Shown: positions 1-38,322 of the stretch, in pieces
Layout: each line of letters starts with the position of its first letter
How positions within the stretch are numbered: the first letter of the stretch is position 1
Virus record (IMG/VR): IMGVR_UViG_3300010376_000077
Coordinates: 1 to 38,322 of that record
Source: a virus
Lineage: Duplodnaviria > Caudoviricetes
Direction: 5' to 3' (one strand)
DNA length: 38,322 nucleotides
The notes under the pieces: model-generated
Databases searched by the model: none
Told to the model about the DNA's origin: nothing
Seen by the model: the letters and a program-made list of their open reading frames with translations, nothing else
Translations under genes and position numbers: made by a program

Positions 1-21
1 GCGCTGCAGGCGGCACTGCCC

Positions 22-423
22 GTGCCGATGCCCGACGGGTTTGACCGAGCTTCCCCGCGCCTGGGTGGTGCGCTCACCCGCGACGATTCGGTGTCTTGCG
101 GGACGAGCACCGAGGCGGCGCCAGTGGGGCGCGGGGAAGATGCCAGGACACCCGAGCGCATCATGCGGCCCAGCGGCAGCGCCGTGCCTGCGCGCCATAT
201 CGTGCCAAACGCACTACCGCCGCCCCCGCCGCCGCGGGATGAACCCGCCTCGACTCAGGTCATCCACCTGGTCCTGGCCGATGAGGGCGCCAGTCTCGAC
301 ACCATTGTGCAGCGGCTGCGCGAACGCCAGGTCGGCACGGCGCGCAGCCACATCGCCAGCCTGCGCATCCTGGTGCTGACGACACTGCGGCTGGCGCGCG
401 AAGCAGGCTGGCAATCGCCCTAA
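22..423 (+). CDS. hypothetical protein (true start may lie upstream of the window)
   Basis: 133-aa ORF whose stop overlaps the helicase start (TAATG). Confidence 0.6.
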   Translation: MPMPDGFDRASPRLGGALTRDDSVSCGTSTEAAPVGRGEDARTPERIMRPSGSAVPARHIVPNALPPPPPPRDEPASTQVIHLVLADEGASLDTIVQRLRERQVGTARSHIASLRILVLTTLRLAREAGWQSP

Positions 424-1988
424 TGCCGACCAGCCAGGCGGCGATCCGCAAGTACCTCCTAGAGCAGCCAACCGCGCCTGTCGCACAGCGGCTGTTCCGC
501 GGCGCAGGCAGCCGCGCGCTGCGCGACAGCATCCTGGCCAGCGGCGGTCACGAATTGCTGACCAAGACCGACCCCTACCAGCACCAACTGGAAGGGTTGG
601 CGTTTGCGCTGTGGGCCAAGCGCGGGCTGCTGTTCTACGAGATGCGTACGGGTAAGACAAAACTTAGCCTGGATTGGCTGAGTTATCTGATCTATTCGGG
701 ACAACTTACAAAAAAGGCCCTGATCATCGCGCATGCCCCCGTCGGCGTCGATGTCTGGGAGCACGAAGCAGCGCTACACTCATATCTCGACATTGCCGTC
801 GTGCGCAGCGGGTCCGCGGCCACCGACCAGTTGGTCGACGCCCTCGCCAGCCGCTGCGACGCGGTTCTGATCAGTTGGTCGACCTTGCAGACGATCTTTG
901 CCGTCAAGCAGGAAGGGCGGAAAAAAGTGCTCTACGCCGACCGCGCAACACTGCGCGCCGCCGCCGAGTTCTTTGACGCCGCCATCGTCGACGAGATCCA
1001 CATGGCAGGGCATTGGGACACCCTACGTTTTACAATGGCTTCAGAACTCCTCGCGCGATGCCGCTGGCGCCTGGGGTTGACTGGCACCCCCTTTGGCCGC
1101 GACCCGCTGCTGCTATGGGGCCAGGTCTATCTGATCGATGGCGGGGCAGCCTTGACCAGGGCATTCCCGTTCTTTCGCGAAGCGTTCTGCACAACCCGCT
1201 ACAACCAGTTTTCCAGGGGTCAGGATTACACCTTCGACCAGCAGAAAATGCCGTTGTTGCGCGAGAAATTGCAGGGTCTGACCCTGCACTGCGCGCTGGC
1301 CGACGTGCAGGACGTCAATGTGCTGAAGGGGATCGTCCGCCTGTCGATGTCGGCCGAGCAGGCGCGGGCCTATGACGAGGCTGTCGACCGTCTGGTTGAA
1401 TTGCGCACGGGGCAAGCCGTCGAGATCGATGCGACGTTTGTCAGGTTGAGACAGATCGCGTCGGGTTTTCTCCCCTTTGACGACACCGCAGGCGAACGCC
1501 GCGTCGTCGATTTCCCCGACGCCAGCAAACTCGCCTGGCTCGACGACTTTCTCGACAATCTGCCCGATCTTCAAGTGGTTGTGATGCATGACTTCATACA
1601 TTCGGGGGATAGAATCTGCAAACTATTGGAAAAGCATAAAATCAAGTATGACTGGTTGCGCGGCGGGACACCGAACCGTCCTCAGATCCTCGAACGCTTC
1701 CGCAATTGTGAGACACGAGTGCTCGTGACCAATGTCGCGACTGGAGGGATGAGTATAGATCTAGCAATCTGTGACTATTTACTTTTCTTCGAAGCGCCTC
1801 CTTCCGCAATTATCCGTAAACAGGCGGAAGCCCGCCCATTGGCTCGCGGCTCGCGACCACTTGTCATGGACGATCTCGTCTGTTCCCCAATCGAGCTTAA
1901 AATCCTAGATTTCCACGCCACGGGAGAAGATCTCCGCAGCGCGCTGTTGAGAGATCCCAAAAAATTCACTGAGGAATTACGAAGGTGA
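423..1988 (+). CDS. SNF2-family DEAD/DEAH-box helicase
   Basis: Walker A-like [26 protein letters not shown] and C-terminal helicase motifs (GGMSIDL, QAEAR). Confidence 0.9.
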
Positions 1989-2656
1989 AACGGATCGATA
2001 TAACTGGGCAAAGATTCGGTCGTTTGACCGCTTTGCGCCCAGCACAACAAAGCGGTTCGGCACGAACCCGTTGGATCTGCCAATGCAATTGCGAGCGTCG
2101 CACAATCAAAACGATAAGGCTCAGCGACTTGCGTACAGGCAGGACCAAAAGTTGCGGCTGCTGGAACCGAGAACGCGCTGCACAGCAATTGAAAGACCTT
2201 TACCCTGATGGTCAGTCAGGCACAAACAGTCCGTCTTTCAAACATGGAAAAGCACGAACCCGAGAGCACAATGCTTGGTACAATATGATCCAACGCTGCA
2301 CTAACCCCAACCACAAACATTATTCCTATTATGGTGGACGCGGAATCACCGTCTGCGAGCGTTGGCGAACTTCCTTCATGGATTTCCTTGCTGACATGGG
2401 TGAATGCCCCACCAAATACACTTTGGAGCGGATCGACAATAACGGAAACTACGAACCAAACAACTGCCGCTGGGTAACGACAAAGGAACAGGCCATCAAC
2501 AAGCGTCCACGAAAGCTAACCAAGGAGCAAGTCCTCGAAATCCGTCGTCGCTACACGGGGCGACGTGGCGAGCAGAGCGCTCTCGCCCGCGAGTTCGACG
2601 TACCACAAGGGCACATCTGGGGAATCGTCAATCGGATGACGTGGACGCACATCTAA
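1985..2656 (+). CDS. free-standing HNH homing endonuclease with C-terminal HTH
   Basis: [45 protein letters not shown]; lower GC than its neighbours. Confidence 0.9.
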
Positions 2657-2701
2657 CTATCCACGCTTTCCACCGACTTATCCACAAGTCATTAGTCAGC
2701 T

Positions 2702-2730
2702 CCTTGCACTTTTAGCTAACATCCCCACAT
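2702..2730 (+). promoter_or_regulatory. repeated phage promoter/operator, copy 1
   Basis: CCTTGCACTTTTAGCTAACATCCCCACAT, identical to 6114-6142; intergenic, upstream of a + strand gene run. Confidence 0.75.
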
Positions 2731-2738
2731 CTCGCTGC

Positions 2739-2981
2739 ATGACAGGCGAGATGGAAATCCTGATGGAACGCGGGCGCGCCTTGCACGCCCGCCACACGCG
2801 ACTGACCCTGCGGCACCGCACCGTCGGGCTCATGAGCAGCGACGGGCCGCGCCGACAGGCGCGAATCCGCGGTCTGCGGGCCAGGATCACACTGCGAATG
2901 GACAGGATCGCCCGCGACCATTGCGCCATCGAAGATGCGATCCAGCGGCTCGATCAAGCTACCAAGATGGCCCGAAGATGA
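2739..2981 (+). CDS. hypothetical protein
   Basis: 80-aa ORF directly after the promoter motif; ATGA overlap with the next gene. Confidence 0.6.
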   Translation: MTGEMEILMERGRALHARHTRLTLRHRTVGLMSSDGPRRQARIRGLRARITLRMDRIARDHCAIEDAIQRLDQATKMARR

Positions 2982-3207
2982 GCGAAGACGAATTACGCAT
3001 GGCGGTGCTGAAAATTGATCTGCTGCTGAAACGGCGGCAGGCAATTTGGGAAATCCCAAAAGCGCTCGCCGCGCTCGCTGCGGCGGCGGCGATATTTATG
3101 GGATTTGTTCTTGCAGGCATCAACCGCTCCATCCACCAGGCCCGCCACCCCAGCAAATCACCGCGACAATCCATCTCGATTAACCGCTTACCGTAAAGGT
3201 GCAATGA
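2978..3207 (+). pseudogene. degenerate small membrane protein, paralog of 7112-7339
   Basis: WEIPKA + TM helix in one frame; tail PQQITATIHLD*PLTVKVQ in another frame (paralog has PQTIIVHIDQPLVVK), implying a frameshift near 3121-3127 and a TAA at 3181. Confidence 0.6.
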
Positions 3208-3443
3208 TGCAAAGCAAGATCTACCGCGACGGCCCGTTCGAGTACGGCTACGTCCGCAGCCCCAAACAGCTCAACTGCACGATGCTGCCTACGTTCCGCC
3301 CGCATTGGTGGGCCCAGTACCTGCGCGACGGCACCTCTGAGATCTTTAACACCAAGGCCGAATGTCTCGCGTGGATCGCCGAATGGCGCGAGATCTGGCG
3401 CGACAACGCACGGTTTATCAAGGAGCAAAGAGAAAGCAAATGA
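3204..3443 (+). CDS. hypothetical protein
   Basis: MMQSKIYRDG..., AAGG RBS, ATGA coupling on both sides. Confidence 0.65.
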   Translation: MMQSKIYRDGPFEYGYVRSPKQLNCTMLPTFRPHWWAQYLRDGTSEIFNTKAECLAWIAEWREIWRDNARFIKEQRESK

Positions 3444-3685
3444 TCACTCTCAACACCACGGGCCCCGCTCCGCGGAGCAAGCGCTACCACTACGTCGTCA
3501 GGGACCGCCGCGACGGCAAGATTTTTACCCGCGACACAATCTTCGCGATGTCGCGCAGCGATGCCCGCCAGACCATCCTCGCTATCGCCCGTCGCGATAC
3601 GCCAGGCGGCCCGCGGGCCCGCGATTACGGCCATGTACCAGCAAAGGACTACGACATCGAATTCACCCACGAGGAGGTCGAGTGA
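3440..3685 (+). CDS. hypothetical protein
   Basis: MITLNTTG..., translationally coupled on both sides. Confidence 0.65.
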   Translation: MITLNTTGPAPRSKRYHYVVRDRRDGKIFTRDTIFAMSRSDARQTILAIARRDTPGGPRARDYGHVPAKDYDIEFTHEEVE

Positions 3686-3882
3686 CTCGTCGTTACGCCC
3701 GCGGCAGCAAGCCAAAATGGCACATCGCCGTGCTCAGCCCCGACGGGCAGCGGCTGGTGTTTTCAGCCCAGTGCGAGGATCTCAAAGAGATCCAAGCGCT
3801 CGCCACCGAGGCGCGCAGCCAGGGCAGCTATCAAATCCATATCCGCCAACCTGGTTCCCAAGAATCGTATTCGTGGGACTGA
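3682..3882 (+). CDS. hypothetical protein
   Basis: GAGGAGG RBS, GTG start overlapping the upstream stop. Confidence 0.65.
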   Translation: MTRRYARGSKPKWHIAVLSPDGQRLVFSAQCEDLKEIQALATEARSQGSYQIHIRQPGSQESYSWD

Positions 3883-3903
3883 TCCACAAAGGAGGAACCC
3901 CTA

Positions 3904-4110
3904 ATGGCACTTCAACTTGGCGCCCTGCGAGACGCGCTGCTAGATGCTGGCGCTTCGCCAGACAAGGCGGACAAAGCCGCCGAAGAACTCGCCAATTATG
4001 AAAATCGGCTAGGCAGCATAGAGAGCCGCTTATCCGTGCTGACGTGGATGGTTGGCTTCAACCTAGTAATGACGGCAGGCGTCTTGTGGCGATTGCTCGC
4101 TCACACGTAA
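3904..4110 (+). CDS. small coiled-coil protein with C-terminal TM helix
   Basis: AAGGAGG RBS; heptad segment ENRLGSIESRL followed by a hydrophobic tail. Confidence 0.75.
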   Translation: MALQLGALRDALLDAGASPDKADKAAEELANYENRLGSIESRLSVLTWMVGFNLVMTAGVLWRLLAHT

Positions 4111-4131
4111 TCCCTAAATAGGAGAACTTTA

Positions 4132-4320
4132 ATGGAACAGTCACGACTGATCGCGCACGCCATGGCGCTTGTGCAGGACTACCCCGACGGGCTCGACGGC
4201 TGTGAGACAGGCAACAGCGTCATCGGCTCTGTCATGTCGATCACCCTGAACGTACCTCGGCAGTACACCGAAGCAGCCTGCCGTGAGGCCAAATTTCTGC
4301 TTGGCGAGAACCAGGAGTAA
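4132..4320 (+). CDS. hypothetical protein
   Basis: AGGAG RBS, 62 aa. Confidence 0.6.
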   Translation: MEQSRLIAHAMALVQDYPDGLDGCETGNSVIGSVMSITLNVPRQYTEAACREAKFLLGENQE

Positions 4321-4325
4321 TAACA

Positions 4326-4880
4326 ATGGCAGCAAACCCTCAGTTAAAGATCAGTGTTTCGGGCCACGTCGCTGCGGCACCAGGAACCAAGATCGTCGTC
4401 ATCGACTGTGACTACTTCAACGCCACCGCCGACGACCCGCAAAGCATCGTGCAGCGCTTCGAGCATTGCGTCGTCGCCTGGGAAATCCGCCGTAACAATT
4501 TCGACCACACCTGGGTCAACCCGCTTTGTTCCGAAATCGTCGAGATCGACCACGAGTTTTACGCCCTCGTCCATCCCGATGGGCAGATCGAGTTCACCGT
4601 GCCATTTGGCCATTTCCAGGGTCGGACGCTCGACGAGTTCGAGGCCTTTGTCGACGACCACATGCGCGATGAAATCCGCGGTAGTCACTGCCTGGATTGC
4701 GGCAAAGACCTGCGCAGCGCAGAAATCTGGGGTTTGAACGCCGATTCACCGCTGCTGCAGGACGAGGTCTGGCAGAGCGTCATGCCCGACGACAGAGGCA
4801 TGCTGTGTCGCGCCGATATGGAAAAGCGGCTCGGGCGCCCGCTCACCGCGCTCGACGTCAAGAAGCGCCCACGGTCATGA
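4326..4880 (+). CDS. hypothetical protein with C-terminal CxxC...C segment
   Basis: AGGAG RBS; CLDC...VW...MLCRADMEKRLGRPL. Confidence 0.7.
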   Translation: MAANPQLKISVSGHVAAAPGTKIVVIDCDYFNATADDPQSIVQRFEHCVVAWEIRRNNFDHTWVNPLCSEIVEIDHEFYALVHPDGQIEFTVPFGHFQGRTLDEFEAFVDDHMRDEIRGSHCLDCGKDLRSAEIWGLNADSPLLQDEVWQSVMPDDRGMLCRADMEKRLGRPLTALDVKKRPRS

Positions 4881-5086
4881 AGCCCCTACTTTTCACGCTA
4901 CTGCTAGCCCTGGCGCTGCCCAGCGCGGCCGTCAGAGCCCACGCCCAAATGCCCAGTCAAGAGCCGCCTTACTCGTGTCGGCTCTATTATGACCAGGAAC
5001 GCCGCTGCGCGTTCGACCCGAAATGCGACCGACGGGTCAACGAGCGCCTGCGACGCGAGTGTCTGCGCGACGGCGGGCGGCCATAA
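4877..5086 (+). CDS. small secreted Cys-rich protein
   Basis: Signal peptide MKPLLFTLLLALALPSAAVRAHA followed by 4 Cys; ATGA coupling. Confidence 0.7.
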   Translation: MKPLLFTLLLALALPSAAVRAHAQMPSQEPPYSCRLYYDQERRCAFDPKCDRRVNERLRRECLRDGGRP

Positions 5087-5090
5087 CAAC

Positions 5091-5375
5091 ATGAGCGTGC
5101 GCTACGACAAGCGCGGCTCGGTGCCGCTGCTGCCTGATCGTGCGCCCCGACCAACTGCTCGGCAGATGGACGAGGCGTTGCAGCGCGGCGGCGAGCTTCA
5201 GGCGCTGGCGCAAGCGCTCGGAACGACAGCAGGCGAACTACGCCAGCATATCAAGCGCCGCATGGCGACGGGGCGCTGGCGATGGGTCTCGACCGCCTTC
5301 AGGATCGGCGGCCCGCGGGGGGTGATCTCAACCGCTGGGAGGCTCAGAGAGGTAAAAGAGAGGAAAGCAAAATGA
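5091..5375 (+). CDS. hypothetical protein (possibly HTH-like)
   Basis: MSVRYDK..., LQALAQALGTTAGELRQHI. Confidence 0.55.
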   Translation: MSVRYDKRGSVPLLPDRAPRPTARQMDEALQRGGELQALAQALGTTAGELRQHIKRRMATGRWRWVSTAFRIGGPRGVISTAGRLREVKERKAK

Positions 5376-5743
5376 TGCCAACGGTACCGCGCGATTCGTT
5401 TCTGGTCATCCGCACCGACGGTCATGAAGAGGTCGTGCCGTTCCCAGCCAAAAAGGGTATGACCCGCCTCGACGCGATGAAACAGGCGCTTGGGTTTGAC
5501 ACGTTTGATTTTATCGCCCTCAACCGCCGTGGCCGTGGACCTGTCGACCTGGTCATGGTGGTCGACGACCAAGGTTATGAGACCCGCACCGAGGACCATG
5601 GCGGCGACCACTTCGAGCTGGTGCCCGTGCAGGCCCGAAAACCCGTCAACCCCAGGGCGACCGAGCTTTATCACGCGGTCTGCCTCCCAGGCACGACGCA
5701 CCAGATCGTCGGCGACGTCGCGATCCTGCACGACGCCGACTAA
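5372..5743 (+). CDS. DUF3846-like phage protein
   Basis: MVVDDQG...PVNPRATELY...IVGDVAI motif pattern. Confidence 0.6.
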   Translation: MMPTVPRDSFLVIRTDGHEEVVPFPAKKGMTRLDAMKQALGFDTFDFIALNRRGRGPVDLVMVVDDQGYETRTEDHGGDHFELVPVQARKPVNPRATELYHAVCLPGTTHQIVGDVAILHDAD

Positions 5744-5758
5744 CGGGAAATCGAACCG

Positions 5759-5929
5759 ATGATAAACATACCCTTTACTATCGATGAAGTTGAGTTGCTC
5801 AAAAGTGCAGTTGCCAGGCTGGCAAAGCATCGAGAGCAGCTTGGCCTAAATAGTGACCAGGCAGATGAGCTTTACATCAAACTGTGTGAATGGACAGACC
5901 CGCCGTCCCCGACGACGTCTAATTCATAG
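5759..5929 (+). CDS. hypothetical 56-aa protein (below the ORF-track cutoff)
   Basis: MINIPFTIDEVELLKSAVARL...; fills the gap on the coding strand. Confidence 0.5.
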   Translation: MINIPFTIDEVELLKSAVARLAKHREQLGLNSDQADELYIKLCEWTDPPSPTTSNS

Positions 5930-6113
5930 CGCGGGTGACGCTTGGACGGGCCCGGTACGGTTCAACACCCGACATTCACCTGGGACCAGTCGGCTAAAGT
6001 GTCCCGCGGTCTGGTGCTAGGGTCCCAGGCGCCAGGTCCCGAACAACCCCCGACAGCCAGTGGAGGGACCCAGCACCGGGGACCTCACCCCCTCGCGACT
6101 GGCACCTAAAGGC

Positions 6114-6142
6114 CCTTGCACTTTTAGCTAACATCCCCACAT
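6114..6142 (+). promoter_or_regulatory. repeated phage promoter/operator, copy 2
   Basis: 29-nt exact match to 2702-2730. Confidence 0.75.
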
Positions 6143-6172
6143 AACGGGTACCCGATAAAAAGGTATCCCCCG

Positions 6173-6607
6173 ATGTTTCACACCCCCGAAGAAGCCAAGA
6201 CCTACACGTTGGCTGGCAAGGCCAAGATCACCCTCACCAGCAAGAAGACCCAGAAATGGTACACGTTTCGGGTCGAGCGGGCCGAGGACCGCGCGACTGG
6301 CAAGCCGCAGGACCGCTGGTTCGTCCAACTGCTGGCTGGGCCCGACAACGTCAGCGACTTTGTCTATCTCGGGATGATCTTCCCCGATAGCGGGTTCCGC
6401 ACGACGAAGGGCTCGAAGCTGCCGCCCGACTCGGTCCCCGTGCGGGCGTTCAACTACTTCTGGCGCAACTTGCTCGACGGCCGCATCCCCGATGATTTGG
6501 AGATCCGCCACGAAGGCGTCTGCGGGCGCTGTGGGCGGCCGCTGACGGTGCCCGAAAGCATCGACCGCGGGATCGGCCCTGACTGCTGGGAAATGATGGG
6601 GCTCTGA
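6173..6607 (+). CDS. DUF6011-like zinc-ribbon domain protein
   Basis: C-terminal CGRCGRPLTVPESIDRGIGPDC. Confidence 0.75.
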   Translation: MFHTPEEAKTYTLAGKAKITLTSKKTQKWYTFRVERAEDRATGKPQDRWFVQLLAGPDNVSDFVYLGMIFPDSGFRTTKGSKLPPDSVPVRAFNYFWRNLLDGRIPDDLEIRHEGVCGRCGRPLTVPESIDRGIGPDCWEMMGL

Positions 6608-6819
6608 TGCCGACGCAACCAACTCCAGAACAACAGCAGCGTGCCAAGTGGGACCTGCTGTTGCTCGATATCGAACAGCGCACCGAACAGGTGCGCCAAC
6701 TCAAACGGTTTGAGGGCTGGCGGCTCATCTTCACTGGTCTTGGCACTGGTGCCGCCCTGCTCGGCGCGGGCGGTATCGTCGGTGGGCTGATCGCCCGCAT
6801 TCTGTCAGGACACGGCTAA
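6607..6819 (+). CDS. small membrane protein (paralog family)
   Basis: RAKW.LL..I.Q N-terminus shared with 7112-7339; C-terminal TM helix. Confidence 0.7.
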   Translation: MPTQPTPEQQQRAKWDLLLLDIEQRTEQVRQLKRFEGWRLIFTGLGTGAALLGAGGIVGGLIARILSGHG

Positions 6820-7115
6820 TGGAAGAACTGATCCAGCTCGACAGGATCGAGGCCCACATCGCGTGGGTCGAGGCGCATATAGTCACCAAGACCGATCTCG
6901 CTGAGACCATCGGCGTCGAGGTCGCGGCGACCAACCGCCTAGTGCGGCAGACCGCTGGGGGCCTCGATAATCTGCGCTCCGAGATGCGGGTGCTGACCGC
7001 CACGGTACGGCAACTCGTCGCCACCGTCGGCGGGCTCGCCGATATCATCCAGGCGCTTGCCGACAATCAAACCAAGCTGGACGACCGCCTGCGGCGGCTC
7101 GAAGGAGAAACATGA
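6819..7115 (+). CDS. coiled-coil protein
   Basis: Heptad pattern ending LDDRLRRLE; coupled on both sides. Confidence 0.7.
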   Translation: MEELIQLDRIEAHIAWVEAHIVTKTDLAETIGVEVAATNRLVRQTAGGLDNLRSEMRVLTATVRQLVATVGGLADIIQALADNQTKLDDRLRRLEGET

Positions 7116-7339
7116 ACATCCCGTCCCCCGACGACCGCGAGCGCGCTAAGTGGGCGCTCCTTCAGGCGCAGATCGATCAGGCGCGGCGGCAAGCCCGTTG
7201 GGAGACCCCCAAAGCCGTCGCAATGATCGCGCTGGCGCTGGCGGCAATCGCCGCCGCTGGGCACCTGACCGACCTCGTTTTTCCTGCCAAACCGCAAACT
7301 ATCATCGTTCACATCGATCAACCACTGGTAGTGAAATGA
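7112..7339 (+). CDS. small membrane protein (paralog family)
   Basis: AAGGAG RBS; WETPKA followed by a TM helix. Confidence 0.75.
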   Translation: MNIPSPDDRERAKWALLQAQIDQARRQARWETPKAVAMIALALAAIAAAGHLTDLVFPAKPQTIIVHIDQPLVVK

Positions 7340-7893
7340 GCAAGCGCACCGATCTAACGGGTCAGCGTTACGGTCGCCTTACTGTGGTGACGCGTATGCT
7401 GGCCCGCCCTGGCAGCTACAGCTATCGGTGGCTGTGCATCTGCGATTGCCCTGACAGGACCAAAGTTGTCGTAGAGCAGTATAATCTGCGCAGCGGCAAT
7501 ACCCAAAGTTGCGGATGTCTACAGCGAGAGATGTCTAGCCAACGCGCGACCCGCCGCAACTCTCTTCTGGTCGGACCAAACAACCCAAACTATATCGACG
7601 GTCGCTCGGTCGACAACCGACCCGAATATTCTGCATGGCTAAATGCGAAAAGTCGGTGTTTCGACGAAACGAACGCATTTTACAAAGATTACGGCGGAAG
7701 AGGCATCACAGTCTGCGATCGATGGCTAGATTTCCAGACCTTTCTTGAGGATCTCGGTTCAAAACCTGACCCATCGCTGAGCTTGGAGCGAATCAATAAC
7801 GACGGCAACTACGAACCTGGCAACTGCAAGTGGGCAACCGCCAAGGAGCAAGCTGGGAACCGCAGACCTGCCTTTCGAGGAGTTCCCCGATGA
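7336..7893 (+). CDS. free-standing HNH homing endonuclease
   Basis: Starts MSKRTDLTGQRYGRL; [35 protein letters not shown]; same family as 1985-2656. Confidence 0.9.
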   Translation: MSKRTDLTGQRYGRLTVVTRMLARPGSYSYRWLCICDCPDRTKVVVEQYNLRSGNTQSCGCLQREMSSQRATRRNSLLVGPNNPNYIDGRSVDNRPEYSAWLNAKSRCFDETNAFYKDYGGRGITVCDRWLDFQTFLEDLGSKPDPSLSLERINNDGNYEPGNCKWATAKEQAGNRRPAFRGVPR

Positions 7894-9617
7894 CCCCAAT
7901 TAGAGTTACAAAGGAAGGTGTCCGCTGGATCGCTAGGTTCAGTTTTGATTGGCAAACTAAGGACCATGTAAAAGCCGCTGGCTTTCAGTTCGACCCGACG
8001 ACAAAATACTGGTTCACTACCGACGCGACGGTCGCCGCCCAGCTCGACCCCAGGGCAGCCGCACAGGCCAACCAGGCGATTGCGGCCTCGCGCGCGACCA
8101 ATGTCGCGGTCGACATCCCCGTTCCCGCAGGGCTCGAATACCTGCCCTACCAGAAGGCGGGCATCGCCTATGCGCTCGGTCGCCCAAACACGCTGGTCGG
8201 TGACGAAATGGGGCTCGGGAAAACGATTCAGGCAATCGGCGTGATCAACGCCGACCCGTCGATCAAGTCGGTCTTGGTCGTATGCCCCGCGAGCATCAAG
8301 ATCAACTGGGCCCGAGAATTGACAAAGTGGCTCATGCGCCCGCTGTCGATCGGCATCGTGAACGGCGAGTTTCCGAGAACCGATGTCGTAATCGTCAATT
8401 ACGATGTACTCGCGAAATTCCGCCCTCAAATCGACGCTCGGCAGTGGGATATGCTGTGCGCCGACGAAGTTCACTTTGCGAAAAATCCAAAAGCGCAAAG
8501 GACCCAGGCGTTACTCGGCAACCGCAAGGCAGGCAAACCAGGGATCAAAGCGCGGCGCCGCCTCTTTCTCTCGGGGACGCCGATCGTCAACCGCCCCATC
8601 GAATTGTTTCCGCTCGTCGAAGCGCTCGACCCCGACGGCCTCGGTCGGTCGTTCTTCCAGTTTGCCAAGCGTTACACGATGGCTACGCATAACGGCTTTG
8701 GCTGGGATTTCTCGGGGGCAGCAAACCTCGAAGAACTGCAGCAGCGCCTGCGCGCCAAGTTCATGGTTCGGCGGCTCAAATCTGAGGTCTTAAAGGAACT
8801 GCCGCCAAAGCGCCGCCAGGTCGTCGTCGTCCCCGTGCCTGCCGCTGCTGCCGCGGCCGTCGCCAACGAGCGCGCAGTGTTTGAGGAGCACCGCAAGACG
8901 ATCGAAAGAGCCAACACCGCCGCCGACGCTGCTAAGGCGCGCGGTGACAAGGACGGCTACCAGGCCGCGATCAAGGCGCTCCACAGCGCCAATAAGATCG
9001 CCTTCGAGAAGATGAGCCTCGTACGCCACGCCACCGCTATCGCCAAGATCCCTGCGCTTATCGAGCACATCACCGAGATCCTCGAAGCCGAACCAAAGGT
9101 CGTCGTGTTTTGCCATCACCTCGATGTCGTCGCCGCCCTGCGCGAGGCGTTCCCCGATGCCGCGCTGGTGACGGGTGCCGAACCCTCGATGGCCAAGCGC
9201 CAGGCCGAGGTCGATAGATTTCAGCATGATCCCGAATGCCGCGTCTTTGTCGGCACCTATCCAGGCGCGGCAGGGGTCGGCTGGACCCTGACGGCGGCGC
9301 AGACCGTGGTATTTGGCGAACTCGACTTTGTCCCTGGCAACGTCAGTCAGGCCGAAGACCGCCTGCACCGTATCGGCCAGCTCGGCTCGGTGCTGGTGCA
9401 GCACCTGGTGTTCGACTCGTCGGTCGACACATACATGGCGCAGATGATCATCGACAAGCAAGAGGTCATCACCGCCACCTTGGATCAGCGCGCACTACCC
9501 GTGACCAGCGCGGCCCCGCAGGAGCCGCCCGAGGACCTGTTTGCCCCGCGGCCCGAACCCGCCGCCGCCAACGGCGGCGACAGCCGCATCCCCTTCGATT
9601 CTGAGGTGCCCTTCTGA
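7890..9617 (+). CDS. SNF2-family (HARP/SMARCAL1-like) helicase
   Basis: GAGGAG RBS; GDEMGLGKT, DEVH, LSGTP, QAEDRLHRIGQ; HARP-like N-terminus FQFDPTTKYW. Confidence 0.92.
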   Translation: MTPIRVTKEGVRWIARFSFDWQTKDHVKAAGFQFDPTTKYWFTTDATVAAQLDPRAAAQANQAIAASRATNVAVDIPVPAGLEYLPYQKAGIAYALGRPNTLVGDEMGLGKTIQAIGVINADPSIKSVLVVCPASIKINWARELTKWLMRPLSIGIVNGEFPRTDVVIVNYDVLAKFRPQIDARQWDMLCADEVHFAKNPKAQRTQALLGNRKAGKPGIKARRRLFLSGTPIVNRPIELFPLVEALDPDGLGRSFFQFAKRYTMATHNGFGWDFSGAANLEELQQRLRAKFMVRRLKSEVLKELPPKRRQVVVVPVPAAAAAAVANERAVFEEHRKTIERANTAADAAKARGDKDGYQAAIKALHSANKIAFEKMSLVRHATAIAKIPALIEHITEILEAEPKVVVFCHHLDVVAALREAFPDAALVTGAEPSMAKRQAEVDRFQHDPECRVFVGTYPGAAGVGWTLTAAQTVVFGELDFVPGNVSQAEDRLHRIGQLGSVLVQHLVFDSSVDTYMAQMIIDKQEVITATLDQRALPVTSAAPQEPPEDLFAPRPEPAAANGGDSRIPFDSEVPF

Positions 9618-10114
9618 TGAGCGACAACAACGCTAAACAACCGGGTGCATTGCGCTGGCGGTTTGTCCGCGCGGTGCGGGAACTCGGGTTCACGGGTGGC
9701 GACGGCGAGTTCTCGCACCCTTCGGGGGCCCGCCTGACCGCCAAACCTGTCGACGGCCACCCCTACAGCGCGCAGTGGACGTACCGCCCCACGAGCGGCA
9801 AGGCGACGCGCGGCACGGGGATCGAGGCGTTGCAGAAGCTCGTCGCCAAAACCCCAGGCACCGATCTGATCGTCACCGTCGCAAAGCAACTCGGCGCCGT
9901 CGTGCTTCCCGAGAATGACCAGTGGATCAACCGCTTGCAGATCAAGTCGGAGAATTCGAGCCGCCTCTACATCGTCGCCCAGCGCAAGACGAGCGGCGAG
10001 TGGGGCTGCTCCTGCCCTGGCTGGAAGGCCCACAAACATTGCAAGCACCTGCGCACGATGATGCCCGCGCTGTTGAGTGTCGGTAAGCGGGAGGCAGTCG
10101 ATGCCGCGCACTAG
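9617..10114 (+). CDS. SWIM zinc-finger protein
   Basis: WGCSCPGWKAHKHCKHL (CxC...CxH). Confidence 0.75.
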   Translation: MSDNNAKQPGALRWRFVRAVRELGFTGGDGEFSHPSGARLTAKPVDGHPYSAQWTYRPTSGKATRGTGIEALQKLVAKTPGTDLIVTVAKQLGAVVLPENDQWINRLQIKSENSSRLYIVAQRKTSGEWGCSCPGWKAHKHCKHLRTMMPALLSVGKREAVDAAH

Positions 10115-10466
10115 GCTGACCGACGCGGAGCGCGAGGCGCGGCGCCGCGAGCGCGCCAAGTTCTCGTTCTCCGATGCTGCCTATCAGCACTATGACCCGC
10201 TACGCGAGGGGTTTGGCTCACGCGACGACTGGAGCGCGGCGGCCGAGGCGCTGGCGGCGGGCCGCGGGGTATTGCGCGGCGCCGACCGCAGGCGGCGCAA
10301 CCCCGATTTGGAACTGTTCCAAATCGACGAGATGCCCACCGATATCGACGGTCTCAAGATCGCGTTCCGCCGCGCCGCGATGCGCACCCACCCCGACCAC
10401 GGCGGCACCGCCGCCGCGTTCCGCGCCGTCTATGCGGCGTATGAGCGGCTCGTCAGGTTCTATTGA
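10101..10466 (+). CDS. J-domain (DnaJ-like) protein
   Basis: GGAGG RBS; LKIAFRRAAMRTHPDHGG..F..V..AYERL. Confidence 0.85.
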   Translation: MPRTRLTDAEREARRRERAKFSFSDAAYQHYDPLREGFGSRDDWSAAAEALAAGRGVLRGADRRRRNPDLELFQIDEMPTDIDGLKIAFRRAAMRTHPDHGGTAAAFRAVYAAYERLVRFY

Positions 10467-10481
10467 GAAGGGATAAGCCAC

Positions 10482-10745
10482 ATGACCCGCCAGACATCAC
10501 GGCGCCGTCAGGAAAAACGGCTGCCGCCTGGCACTGCCAACGAGATCCAGCTTTACTTCCACTGCCGTCTGTGCGTCGCCGAATTGCCGAGCGGAGAAAG
10601 CCCGCGCGAGTGGGCGCAGATCGAGGCAGGGTGGACCATGATCGGTCTGCAAATCTGGTGCAAGCGGCACGACTGCAACGTCATGCACATCGATTTCGAG
10701 GGCCATCAGCACCCCGCCAACCTCTATTCTGGCAAGGAGCAGTGA
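10482..10745 (+). CDS. hypothetical Cys/His-containing phage protein
   Basis: HCRLC...GLQIWCKRH...HIDFEG. Confidence 0.7.
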   Translation: MTRQTSRRRQEKRLPPGTANEIQLYFHCRLCVAELPSGESPREWAQIEAGWTMIGLQIWCKRHDCNVMHIDFEGHQHPANLYSGKEQ

Positions 10746-10754
10746 TCCGCCCGA

Positions 10755-10783
10755 GTTGCGGTTTTAGCCAACACCACCCATAT
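10755..10783 (+). promoter_or_regulatory. repeated promoter/operator, variant copy 3
   Basis: GTTGCGGTTTTAGCCAACACCACCCATAT upstream of the XRE gene. Confidence 0.6.
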
Positions 10784-10796
10784 GGAAGCGGTGGTA

Positions 10797-11111
10797 ATGT
10801 CTAACAAAGGCATGCAAATCATGACGATAGAAAACGAGACGGCACTCGGGCCGATCCTCGCGCAGGCCCGCGAGGACGCGGGGCTGTCGCAGCCGCAACT
10901 GGCCAAACTGCTCGGCATCAGCCGCTGGGCAGTCAGCCGCCTGGAGCACGGCCATTTGAATTTTCGGGACGAGTGGCTCGATAAGATGCCGCTCGCCATC
11001 CGCCGACCGATCATCAGGTTTTTGCAGGATCGGCACGCGGAGCGGATCGACGCGCTCGAAAAGCTGACCTGGGCCGAGCGGCCGCGCGCCATCGCGCGAC
11101 CGACGGCGTGA
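10797..11111 (+). CDS. XRE-family HTH transcriptional regulator (start uncertain)
   Basis: AREDAGLSQPQLAKLLGISRWAVSRLEHG. Confidence 0.85.
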   Translation: MSNKGMQIMTIENETALGPILAQAREDAGLSQPQLAKLLGISRWAVSRLEHGHLNFRDEWLDKMPLAIRRPIIRFLQDRHAERIDALEKLTWAERPRAIARPTA

Positions 11112-11127
11112 GGAGACGGCCATTTTA

Positions 11128-12168
11128 TTGATGGATGCCATCGGGCAGACGGCGGCGAGGATCGCCGCCGAGCCCCGCAAGCTGCCCGACAAAGTGCTGC
11201 TGTGCTACGACGATCTCGCCAAGCGGCTCATCGGGACCCCGCGCTACCTGCTCGACGGCAACGCGACGCGTACTGCGGTCGAACTCAACCTCGGGCGCCC
11301 TAAGGTGATGCTGGAGGCGATGCGCCATCTGCGTATCCCCTACCCACGCCTGTGGGTAGAATGGGACGACGCCGACCGCCAGAAATTACGCGCCAAGTTT
11401 GACGAGCCGCTGAGCTATGCCGAACTGCGACCGATGCCAGGTCGGGTCGGGTTTCTCCTCGAAGCCGAGCCTGGCGGCCGCCGCGGCACTGCCACCTGGG
11501 CCTGGACCAGCGCCCACCCAAGCGCGGACAAGCCGCAGCACCTGCTCGACAGCGGCGCCACCGCGGTGATGAACACCACTATTCCCAATATCGGGGCGGT
11601 CCAGCCCTATTTTGATCTCGACCAAGTATTTGACATGTCGCCCGCGCGGTTTGAGGGTCTGTTTAAGGGCAATCTCGCCAGGCTGTGGCACGACAATCCG
11701 GTCCAACTGCAAGCATTACTCGATATCTGGCGGACTTGCGATCACCGCCCCAGTGAGTGGGGCCAACTCTACTTCGACGCGCTCGGGCACGACCCGCTGA
11801 TGCGGGCGCTGGCCGATGCCGATGTGATTGGCGAATATATCATGATCTGGGCGGTTCTATTGCTGTTGACCGCCAGCCGCCCCATCGTCGACCTGGTGCC
11901 AATCGATCTTGGTCGGCTCAACAAACGGCGGCTCAAAGCCAAGCAGGTGCCGCTGCTCGACCATACCCGCGTCACCTTGCGCCTGCAGCCGCCCGACCCG
12001 CGTTACAACCCCGTGATCCGCGGCCCCCTCGGGTACAGCCGTAAGAGCCCTAGAGTTCACTTAGTAAGCTCGTATTTAGCGCGGAGAGGTGATAAGCACT
12101 GGGTCTGTCGGCCCTATATGAGAGGTTCAGGGGATGTCATTTATCGCCGAATCAACGTCAAAGGATAA
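11128..12168 (+). CDS. hypothetical phage protein
   Basis: 346-aa ORF with GAGGAG RBS and basic C-terminal SPRVH...W.RPY.RG motif. Confidence 0.75.
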   Translation: MMDAIGQTAARIAAEPRKLPDKVLLCYDDLAKRLIGTPRYLLDGNATRTAVELNLGRPKVMLEAMRHLRIPYPRLWVEWDDADRQKLRAKFDEPLSYAELRPMPGRVGFLLEAEPGGRRGTATWAWTSAHPSADKPQHLLDSGATAVMNTTIPNIGAVQPYFDLDQVFDMSPARFEGLFKGNLARLWHDNPVQLQALLDIWRTCDHRPSEWGQLYFDALGHDPLMRALADADVIGEYIMIWAVLLLLTASRPIVDLVPIDLGRLNKRRLKAKQVPLLDHTRVTLRLQPPDPRYNPVIRGPLGYSRKSPRVHLVSSYLARRGDKHWVCRPYMRGSGDVIYRRINVKG

Positions 12169-12709
12169 ACTTACCCGCGAGCAAGTCGTAGAGTACCTTG
12201 ACTACAACCCTTCGACAGGCGTCTTTCTATGGAAGAAAAAACCAACAAGCGCCAAAGTTAGTCGAGTTATGCCAGGAAAGATCGCAGGTTCGATACGAAG
12301 GGGTGGACGCGTAAAATTCGGATACCGTGGCATCAATATTTTTAGTCGCCGCTACCCCGCTTCGCACTTGGCCTGGCTGTTGATGACTGGCCATTGGCCG
12401 ACTTCAATCGATCATATCAACAATGACAGCACCGATGATCGGTGGGGTAATCTGCGCCTTGCGACGCAAACCCAAAACCAAATGAACACCAGTACCCGCG
12501 GCGACAACACCAGTGGATACAAAGGCGTCCATCCTTATTCGCGAGGTAATAGTCATCGGTGGGTTGCCCAGATTGGCCGCCATCATATCGGCTATTTCAA
12601 CACCCCCGAAGAAGCCGCCCGCGCTTATGACGCCGAGGCGACCAACCGATATGGCGAGTTCGCCTATCGCAATTTTCCACTTATCCGCCGCCCGCGAGAA
12701 AACCTCTAG
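12134..12709 (+). CDS. HNH endonuclease with AP2 DNA-binding domain
   Basis: IDHINNDSTDDRWGNLRLAT..QN..N; SGYKGV..W.AQI..IGYF.TPEEAARAYD. Confidence 0.9.
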   Translation: MSFIAESTSKDKLTREQVVEYLDYNPSTGVFLWKKKPTSAKVSRVMPGKIAGSIRRGGRVKFGYRGINIFSRRYPASHLAWLLMTGHWPTSIDHINNDSTDDRWGNLRLATQTQNQMNTSTRGDNTSGYKGVHPYSRGNSHRWVAQIGRHHIGYFNTPEEAARAYDAEATNRYGEFAYRNFPLIRRPRENL

Positions 12710-12810
12710 GAAGCCCCAGGACGCGCGTAAGGCCGCCGAGTGATGTCCAACACCGTCCGAGCGCGTAAGGAGGCCTCAGCGGGCCCCAGCGCGGGTCCTG
12801 GGAGCATGGC

Positions 12811-12845
12811 AAACAAAAACCGACCCCGTGGGGCGGGGTCGGTTT
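12811..12845 (-). terminator. intrinsic terminator between the convergent early and late regions
   Basis: Stem AAACCGACCCCG/CGGGGTCGGTTT with TTTTTGTTT on the - strand. Confidence 0.75.
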
Positions 12846-12906
12846 AGACGGTCGGTTTGGGATTTCGGTGGAAACGCCGAGGTCATACCCGAACCCCGAG
12901 GGGTCG

Positions 12907-13197
12907 TCAAGGGGGCGGGGTCGGGCCGTCGGGCTGGTTGCGGGCGACGCGGCGCACGGGTTTGCTGTCGGCGGGCTGGGTCAAAGTCGTGACGTTGGGC
13001 GCCAGCAGAGGCGGGTCTGGCGGCTCGGCTGGCGGGGCATCGCGCGTCGCCGCCTGGGCCTCGGCCTGGGTCATGATCTTGGCGATGATCGGCGCGACGA
13101 CATCGTATTTGCCATGGCGCCGCAACAGCCGCAGCGCCGCGTTGAGTTCCGTCACCGTCAAGCGGACGGTGATCTCTTCATGCGGTTCGAACGGCAT
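12907..13197 (-). CDS. small fibre-associated hypothetical protein
   Basis: ITVRL...VVAPIIAKIMTQAEAQ; resembles 13207-13413. Confidence 0.65.
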   Translation of the reverse strand: MPFEPHEEITVRLTVTELNAALRLLRRHGKYDVVAPIIAKIMTQAEAQAATRDAPPAEPPDPPLLAPNVTTLTQPADSKPVRRVARNQPDGPTPPP

Positions 13198-13206
13198 CGC
13201 GACCCC

Positions 13207-13413
13207 TTATTCCGCCACTTCACGCAGCACGCGCGATCCCGCGGGTGGCTCGGTTTGCGGCTCGCGGTCCTGTTCCTGCGCCTGCTGCATGATCGGATCA
13301 ATAAACGGGCGCACCACGCGGTGCGCCCCCATATCCAGATAGGCAAGAAAGTCTTGCCACTGCGCAGCGGTGGCCTTGAGCGTGATGGTGATGATATCAC
13401 TTGCTTGATGCAT
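13207..13413 (-). CDS. small fibre-associated hypothetical protein
   Basis: ITITL...VVRPFIDPIMQQAQEQ; resembles 12907-13197. Confidence 0.65.
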   Translation of the reverse strand: MHQASDIITITLKATAAQWQDFLAYLDMGAHRVVRPFIDPIMQQAQEQDREPQTEPPAGSRVLREVAE

Positions 13414-13440
13414 TGCTACCTTCCCAAGAGCGCGGATAAC

Positions 13441-13737
13441 CTATGCCGCTCCAGTCAACCCAAGCTGCTGCAATTCAGCGTTGATTGCGGCAAGCCGCTG
13501 CTGCAAGCTGGTACGGATTGCGTCAACCATGGCTTGCGGATACTCAATCCCCGATACGTCCACCATGGCGCTCATCGGACGCACAATTGGCGCTTGCTCA
13601 GTAGGCTCAAGCAGCGGACCAAATGACACGCTCATTGCCACAATCCGCCCGCCATTGTCAAAGCCTTGCAAGGCTTGGCCAATGGCGTTGGCCTCATCAT
13701 ACAGCCGATTGACTTGGAATAGATTGCTGCGATCCAT
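13441..13737 (-). CDS. hypothetical protein
   Basis: GGAGG RBS; 98 aa. Confidence 0.65.
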   Translation of the reverse strand: MDRSNLFQVNRLYDEANAIGQALQGFDNGGRIVAMSVSFGPLLEPTEQAPIVRPMSAMVDVSGIEYPQAMVDAIRTSLQQRLAAINAELQQLGLTGAA

Positions 13738-13769
13738 TGGCTAGGCCCCTCCAATTGAAGGAAAACAAC

Positions 13770-13997
13770 ATGGATAACACCCATCCGCTTGAGTACCAAC
13801 TGACTTTGGCGCTGATGCATGAGGTGCACCAGCATCTGGAAAAGACCAATGATCCAGCAACCGCGCTGTTGGCGCTGGCCAATGCTGTTGCGTCGGTCTT
13901 ATCCCTGGATCACGCCAGCAATGATGCCATTGCGGTGTTCAATGCCGCGCTTGCGCGGCACGTGGAGCTGATCCGCCGCGCCCGTTCAGCGCAGTGA
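13770..13997 (+). CDS. hypothetical helical protein, antisense to the late operon
   Basis: AAGGA RBS then MDNTHPLEY...; fills the gap between two - strand genes. Confidence 0.5.
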   Translation: MDNTHPLEYQLTLALMHEVHQHLEKTNDPATALLALANAVASVLSLDHASNDAIAVFNAALARHVELIRRARSAQ

Positions 13998-15987
13998 CTC
14001 GCCCATCAAGTTCCTTCACGGCATTGATCAAGGTGTCAATCAACACCATCATGTCAACGGTCTTAAAGCTTGGCAATGCGTGCATCGCACGCGCCTCCTC
14101 TGACGCGTCCTCTGGCAATGCCACAACTGGGGCGTCAGTCTCATAGACCGCTTCTGGGATGACGGTTTCCACGTCTTGCGCAGTCAGCCCATAAGTCCGC
14201 CGCTCCCCAGTCCGTCGCTGCCATTGCCAACTGCACGGCTGCAAGGCGCAGATCTCAGCAAGCCCGCGCGTATAGGGCGCAACATTCTCTTTTAGCCTGA
14301 TGTCGGATGTTGGCGTGAAATACGCCGCTACGCAGCCGCCGCCAAATTGGTGCTCAAGATCGGTGCCACGCACCCAAATGCCCGCCCAATCGCTGTACCT
14401 GCCCCAAGACCACCACGCTACGGCACCACCAGAGATCGTGAGGTGGGACCTTGGGACGATGACGCCGTCACCCACCGTTAGCGTGGAACCATTGGCGGAA
14501 TTTTCCAACTGCATAGCTTGTCGCGAGGCAACCGTATTAGCTGGCTTTAGGGTAAAGTGGAGATTAACACCCGCATGTGTTGCGCTCCACGCAGCAGATG
14601 CAGAGCAACTGATGCTACACGGGTCACCCGACCCAGTCCAAGGAAACCCCGCAGCATGCGACCCGCCAAAACTAAGTATCCCCAACAGATCGCCAAATTG
14701 CAATGGCTGGGGATTATTAGGGGCACCGCGAAAATTCATCAGATGGATATACGGAACCAACCCTATACCAGGCGGGTTGGCCTTGCCAACAATGGTCAAT
14801 TCGCGCCCGCCATTGGGAACGTTGGCCCAGTTGCCAATATTGCTGTGAGCAAACGCGTTGGTGGCGCTGGCAAACGGCAAACAATGACTCAGACCAGCCC
14901 ACGCCGTCATCTCGGTTGACATTGGGAAGTCGCGGGTGCCTGTGCCGCCAGATGCCACGCGGAGCGGATGAACTGGAAAGTCCACGTGACCGTCTTGCCG
15001 CATTATTGCTACTGGACGCAGCCCCGACTGGTACAAATGTGCTTGGCCATTTGGGCACGTCATAAACCGCCATTCGGCACCGTTCCCTGCCGCCGACCAG
15101 TTCTCAGTCGTGTGTGCTACCATGTACACGCCAGCATAATTGAAGTTAGCGTTGGTATAGTAGCCGCCAAATGACAAACCACCCAACAGGTCATCGTTCA
15201 TCACGGGCGTGCGCGCCGCCATTGTGCCACGGGCGCGGACAAACGACTGGAAGCACGCGCCGCCGTCAGTGCCAGCGCCAAAAAGATTGAACCACCGATC
15301 ATCCATTCGGAGATGTTCTGACGCGCGCACCGCGCCATCCGTTGCGCCGTCACGCAAAAGAACCCCGCCCGACACCATTGCCACTGGCGCTCGCGGCAAT
15401 CTGATATTGCCGTCTTGACCAACTATCAGCGTTGCCGCTTGTGTTGCTGAGCCACTTGGAGTGGTCTGGAAAACAATCTCAGTTCCCCCAGCGCTGGCGG
15501 TGTGGTTCTCCAAGGCCCGCGCCGCCATCCCCGCCACCAAGCGCTTGGCAGTTGGTGAAAAATAGCTGGAAAACAAATATGAGCCAATGACATCGCCAAG
15601 AGCGGTTGCTTGCGGTGCGCCAACATTGCCGCCGCCATGTGCCAGATCAATATACGGCTGATTGTTGCCGCCCGCCCCAAAATACATCCCCGTTATACCT
15701 TGCCCAGTGGCTGCATTGGTTCCCCAGTTGGGTGAGGTAATTGCAGTTGTGCCATTGCCAGTAAGCAGCCTGCGGTCCACGCCTTGGCTTAGCAAGATTG
15801 GCGGAACTGGCCCAGGCAGATCCAGTGAGATCTGTCTGTGCTGATTGCCATCAACCGCCGACGGCACGCCAACCCACAGCCGCGGGCTGCCAGGCGTTGC
15901 CATCTCAACCCCCAGCACCCCTTCCGCCAACCGCCCAGGGGGCGGCGCGCCCGTCAGCACACGGGCAATCTGGATGGTTGCTGCCAT
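13939..15987 (-). CDS. tail fibre/receptor-binding protein with Mtd_N-like N-terminus and peptidase S74 chaperone
   Basis: C-terminal SDIRLKENV...GL.AQDV...LINAVKELDGRV; three internal (R)G...(G)D.LG..SF repeats; N-terminus TIQIAR...LAEG.LG....RLWVG. Confidence 0.85.
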   Translation of the reverse strand: MAATIQIARVLTGAPPPGRLAEGVLGVEMATPGSPRLWVGVPSAVDGNQHRQISLDLPGPVPPILLSQGVDRRLLTGNGTTAITSPNWGTNAATGQGITGMYFGAGGNNQPYIDLAHGGGNVGAPQATALGDVIGSYLFSSYFSPTAKRLVAGMAARALENHTASAGGTEIVFQTTPSGSATQAATLIVGQDGNIRLPRAPVAMVSGGVLLRDGATDGAVRASEHLRMDDRWFNLFGAGTDGGACFQSFVRARGTMAARTPVMNDDLLGGLSFGGYYTNANFNYAGVYMVAHTTENWSAAGNGAEWRFMTCPNGQAHLYQSGLRPVAIMRQDGHVDFPVHPLRVASGGTGTRDFPMSTEMTAWAGLSHCLPFASATNAFAHSNIGNWANVPNGGRELTIVGKANPPGIGLVPYIHLMNFRGAPNNPQPLQFGDLLGILSFGGSHAAGFPWTGSGDPCSISCSASAAWSATHAGVNLHFTLKPANTVASRQAMQLENSANGSTLTVGDGVIVPRSHLTISGGAVAWWSWGRYSDWAGIWVRGTDLEHQFGGGCVAAYFTPTSDIRLKENVAPYTRGLAEICALQPCSWQWQRRTGERRTYGLTAQDVETVIPEAVYETDAPVVALPEDASEEARAMHALPSFKTVDMMVLIDTLINAVKELDGRVTALNGRGGSAPRAAQARH

Positions 15988-16000
15988 ATTGATTGGTCCC

Positions 16001-17155
16001 TTACGGTTGGATTAAGTTTGGTTTTGGCGGGCCAGCTTCCATTGCCATTGCCAGCGATCCTTCAGGCAAGTCGGCGGCTAGCCCGCCAAACCCCGTATAG
16101 AGACCGCCCCTAGAGGATGTCCCTGCCACATTTCCAGGAAAAAGAAACGCTTGACCATTGTGGATGATCGCATTGCGGTCAACATCGTATTGCTTGCCAG
16201 TGACGGTGCCGCCAGTGATGGTAATCGGCTGAAAGCCGTACCACACAAACGACGACAAGGTTGTTGCGGCACACCACACCCCAAAGTTGCGGTTGCCAAC
16301 AATCTGATACTGTGCGCCATCCACTTGGATAAGGCCAAAATTGGTCATGTAATACCGGGAATCCCCGTCCCCAGCAATGATGCAGCGCCCGCCTACATAG
16401 CACGTGCCAAACCACCCAGCATAGACGTGCCCATGCATCGCATTCCACTGGCAATTACTAGCATAAATTGTTGCGTAATCCCACGACAACAAGGCGTTTC
16501 CACCGCCTGGATCGGATGGCCCAGACGAGCCCGTGTCAGCAAACGTAAACCCGTCCAGACCAACAATTGCTGCGTTCTCAGCAAGTACGCAAGCTCCATG
16601 TGTCACCGAAATGATAGTCTGCGACGGATTGGCAGGACTGCCAACAAACGTCAGCCCGTAGGTAGTGGTTGGCGAGTTGGAGCAGCGCAGCCCTTGCGTG
16701 TACGTTCCAGGAGCCACATTTACGCGTATTCTATGACCCATGTCGAGAACGCTTTGCTGTACATAATCCCATGCCCGCTGCAAGGTGCGGAACGGTGCTG
16801 TTAAGGTTCCAAGGTTAGTGTCGTTGCCAGTGGTTGCAACATAGAGATCAAGCGGTGCCGTCAGTATTGTCAAGCCAGTTTCCGCTCGGACAATCTCGCC
16901 AATTGCGCCTTCATAGTTGTTGATGAACGCGCTCAGATCCCCATTGTCACGCGCGTCTTTACCGCGGCGGGACATCATTTCCGCAATAGCCGCCATGACA
17001 AAGGATGACTGCCGCCACGCGGTGTTGGCCTTGGCGCTGCGCGCAATGCCACGGGTAAACCCCGTTATGCGGTCACTGTCAGCAGCCCAGTCGCTCTGCG
17101 GGACCACATTCGCGCCCGCACCCAGGGCAAAGGGCAAGAAATCATTTTGTGGCAT
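16001..17155 (-). CDS. tail fibre/tailspike protein
   Basis: N-terminal baseplate-attachment NDFLPFA..A.ANV..Q...GF..G.A.S...N..WRQ; YVATTGNDTNLG...PFRTLQRA beta-helix-type start. Confidence 0.8.
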   Translation of the reverse strand: MPQNDFLPFALGAGANVVPQSDWAADSDRITGFTRGIARSAKANTAWRQSSFVMAAIAEMMSRRGKDARDNGDLSAFINNYEGAIGEIVRAETGLTILTAPLDLYVATTGNDTNLGTLTAPFRTLQRAWDYVQQSVLDMGHRIRVNVAPGTYTQGLRCSNSPTTTYGLTFVGSPANPSQTIISVTHGACVLAENAAIVGLDGFTFADTGSSGPSDPGGGNALLSWDYATIYASNCQWNAMHGHVYAGWFGTCYVGGRCIIAGDGDSRYYMTNFGLIQVDGAQYQIVGNRNFGVWCAATTLSSFVWYGFQPITITGGTVTGKQYDVDRNAIIHNGQAFLFPGNVAGTSSRGGLYTGFGGLAADLPEGSLAMAMEAGPPKPNLIQP

Positions 17156-17539
17156 CTACCACGTACCCCCATCCAGATTCATGTCTTCAATCGGTGACCA
17201 TGCCGCGTTGATGCGACCAAACATCCGCCCGTCAATCGGGGCATCATTGATGCCGCCGCCGGGGCCACCGCCGCCCGTTGCCGCCACCGCCTCCGCAAAC
17301 TGCGTGGCCAAATTTGCCACATTGCCGTCATCAACCACGTCACCCGTCACGCGCTGGTCAATAAACTGGGAAATGGCCGCCACCATGTTGACCGCCTGCC
17401 GCCACACCTTGTTGAACGGCGCAGACGGTGCCACCCCAGCCTGAAAGCCCCGTGGGCGGTCGGGGTGGCTCAGCCACTCCGCTTGGGTGACCACATTGGC
17501 GGTAGAATCATGGGCAAACGGTAGGAACTCGCTAGCCAT
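17156..17539 (-). CDS. short fibre adaptor (attachment domain + foldon-like tail)
   Basis: N-terminus paralogous to 16001-17155; ends DAPIDGRMFGRINAAW...LDGGTW. Confidence 0.75.
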   Translation of the reverse strand: MASEFLPFAHDSTANVVTQAEWLSHPDRPRGFQAGVAPSAPFNKVWRQAVNMVAAISQFIDQRVTGDVVDDGNVANLATQFAEAVAATGGGGPGGGINDAPIDGRMFGRINAAWSPIEDMNLDGGTW

Positions 17540-18655
17540 TTACGCCGCCTCAAGCGCTCGATCAGTGATGTGCAACGGTCGTATCTCGCGCGGCCACGCA
17601 CCAATGTCCCATCCCGCGAGCAGCAGCACCTGGCGGGGTTGCGCGGTTTCAATCACGGCTAATTGCTGCTGCTGCGGGGCGGTCCCCACCCAAACCCCCG
17701 CGTCGAGACCTTGTTCGACGGTGCCATCCAAGGTGAAAAACTCGTAGACTGGGTACCACGGCGCCTCGTTCCACCCCGCTCCCAGCTCATCCCAGGAGAA
17801 CCACTCGGGAACTGGGTCTTCAGGCCCCTCATCCCAGGCGAACAGCGGGAAGCCGTCCTCGCTGCCTGGACCTGACTGGGTGGTCAAATAACCCATGCCG
17901 ACGCCAGCAGGGCGCAGATCGAAATAACCACCAGCAAACAGCGCTTCCAATAGGCGATCGGGCGGCGGCCCGATCAGCACCATCGTCATCCACATATTGC
18001 CAGTGCAGCGCGCTGGACCCCAGCCTAACTGGTCCTTGTCCCAATACGTGCCATCCCACCCAGCAAGCGGCTCGTCCCACGCCAACCACTGCCACTGACG
18101 CTCATAATTGTCCTGGATCAGGACCTGGTAGCCGAGTGGCGCAAAATATTTGTGCCACGCGTCGTAGGCCCCGTCGCGGGTACCGTCCCATTGATTACTG
18201 GCAACCCGTGCCCTGAGCACCAAGCGATAGTGCTCATCGTCGAGCACGACCGTCGCATGATCGTCGGAGTAGAGGCTCGACCATTCGGCCTCGTCCCAGC
18301 CCAGATCGTCGGTGTCCCAGCTAAAGAAATTGGTCTCTTGGACGGTGATGCGGCGGCTAAGACCGATCCACTGGCCTGTGAAGTCTAAGGCTTGGCCCGT
18401 CGCCGTATCGAGGTCGAACAGGGTCGGCAGCAACCGCGCGGTGTGCAGCCCCTGCACCATCGCCAGCACCGAGATCGCGACGGTGTAGACATACCGTGGC
18501 TGGTCGCCGTGCTGACTGATGATGAGGCTGAGATAGCGCCACAACTCGGCGTCGTCGACGAGTTGCGCGGCGGTGGCCCAGTCGGCCTCGTCCCAGCCAA
18601 GACCCTCCTCGTCCCAGCCAAACCAGCCGAGATTGAGATCGGCGAGAAAGATCAT
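17540..18655 (-). CDS. DUF2612-like baseplate protein
   Basis: FDLDTATGQALDFTGQWIG..R, LDDEHYRLVLRARV..NQWDGT, RPAGV. Confidence 0.85.
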   Translation of the reverse strand: MIFLADLNLGWFGWDEEGLGWDEADWATAAQLVDDAELWRYLSLIISQHGDQPRYVYTVAISVLAMVQGLHTARLLPTLFDLDTATGQALDFTGQWIGLSRRITVQETNFFSWDTDDLGWDEAEWSSLYSDDHATVVLDDEHYRLVLRARVASNQWDGTRDGAYDAWHKYFAPLGYQVLIQDNYERQWQWLAWDEPLAGWDGTYWDKDQLGWGPARCTGNMWMTMVLIGPPPDRLLEALFAGGYFDLRPAGVGMGYLTTQSGPGSEDGFPLFAWDEGPEDPVPEWFSWDELGAGWNEAPWYPVYEFFTLDGTVEQGLDAGVWVGTAPQQQQLAVIETAQPRQVLLLAGWDIGAWPREIRPLHITDRALEAA

Positions 18656-19888
18656 TTACTGAATGATGATCGCGACATCCGCCGCGGTCGCGAAGCTCGC
18701 CTCGGCAAAGTGGATGATCACATCATCGATGCCCATCGCGGCGCGGCTGGTGCCGAGGCGAATGTCTTCGACGACATAGGTCTCGGCCAGGCGGTGCAGG
18801 TCGAACTGCGATAGCCCCGTGACTTCGGTCGCGACATCTCCAGCTAAACTGGCTGGCGTCCACAACCACTCGCGGTAGACGGGCCAGCCATGGCGGATTT
18901 CGCTGATAAACTGCGCGACGGTCTGGCGGATCAGGTCACCTGTCGCCGACAAAAAGCCGAGCCGCGGCCGCACCACGATGTCGACAAACACCTCGATCTC
19001 GGTGGTAAAGAAAAAATTGATCGTGTTGGGCTGCGCTGCCTGATCGTTGACGTCGACCGAGGTCGTGCCGAACGTTCCACAACCTGGTGATTTTTTCAGC
19101 GCGATGGCGGCGGCGATCTGCTGCGCGTCACCGCCTTCGAGGACGCAGGCAATGCTATGCCCAGGAATGCCGTTGGCGTCGATAACATCCGTGTCATTCT
19201 CATAGATCTCGACCCTGCCCACACCAGGCAAGTTGGCCAGGGACCCGAGGATGCCGCCGATCGGGGTGATCGCGGGCAAGGCTGTCGAGCGGTGCTGGCG
19301 GCGGCGCAGCCGTGCATCGGTCTCGACGGGTATACCAGGCTGGGCGCTGGTCGGGTTGACGACGGTCTGCCAGCCTGGCACCTGCGTCGCAATCGTCGTC
19401 ACCGAACCTGGTGCAGCGAGGATCTGGCCTGGCTCGCGCGCTGTCGCGGTGATGGTGATCTCACCCTCGATGGGGATCGTCAGCGGTGTTGGCAGATCCC
19501 ACAGATTGCCAAAATCATCGCGCACCGCGCCGTTGGTGATCGTCGTCCCCGCCTGCCCGCCCACTATCACAGTGACGGTGCTCGGGGTCGGGGTAAGACG
19601 CTGCAACCCGTTGATCTTGACGACGCTGGAGAGCCCTATACCTGTCGCGAAACTCGGACTGTAGGCGAAGTAGGCGGCGGCGATGGCCTGCCCGAGATCG
19701 TAGAACGCAGCACATTGGATCGCCAGCCACGCACCATCCTGCGAATCGGGTTCGAGGTAGATGTCACCGCCGTAAATGTTGCGGTAAGACTGCTGCAATG
19801 ACGCTAGTAGGTCCTCAAATGGCACCGTGCTGATGCCATAATCATTGATCGTCGGCGCCAGCGTGGTTAGCGGAAACGGACCTGGCAT
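18656..19888 (-). CDS. baseplate J-like protein
   Basis: IYG.DIYLEPDSQDG, ETDARLRRR, YENDT..D.NGIP.HSI. Confidence 0.9.
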   Translation of the reverse strand: MPGPFPLTTLAPTINDYGISTVPFEDLLASLQQSYRNIYGGDIYLEPDSQDGAWLAIQCAAFYDLGQAIAAAYFAYSPSFATGIGLSSVVKINGLQRLTPTPSTVTVIVGGQAGTTITNGAVRDDFGNLWDLPTPLTIPIEGEITITATAREPGQILAAPGSVTTIATQVPGWQTVVNPTSAQPGIPVETDARLRRRQHRSTALPAITPIGGILGSLANLPGVGRVEIYENDTDVIDANGIPGHSIACVLEGGDAQQIAAAIALKKSPGCGTFGTTSVDVNDQAAQPNTINFFFTTEIEVFVDIVVRPRLGFLSATGDLIRQTVAQFISEIRHGWPVYREWLWTPASLAGDVATEVTGLSQFDLHRLAETYVVEDIRLGTSRAAMGIDDVIIHFAEASFATAADVAIIIQ

Positions 19889-19903
19889 CGGACGGCCTCG
19901 GGC

Positions 19904-20443
19904 TTAGCGCGGTGGCAGATAACGGGCCTGCAGAGGCAAGGGCTGGGTCGATGGCTGGACGTGCTGCTGAGCCTGCGGCGGCGCCTCGCTGAGCGAGGTC
20001 TGCAACGGGATGACTAATGCGCCCGAGGGCGACATTATCGCCCCCGCTGGGGCATGCGTGACGACGCCAAACTGAGTGTAAACGCGGCACGACACCGCAA
20101 ATACCCGGTTAGTCGGGTTCCAGCTCGACGCGTAATCCTCGATATAGGTCACAAACGGGGTCCCGAGGATGCGCCCGCGGATGGCGCTGTCGGGGATGCC
20201 TGTACGGTACGGGTGCCCCAGGATCTCCTGCATATACGGGGTTCCTTCCAAACGGTTGAGGAACCACTCGCCCGCCCACAGACGCAATCTCGTCAACACG
20301 CATTGCGCGACCGCCGCAGGGCTGTCGACGAGAAAATCGGTGTTGTGCGGGTAAATATTCGCGCTGCCGCGGCCAAACAGCATGTCGCCGCCGACGGCCT
20401 GCGGATCGCGCAGGTTGTCATCCAGTCTGCGAACCCGAAACAA
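19904..20443 (-). CDS. baseplate wedge subunit (gp25/W-like)
   Basis: AVAQCVLTRLRLWAGEWFLN..EGTPY; position before baseplate J. Confidence 0.8.
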   Translation of the reverse strand: MFRVRRLDDNLRDPQAVGGDMLFGRGSANIYPHNTDFLVDSPAAVAQCVLTRLRLWAGEWFLNRLEGTPYMQEILGHPYRTGIPDSAIRGRILGTPFVTYIEDYASSWNPTNRVFAVSCRVYTQFGVVTHAPAGAIMSPSGALVIPLQTSLSEAPPQAQQHVQPSTQPLPLQARYLPPR

Positions 20444-20453
20444 AGATTATTCC

Positions 20454-21338
20454 TTACTGCACTGCCACCCGCATCCGCTCGCCGCGCGCGGGGTCCCACA
20501 GATCGCTGCCACGCAATGAGCCATTGGCGGCCTCGACCAGGACGCTCACCCGACAATCGACCAGATGCCACTGCCGTGCAGCGTTCACCGTGTTGAAGCC
20601 AAAATCGGGACAGCGCCTGGTCATCTCGTCGGACCAGGTCGGGGGCAGAAATGACGGCCACTCGGTGCGAAAGGCCTGCCAGACCAACCTGCCCCAACCG
20701 TACGCCCAGAAGAACCGTTCCAGCGCTGATGCGCGATCCAATGAGCCGCTGTTAAAATGCTCCGAAATGATGCTGTCGACGGGCCCGATCTTGGGATAAT
20801 CGACAGTCGCTCGCCAGTACCTGGTGAACGCCTGGCTGTTGGCCGAGCAGCGATTGGGGTCGTCGAGCGCGATGTTGAGGCGGGCAACGAGCTGCTGGGT
20901 TTCCGCCGCCACATCGCTGCGATAGGCCACCCATCCCGTGCCGCCGCAATTGGCGCCGACAAAAAATTGCACCCTGTTTGGCGTGCCGCCGTCCTCGGTG
21001 CTGTCGATCCGCGTTGTCGGGCCGAAGACGAGCCGCTCACCACCATCTCGGGGAGGACTAAAGGGCCCAAAAGGATAGTAACCCCAAGTCGTAATCACAC
21101 TGCCGTCAGGCAGCAGAAAGTTTTCCGTCGATTGATGGTGGCCAAAATCAAACCGTCGGCAGGTGATCGGGTCCGACTGATGCAACGGGTTCTGCACACC
21201 ATCGCCAGCGCAGTTGCGGCCCTGCACCAGATAGTCCAGTGAGTTGACCGTCGCGTTGCCAGGTGGCGGCGGCGGTGGACTGCTGCCACCGCAGCCTGTC
21301 AACGCCAGCGCTGCGAGCAGCGCCAGCGAGCGGATCAT
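20454..21338 (-). CDS. predicted lipoprotein
   Basis: MIRSLALLAALALTG-C lipobox, Pro linker, ~270-aa mature domain. Confidence 0.7.
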   Translation of the reverse strand: MIRSLALLAALALTGCGGSSPPPPPPGNATVNSLDYLVQGRNCAGDGVQNPLHQSDPITCRRFDFGHHQSTENFLLPDGSVITTWGYYPFGPFSPPRDGGERLVFGPTTRIDSTEDGGTPNRVQFFVGANCGGTGWVAYRSDVAAETQQLVARLNIALDDPNRCSANSQAFTRYWRATVDYPKIGPVDSIISEHFNSGSLDRASALERFFWAYGWGRLVWQAFRTEWPSFLPPTWSDEMTRRCPDFGFNTVNAARQWHLVDCRVSVLVEAANGSLRGSDLWDPARGERMRVAVQ

Positions 21339-21616
21339 CGACCACTGGCCGCCGCAAGCGCGGCGGCGTTGTGCAACACCCACTCGCCCGTCTCGGCGTC
21401 GCGCGCGACAGGGACTGCGGCGCTGCAGATCGGGTCGACAAATCCCTCGATGATGGCAATCGCCGAGCCGAGCATGGGGTGTTGCCCGACCGCCTGGCGG
21501 ACAATGTTAAACACCTTGCACGCGGTCGCGACATCGATGCCCAGCCCTGGGGGCTGCGGCAATGCGGTGCAGCCGCTCAGCATGAGCAAGGTGACAAAGG
21601 CGGTACGACGCATCAT
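21335..21616 (-). CDS. predicted small lipoprotein
   Basis: MMRRTAFVTLLMLSG-C lipobox, two further Cys. Confidence 0.7.
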   Translation of the reverse strand: MMRRTAFVTLLMLSGCTALPQPPGLGIDVATACKVFNIVRQAVGQHPMLGSAIAIIEGFVDPICSAAVPVARDAETGEWVLHNAAALAAASGR

Positions 21617-21618
21617 CG

Positions 21619-22155
21619 TCAGACCCCTGACTCCATAAATGTCTGCAGCAGCCAGAAGAAATTGTTGAGCCGACCGATGCCGTCGCGATCGAGCACGATC
21701 TGCAGGCGGGCATCATAGACCCGCCCCGTCGCGGTATTCGGCAGCGTACCAGACAGGAACATTTCCGCTATGCTGTTGCCTGCCGTAGTATTGGCGTGCA
21801 GGTTCATCGCATCAGCCGTGCTCGCCGCCACCAATTGGATCGTCGGCGCCCCCTGCGACGTGGAAAACACGTCGTAGGCGGTGACGAGGGTTGCAAAGAA
21901 CGCGCCGAAGTCGTTGAGGATGGTTGCTGGGGTCGTCGGCGGCGTCGGAGGGGTCGTCACAGGCGGGGTTTGCCCCAACTGCCCCAATTGCTGCGCCAAC
22001 CAATTGCGGATTGCCGATTCCTGCGCTGTCAGCCAGTTCCTGATTGGCCCGACAATCCACGGCGGCGTTGCAGGCGGCGTCCCCGCGCGCTCGACCAGTG
22101 TCGCGCCGCCGCCTGCGCCTGCGATGTCGAGATCGATAGCAGCAGATACAGCCAC
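21619..22155 (-). CDS. hypothetical protein
   Basis: 178-aa ORF tightly packed in the operon, Pro/Thr-rich linker. Confidence 0.6.
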   Translation of the reverse strand: MAVSAAIDLDIAGAGGGATLVERAGTPPATPPWIVGPIRNWLTAQESAIRNWLAQQLGQLGQTPPVTTPPTPPTTPATILNDFGAFFATLVTAYDVFSTSQGAPTIQLVAASTADAMNLHANTTAGNSIAEMFLSGTLPNTATGRVYDARLQIVLDRDGIGRLNNFFWLLQTFMESGV

Positions 22156-22157
22156 TT

Positions 22158-22940
22158 CTATGATCCAGGGCGCGGTGGGCCGCTGGTAGCCATGCCAGCT
22201 TGGACATTCATGTGGCGGTGCGTGGTCATCGAGATATTGCCGCCGACAGCCTGCTTCTTCCCTGTGATCGTGCCCATCGCAGTGATGTTCTGATCGCTGT
22301 CGATATCGCGCGTCGCATGCAGACTGCCTTTGATCTCGACCCGCGTATCGCCGTGCGAGTCTTGGGCGTTCTTGCCGCCCTTCTGGTTGCCGTCCATGTT
22401 GATCCTGGGGCTGTGGATATTCACTTCCTTGGCAAAAATATTGACAGTGCCGTCCTGGTGCAGCTCGATGTAGAACTTCCCGTCATCGGTGCGGATTTGA
22501 TAGCTGTTGGTGCTCGGCGGCGGGTCGAGCTGACGGGGCTTGTTACGAACCCCTGGAATCACAATGGCGTCACTCAGCGAGTGGCGGCGGCGGTAGGGTT
22601 CCTCCTGAATTCCGCCTTTGTCCCACCAGCCGTCGATGCACCGGCTGGAAAAGATCGCCAGTCCCTCATCGTCCTTTTTGATCGGGTGCGTCGCCGTCAG
22701 CCCCCCGCCTGCTGGAAAATTGATCGGCACCGAGCCAAAATACGGGATCTCGATCGATTCAGTGCCTCCACCCTCCGCTTCATGCCAGCCCTTGATGGTG
22801 CTCTGCAATTTACAGATGTGCCCATCGCTGTCTTCGAGTACCTTGACTGGCAATGCCGTCCACACCGTGCCGAGGTGACGGTCGACGGCGAGGCGCATTG
22901 CTTCATCCTGGCTGTTCCAACGCTCGCGCGGATCTGCCAT
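22158..22940 (-). CDS. baseplate central spike (Gp138_N/gpV-like)
   Basis: WTALP, GGG.T.T.PI..DDEGL.IFSSRCIDGWW, RRHSLSDA; C-terminal HxH (THRH) metal-binding tip. Confidence 0.9.
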   Translation of the reverse strand: MADPRERWNSQDEAMRLAVDRHLGTVWTALPVKVLEDSDGHICKLQSTIKGWHEAEGGGTESIEIPYFGSVPINFPAGGGLTATHPIKKDDEGLAIFSSRCIDGWWDKGGIQEEPYRRRHSLSDAIVIPGVRNKPRQLDPPPSTNSYQIRTDDGKFYIELHQDGTVNIFAKEVNIHSPRINMDGNQKGGKNAQDSHGDTRVEIKGSLHATRDIDSDQNITAMGTITGKKQAVGGNISMTTHRHMNVQAGMATSGPPRPGS

Positions 22941-22948
22941 TGCAACGC

Positions 22949-24103
22949 CTATGTGATGCTGTTCCAGTCAAACATGCCAAGCGCCGCGAGCAACGGGTTG
23001 GAATTGCTCATATCAACAGCGGCGCACACCATGTATTGATACCAAGGGCCACCGCGCGAATCGCCCTCGTAGCTGATCATCATCGTTTTATAGATCCCCG
23101 AGCCAGCGGTTGGGGCGTAGTTTGTTATATTGAAGCTAGGCCACTGAACATTGCCGCCCGACACCAACTTTCTAGTCCCTGGCTCAAACGTATAATACTG
23201 ATTGATCTCGTCATTGTTCAGATGGATGAGCCGATTGAGCCTAATGCGCGGGTTGATCAGACACGTGACATTGATGCCGTCCGCCGTCATTTCGGGGAAA
23301 CCGACCATCCCCGTCATCGAGTTGAGCACAACGGTGTCACCTGGGTCGTAACTCGTCGGCAAGATCCAATTGTAGCGCTGATCGAGGACGTACCAGATCG
23401 CACCGTTGGCGCTGCCAAAATCGCGAAACTGATCGACGGTCTGGCCGAACCTGACCTCGTCGCGGACATTGGCGCCTGTCTTGATCGCGGCGGCCTCGAC
23501 ATTGCCAAGCGAGACCCCGTATTGCTCCATCGTCTTGCCCATCGCCAGGATCTGGTCTTTGGGGTCGGTGCCTGGCGGGAAGGTCTGTGCGATCTGCGCT
23601 CGGTTGATGCCGCGTTCGCCATCCCCCGCATAGATTTTAAGATAGCTGTCGGTAGCGGTGTCGTGACCTTTCTTGAACGCCTTGATGCTGCCCGTAAAGA
23701 TTGTTCCAGCAAACCCATACTGATACCCAGCCTGCAGGACGACGTAGGTGTTCTCCTTCATCAACCGTTCGGATTCGCTTTCACCGAGATTGTAGAGGGT
23801 GATCTCGGCGACATTTGGCGACTGCTCGGTGGCCAGGGTCACGGTAAAGTGGATGCGCAGCCCCGCGGCGTAGGTTTCGAGCCCAGGCTCCTGCCCTGTC
23901 GGAACCTGGCTGGAATAGCCGCCGCCCGTCACCACCCCAGTACTCTCGGCGACCACTTCACCGACCGCAGCACTGCCAAACATCGACGCGACATTGTTCT
24001 CGTCAAACAGGATGACACGCCACACCCGCAGCCACTGGTCAGTCAGCCCGAGCTTGTGACCGAGGGTGACATCGCCTGCAGCGCGGAAGGTATCATCTGG
24101 CAT
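22949..24103 (-). CDS. baseplate hub protein
   Basis: PN.AEITLYNL, LQAGY, IF.G.I, TGMVG.PE.T.DGI.V.CLINP, GDSRG.PWY. Confidence 0.85.
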   Translation of the reverse strand: MPDDTFRAAGDVTLGHKLGLTDQWLRVWRVILFDENNVASMFGSAAVGEVVAESTGVVTGGGYSSQVPTGQEPGLETYAAGLRIHFTVTLATEQSPNVAEITLYNLGESESERLMKENTYVVLQAGYQYGFAGTIFTGSIKAFKKGHDTATDSYLKIYAGDGERGINRAQIAQTFPPGTDPKDQILAMGKTMEQYGVSLGNVEAAAIKTGANVRDEVRFGQTVDQFRDFGSANGAIWYVLDQRYNWILPTSYDPGDTVVLNSMTGMVGFPEMTADGINVTCLINPRIRLNRLIHLNNDEINQYYTFEPGTRKLVSGGNVQWPSFNITNYAPTAGSGIYKTMMISYEGDSRGGPWYQYMVCAAVDMSNSNPLLAALGMFDWNSIT

Positions 24104-24109
24104 GACGCC

Positions 24110-24427
24110 TCACGCAGGCGGAATAAAAAATACGTGCCCGGTAATCCCGAGATGGGTAAAATCGGGGATCGCATCGGGGTCGTGGTCGCTGCGCACAAAC
24201 AATGTGCCGTCGATGACATAGCCAAACTGGCCGAGCAGGTTGAGCCCTGGCACCAGTGGGATGCCATTGATCAGCGGGTTACCGCGGCTGTCGGCGATGT
24301 TGACCACCCAGCACTCCATTGGCACCAGCCAATAAGTCTGCCAATTGTACTGGATGCCGCCGAGCGGGATGGTAAAGGTCACAGGACGCGCAGGAACGGG
24401 AACGCGGAATACCCTGACCTGCGGCAT
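24110..24427 (-). CDS. small baseplate protein (DUF6983-like)
   Basis: W...IAD..G.PLI.GIPLV.G.NLL.QF.Y. Confidence 0.75.
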   Translation of the reverse strand: MPQVRVFRVPVPARPVTFTIPLGGIQYNWQTYWLVPMECWVVNIADSRGNPLINGIPLVPGLNLLGQFGYVIDGTLFVRSDHDPDAIPDFTHLGITGHVFFIPPA

Positions 24428-24430
24428 CGG

Positions 24431-25090
24431 CTACCCCGCCGTCGGGGTCATCGGCTGTGGCACATTGTACAACCGCCGCAGGTCGGCGATTTCGGCATCG
24501 GACAATTCGAGATTGGCGGGGATCGCCTGTGTCTGACCGCTGGGCACCGTCGCTGTGTGAATATCGGGCGATATTACAGTATTGCTATTGTACAAGTTCC
24601 CGACCACGACGATCGAAGTATTGACCAGGATCACCTCGCGAAACGAGATGTCCGCCATAAAACTAAATTCCATGCGCGCGTCAGTCATCGTGCGCAGTGA
24701 CGCAACGAGCATGTTCTGGTAAAGCCGCTTCCCCGTGGCGATGGCAAACGGGGTACGCGTCGCCTGCAGCGTGAGGATCTGCGAATAAACCGCCCGCAAC
24801 CCGTCGGTGCCGCTGGTCGCCGCGCTCGACCATCCCATTCTCACAGACAGCTCAGCAGGGCGCTTGAAGGCGTGATCGTGTATTACTGCGCCCTGACTGA
24901 CGGGATGCTCGGTAATGTTTAAGTCGTCTGAGCCTTCCTCTTGTACGACGATCTGGGCGTGAATTCTCGGCGTGCCGTCGGCGGGTTGGATATAGCGGTC
25001 AGGGGCGTTCCACCAGTCATTGACTGCCCAATTCGGCAAGGTCACCGTCGACAAGTCGAGAAACGGTGCGTAGGTGAGAATGTTTGGCAT
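24431..25090 (-). CDS. baseplate/tube-initiator (Dit-like) protein
   Basis: ITEHPVSQGAVIHDHAFKRPAEL, TGKRLYQNML; follows the tape measure gene. Confidence 0.8.
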   Translation of the reverse strand: MPNILTYAPFLDLSTVTLPNWAVNDWWNAPDRYIQPADGTPRIHAQIVVQEEGSDDLNITEHPVSQGAVIHDHAFKRPAELSVRMGWSSAATSGTDGLRAVYSQILTLQATRTPFAIATGKRLYQNMLVASLRTMTDARMEFSFMADISFREVILVNTSIVVVGNLYNSNTVISPDIHTATVPSGQTQAIPANLELSDAEIADLRRLYNVPQPMTPTAG

Positions 25091-28000
25091 TAGACGATAG
25101 CCGCGCGGAAGTTGCGCACCAGGTCGCCTGTCAAGCGCTCGTGAACGTCTCTAAACCGCTGCAACACCGCCTGCTGGTCGCCACCACCCGAGCCAAACTG
25201 ATGCGTGTTGTGCTGGTTTATTGTCACATTGCGGGAGCCGCCGATATTTGTCGTGCCCATCCCGCCGCCCAACATCATCCGCTCCATCATCCCCATCATA
25301 CCAGGCCCGCCGCCGCCACCGATGAGGCGCTGTAATCCTTGGCTCAAGGCTTGCGGCAGCACCATTTCACCAGCATGGGCGATCAGCGGCATCATCCCGC
25401 CCAGCGCGGGCAGATTAGGGATGATGCCGCCGCGCTGCGCCGTCATCACCTGCGCGCCCTGCATCTGCTGCGCGATCTGCGCCGCTTCCCGATGCTCCGC
25501 GCTGATCGCCTTCTCGCCGCCGAGCATTCCCCCGCGCGGGCCCGCGAGATCGTAATGCATCGTGTCTTCGACGCCGCCGCCGCCGATCTTGGTGCCAAAA
25601 TGCCCGCCCCACGCCATCTGGTCGGCAAGTTCGGGCTTGTTGGTCATCATATGCGCGAGGCCGTGTACATAGGCTTGACGATAGAGCCCCGAATTCTCGG
25701 CGCCGCGATTGGGCACCTTGTTGCCCTTCTCGTCGTAGATCTGCCAATCGAGCGCCTTGCCGCCAAAATGCTGTGAGCGCGGGTCGCCACTGCGCACCCC
25801 GCTCGTCACCCGCGCCGTGTAGCCCTCGGGCAAGGACGCTTCCATCCCCGCCCTGGTCGACTCGAAGAGATCGGGGTTGACCCCAGCAGGTGGTCGGTCG
25901 GTCAGCACCTTGCCGCCGCCCGTCGTCTGGAAAGGCAGCCGCCCGCCCTCGGCGACTTGCGGCGGCACCCGCTGAGCCCCTGGCGCTCTGGCGATTTCAC
26001 CTGGCTGCGCGCCAGCACCAGGGAAACCAGGCGTGATCGGCCCTGCGACGATCTGCTCGGGGGCAGGCGCGCGGAATGCCTGCTGTGCCATTGCCAGCCG
26101 CCGCTCGGGGTGGGCTGTCGCCGCTGCTGGGCGCTCGTACATGCTCTGAGTGACTGAGGTCGCTTCCTCGACACTCTTGGCCCCGCGCAACGCCTGCAGA
26201 TACTGGCGGTGCTCGGGCTGCTGCATCTCATGCACAAGGAACTGGTAGTTCGCCTCGGGGCTCTTGACGTCAAGATTGCGCTCGGCAGCAAACCGCTCAA
26301 AATCCTTGCGACGGGTGCCTGTCCACTGCGCCCAGCCGAGCCCACCGCCGCCGCCGACTTCCTCCATCTGGCGAAACCCGCCGCTCTCGACCCCCAAGTT
26401 ACCCACGATGCCCGCGGCCTGCTCTTTCGTCAGCCCGAGATCCTGCTGCAATTTGGCGGTGACCTGCGGCGCCATCTGCTCAAAGGTCTGCCCGCCGACA
26501 AACCGACTGATCGCCGCCTCGGCACCACCGACGGCGCGGCCGACCGCGGCCCCCACCCGACCTCCAAGGGTCGTAGGAGCCCCTGCGGCAGCCCCTGGCG
26601 CCCCTGGCGCTCCTGGGACGGCTCCTGGTGCCCCTGGCGCTCCAGGCACACCAGTGGGCTCCCCCGTCGGTTCTGGACGACCTCGGCGCGCCGCGCCGCG
26701 GATCAGCTCTCTGGCAAAGTCGTCGACATTGTCGATGATCACCTTGGGGGCGTGCGCGACACCGCGCACCCAATCCGACAGATTGCGGCCGACCGCTCCC
26801 TCGGGACCCGCCAGGGCCTCGTGCCCGCGCGCGATCTGCTGATAGGCGGGGTCGAGGGCGCGTCCCGCGGGGCTGGCGCGGAACTGCGCCTCGCTCTGCC
26901 GCCGCACCTCGTCGGGGCCGAGCCGCTCATAGCGCTCCATGCCGCGCTTGAGCACAGGGATCGCAGACTGCAAAAATGCGATCTGCCCGAGTATCGGCGA
27001 ATGCTGCAGCAGCTCGTTGAGCACAGGCCGCAGACCGCTGGTGATCATGTTGATCATGCGGCTCTGGTCCATGTGCGGGGCCTGCTGACCGCCACCGCCC
27101 TTGTAGAGCCGCTGCAACCCCTCCGAGATCGGTTTTGGAAGAACCATCTCACCAGGGTGCAGATTGGCCCGCACGATGCCGCCCTGCTGATAGCCGACCT
27201 TTGGCCCTGGCAGATTGACACCAGCGCGCTTGAGCGGGTCGCCTGACCAAAGTTCACTTAACCAACTGCGTCGCGGGGCCTCAGGCGCGGCTGGGGTTGC
27301 GGGATGGGCAGTTGCGACGGCTTGCGCTGCCGCCGCCGCCGCGACAGGCGCCGCTGCCGCTGCGGCTTGTGCCGCCGAGGTTTGTGTCGTGGTCGCCGCT
27401 GGCGTCGCTGCCGCAGGCGCGGGTTGCGCCGCGGTTGGCGCAGCGGCTGCCTTATCAGCCTCACGCACCTCGCGCTCGACACGCTGCTGCCCAGTTTCGA
27501 GACCAAGCGCCGCCCGCGGCGCGTTGATCGCGTCGACCAGCTTGCCGAGCCCTGGCACGGCGGCCCGCACCTGCTCTTCGCGTTGCTGCTTAAGATGGGC
27601 GCTGGTGCGCTCGGAGAACGGGTCGGTTTCGCCGAGCTGCTTGGCGAGCTTTCTGCGGTCCTCGACACCCTTCTCAACGACGCTGATCATTAACCCAGCG
27701 GCTGAGATCGCGCGCATGTTGAGCCCAAGATCCTTGGCGTTGTCGCTGAGGCTCTTGGTCTTTTTGGCGGCGTCTTCGAGGCCCTTGCTGAGGGTGCCGC
27801 AATCCTGCTTACAGGTCTCGTCGAGACCGCCTTTGACCCCGTCGAGGATCTTCTTGAACGCGCTGCCCTCTTTCCCAGCACCGCCAAAGACCCCGCCAAG
27901 CGCCTTAAATGCCCGCCACAGCGCCCAGGACGCCCCGCCTGCTATGCCAAGTCCTTCGATCACCGCGGCAAACGGGAACATATTGTTGATCTTGGCGACG

Positions 28001-28929
28001 ACCTTGACGACCTCGTCGAGTCCCTTAAGGACCGAGGTCAGCAGTGGCGCGATGTCACCAAACGCCTGCGACCATACCGTGTTAAAATGCTCGACGAGGT
28101 TGGTCCAAGCCTGCTGAGCTGCGGTGGCATCCTTGACGCGCTGTTGATGCTTCGCCTCGGTCTCGCCCATCGCCTCAGCGGCTTTGATGTTTTCTTTGAA
28201 CGAGGCGAAGTATTCCTTATTGTTGTCGATGGCCTTGCGGGTCTCGGCGTATTGTGTTCCCCACCACTTCTCGCCCCACATCTTCTTCGCGTGATCGGGG
28301 ACGCTGGGATCGGCGAGAAACGCACGCGAAGCGAGATATTGCTGAGTCGCCTTATCGAGTTTGTTCCACTCCTCCGTTGTCAGATGCGCTTCCTTGCGGG
28401 CGATCTCGAAGTATTTCCCTGCCTGTCCGAGGAACTGCTGCTCGGTGCCTGGCTGGGTCTGAAACAGCTCTTGCATGTGGGCAATCGCAGCAGCCGTCTG
28501 GCCCGCTGATACGCCGAGCCCCCTGGAAGCCTGCTCCAAGGCCTTCAGGCTCTGGATCGACGCCCCAGTGCGCTGCGCGATAAAGCCGATTTCCTGGTAC
28601 TGCTTGGCGACATCGCGCATCTGCGCGAGAAACCCAGCGACCGCCAAGGTCGAGACGCGGCCGAATTCGACGGCACCCTTGCGCACGCGCTCCCACGAAT
28701 CGGTGATCGCCTTGTTGTGCGCCTGCAACTGGGTGGCTGGCCCCGCCATCGAGCCAAACGCCTTACCGAGATCATTGAGCGCCTTTTGCAGATTGGCGAC
28801 TGCCACCTGCATCTGCTCGGTGGTCTGCATCGTACCCTGCAGCCCCTGCTGGGCACGGCGCTGCGACGCCTCGTCCGATTTGTAGACGAAGTTGACGACA
28901 AACTCTTTGATGGTCTCGGCGTCTGCCAT
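25090..28929 (-). CDS. tape measure protein with phage-tail-lysozyme and M15-type peptidase domains
   Basis: 1279 aa Ala/Gln-rich helical protein; QAAGIVGNLGVESG..AQWTGTR; SQHFGGKALD..WGG..DTMHYDL. Confidence 0.9.
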   Translation of the reverse strand: MADAETIKEFVVNFVYKSDEASQRRAQQGLQGTMQTTEQMQVAVANLQKALNDLGKAFGSMAGPATQLQAHNKAITDSWERVRKGAVEFGRVSTLAVAGFLAQMRDVAKQYQEIGFIAQRTGASIQSLKALEQASRGLGVSAGQTAAAIAHMQELFQTQPGTEQQFLGQAGKYFEIARKEAHLTTEEWNKLDKATQQYLASRAFLADPSVPDHAKKMWGEKWWGTQYAETRKAIDNNKEYFASFKENIKAAEAMGETEAKHQQRVKDATAAQQAWTNLVEHFNTVWSQAFGDIAPLLTSVLKGLDEVVKVVAKINNMFPFAAVIEGLGIAGGASWALWRAFKALGGVFGGAGKEGSAFKKILDGVKGGLDETCKQDCGTLSKGLEDAAKKTKSLSDNAKDLGLNMRAISAAGLMISVVEKGVEDRRKLAKQLGETDPFSERTSAHLKQQREEQVRAAVPGLGKLVDAINAPRAALGLETGQQRVEREVREADKAAAAPTAAQPAPAAATPAATTTQTSAAQAAAAAAPVAAAAAAQAVATAHPATPAAPEAPRRSWLSELWSGDPLKRAGVNLPGPKVGYQQGGIVRANLHPGEMVLPKPISEGLQRLYKGGGGQQAPHMDQSRMINMITSGLRPVLNELLQHSPILGQIAFLQSAIPVLKRGMERYERLGPDEVRRQSEAQFRASPAGRALDPAYQQIARGHEALAGPEGAVGRNLSDWVRGVAHAPKVIIDNVDDFARELIRGAARRGRPEPTGEPTGVPGAPGAPGAVPGAPGAPGAAAGAPTTLGGRVGAAVGRAVGGAEAAISRFVGGQTFEQMAPQVTAKLQQDLGLTKEQAAGIVGNLGVESGGFRQMEEVGGGGGLGWAQWTGTRRKDFERFAAERNLDVKSPEANYQFLVHEMQQPEHRQYLQALRGAKSVEEATSVTQSMYERPAAATAHPERRLAMAQQAFRAPAPEQIVAGPITPGFPGAGAQPGEIARAPGAQRVPPQVAEGGRLPFQTTGGGKVLTDRPPAGVNPDLFESTRAGMEASLPEGYTARVTSGVRSGDPRSQHFGGKALDWQIYDEKGNKVPNRGAENSGLYRQAYVHGLAHMMTNKPELADQMAWGGHFGTKIGGGGVEDTMHYDLAGPRGGMLGGEKAISAEHREAAQIAQQMQGAQVMTAQRGGIIPNLPALGGMMPLIAHAGEMVLPQALSQGLQRLIGGGGGPGMMGMMERMMLGGGMGTTNIGGSRNVTINQHNTHQFGSGGGDQQAVLQRFRDVHERLTGDLVRNFRAAIV

Positions 28930-28943
28930 TACCTGCTACCTAG

Positions 28944-29168
28944 TCAACGCATTGGGCCAAAGCGCGCAAACGGGTCGGTCGTCGGAGGCTGTTCGGCGTC
29001 GCGCCCGTGCTGCGCCGCCGCCCAGTCGTTAAAGTCCTTGACATCGAGCAGCTCGTTCATCACTGCGAGATCACCGAGCGACACGCGGCTTTCGCTGACG
29101 TCGCGGTAGTTGCACAGCCCTGCCACCACGGGGCGCCACAGAAATTCCTCGCCCGAGGCCAGTCTCAA
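28944..29168 (-). CDS. second tail assembly chaperone (DUF6889-like), possibly made as a frameshift fusion
   Basis: GEEFLWRPVVAGLC.Y.......L.DLAVMNELLDV; directly before the tape measure gene; own start unclear (TTG at 29168). Confidence 0.7.
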   Translation of the reverse strand: MRLASGEEFLWRPVVAGLCNYRDVSESRVSLGDLAVMNELLDVKDFNDWAAAQHGRDAEQPPTTDPFARFGPMR

Positions 29169-29662
29169 GGGCTCGAAGCCATTGTGGGCCGCGCCACCGT
29201 TGGTGTAGCCAAAGGCGGCTGATCCAGGCCATTCGCCGCGGTCTGGGATGGCAGTAGCAGGGCGACAGAAAAATCGCTGAGACTCTCCTGCAATACCTCC
29301 CACAGCAACCGCAACTGGACATCGAGGCGGTCGGCGGCGCCGAGCATGAACACGCCGCCTGGCGCACGTAGAGGCAGCCACTGACTGCCCTGACGCCAAG
29401 CGACGCAGTGCAATGCGTTGTCAAGGATGAAATCGGCGTCGCCATCCGACAGCATGCCGATCGTGTTGGTCAGCGCCGCCAGCGCGTCATAGACATTGAT
29501 GTTGACGGTGGCGGCGTTGTCGTCGGCCGTCTGCCTGGCTAGGGCAAACAGCGGGGTCAGACCCTGCAAGACAGGCATCAGCCGCTTGACGACATAGAGC
29601 TGGGTACGCGTCGGCAGCGGCGCGATGCGGAACAACTGATTGTCGATCTCGACTTCCCTCAT
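29165..29662 (-). CDS. tail assembly chaperone
   Basis: E.EID...FRI..L....QL.V.KRL.PVL; position between tube and tape measure. Confidence 0.8.
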   Translation of the reverse strand: MREVEIDNQLFRIAPLPTRTQLYVVKRLMPVLQGLTPLFALARQTADDNAATVNINVYDALAALTNTIGMLSDGDADFILDNALHCVAWRQGSQWLPLRAPGGVFMLGAADRLDVQLRLLWEVLQESLSDFSVALLLPSQTAANGLDQPPLATPTVARPTMASSP

Positions 29663-30303
29663 GACGGCGCCTCGGGGTTGGGCGGCGGCTCGGGCGGCGC
29701 TGGTGATGGCGGTGGCGGGTCGGCGCGGCGGATTATGGTACGCGGACGGGTAGGTTGCGGGTTGCCATGACCAGGATTGCCATGACCAGGGTTGCCGTGG
29801 CCTGGGTTACCAGCGGCGGCGGCGCGCGCCACCATCTGCTCGACCTCGGCAGCCTCCTGTTGCCCCATCTCCTGACGCTTTTGCGCCGCCCTGCGGTGGC
29901 GCTCGGCCATGGTAGCCAGGCGCGTCGCCATGACGCGCGCCTGCTCGGCGCGCATCATCCCGCCTGGCGTCGCCGCCAAACGGTTGGCTTCGAGGCGGTA
30001 ATCGCTGCTCTCGCGCAGAAATTTCTCGACCAGCAAGATGTGGCACTGCGCTGCCTTGAGGTTGCACCACGCCTGATCGCTGGCTTTGGCGATCTCGCTG
30101 GTCTTGGCGCTGCGCTTCGCCCGCGCGCAGGCGTCGAGGTCGGTCTGCAACTGGTCGGCGGCGATGCGCCCCGCGCGCTCCAACTGCACGGCGCGGCCGA
30201 GCGGGTTGATGTTGCCCGTATCCGCCAAGTGACCGCCGCCGAGGGTGCGGCCAAACTGGTCGTAACCCCCCTCGACGCGGTTGAACTGATCTCGCGACAG
30301 CAT
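29659..30303 (-). CDS. hypothetical protein with GNPGH repeats
   Basis: GGAGG RBS; helical body, (GNPGH)x3, Pro-rich tail. Confidence 0.65.
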   Translation of the reverse strand: MLSRDQFNRVEGGYDQFGRTLGGGHLADTGNINPLGRAVQLERAGRIAADQLQTDLDACARAKRSAKTSEIAKASDQAWCNLKAAQCHILLVEKFLRESSDYRLEANRLAATPGGMMRAEQARVMATRLATMAERHRRAAQKRQEMGQQEAAEVEQMVARAAAAGNPGHGNPGHGNPGHGNPQPTRPRTIIRRADPPPPSPAPPEPPPNPEAPS

Positions 30304-30313
30304 GACTCACCTC

Positions 30314-31161
30314 CTAGCCAATTGGTATTGTCGGGCCCGTCTGCTGCTGGGCCGCCCCCGCAGCCCCCATCGATCCAGCTCCCGTCTGCGCGTACGGCAC
30401 CCAGTAATTTGTGCCGATGCCAAGCATTGGATCGACAAGGGCAACATGCATCTCCCACTCGATAGTATTACCTATCTTGGCGTAACTATTAGTTGGCATT
30501 CTGACAAATGCACAACCTTGGAGGGTGTACTTGTCCCCGCGCGATTTGTCGGTTATCGTGATCGTATTTTGCCCCCACAGGCTCGATTGCACGCGCTGAT
30601 AGTTATAAATTTGGATAAGCGCGTTGTTTATCGGGGAGGTCTTTAGTAATCTAAACGTGGCTGTGCCTGCACGACTGGCGTGCAGGCTGTTCATCACTGA
30701 ACCGTCGGCTCCACCTGATCTTCAGCCTGTTTCGCTACGACAGGCCCGTCCTTGCGGACTGCTGCACATTGCTGTGCAGAGGAGACTATATCTTCGGCCT
30801 CTTGATGAGGTCGCCCGGCGCTTCGGGCCGCTTGGCCCTACTCTCTCGCGAGATAGTCGTTACACCTTGAGCACGCGTTAAGCGTGAACCTTGGCACGGT
30901 ATTGTCCACGTGGGAGTTCCACCGTTTTCACCGGGTGCGCACCAGACTATTGCTAATCTGGGGGACTTACAACTAAATCGTTTGTGTGTTGGTCTCTTCA
31001 CTAAGAGTGATTGTAACACCCTCCTCCGCGCTACCTGAATTGGGCCCAGCAAACGGTATAGGAGCATTTAGAACCACACCATCGGTTCCTGGGCCACTCA
31101 TAGCGCAAGCTACATCCATAAAGGAGTAACTTCCGTAGTAAGGGTTGTAAGGATTCGTCAT
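30314..31161 (-). CDS. tail tube protein (DUF3277-like), spliced: exon1 31161-30977, exon2 30713-30314, ~194 aa
   Basis: YSFMDV...AEEG.TI...E.NT.TI joins in frame to GADGSVMNSLHAS..GT.T.RLLKTSP, the continuous family motif. Confidence 0.9.
30714..30976 (-). mobile_element. ORF-less group I intron (263 nt, subgroup IA-like)
   Basis: P AAAACGGTG, Q AATACCGTG, R GTAACGACTA, S AAGATATAGTC; P1 ACGAU/GUUGU with U.G at the splice site; P3 CCCGG/CCGGG; P7.1/P7.2; P9 with GCAA tetraloop; terminal G. Confidence 0.92.
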
Positions 31162-31280
31162 AACTCCTCCTTTCCGTGCAAACAGCCCGCAGTGGAAATC
31201 AAGTGCAGGGTTGCTACATAAAGCGAGGCCCGCAGCCGTTGACGGCGGCTACGGGCCTCTAACCACCAGCATGAGGACGC

Positions 31281-31988
31281 ATGCCAATGGCTGACGATTC
31301 AGGTATTCCCGAGATCATCACCCGTAAAGAGGCGCTCCAGCGCGGGCTCAAGCGCTACTTCCCAGGTACAGTTTGCAAGAATGGGCATTTCGCAGCGCGC
31401 CAGACATCTAACTGCGCGTGCATCGAATGCGTGAAAACGAACACAAGACGGTATTTCGCCAATCATCCAGGCAAACGAACCGAAACCTGGAACAAATGGG
31501 CGACTAAACAGTCCAATGAATGGCACGATGAACGCCGTGAACGGGATCTAGCTCGTCTATTGCTCCACTGTGAGCTTCGACCGGACCTACTGAAGAAGCG
31601 GATAAGCGATTGGCAAAAACGAAACCGCAAACGGAGAAACCAAACTACTAAGGACTGGTTTGATGCCAATCCTGGTAAGCACGGCCACTACAACGCATTG
31701 CGCCGTGCCGCCGAAGCCAATCCGTCGTGGGCTGACCAAGAAGTTATCGAACAGATTTACCGTGAAGCCAACGGAGTGGGGCTGACCGTCGAACACATTG
31801 TGCCGATAGGTCAAGAGCGCGATCCGCTTACCGCCGATGGCTATCCGATCCGCGGCCTACATGTCGCATGGAACCTACGACCGTTAGATGGCAGTACGAA
31901 CTCTAGCAAAAATGACAAAATGACCCGCAAAGACCAAGATTTCTGCGAACGGAACCCTTATCCTGGCGCAATCTATCCTACAACCTAA
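31281..31988 (+). CDS. free-standing HNH endonuclease, antisense within the late operon
   Basis: YF.G..CKNGH...R....C.C..C N-terminus; VEHIVPI...GLHVAWNLRPL....N.SK. Confidence 0.88.
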   Translation: MPMADDSGIPEIITRKEALQRGLKRYFPGTVCKNGHFAARQTSNCACIECVKTNTRRYFANHPGKRTETWNKWATKQSNEWHDERRERDLARLLLHCELRPDLLKKRISDWQKRNRKRRNQTTKDWFDANPGKHGHYNALRRAAEANPSWADQEVIEQIYREANGVGLTVEHIVPIGQERDPLTADGYPIRGLHVAWNLRPLDGSTNSSKNDKMTRKDQDFCERNPYPGAIYPTT

Positions 31989-32107
31989 AGGTCATTGGTT
32001 CACGAAGATGAGCACGTCTGCATGATTATCGAGATCCAGCTACAGGTCGGTTTTCAAATCCCCACAACCTAAAGTCATTGGTTGACAAAAATTAACACGT
32101 CAGCGTG
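31980..32107. repeat. imperfect direct duplication of the sheath 3' end plus flank
   Basis: 31992-32024 and 32075-32107 both encode HADVLIFVNQ* on the - strand; both are preceded on + by ACAACCTAAAG. Confidence 0.85.
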
Positions 32108-33658
32108 GTGAATTGCGCCAGCGCATTTTGCGAGGATTTGAATCAGTGGCGCGATGCGCGCCGCTCGATCCGCCAGAGACTGATCGCCCATGCTCGGGGC
32201 ATAGACGTAATACCCCAGGTTCAGCAGTTGCCCCTGAGTAATAGCGCCCACCCCTGGTGCATTCCACACACCAGGTCCAAGATAGCCATTACGAACATAA
32301 GTCGCGCACACCGCATCGCATGCGTTGATCAAAATAGTCATCCCCATATCGGTCTGCGGGACCTTCGTATTCGTCGTATAAAGCACGTTAAAGAGGGAGT
32401 TCTGCACATCAAGCGCCAGGGCATCCGCGCCGATGATTGTGTCGGTAAATTCGCCCGAGGCCGAAGTCCCGTATTGGATGATCTGCGCCCCGTTGGCGAT
32501 CCCGACATAGACATTGCAGTGCTTCTCCTGCAAGGTGTCGGCTTCCTGGTAGGTGATGTTCTCTGGCTGAACACCAGGTTGGCGCTTGTACATCAACGTA
32601 ATCGTTGAGTTCATTGCCCGCCATCTCGTGGTCAAGATACGCGACAAATACGAACAAATGGCATAGGGGTTTGACGTGCTGTATTGCACAGCGGTCTTGT
32701 TGTAGCCGTAGAGATAGAGCTGGGTCGGCAGATCCTCGGGCTCGATATCGGCCATGATACTATCAAGAACCCGCACATCGTCCGAGGTCGCGCCAAAATA
32801 CTTTGGCGGGTCGGCGGCCTCGCAATAGAGGGCAATGTCGAGCTGACCGCCGACGGCGTTGATCGCAGGGTCGGCGCTTGGCACGATAACTCCGTAGAAC
32901 AGACTGCTGTAGAGACCGTCGATCGCCTCGACCGCGCTCAGCGCCGTCTCGGGATCGGCCCCGCCGACCCGTCGCGCACCCGTTGCGGAGGTGCCCCGCA
33001 GCAACGGCGCGAGATCGGTGCCCGTGCCGCCCGCGATAGAAGTCAGATAGCCAATGCTCTCGGTGACCCCCGCCCCCAAGGTCGCGAATACAAAACGCTC
33101 GCCATCCCAATGCACCACCACATCCCCAGGAACCGCAGGCGGGGCGGGAACCGTGCCGCCCAGTGCTGTGACGACGGCAGCGTTGATAATGGCTGCGACA
33201 CCGTTCAGGTTGACAATGGTGCCAAAGTTCAGGCCCGTGATCGGAATGGGCGGGCCCGCCCCGATGGTGATCTCGAACTCGCCAAGCGGCTTGAAGCCTG
33301 GTCCCGCCGCGCCGTTGATCAATTCCCACACGGCGGGCCGTCGCTCGGCGGGGGTCAGCACGCCACAGCGCAGCATCGCTGGGGTCGCCTCGCGTATCCA
33401 GCGCCCAATCATCAGATTGTCGGGTGACGGCATCTGCGAGAACCACGCCGCGGCAGCGTGGTATTCCTCAGACTCATTGCCAAAATCATGCGCGATCTGA
33501 CCAATATTGGCGTACGAGCGCATGCGTTCATCGACATCGATGACGTGGCTGGTTCCAACAATTACTGCGGTATTGATAGCTGCTTCGATCACCGCAGGAG
33601 TGGTGAGGCTCACAGACACGCTCACATAGCGGCTAACTGGAAGGCCAGTTGTCAGCAT
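32075..33658 (-). CDS. tail sheath protein (DUF3383-like)
   Basis: GLPVSR.V.VSV.L, EY.AA..WFSQ...P..L.IGRW, NSTITLMYK..PGV, KVPQTD.G, AGAIH. Confidence 0.92.
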   Translation of the reverse strand: MLTTGLPVSRYVSVSVSLTTPAVIEAAINTAVIVGTSHVIDVDERMRSYANIGQIAHDFGNESEEYHAAAAWFSQMPSPDNLMIGRWIREATPAMLRCGVLTPAERRPAVWELINGAAGPGFKPLGEFEITIGAGPPIPITGLNFGTIVNLNGVAAIINAAVVTALGGTVPAPPAVPGDVVVHWDGERFVFATLGAGVTESIGYLTSIAGGTGTDLAPLLRGTSATGARRVGGADPETALSAVEAIDGLYSSLFYGVIVPSADPAINAVGGQLDIALYCEAADPPKYFGATSDDVRVLDSIMADIEPEDLPTQLYLYGYNKTAVQYSTSNPYAICSYLSRILTTRWRAMNSTITLMYKRQPGVQPENITYQEADTLQEKHCNVYVGIANGAQIIQYGTSASGEFTDTIIGADALALDVQNSLFNVLYTTNTKVPQTDMGMTILINACDAVCATYVRNGYLGPGVWNAPGVGAITQGQLLNLGYYVYAPSMGDQSLADRAARIAPLIQILAKCAGAIHHADVLIFVNQ

Positions 33659-33875
33659 TGGCTCTCTCCTGGGTGATATGCTAGTCTGCCGCCGCCGCGC
33701 TCTACGGGGCGTGGTCGAGGAAGGGAGGGGTGTTCTTTGCCAGGCGCGCGGCGGCGTCAGGTTCGGCTACGGGTAACCGGCCCTCTCTAAATAGGTGAGC
33801 TGCTCGGTCCCCTCCGCGGGGATAGCGCTGTCCCCGTCACCATAGGCCTAAGCTTCACTACCCGCCGCACCTCTC

Positions 33876-34205
33876 TCAGTACTCGCCGCCGTCACTCCCG
33901 CCATTGGTATCGGCGTAATGCTTGGTGGCGCTCTCGTGGTCGACAACGGGGTCCTGGTACAGAAATAATCGCCCTGTCAACTGATCCCCTGCCAGTCGCA
34001 CGACAGGCACCCACTCGCCGTCAAGACGGCCATAGGCATAGCCCGTGCCTTGCGGCGGCTCGGGCAATTCGCGCGGCACGATCTCGGTTGTCGTCTCGAC
34101 AGGCAGCGGCAGATTGAACGGGCGCAATGGCGCCGACGGGTAATGCACCTCGATCGGCTGCGGGATCACCGTCATCGGGTAACGCAGCACTGCTGTCCTT
34201 GCCAT
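33876..34205 (-). CDS. small virion protein with foldon-like and fibre-repeat motifs
   Basis: EPPQGTGYAYGRLDGEWVPV, GDQLTGRL.L..DP.....ATKHYAD, ends DGGEY. Confidence 0.7.
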   Translation of the reverse strand: MARTAVLRYPMTVIPQPIEVHYPSAPLRPFNLPLPVETTTEIVPRELPEPPQGTGYAYGRLDGEWVPVVRLAGDQLTGRLFLYQDPVVDHESATKHYADTNGGSDGGEY

Positions 34206-34219
34206 TCTACTTCATCCCC

Positions 34220-34274
34220 AAGAAAAGCGGCCCGCCCAGGGGGGCCAGGCGGGCCAAGTTAGGGAGGAAATCGT
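34220..34274 (-). ncRNA. SuhB/MmgR (alpha-r8)-like sRNA 3' module with terminator
   Basis: TTTCCTCCCTAACTTGGCCCGCC...GGCGGGCCGCTTTTCTT resembles the family's UUUCCUCCCU..ACUUG + terminator core. Confidence 0.6.
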
Positions 34275-35117
34275 CTAGTACAAATCCCCATCCAAAGGCC
34301 AGTTGAGATCATCGACATAGCGTTTGCTGGCTGGCTCGCTGGGCTGCACGGGCGATGCCGCCGTGTAAAGCGGTCCTTCCATCGTGCCGCCCGTGCTGGG
34401 CAACACCCGCTGCCAGGTCCGCGTGCCGCTGCGACCCCAGGCCGTGCCATCATGCGGCGCGTCGGTCATCGGCGGCTCGGGAGCGGGCGGCATGACGGTG
34501 AACGGCGTCTGATAGGGCGGCCCGCAAGCGCAATCGGCCTGGACGTAGCCCCGCACTCCGAGCAGGGTCAGGACGGGGTAGTTCTTTCTGATAATCCTAC
34601 GGAAGGTGATTTCCTTGTCCACCCTGTTGAGCCACTGGTTTTTGACCAACTCGGGAATGCGCCTGGATTCGTGGACCTCGACGAGCTTGACGCCGACCTG
34701 GTTCAGCACACTGTAGTTCTGCCAGACACAGGCGCCATCGTGCAGGTTCGAGCTATAGATTTCGGCCTGCGGCCCGTAAAACGTCACGAGCAACTCGAAC
34801 TCCTCGTGGCGCTGATACTGCACGAGACCATGATCGGGAAAGATCCACGGCCACATCGCTGGGTAGATGCCGACGGGGCGCGTGCTGGTGATGCCGATCG
34901 CGCACCAATCGGCGCCGACATCGGGCAGGTTTGGCGGGATCAATTGCCAGCGCGGGCGCACCAGGGTCTCCTCGATATAGGCGACGCCAGCCACCCATTG
35001 CTGCAAAAAATTCTCCAGCGGGACGCCAGGCTGGATCTGCTGGTCGGGGTAGGGCGGCTCGCGCGGCTGCAGATAGCCTGGAGCACTGCTGTCGGGAGCC
35101 TGATCGGGGATTGCCAT
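34275..35117 (-). CDS. neck/tail-terminator protein with C-terminal foldon-like extension
   Basis: S..GYL.P, VRPRWQ..PP..P....WCA.GI, FYGP, W..RVD...FRR...R.YPV. Confidence 0.8.
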   Translation of the reverse strand: MAIPDQAPDSSAPGYLQPREPPYPDQQIQPGVPLENFLQQWVAGVAYIEETLVRPRWQLIPPNLPDVGADWCAIGITSTRPVGIYPAMWPWIFPDHGLVQYQRHEEFELLVTFYGPQAEIYSSNLHDGACVWQNYSVLNQVGVKLVEVHESRRIPELVKNQWLNRVDKEITFRRIIRKNYPVLTLLGVRGYVQADCACGPPYQTPFTVMPPAPEPPMTDAPHDGTAWGRSGTRTWQRVLPSTGGTMEGPLYTAASPVQPSEPASKRYVDDLNWPLDGDLY

Positions 35118-35174
35118 AAATCTGTGCCGTGAATAGCTATTAGTTTAGTCGGAAAGCAACTTTGGGTTAGCCTC

Positions 35175-35483
35175 ATGTCGTCGTTCGGGTCGCATAGCTA
35201 CATGGCCCCTGACACCTTCCGCTGGACGGCGCGCCGCAAACTCGAACTCGTCAAGGCGCTGGTCCACGCCGACCAGACGACCCGCCAAGCGGTGCAGCAG
35301 CAATATGGCATCTCCGATGAGGAACTCGCCGAGTGGCTGCAGCGCTACGGCAGCGGTGACGTATTACAAGCGCGGGCCCGTCTGCGGGCCTCTGATATGA
35401 GCCTGCGCTGGGGCGGCAGGTCCCGCAAACTGCGCCGTATGGCCGCCGCCCGCGGGCAGAGCCCGCGCGATGCCGCCGACTAA
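35175..35483 (+). CDS. sciP: SciP/DUF1153-like protein (CtrA inhibitor homolog)
   Basis: PDTFRWTARRKLELVKAL...QQYGISDEELAEW...RLRAS matches the SciP pattern PDTxRWxxRRKAxVVxAV...RYxLxxEEFxSW...GLRxT; alternative start at 35202. Confidence 0.7.
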   Translation: MSSFGSHSYMAPDTFRWTARRKLELVKALVHADQTTRQAVQQQYGISDEELAEWLQRYGSGDVLQARARLRASDMSLRWGGRSRKLRRMAAARGQSPRDAAD

Positions 35484-35800
35484 CCCTGACCGTTGGGTTT
35501 TCGCGGCCGCACCCCCGCCCCCTGCGCAGGGCGCGGCAGATCGGAGAAGCGGCGGGTCAGATCGGTCGGGCTCTTGCCAAAGTGCTCGGGCAGGCGTTCG
35601 AGATCGCGGTCGGCGCGGTCCTGCAGCGCCGCCGCCATCGCGGCGCCCGCAGTAAAACCGATCTTGGCGAGGATCTCGCGCTCGGCTTCCGAGAATTTCG
35701 CGATGTCGAACGGCAGACCAGCCTGCGGCACCGTCAGCGCCTGGTTGGCCTCGACGGGCTCATCAGGCTTTGGGGTCCTGCCGTTGGGTCGTCTGGGCAT
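35480..35800 (-). CDS. hypothetical protein
   Basis: GAGGAGG RBS, 106 aa, lies in the late operon. Confidence 0.6.
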   Translation of the reverse strand: MPRRPNGRTPKPDEPVEANQALTVPQAGLPFDIAKFSEAEREILAKIGFTAGAAMAAALQDRADRDLERLPEHFGKSPTDLTRRFSDLPRPAQGAGVRPRKPNGQG

Positions 35801-35851
35801 GTCGCCTCCTCGCGCGCATACGCGCGCGTGAGAGAGATCTCAGAAAAGGCC

Positions 35852-36436
35852 TTATTTGTCGCGGATCACCCAGGTGATCGCCCGCATGTATGACCCGGTG
35901 TCGATCAGCGGGGTGGTGGCCTCGGCGGTTTGCGCCTCGCGCAGATAGGCCTTTGGCCGCGTCCCTGCTTCCATCTCTTGGACCATGCGGATGCGCTCGC
36001 GGTAATGGATGTCAGGGCGGCGCAAACGCCGTGCGATGATCGTGCTCTCGGCGAGCTGCGGTTCGAGGCCCGCGCGGATCGTCGCCTGCACCGAGTTGAC
36101 GGCGGCCTGGCCAGCCTGACCCATATACTGCTCGGCCATGTCGCTGTTGCCGTCGAGAGCGGCCCTGGCAGCGGCGGTGAGCCGCGCCTTGATCTCGTCC
36201 AGCGCCTTCTCGACCCCAGGGATCAGATGTGGGCGGGCCGGTATGTTGCGGGCTGGACTTCCTCGCTCATGTATATACCCGAGTGAAGCGTTTGAGATTT
36301 GACCAGATTTGCCGCCGAGCATGATGTTGAGCCACTCGGATTGTGCCCGACTGCTGGTCTCAAATGGGATGCCGACCAGCAGTTGCTTGCTCGCAAGCTT
36401 TTTGATTGCGGCGCCGATCTGGTCGAGATCGGGCAC
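35852..36436 (-). CDS. neck/tail-completion protein
   Basis: LLVGIP, NASLGYIHE.GSPARNIPARP.L, PLIDTG...RAITWV. Confidence 0.85.
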   Translation of the reverse strand: MPDLDQIGAAIKKLASKQLLVGIPFETSSRAQSEWLNIMLGGKSGQISNASLGYIHERGSPARNIPARPHLIPGVEKALDEIKARLTAAARAALDGNSDMAEQYMGQAGQAAVNSVQATIRAGLEPQLAESTIIARRLRRPDIHYRERIRMVQEMEAGTRPKAYLREAQTAEATTPLIDTGSYMRAITWVIRDK

Positions 36437-36892
36437 TTAGGCGGTTCCCTGCACGCTACCGCTGCCCAAGCCGCCGCCTAGCGGAGGCGCGTCGACGCTA
36501 TCGATCGAGATCGCGATACAGGAGCTGAACCCGCGCCCGTATCCCGTGTAATCCTGAACGGAATGCACGACAAAGGTGCTGCCATGCCATAGTAGCTCGT
36601 CTGGCTGAGTCTGGTCAAGCAGCCCAGTCGTCGGCATATCGCGGCGCACTGGGCCTTGAATGCGTATCCCCTCGGGGAAATACACCGAGATGGATTTGTT
36701 CATCATTTCGTATTCTGGAATTCTCTGCAAATCATCGGGACCAGTAGCGGTCACCACGGCAGCGATGTTGTCAAACCGCCGTTTGTAGCGGATGACGCGG
36801 CCATGCTGGTCAAGCGATTGCGCGATTCGGAAAACAGTCACGTAATCGATAAAACTGGGATCGAACGCGTCATTGACGTCGAGCAGCGGAAT
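36437..36892 (-). CDS. head closure/head-tail joining protein, apparent ATT start
   Basis: AAGGAGG-N5-ATT CCG CTG CTC GAC GTC (xPLLDV..DP.F.D) in frame with 36437-36841; ends D...W.G..F.V....DY..YG.GF. Confidence 0.75.
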   Translation of the reverse strand: MPLLDVNDAFDPSFIDYVTVFRIAQSLDQHGRVIRYKRRFDNIAAVVTATGPDDLQRIPEYEMMNKSISVYFPEGIRIQGPVRRDMPTTGLLDQTQPDELLWHGSTFVVHSVQDYTGYGRGFSSCIAISIDSVDAPPLGGGLGSGSVQGTA

Positions 36893-36907
36893 GGCGGCCT
36901 CCTTCGG

Positions 36908-37873
36908 TCACTCAGGCACAGGCGGCAAAACCGGCATAGCCCAGCAGCGGCAATTCCAAATAGTACCGGGCAACCCAGGCCGATCGTCATCGAGCAACGG
37001 CGGATCGTCCCACCGATAAATCCCCATGCCAAACCCGACATTACGGCGGGCCAGTTCCCGATGCAGCGGCCGCACATCCGCATCATTTGTGTGCAGCCAC
37101 TGGAACAGCTCCGACCCGATATGCTTGGCCCTGACCGCCTGCAACGTCGTCGCCGCTCTCGCCGTTTCGGTGCGAGCCACAGTGTTAGCCGAGGACTGAA
37201 CGTGCAGCCCAGCCTCGCGCACCTGGCGCGTCAGCCCCTCCCAGCGCCGCCCCGCGACCATCGCCTCCTCGGCGGGCCCGCGCATCTGCCGTACGATCTC
37301 TGCCGAAAATGCGCGTGACTGTCGCAGCCGCTCGCTCGCATCGTCGGGTAGCTTCAAGATCTGCTCGACCATGTAGCCATGAAGTTGCCCCATCGCCTGC
37401 GCTGTCGGCGCCCGCTCGACTTCCTGTTTCAGCGCGCGGCCGATCTCTAGCCCGAGGCGATGCCACCCCGAGGCGTCGCGCCTGCTGATATCGGCGAGCA
37501 TGCGGCCTGCCACCGCCTCGGCCCACGGCCCGAGCATCCCGCGGTAGCGGGCGAGCGCCTCCTCGATCTGCTGCCAGCCTGGGTCGGCAGGGTTCGACGG
37601 GTCAAAGATGCCGCGCACGATATCGCCGACCGTCCGCCCGACCCCTCTGAGCTGTTGGGCAAACCTGCTCTCGGCCGCCCGCGCCATGCGGGCGATGCGG
37701 CGGTAGTGAAAGAAGTCGGGGTAGTGCCCCGCCCGCGGGCCGTATTGCCGCCAGCCGCGCCACACCTCGCCTGTCGGGCGCCCCTGCTCATCGAGACGGC
37801 GCCACAGACCTGCGCGCACCCGTTCCCAGTCGCGGCCTGGCGGGGCCTGGTCAAAAGCTAGGGTTTTAGCCAA
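36908..37873 (-). CDS. minor head morphogenesis protein (Mu gpF/SPP1 gp7-like; start uncertain)
   Basis: A..VARTE.ARA, W....DADVRPLH, PG.IWNCRCWA.PV. Confidence 0.85.
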   Translation of the reverse strand: MAKTLAFDQAPPGRDWERVRAGLWRRLDEQGRPTGEVWRGWRQYGPRAGHYPDFFHYRRIARMARAAESRFAQQLRGVGRTVGDIVRGIFDPSNPADPGWQQIEEALARYRGMLGPWAEAVAGRMLADISRRDASGWHRLGLEIGRALKQEVERAPTAQAMGQLHGYMVEQILKLPDDASERLRQSRAFSAEIVRQMRGPAEEAMVAGRRWEGLTRQVREAGLHVQSSANTVARTETARAATTLQAVRAKHIGSELFQWLHTNDADVRPLHRELARRNVGFGMGIYRWDDPPLLDDDRPGLPGTIWNCRCWAMPVLPPVPE

Positions 37874-37913
37874 ACATCACCCCTTGCAGTTTTAGCTAAC
37901 ACCCCCATATAAC
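37863..37913 (+). promoter_or_regulatory. repeated promoter/operator, copy 4, plus an upstream half copy
   Basis: GTTTTAGCCAAACATCACCC then CTTGCAGTTTTAGCTAACACCCCCATATAAC at the divergence point. Confidence 0.75.
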
Positions 37914-37987
37914 CGTTGGGCCAAGCGGCCGTGGATAAGACCACCATCAAGCAAGCGGTCGGGCCCCTCAGATAGGAGCTAATTACG

Positions 37988-38206
37988 ATGGCACGCCACC
38001 ACTACAAGCTGACGGTACTGGCTCATGGTCGAGCGATTTCATGGGAAACCCCGTACCCGCAAACCGCACACAAGTGGTTTCGCTTCACGGTAGAGCATGG
38101 GCGCACGATCGACACTGGCGAGGCGGTCTCACTGGTAGCGCTGCAACGCAACGGTGTTGAAATCAAAGCCGCTGCTATCTCCGATCCTTACGCTAGCCTT
38201 CGCTAA
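37988..38206 (+). CDS. hypothetical protein
   Basis: AGGAG RBS, downstream of promoter copy 4. Confidence 0.65.
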   Translation: MARHHYKLTVLAHGRAISWETPYPQTAHKWFRFTVEHGRTIDTGEAVSLVALQRNGVEIKAAAISDPYASLR

Positions 38207-38221
38207 AGGGGGACTAATACG

Positions 38222-38322
38222 ATGGACGTACAATTCCGCAATCACGGCTCGATCTGGCTGGCGCAGCCGCTCACCGCAGCGGCTGGCGACTGGATCGCCG
38301 AGCACATCCCCGAGGATGCCCA
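38222..38322 (+). CDS. hypothetical protein (partial, runs off the window)
   Basis: GGGGA RBS; MDVQFRNHGSIWLAQPLT... Confidence 0.55.
   Translation, partial: MDVQFRNHGSIWLAQPLTAAAGDWIAEHIPEDA

What the first reader, a model, noticed from the sequence alone, without database searches (positions are those of the whole stretch)
30714..31988. ORF-less group I intron in a tail tube gene beside a free-standing HNH: candidate collaborative homing
Seen: a 263-nt intron with a full catalytic core splits an Ile codon (AT|T) immediately before the conserved GADG motif; unspliced RNA reads ATT TAG and stops. An antisense HNH gene starts about 300 nt away. Established: the best-known phage group I introns are in DNA-metabolism genes, and collaborative homing between an ORF-less intron and an adjacent endonuclease is described for cyanophage S-PM2 psbA/F-CphI. 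Inference: the HNH cuts intronless tube alleles, the intron confers immunity, and tail assembly depends on splicing.
Basis: partly seen in the sequence, partly recalled or inferred. Interest (0 to 1): 0.8.

Follow-up and report, generated by a model that had tools for sequence, protein, structure and literature searches.

The report
Self-splicing intron in phage tail tube
The tail-tube gene of this uncultured phage is split by a 263-base group I intron that is predicted to splice itself out, next to a separate DNA-cutting gene that likely spreads itself and carries the intron along as a passenger; this is a real, new example of an arrangement already published for staphylococcal phages.

Summary
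A 263-nt ORF-less subgroup IA2 group I intron (30976-30714, minus strand; Rfam 53.6 bits, cut-off 50) splits a PF11681/Pam3-type tail tube gene at AT|T before GADG. Removing it restores a 194-aa frame that matches intronless relatives. An antisense HNH-family gene starts 305 nt from the 5' splice site.

The collaborative-homing reading is only partly supported. Among 74 distinct sheath-tube loci the intron occurs only in this contig, while 4 of the other 73 carry an antisense nuclease-family gene in the same slot with an intronless tube. Codon-composition shifts hug the cassette (sheath end, tube start), not the intron site, and the sheath's last codons are duplicated here.

Best reading (0.5): a junction homing nuclease that likely cuts near itself and co-converts the intron (T4 mobE/nrdB-like trans homing). 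Cutting at the intron site: about 0.25. No cut site or splicing was tested.

Tube introns with an adjacent nuclease gene are published (phage 812; Twort orf142), and this scan noted the same layout in other genomes. New here: this tube family, and an intron related to proteobacterial-phage DNA-polymerase introns.

The parts
30977..31161 (-). Tail tube exon 1 (61 codons plus the first two bases of Ile62)
   Evidence: PF11681 profile 3-44, E 0.002; 85% aa identity to intronless L019/L020; GC3 0.43 against 0.76 in six other structural genes
30714..30976 (-). ORF-less group I intron, subgroup IA2, 263 nt
   Evidence: RF00028 53.6 bits; helices; 96.5% of cells paired and 17 of 39 pairs with changes on both sides across 7 introns
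30969..30981 (-). P1 helix with U.G pair at the 5' splice site; 3-nt loop that begins the in-frame stop
   Evidence: 5 of 5 pairs; also in the predicted fold
30867..30890 (-). P6a hairpin, empty: the place where related DNA-polymerase introns carry their endonuclease ORF
30783..30860 (-). P7 (guanosine site) enclosing P7.1-GUA-P7.2, the P3 3' strand and P8
   Evidence: P7 invariant in 7 of 7 introns; IA2 criterion from PMC3428280
30714..30781 (-). P9.0 (predicted, 2 bp), P9, P9.1, P9.2 and terminal G
30314..30713 (-). Tail tube exon 2 (last base of Ile62, then GADG to the stop)
   Evidence: PF11681 E 1.9e-30, profile 47-144; 92% aa identity to L019/L020
31225..31259 (.). 14-bp hairpin in the leader of the antisense cassette; terminator-like on the tail-operon strand
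   Evidence: 1 site found, 2.0 expected by chance in the region; homologous hairpin and leader in L024, L026, L038, L040
31281..31988 (+). Free-standing HNH-family gene, antisense to the tail operon: N-terminal Cys/His domain (phrog_1081), long helical linker, C-terminal HNH-type motif (E171-H172, N198, N207); second ATG at 31287
   Evidence: phrog_1081 E 2.5e-15 and phrog_1035 E 2e-8; H172, P175, N198, N207, K210 invariant in 68 relatives; weak profile match to a Cas9 HNH (E 0.004)
31977..32024 (-). Orphan second copy of the sheath's last ~11 codons, its stop and the HNH's last ~14 nt
   Evidence: repeat of 32061-32107 at 83-84 nt spacing; 0 of 2000 shuffles score as well
32075..33658 (-). 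Tail sheath gene; last 75 codons AT-shifted (GC3 0.52 against 0.73 upstream)
   Evidence: DUF3383 and phrog_205

Best explanation
A complete ORF-less IA2 group I intron interrupts the tail tube gene and is predicted to self-splice, and the neighbouring antisense HNH gene is likely a free-standing homing nuclease that would nick cassette-free alleles close to the sheath-tube junction and copy the intron along as a passenger. Shown: intron anatomy, splice boundaries, restored tube frame, gene order, the repeated use of this slot by nuclease genes in intronless relatives, and the duplicated sheath end. Inferred: (1) the late tail transcript splices by the usual guanosine two-step route, and only spliced RNA gives tube protein; (2) in a mixed infection the HNH nicks the rival genome in the sheath 3' end or the first ~40 tube codons; (3) repair from this genome copies the cassette and flanks, and the intron 305 nt away lies well inside the co-conversion range of up to about 2 kb reported for T4; (4) immunity comes mainly from changed flank sequence, not from the intron. 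The intron most likely derives from the DNA-polymerase IA2 family of proteobacterial phages and has no ORF of its own in P6a.
For: Of 74 distinct loci showing both sheath end and tube, the intron core was found only in the window's own contig (nhmmer; Rfam). Four of the other 73 carry an antisense nuclease-family gene in the slot with an unbroken tube: L099 (intact, same two-domain build, 28% identity), L003 (broken, same HNH subfamily), L011 (GIY-YIG type) and L119 (N-terminal domain only). L024 adds a fifth, with its sheath off the contig. In 6 cassette loci (window included) against 56 short-gap loci, GC3 falls in the last 15 sheath codons (mean -0.35 vs -0.05, p 0.001) and in the 40 tube codons before GADG (-0.27 vs -0.04, p 0.0003), but not in the 16 codons around GADG or beyond it (both p 0.2). 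In the close pair L038/L040 the dense differences occupy the last ~60 nt of sheath and the tube start and fall to 0-2 per 15 nt in the 30 nt before GADG (L038 vs L025). The sheath end is duplicated at the HNH's 3' boundary, a scar of recombination there. Relatives of this HNH sit free-standing between morphogenesis genes in the 3 cultured phages inspected. T4 MobE is a precedent: it nicks nrdB away from the intron site and still mobilises the intron (PMC2790892).
Against: No cut site, nuclease activity or splicing was measured. The intronless carriers are only 28-44% identical to this HNH over the parts matched, so they need not share its target. The AT shift could reflect promoters or relaxed codon choice rather than immunity (L099 has an 11/12 sigma-70 match in the spacer). 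The loci are not phylogenetically independent, and 12 long-gap loci without such cassettes were left out of the test. L119 shows no sheath-end shift. In the window the shift runs on through exon 2 (-0.17 vs mean -0.04, sd 0.08), and L038/L024 show a 6-difference cluster in the 30 nt after the GADG start; both fit a target near the intron site. GADG is the most conserved tube motif, the kind of site homing nucleases favour. The window protein has E171 where at least 90% of relatives have D. The 80 loci were the best 80 of 311 by full-length score, which favours unsplit genes.
Confidence: 0.5

Rival explanations
1. Collaborative homing: the HNH cuts intronless tube alleles at the Ile62/GADG site, the intron breaks that site and so protects its own genome, and both spread together.
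For: The intron sits at the most conserved motif of the tube family (G, A, G invariant in 19 sequences). 305 nt is within the reported range for free-standing nucleases. The exon sequence at the site is no more diverged from L019 than background, as expected if the intron itself protects. Low GC3 spans HNH, both exons and the sheath end as one island. In phage 812 tube introns and the adjacent nuclease gene are lost together.
Against: There is one co-occurrence only. No second intron at this site came from three pattern scans of IMG/VR (5, 13 and 1 hits, none an intron in a tube gene) or from tube-family scans. Same-slot nucleases persist without the intron, and disturbance is centred on the cassette flanks.
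Confidence: 0.25
2. The two elements are unconnected neighbours. The intron arrived with its own P6a endonuclease or by reverse splicing, has none now and is simply stuck in an essential gene. The HNH targets something too far away, is inactive, or is decaying like those of L003 and L119.
For: The genome carries three further HNH genes (1985-2656, 7150-7893, 12134-12709), so nearness to some HNH is not rare. Related introns carry their own ORF in P6a. The slot also holds non-nuclease genes (L038, L028). E replaces the usual D before H172.
Against: The HNH frame is intact with all family-invariant residues and folds confidently in prediction (mean pLDDT 87.7). Any cut within about 2 kb would co-convert the intron.
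Confidence: 0.2
3. The cassette has been domesticated as a brake on tube expression (antisense transcription plus the leader hairpin, with splicing as a timing switch), and mobility is incidental.
For: There is a terminator-like 14-bp hairpin on the tail-operon strand just before the tube. The same hairpin and leader recur before antisense genes in L024, L026, L038 and L040. A switch role for phage introns has been suggested in print.
Against: 56 of 74 loci have a short gap with no cassette. The cassette content turns over and decays. The terminator count does not exceed chance.
Confidence: 0.05

Closest known systems
Staphylococcus phage 812 (also A3R, 676Z, Fi200W, P4W) tail tube locus, Botka et al. 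2019, PMC6445280 (passages read)
   Same: [quoted passage not shown]
   Different: Herelleviridae of staphylococci, two introns, nuclease gene numbered after the tube. Here: one intron, a PF11681/Pam3-type tube in a 61% GC phage, and an antisense HNH between sheath and tube.
Phage Twort orf142 introns (via PMC11878797, passage read; original paper not read) and the Bacillus KBAB4/B4264 prophage tail tube intron (PMC2504315, passages read)
   Same: Group I introns in tail tube genes.
   Different: Firmicutes phages; that Twort has three ORF-less IA2 introns there is recalled, not read.
T4 mobE with the nrdB intron, trans homing (PMC2790892; passages and first part of the Discussion read)
   Same: A free-standing HNH in the gap before the intron-bearing gene; nick in the gene's 5' part away from the intron site; a non-mobile intron carried by co-conversion.
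   Different: MobE has an N-terminal HNH, is co-oriented and promoterless, and the nrdB intron keeps a defunct ORF; the nick is mapped there and unknown here.
Collaborative homing: S-PM2 psbA intron with F-CphI (PMC6083498, PMC2988022, PMC3984707; passages read)
   Same: An ORF-less intron at a conserved site with an adjacent free-standing nuclease gene.
   Different: Defined by cleavage at the intron site and protection by the intron, neither tested here; F-CphI has an Endo VII-type motif.
IA2 DNA-polymerase introns of proteobacterial phages (phiXacJX1, IME184, DU_RP_I, RCIP0099, SSE121, PhAPEC5)
   Same: 70-76% identity over the 3' half, the same P7.1-GUA-P7.2 and P9-P9.2 build, with compensatory changes.
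   Different: They sit in DNA polymerase genes, at least IME184, SSE121 and PhAPEC5 with an ORF in P6a; this one is in a virion gene and empty.

Membership tests
Group I intron | Catalytic core P3-P7-P8 and P4-P6 with G-C guanosine site | tested here: met
   RF00028 above gathering; helices pair; P7 invariant in 7 of 7
Group I intron | U.G pair in P1 at the 5' splice site and terminal G | tested here: met
   U30977.G30973; G30714 invariant in alignment A11
Group I intron | Removal restores the host reading frame | tested here: met
   194-aa frame; same junction in intronless relatives
Group I intron | Self-splicing in vitro or in vivo | not testable with these tools
   needs RNA data or a bench assay
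Subgroup IA2 | P7.1 and P7.2 joined by G-U-A | tested here: met
   30853-30842, GUA, 30838-30825; criterion from PMC3428280
Myovirus tail tube (PF11681 / Pam3-type) | Family match and position between sheath and chaperone | tested here: met
HNH nuclease | D/E-H ... N ... H/N motif | tested here: met
   E171-H172, N198, N207; H, N, N invariant in 68 sequences, D usual at 171; aligns to a Cas9 HNH motif at E 0.004; Pfam HNH hits 5 of 68 members but not this protein
HNH nuclease | Beta-beta-alpha-metal fold | tested here: inconclusive
   Model pLDDT 87.7 with two strands and a helix at 169-209; Foldseek has no match at E<=0.001, but most of the weak top rows are HNH nucleases (Gme HNH, McrA, I-HmuI)
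Free-standing homing endonuclease | Optional gene between conserved essential genes, patchy among relatives | tested here: met
   nuclease-family gene in 5 of 74 loci at this junction; relatives between morphogenesis genes
Free-standing homing endonuclease | Site-specific nick of the empty allele and biased inheritance | not testable with these tools
   bench assay needed
Collaborative homing pair | ORF-less intron next to a free-standing nuclease gene | tested here: met
Collaborative homing pair | Cleavage at the intron insertion site, blocked by the intron | not testable with these tools
   indirect signs point to the cassette flanks instead, but do not exclude it
Collaborative homing pair | Intron and nuclease travel together across genomes | tested here: inconclusive
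   one locus has both; 4 of 73 others have a distant nuclease without intron; none has the intron alone

The most novel reading that the evidence does not exclude
This locus catches collaborative homing at its birth. A DNA-polymerase-type IA2 ribozyme has jumped into the most conserved motif of a virion gene, and a nuclease from a family that keeps invading the sheath-tube junction now cuts exactly there, with the intron replacing flank recoding as its immunity. The intronless nuclease carriers (L099, L003, L024) and the empty close relatives (L019, L020) would be the before-states, giving a ready substrate series for the open question of how intron-nuclease partnerships start.
Probability: 0.2. 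Interest if true: 0.55.

Novelty: new member of a known kind. Interest (0 to 1): 0.3.

Why it matters
Practically, gene callers will report a truncated tube here: the real gene is split and an essential virion protein would depend on a ribozyme. Scientifically, it extends tube-gene introns from Firmicutes phages to the PF11681/Pam3-type tube family and points to an intron family crossing from DNA polymerase genes into a structural gene. It also shows the sheath-tube gap as a slot repeatedly taken by unrelated antisense nuclease genes that leave AT-shifted flanks. Few free-standing nuclease/intron pairs have mapped cut sites, and close empty alleles (92% identical exon-2 protein) make this one cheap to test. 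It does not reveal a new mechanism.

Tried and rejected
Second copies of the intron at this site: pattern scans of IMG/VR gave 5, 13 and 1 hits; none was an intron in a tube gene. The last pattern does find the window's own site.

Cultured phages: 165 of 168 tube matches cover at least 80% in one place, and all 60 rows shown are single pieces.

HNH searches: the direct search of IMG/VR found nothing; a motif pattern found only L003's contig.

Expression: no RNA holder listed. The contigs of X1 and X2 show no joint across intron or cassette; that proves nothing about absence.

Structure: the first HNH model from 5 sequences was poor (pLDDT 55). The VIA-align search returned only helical-linker matches.

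Promoters: no sigma-70 promoter was found around the window's cassette.

Repeat extension: extending the sheath-end repeat to a full 84-nt tandem unit is not significant (146 of 2000 shuffles).

Tract mapping: window versus L019/L020 is too diverged at synonymous sites to map a tract.

Insertion-site likeness: I considered that the tube site mimics the DNA-polymerase motif where related introns insert. The registers differ, so I rejected it as evidence.

P5: the pairing tried has no loop; the 3-pair form is the plausible one.

Artefact: rejected.

Literature: searches listed no paper on an intron in a PF11681-type tube gene. Supplements were not opened; Table S1 of PMC11878797 lists split phage genes and may bear on this.

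Full report
Setting. The window is a whole 38,322-nt virus record, estimated 67% complete. Its minus strand carries a myovirus tail operon: neck, sheath (33658-32075), tube, a 214-aa gene, tail assembly chaperone, tape measure, hub, wedge and fibres. The host is unknown. One tube relative lies on an alphaproteobacterial MAG contig (L050), which is only a hint.

The intron is real. Rfam's group I model matches 30980-30762 over its full length at 53.6 bits (cut-off 50, E 4.9e-11) and is the only such hit in the window. Cutting 30976-30714 (263 nt) gives a 194-aa frame, whereas the unspliced frame stops after Ile62. Exon 1 matches PF11681 positions 3-44 and exon 2 positions 47-144. The relatives examined read straight through the site, the closest as Ile-Gly-Ala-Asp-Gly. 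A profile of 19 intact relatives hits the Pam3 tube (E 4.7e-9) and other tube chains among 7 PDB sequences.

The core helices pair, including the U.G at the 5' splice site. P7.1 and P7.2 are joined by GUA, the IA2 criterion given in PMC3428280 (passages). Against six related introns, 96.5% of cells pair, 17 of 39 pairs change on both sides, 0 of 500 shuffles reach this, and slid controls fall to 32-45%. The structure was drawn from the window sequence, so the controls lean in its favour. P10 would be only three pairs, two of them G.U (read). Splicing itself is untested.

Origin of the intron. BLASTN finds 391 phage records at E<=1, none over 80% of the query; the best are 70-76% identical over the 3' half. 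All six that I opened lie in DNA polymerase genes or their split remnants. IME184, SSE121 and PhAPEC5 carry an endonuclease ORF in P6a; in the window P6a is a short empty hairpin. The inference is that a polymerase-type IA2 ribozyme has reached a virion gene.

The nuclease. ORF 31281-31988 (+) has an N-terminal Cys/His domain (phrog_1081), a long helical linker and a C-terminal motif E171-H172...N198...N207. Pfam does not call it. H172, P175, N198, N207 and K210 are invariant in 68 aligned sequences chosen from 1,140 hits, and at least 90% have D at 171. A model with pLDDT 87.7 gives only sub-threshold Foldseek rows, mostly HNH nucleases. In the three cultured phages opened, its relatives stand alone between terminase subunits or inside tail modules. 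I take it as a likely active free-standing homing nuclease.

Do the two belong together? I gathered tube loci from IMG/VR, JGI metagenomes and GTDB. Seventy-four distinct loci show both sheath end and tube; some are near-duplicates, and one search kept the best 80 of 311, which favours unsplit genes. An nhmmer profile of the intron core hit only the window's own contig and the six polymerase loci it was built from. Four of the other 73 hold an antisense nuclease-family gene in the gap with an unbroken tube: L099 (intact, same build, 28% identical, with an 11/12 sigma-70 match), L003 (broken), L011 (GIY-YIG type) and L119 (nuclease domain lost). L024 is a fifth with its sheath off the contig, and L038 has the same hairpin leader with non-nuclease genes. 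So the slot is a recurrent landing site that needs no intron. Three unranked pattern scans for an intron at this site found no second case (with 29, 30, 97, 120-122).

Where is the disturbance? In six cassette loci against 56 short-gap loci (12 long-gap loci left out), third-position GC drops in the last 15 sheath codons (p 0.001) and the 40 tube codons before GADG (p 0.0003), but not around or after GADG (p 0.2). The loci are related, so these p values overstate. The close pair L038/L040 shows the same: 5 and 9 differences in the last two 30-nt sheath blocks against 0-4 before, dense differences in the tube start, and near identity just before GADG. In the window the sheath's last eleven codons, its stop and the HNH's last 14 nt occur twice, 83-84 nt apart, marking a recombination event at that boundary.

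Against this reading: the window's own shift continues through exon 2 (GC3 0.61 vs 0.76). L038 and L024 have six differences in the 30 nt after the GADG start. L119 has no sheath shift. AT-rich flanks may serve antisense promoters. The carriers are too distant to share a target for certain, and GADG is the best-conserved motif, which is what homing nucleases tend to choose.

Mechanism. I commit to trans homing at 0.5: the HNH likely nicks empty alleles near the junction, repair copies cassette and flanks, and the intron 305 nt away rides along, as the T4 nrdB intron does with MobE, within a co-conversion range of up to about 2 kb (PMC2790892, passages and first part of the Discussion). Collaborative homing in the strict sense, a cut at the intron site blocked by the intron (PMC6083498, PMC2988022, PMC3984707, passages), gets 0.25. 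Unconnected neighbours get 0.2, since the genome has three more HNH genes. A regulatory domestication gets 0.05.

Novelty. Tube introns are in print for Twort orf142 (PMC11878797, passage) and Bacillus prophages (PMC2504315, passages). Non-coding tube introns with an adjacent endonuclease gene are described for phage 812 and four sisters (PMC6445280, passages). An adjacent-nuclease terminase intron is described for ICP1 (PMC10448857, passages). The original Twort, S-PM2 and T3 papers were not read. This scan's own notes list the same layout in several other genomes (unchecked AI notes, one of which led me to PMC6445280), but none with look-alike sequence. Searches listed nothing on an intron in this tube family; supplements were not opened.

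Verdict: a real new member of a known kind, interest 0.3. Its value lies in the ready series of empty and nuclease-only alleles for mapping the cut.

Noticed in passing
window 1985-2656, 7150-7893, 12134-12709 (+): Three more HNH genes (GC3 0.55-0.58), two flanking SNF2 helicase genes; no group I signal near them at Rfam E<=5.
   Followed up: partly
window 423-1988 and 7830-9617 (+): Two separate SNF2-type helicase genes in one small phage.
   Followed up: no
window 31225-31295; L024 545-610; L038 2730-2795 and 4323-4372; L026 2083-2132; L040 4311-4360: A shared hairpin plus ribosome-site leader starting proteins with MAD(D/P) precedes different antisense genes at two junctions of the tail operon; it looks like a portable expression cassette; no Rfam family.
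   Followed up: partly
L059 1126-2500 (Klebsiella phage RCIP0099): An ORF-less relative of this intron splits the DNA polymerase gene, with a free-standing HNH_3 gene overlapping the polymerase stop: a cultured candidate for the same kind of pairing.
   Followed up: partly
L056 1330-1650, L058 ~1160-1410: Unannotated group I introns in the DNA polymerase genes of Xanthomonas phage phiXacJX1 and Ralstonia phage DU_RP_I; the records list the exons as separate genes.
   Followed up: partly
L099 2452-2480 (-): Near-perfect sigma-70 promoter a few bases before an intact antisense HNH, implying a nearly leaderless transcript opposed to the tail operon.
   Followed up: partly
L060 2311-2452: A second, weaker intron-core hit in the Salmonella phage SSE121 polymerase gene.
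   Followed up: no
window 34214-34306 (-): Weak suhB/mmgR-like match (24.1 bits, cut-off 41, E 0.64), possibly just a terminator hairpin.
   Followed up: no
window 29659-30303 (-); L028 1060-1416; L104, L114, L117: Proline/glutamine-rich low-complexity genes of unknown family inserted next to the tube in this phage clade.
   Followed up: no
L050 3001-3300, L001, L021, L033: Low third-position GC in the tube gene of the closest clade even without a cassette (L050: 0.50 against 0.86 in its sheath), suggesting tube alleles move between genomes.
   Followed up: partly

What the first reader, a model, noticed from the sequence alone, without database searches (positions are those of the whole stretch)
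35175..35483. Phage-encoded SciP (CtrA inhibitor) homolog inserted antisense in the neck operon
Seen: a DUF1153-type signature (PDT.RW..RRK..LV.A...Y.IS.EE..EW...LR) on the strand opposite all its neighbours. Established: SciP binds CtrA and represses CtrA-activated genes (flagella, pili, chemotaxis) in Caulobacter and relatives, and CtrA-binding sites have been reported in phages. Inference: this phage may write to the host cell-cycle circuit rather than only read it, for example shutting off pili/flagellar receptors or holding a favourable cell state; alternatively a repurposed HTH regulator.
Basis: partly seen in the sequence, partly recalled or inferred. Interest (0 to 1): 0.8.

Follow-up and report, generated by a model that had tools for sequence, protein, structure and literature searches.

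The report
Phage moron: remodelled SciP-like regulator
A soil phage carries a small inserted gene for a strongly remodelled relative of SciP, the bacterial protein that damps the cell-cycle master regulator CtrA; it keeps the two arginines SciP uses to bind CtrA, so it likely lets the phage turn down host flagellum and pilus-assembly genes, which is untested.

Summary
Observation confirmed. 35175-35483(+) is a real 102-aa DUF1153 gene (35.2 bits, cut-off 23.5; transposase HTH 20.6, below its cut-off) lying antisense in a myophage neck operon. It is an insertion: the nearest relatives join the flanking genes directly, and 0 of 80 related neck loci carry it.

It is not a SciP orthologue (NCBIfam 31 bits, cut-off 100). 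It keeps R35, R40 and 8 of 10 host-invariant residues but only 13 of 27 near-invariant ones, and has new N- and C-termini. Its upstream region has no CtrA box (hosts 26 of 30), and the window shows no CtrA-box enrichment. GANTC depletion points to an alphaproteobacterial host.

The kind is widespread: 30 distinct SciP-like genes on 28 viral contigs, some nested among host SciPs, and one in cultured Erythrobacter phage XM05. This scan noted the same theme in at least 12 other genomes; my literature searches found no phage-encoded SciP.

Best reading (0.45): a CtrA-independent SciP mimic damping CtrA-activated promoters. Main rival (0.3): a regulator repurposed for phage promoters.

The parts
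35175..35483 (+). SciP-like (DUF1153) gene, 102 aa; three-helix core about residues 16-59, basic clade-specific tail
35118..35479 (.). 362-bp insertion between the 106-aa ORF and the neck terminator gene, carrying the gene and its AT-rich upstream region
   Evidence: flanking genes abut or overlap in L198 and L200, neck1 lies about 106 nt from the terminator gene in L194; upstream GC 0.42
35111..35139 (+). candidate sigma-70-type promoter (TTGCCA, 17 nt, TAGCTA); no CtrA box
   Evidence: read by eye; not reported by the consensus scan; no CtrA box within 2 mismatches. Inferred
34275..35117 (-). neck terminator gene, divergent from the SciP-like gene
   Evidence: PF23961 E 6e-22
35480..35800 (-). 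106-aa ORF of unknown family, convergent, stop codons overlap by 4 nt
   Evidence: 41-43% identical homologues in L200 and L198
35852..36436 (-). neck1 / tail completion gene
   Evidence: phrog_222 E 1.5e-32
2701..2733 (+). copy 1 of a 33-nt repeat, likely early promoter with TTAGCTAA in the spacer
6113..6145 (+). copy 2 of the 33-nt repeat
37881..37913 (+). copy 3 of the 33-nt repeat

Best explanation
The gene is an inserted, stand-alone phage gene for a remodelled SciP-family protein that likely binds host CtrA and would damp CtrA-activated late-S-phase promoters (flagellar and pilus-assembly genes) in a likely alphaproteobacterial host. Shown: real gene, DUF1153 family, insertion, R35/R40 kept, no CtrA box upstream. 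Inferred: it descends from a host sciP captured long ago; it is transcribed from its own promoter, uncoupled from the cell cycle, early in infection; R16 and R21 (SciP R35, R40) contact CtrA; out-of-phase SciP activity lowers receptor synthesis or delays cell differentiation; the opposite-strand late transcript would silence it later. That SciP blocks RNA polymerase recruitment by CtrA is recalled, not read here.
For: [quoted passage not shown] 27) and are kept in this protein and in 7 of 7 members of its clade. R35 was not part of my search patterns and is kept in 29 of 30 viral copies. 8 of 10 residues invariant in 66 host SciPs are kept; position 65, implicated in function (PMC4083442), is Ser as in 47 of 66 hosts. 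Extra sciP from a plasmid makes Caulobacter non-motile, so unscheduled expression is enough. Host sciP upstream regions hold a CtrA box (at most 1 mismatch) in 26 of 30, viral ones in 2 of 30, this one not. GANTC is the most depleted of 16 gapped palindromes in the window (rho 0.56), in its 12 nearest relatives (0.50) and in the SciP-bearing viral loci (0.64), against 0.84 in 68 distant relatives; this bias marks Alphaproteobacteria (PMC3973325). Other phage copies nest among host SciPs (two groups, SH-aLRT 98), which fits repeated capture. Both near-complete records among the 12 nearest relatives carry a DUF1153 gene elsewhere.
Against: Far below the SciP equivalog cut-off (31 of 100 bits), and weaker than other phage copies (66-112 bits). 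Only 13 of 27 near-invariant host positions are identical; Leu-Pro before helix 1 (63 of 64 hosts), V37, C59, R61 and the T-x-x-Q-x-Y-R tail (57 of 64 hosts) are lost. G80, whose change weakens Agrobacterium SciP (G77R), aligns with Asp beside a 4-residue insertion; T24 is absent. R35 and R40 may be kept for fold or DNA contact. R40 was in my patterns, so its conservation in viral hits is circular. One Atlas look-alike cluster is mostly Bacteroidota (38% DUF1153, score 0.87, lead only), a phylum not known to have CtrA (recalled). The host is inferred from word bias only. No CtrA-box enrichment in the window (3 against 2.0 expected).
Confidence: 0.45

Rival explanations
1. Repurposed phage regulator: the HTH core has lost CtrA binding and, with its new basic tail, binds the phage's own early promoters (TTAGCTAA spacer) and its own upstream region to switch early transcription off.
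For: TAGCTA occurs only five times in the window: in the three 33-nt repeats and twice at the head of this gene (35134, 35195). The clade's new termini are conserved among its members and basic (pI 9.2-11.0). 8 of 28 viral loci examined lie among recombination genes of early operons. Fold neighbours are DNA-binding HTHs (Mu transposase, CENP-B; Z 5.0-5.6).
Against: The putative recognition helix starts with S-D-E-E and is acidic, as in SciP. The word coincidence was noticed after the fact. The repeat was not found in relatives (41 hits, all in low-GC contigs), and TAGCTA is upstream of 0 of 30 other viral copies.
Confidence: 0.3
2. Dominant-negative SciP: it docks on CtrA through the kept arginines but, lacking the host tail, does not repress, so it displaces host SciP and keeps CtrA promoters on.
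For: CtrA-contact arginines kept while the conserved C-terminal tail and G80 are replaced; G77R in Agrobacterium SciP acts as a loss of repression.
Against: No direct support; the role of the tail was not found in the papers I could read; the window has no CtrA boxes that would profit.
Confidence: 0.15
3. Neutral cargo or insertion-sequence remnant (IS3 OrfA / IS66 TnpA-type HTH) with no role in infection.
For: Weak hits to HTH_Tnp_1 (20.6 bits) and IS3/IS66 models; patchy presence; an 8-bp inverted word TTAGTCGG near both ends of the insertion (seen).
Against: All transposase scores are below their cut-offs and below DUF1153; no transposase hit at E 1e-12 among 141 neighbours of 29 loci; intact frame with conserved relatives; the right-hand word is the coding end Ala-Ala-Asp-stop shared with P0002 and P0004.
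Confidence: 0.1

Closest known systems
SciP of Caulobacter crescentus and other Alphaproteobacteria (Pfam DUF1153 PF06627; NCBIfam NF051866; PDB 2jrt, 2oa4)
   Same: Three-helix core, R35, W36, R40, K41, Y62, E68, W72, L84; about 39% identity over 49 aligned residues with 2jrt, rmsd 2.2.
   Different: Phage-borne; no N-terminal hairpin or Leu-Pro; new FGS..Y.A start; 4-residue insertion and new basic tail; no CtrA box upstream; 31 of 100 bits on the equivalog model.
CtrA-binding sites in Alphaproteobacteria phages, lytic deferment (PMC9437464)
   Same: Phage link to the CtrA circuit.
   Different: Those phages read CtrA through DNA sites; this one has no site enrichment and carries a protein of the inhibitor's family. 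The paper scans for SciP sites only and does not report phage-encoded SciP in the passages seen.
Erythrobacter phage XM05 gene XM05_97 (PV416404.1, XYM60381.1)
   Same: 64-aa hairpin-less SciP-like protein in a cultured phage.
   Different: Annotated as hypothetical; keeps the host-type tail; lies among small co-oriented genes; the window's protein itself had no tblastn match in that collection.
IS3 OrfA / IS66 TnpA helix-turn-helix (PF01527)
   Same: Related HTH fold, weak profile scores.
   Different: Below cut-off; no partner transposase; R-R-K and E-E-L-x-x-W motifs are of the SciP type.

Membership tests
Pfam DUF1153 (PF06627) | score above gathering cut-off 23.5 | tested here: met
   35.2 bits
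SciP (NF051866 equivalog) | score above cut-off 100 | tested here: not met
   31 bits; host controls 140.9 and 111.5
SciP (NF051866 equivalog) | R35 and R40 | tested here: met
   R16 and R21; numbering fixed by the T24-T65 spacing in locus L137; importance
SciP (NF051866 equivalog) | T/S65 and L64 at the recognition helix | tested here: met
   S47 (Ser in 47 of 66 hosts) and I46 (Ile in 2 of 66)
SciP (NF051866 equivalog) | Leu-Pro before helix 1, T24, N-terminal hairpin | tested here: not met
   absent; Leu-Pro in 63 of 64 hosts, but the hairpin motif in only 34 of 64, so the hairpin is not itself defining
SciP (NF051866 equivalog) | G80 and C-terminal L-R-x-T-R-x-Q-x-Y-R tail | tested here: not met
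   L-R kept, rest replaced; G80 column holds Asp next to an insertion, alignment uncertain by one residue
SciP (NF051866 equivalog) | own promoter carries a CtrA box | tested here: not met
   best match 3 mismatches; hosts 26 of 30 within 1 mismatch
SciP (NF051866 equivalog) | SciP-type helix-turn-helix fold | tested here: inconclusive
   model pLDDT 77-83 over residues 11-50; 2jrt and 2oa4 rank 1 and 2 in Foldseek but E 0.19 and 0.72; 2jrt Z 4.0, rmsd 2.2, 49 aligned, tied with many HTHs
SciP (NF051866 equivalog) | binds CtrA and inhibits late-S-phase promoters | not testable with these tools
   needs a bench assay
IS3 OrfA / IS66 TnpA HTH | score above family cut-off | tested here: not met
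   PF01527 20.6 of 24.1; NF033516 19.6 of 160; NF047595 16.2 of 74
IS3 OrfA / IS66 TnpA HTH | adjacent catalytic transposase gene | tested here: not met
   neighbours are neck genes

The most novel reading that the evidence does not exclude
Phages of Alphaproteobacteria have captured sciP many times and evolved a large family of cell-cycle-uncoupled CtrA modulators, of which this clade is the most remodelled. They write to the host cell-cycle circuit, closing flagellar and pilus receptors or holding a cell state, as the counterpart of the known CtrA-reading 'lytic deferment' sites.
Probability: 0.4. Interest if true: 0.8.

Novelty: new variant of a known kind. Interest (0 to 1): 0.52.

Why it matters
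Phages are known to read CtrA through DNA sites (PMC9437464). A phage protein that acts on CtrA would show direct control of the alphaproteobacterial cell-cycle programme by a virus, and offer a route to receptor-level superinfection exclusion. The divergent copies are also a natural mutant series that shows which SciP residues are indispensable. A cultured phage (XM05) with such a gene makes the question testable now. This particular copy is among the least SciP-like, so it is a test of how far the function stretches rather than the best first candidate.

Tried and rejected
Complex prediction of a CtrA alignment (residues 1-224, 10 rows) with residues 1-72 of the protein: verdict 'no answer', score 0.00, no controls folded; not evidence either way. 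No RNA holder listed. Protein-pattern scans of viral contigs with alignment A1, the terminator protein alone and a host SciP found nothing; a clade-specific DNA pattern found 0, so no second genomic context for this clade was obtained. The metagenome scan gave 5 host-type SciPs and 1 unrelated locus. tblastn of the protein against 50,697 phage records: no match. The recalled SciP word TGTCGCG is enriched (22 against 12.4; 9.8 under codon shuffle), but 20 of 22 lie inside called genes and z is 1.4 under the maximal-order Markov model: rejected as promoter evidence. TTAAC is not enriched (14 against 23.4). The 33-nt repeat scan gave only low-GC chance hits. Host search with the terminator alignment in 401 alphaproteobacterial genomes: 0, with no positive control. 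Named-phage matches (sheath 38% to Burkholderia phages; helicase 37-40% to Thermus, Sphingobium, Ruegeria, Caulobacter phages; none for 11131-12168) do not fix the host. The careful tree did not finish; only the quick tree on 68 columns is used. Paper search was badly formed and is uninformative; one search (R40A) found 0. Tan 2010 (PMC2973855) is not held. The idea that loss of the hairpin is diagnostic was dropped: 30 of 64 host SciPs lack the motif.

Full report
Observation. The ORF at 35175-35483 (+) is there and encodes 102 aa. It scores 35.2 bits on Pfam DUF1153 (cut-off 23.5) over profile positions 24-69 of 87; the next family, HTH_Tnp_1, scores 20.6 (cut-off 24.1). Its best PDB sequence matches are the DUF1153 NMR structures 2jrt and 2oa4. 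It lies opposite to a myophage head-neck-tail operon: Mu F-like gene, head protein, neck1, a 106-aa ORF, then neck terminator and sheath. The record is a linear viral contig, 67% complete. Four relatives at 52-66% identity and two more from a profile search (P0006, P0007) form its clade; they sit on short metagenome contigs whose DNA I could not fetch. Contig evidence: run X1 spans the gene without change but may be the source; run X2 has a 93% identical piece whose 4 listed changes of 10 are synonymous.

It is an insertion. Among 80 viral loci found with the neck-terminator alignment, 0 of 80 hold a SciP-like frame by tblastn or by a profile of 158 family rows. In L198 the homologue of the 106-aa ORF ends 3 nt before the terminator start, in L200 it overlaps that start, and in L194 (57% terminator identity) neck1 lies about 106 nt before it. 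The window has 362 extra bases there, with a 57-nt AT-rich stretch (GC 0.42) holding a possible TTGCCA-17-TAGCTA promoter, read by eye; the consensus scan did not list it. I searched 50 of the 80 records whole for PF06627: 3 of 50 match, 2 of 18 among near-complete ones; all three are among the 11 nearest, and the gene lies elsewhere in those genomes.

The kind is widespread in phages. Two degenerate DNA patterns gave 29 + 7 viral loci. Three are chance (L007, L031, L042), one is a host gene at a prophage flank (L036, 99% identical to Shinella SciP) and two are duplicates (L015, L032), leaving 30 genes on 28 contigs; two phages carry two copies. I sent 141 neighbours of 29 loci to PHROGs at E 1e-12: 26 of 28 viral loci have a phage-family neighbour, 8 lie among recombination genes, L030 lies antisense between portal and terminase as this one does in the neck operon, and no transposase appeared. 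A cultured phage, Erythrobacter phage XM05, has one as XM05_97, annotated hypothetical; 1 of 50,697 records matched. The profile search found 653 proteins at E 0.001; 49 of the first 50 ids scanned match DUF1153.

How far from SciP. NCBIfam NF051866 gives 31 bits against a cut-off of 100; host controls give 141 and 112, other phage copies 66-112. PF06627 rang in 90 of 201 alphaproteobacterial genomes, nearly always once, and in 1 of 14 control genomes, Caulobacter. Against 66 host sequences (64 from that draw, 2 from metagenome loci), numbered by the T24-T65 spacing, the protein keeps 8 of 10 invariant residues (R35, W36, R40, K41, Y62, E68, W72, L84; G80 to Asp beside an insertion, T87 to Ser) but is identical at only 13 of 27 positions conserved in at least 90%. 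R35 and R40 are critical for the SciP-CtrA interaction (10.1101/335265, passages; it cites the original work, which I did not see). T65A and T24I weaken SciP, and plasmid-borne sciP stops motility (PMC4083442, passages; its supplementary list of 11 suppressors was not seen). Position 65 is Ser here as in 47 of 66 hosts; T24 is absent. R35 is kept in 29 of 30 viral copies although not in my patterns; R40 was in them. In the profile hits, 143 of 150 have the core signature, with R35 in 139 and R40 in 128 (partly circular). The hairpin motif is in only 34 of 64 hosts, whereas Leu-Pro (63 of 64) and the tail (57 of 64) are general and both are lost here. The model has three confident helices; 2jrt ranks first in Foldseek at E 0.19 and aligns at rmsd 2.2 over 49 residues, Z 4.0, among many HTHs. 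In a quick tree of 158 rows and 68 columns the clade (11 rows, SH-aLRT 94) sits in a long-branch group of 47 rows with 13 viral and no primary host copy (92); other phage copies group with host SciPs at 98. The tree is weakly resolved and unrooted, so repeated capture is suggested, not shown.

Host and regulation. GANTC is the most depleted of 16 gapped palindromes in the window (rho 0.56), in the 12 nearest relatives (0.50; 10 of 10 long loci at or under 0.7) and in SciP-bearing viral loci (0.64; 21 of 29 under 0.7), against 0.84 (15 of 53) in distant relatives. Under a codon shuffle CCNGG and GGNCC are also depleted, so restriction avoidance may add to it. The bias is described for Alphaproteobacteria except Rickettsiales (PMC3973325, passages). 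Host sciP genes have a CtrA box within one mismatch upstream in 26 of 30 cases, viral ones in 2 of 30, this one not. The window has no CtrA-box excess. It has three copies of a 33-nt promoter-like repeat, and TAGCTA occurs only there and twice at the head of this gene.

Mechanism. Host sciP is made from a CtrA-activated promoter in G1 and inhibits late-S-phase CtrA promoters (10.1101/739516, passages). A copy with the contact arginines but without the CtrA box would act out of phase and damp flagellar and pilus-assembly genes; I give this 0.45. The remodelled ends leave room for a phage-promoter regulator (0.3) or a dominant-negative form (0.15); neutral cargo is least likely (0.1). One Atlas cluster labelled mostly Bacteroidota (lead only) warns that the short form may work without CtrA.

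Novelty. Searches for SciP + CtrA + phage (28 papers, 26 listed), SciP + prophage + CtrA (5) and DUF1153 (0) showed no title or abstract start on a phage-encoded SciP. PMC9437464 (abstract and passages) treats only binding sites; PMC12014285 (passages) covers XM05 without naming SciP or CtrA. The library lacks most subscription papers. This scan has noted the theme in at least 12 other genomes; none resembles this sequence by shared words, and those notes are not independent evidence. Verdict: a new, strongly remodelled variant of a known family, real and testable; interest 0.52.

Noticed in passing
window 2701-2733, 6113-6145, 37881-37913 (+): Three 91%-identical 33-nt repeats upstream of small plus-strand genes; they look like early sigma-70 promoters (TTGCA, 18 nt, -10 without the last T) with the palindrome TTAGCTAA in the spacer.
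   Followed up: partly
L030:5956-7317 (+): SciP-like domain fused to about 380 further residues with a hydrophobic stretch, antisense between portal and terminase; the same phage has a second copy (L016).
   Followed up: no
L037:5437-6216 (+): SciP-like domain close to a host SciP (L165) at the C-terminus of a 259-aa prophage protein, near a repressor gene.
   Followed up: no
P0008, P0010, P0012, P0019: Proteins with two tandem DUF1153 domains.
   Followed up: no
window 35480-35800 (-): 106-aa ORF without a family match, conserved at 41-43% before the neck terminator in L198 and L200.
   Followed up: partly
window 31281-31988 (+), 1985-2656 (+), about 7340-7890 (+), 12134-12709 (+): Several nuclease-like genes (endonuclease VII-like, HNH-AP2 and two related ones sharing a 71-nt repeat); the first is also antisense within the tail operon.
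   Followed up: no
L039 and L009, upstream of the SciP-like gene: The only 2 of 30 viral copies with a CtrA box upstream (0 and 1 mismatch); both are host-like in sequence.
   Followed up: no
L124-L188 host SciPs: 30 of 64 chromosomal alphaproteobacterial SciPs lack the N-terminal hairpin motif.
   Followed up: partly
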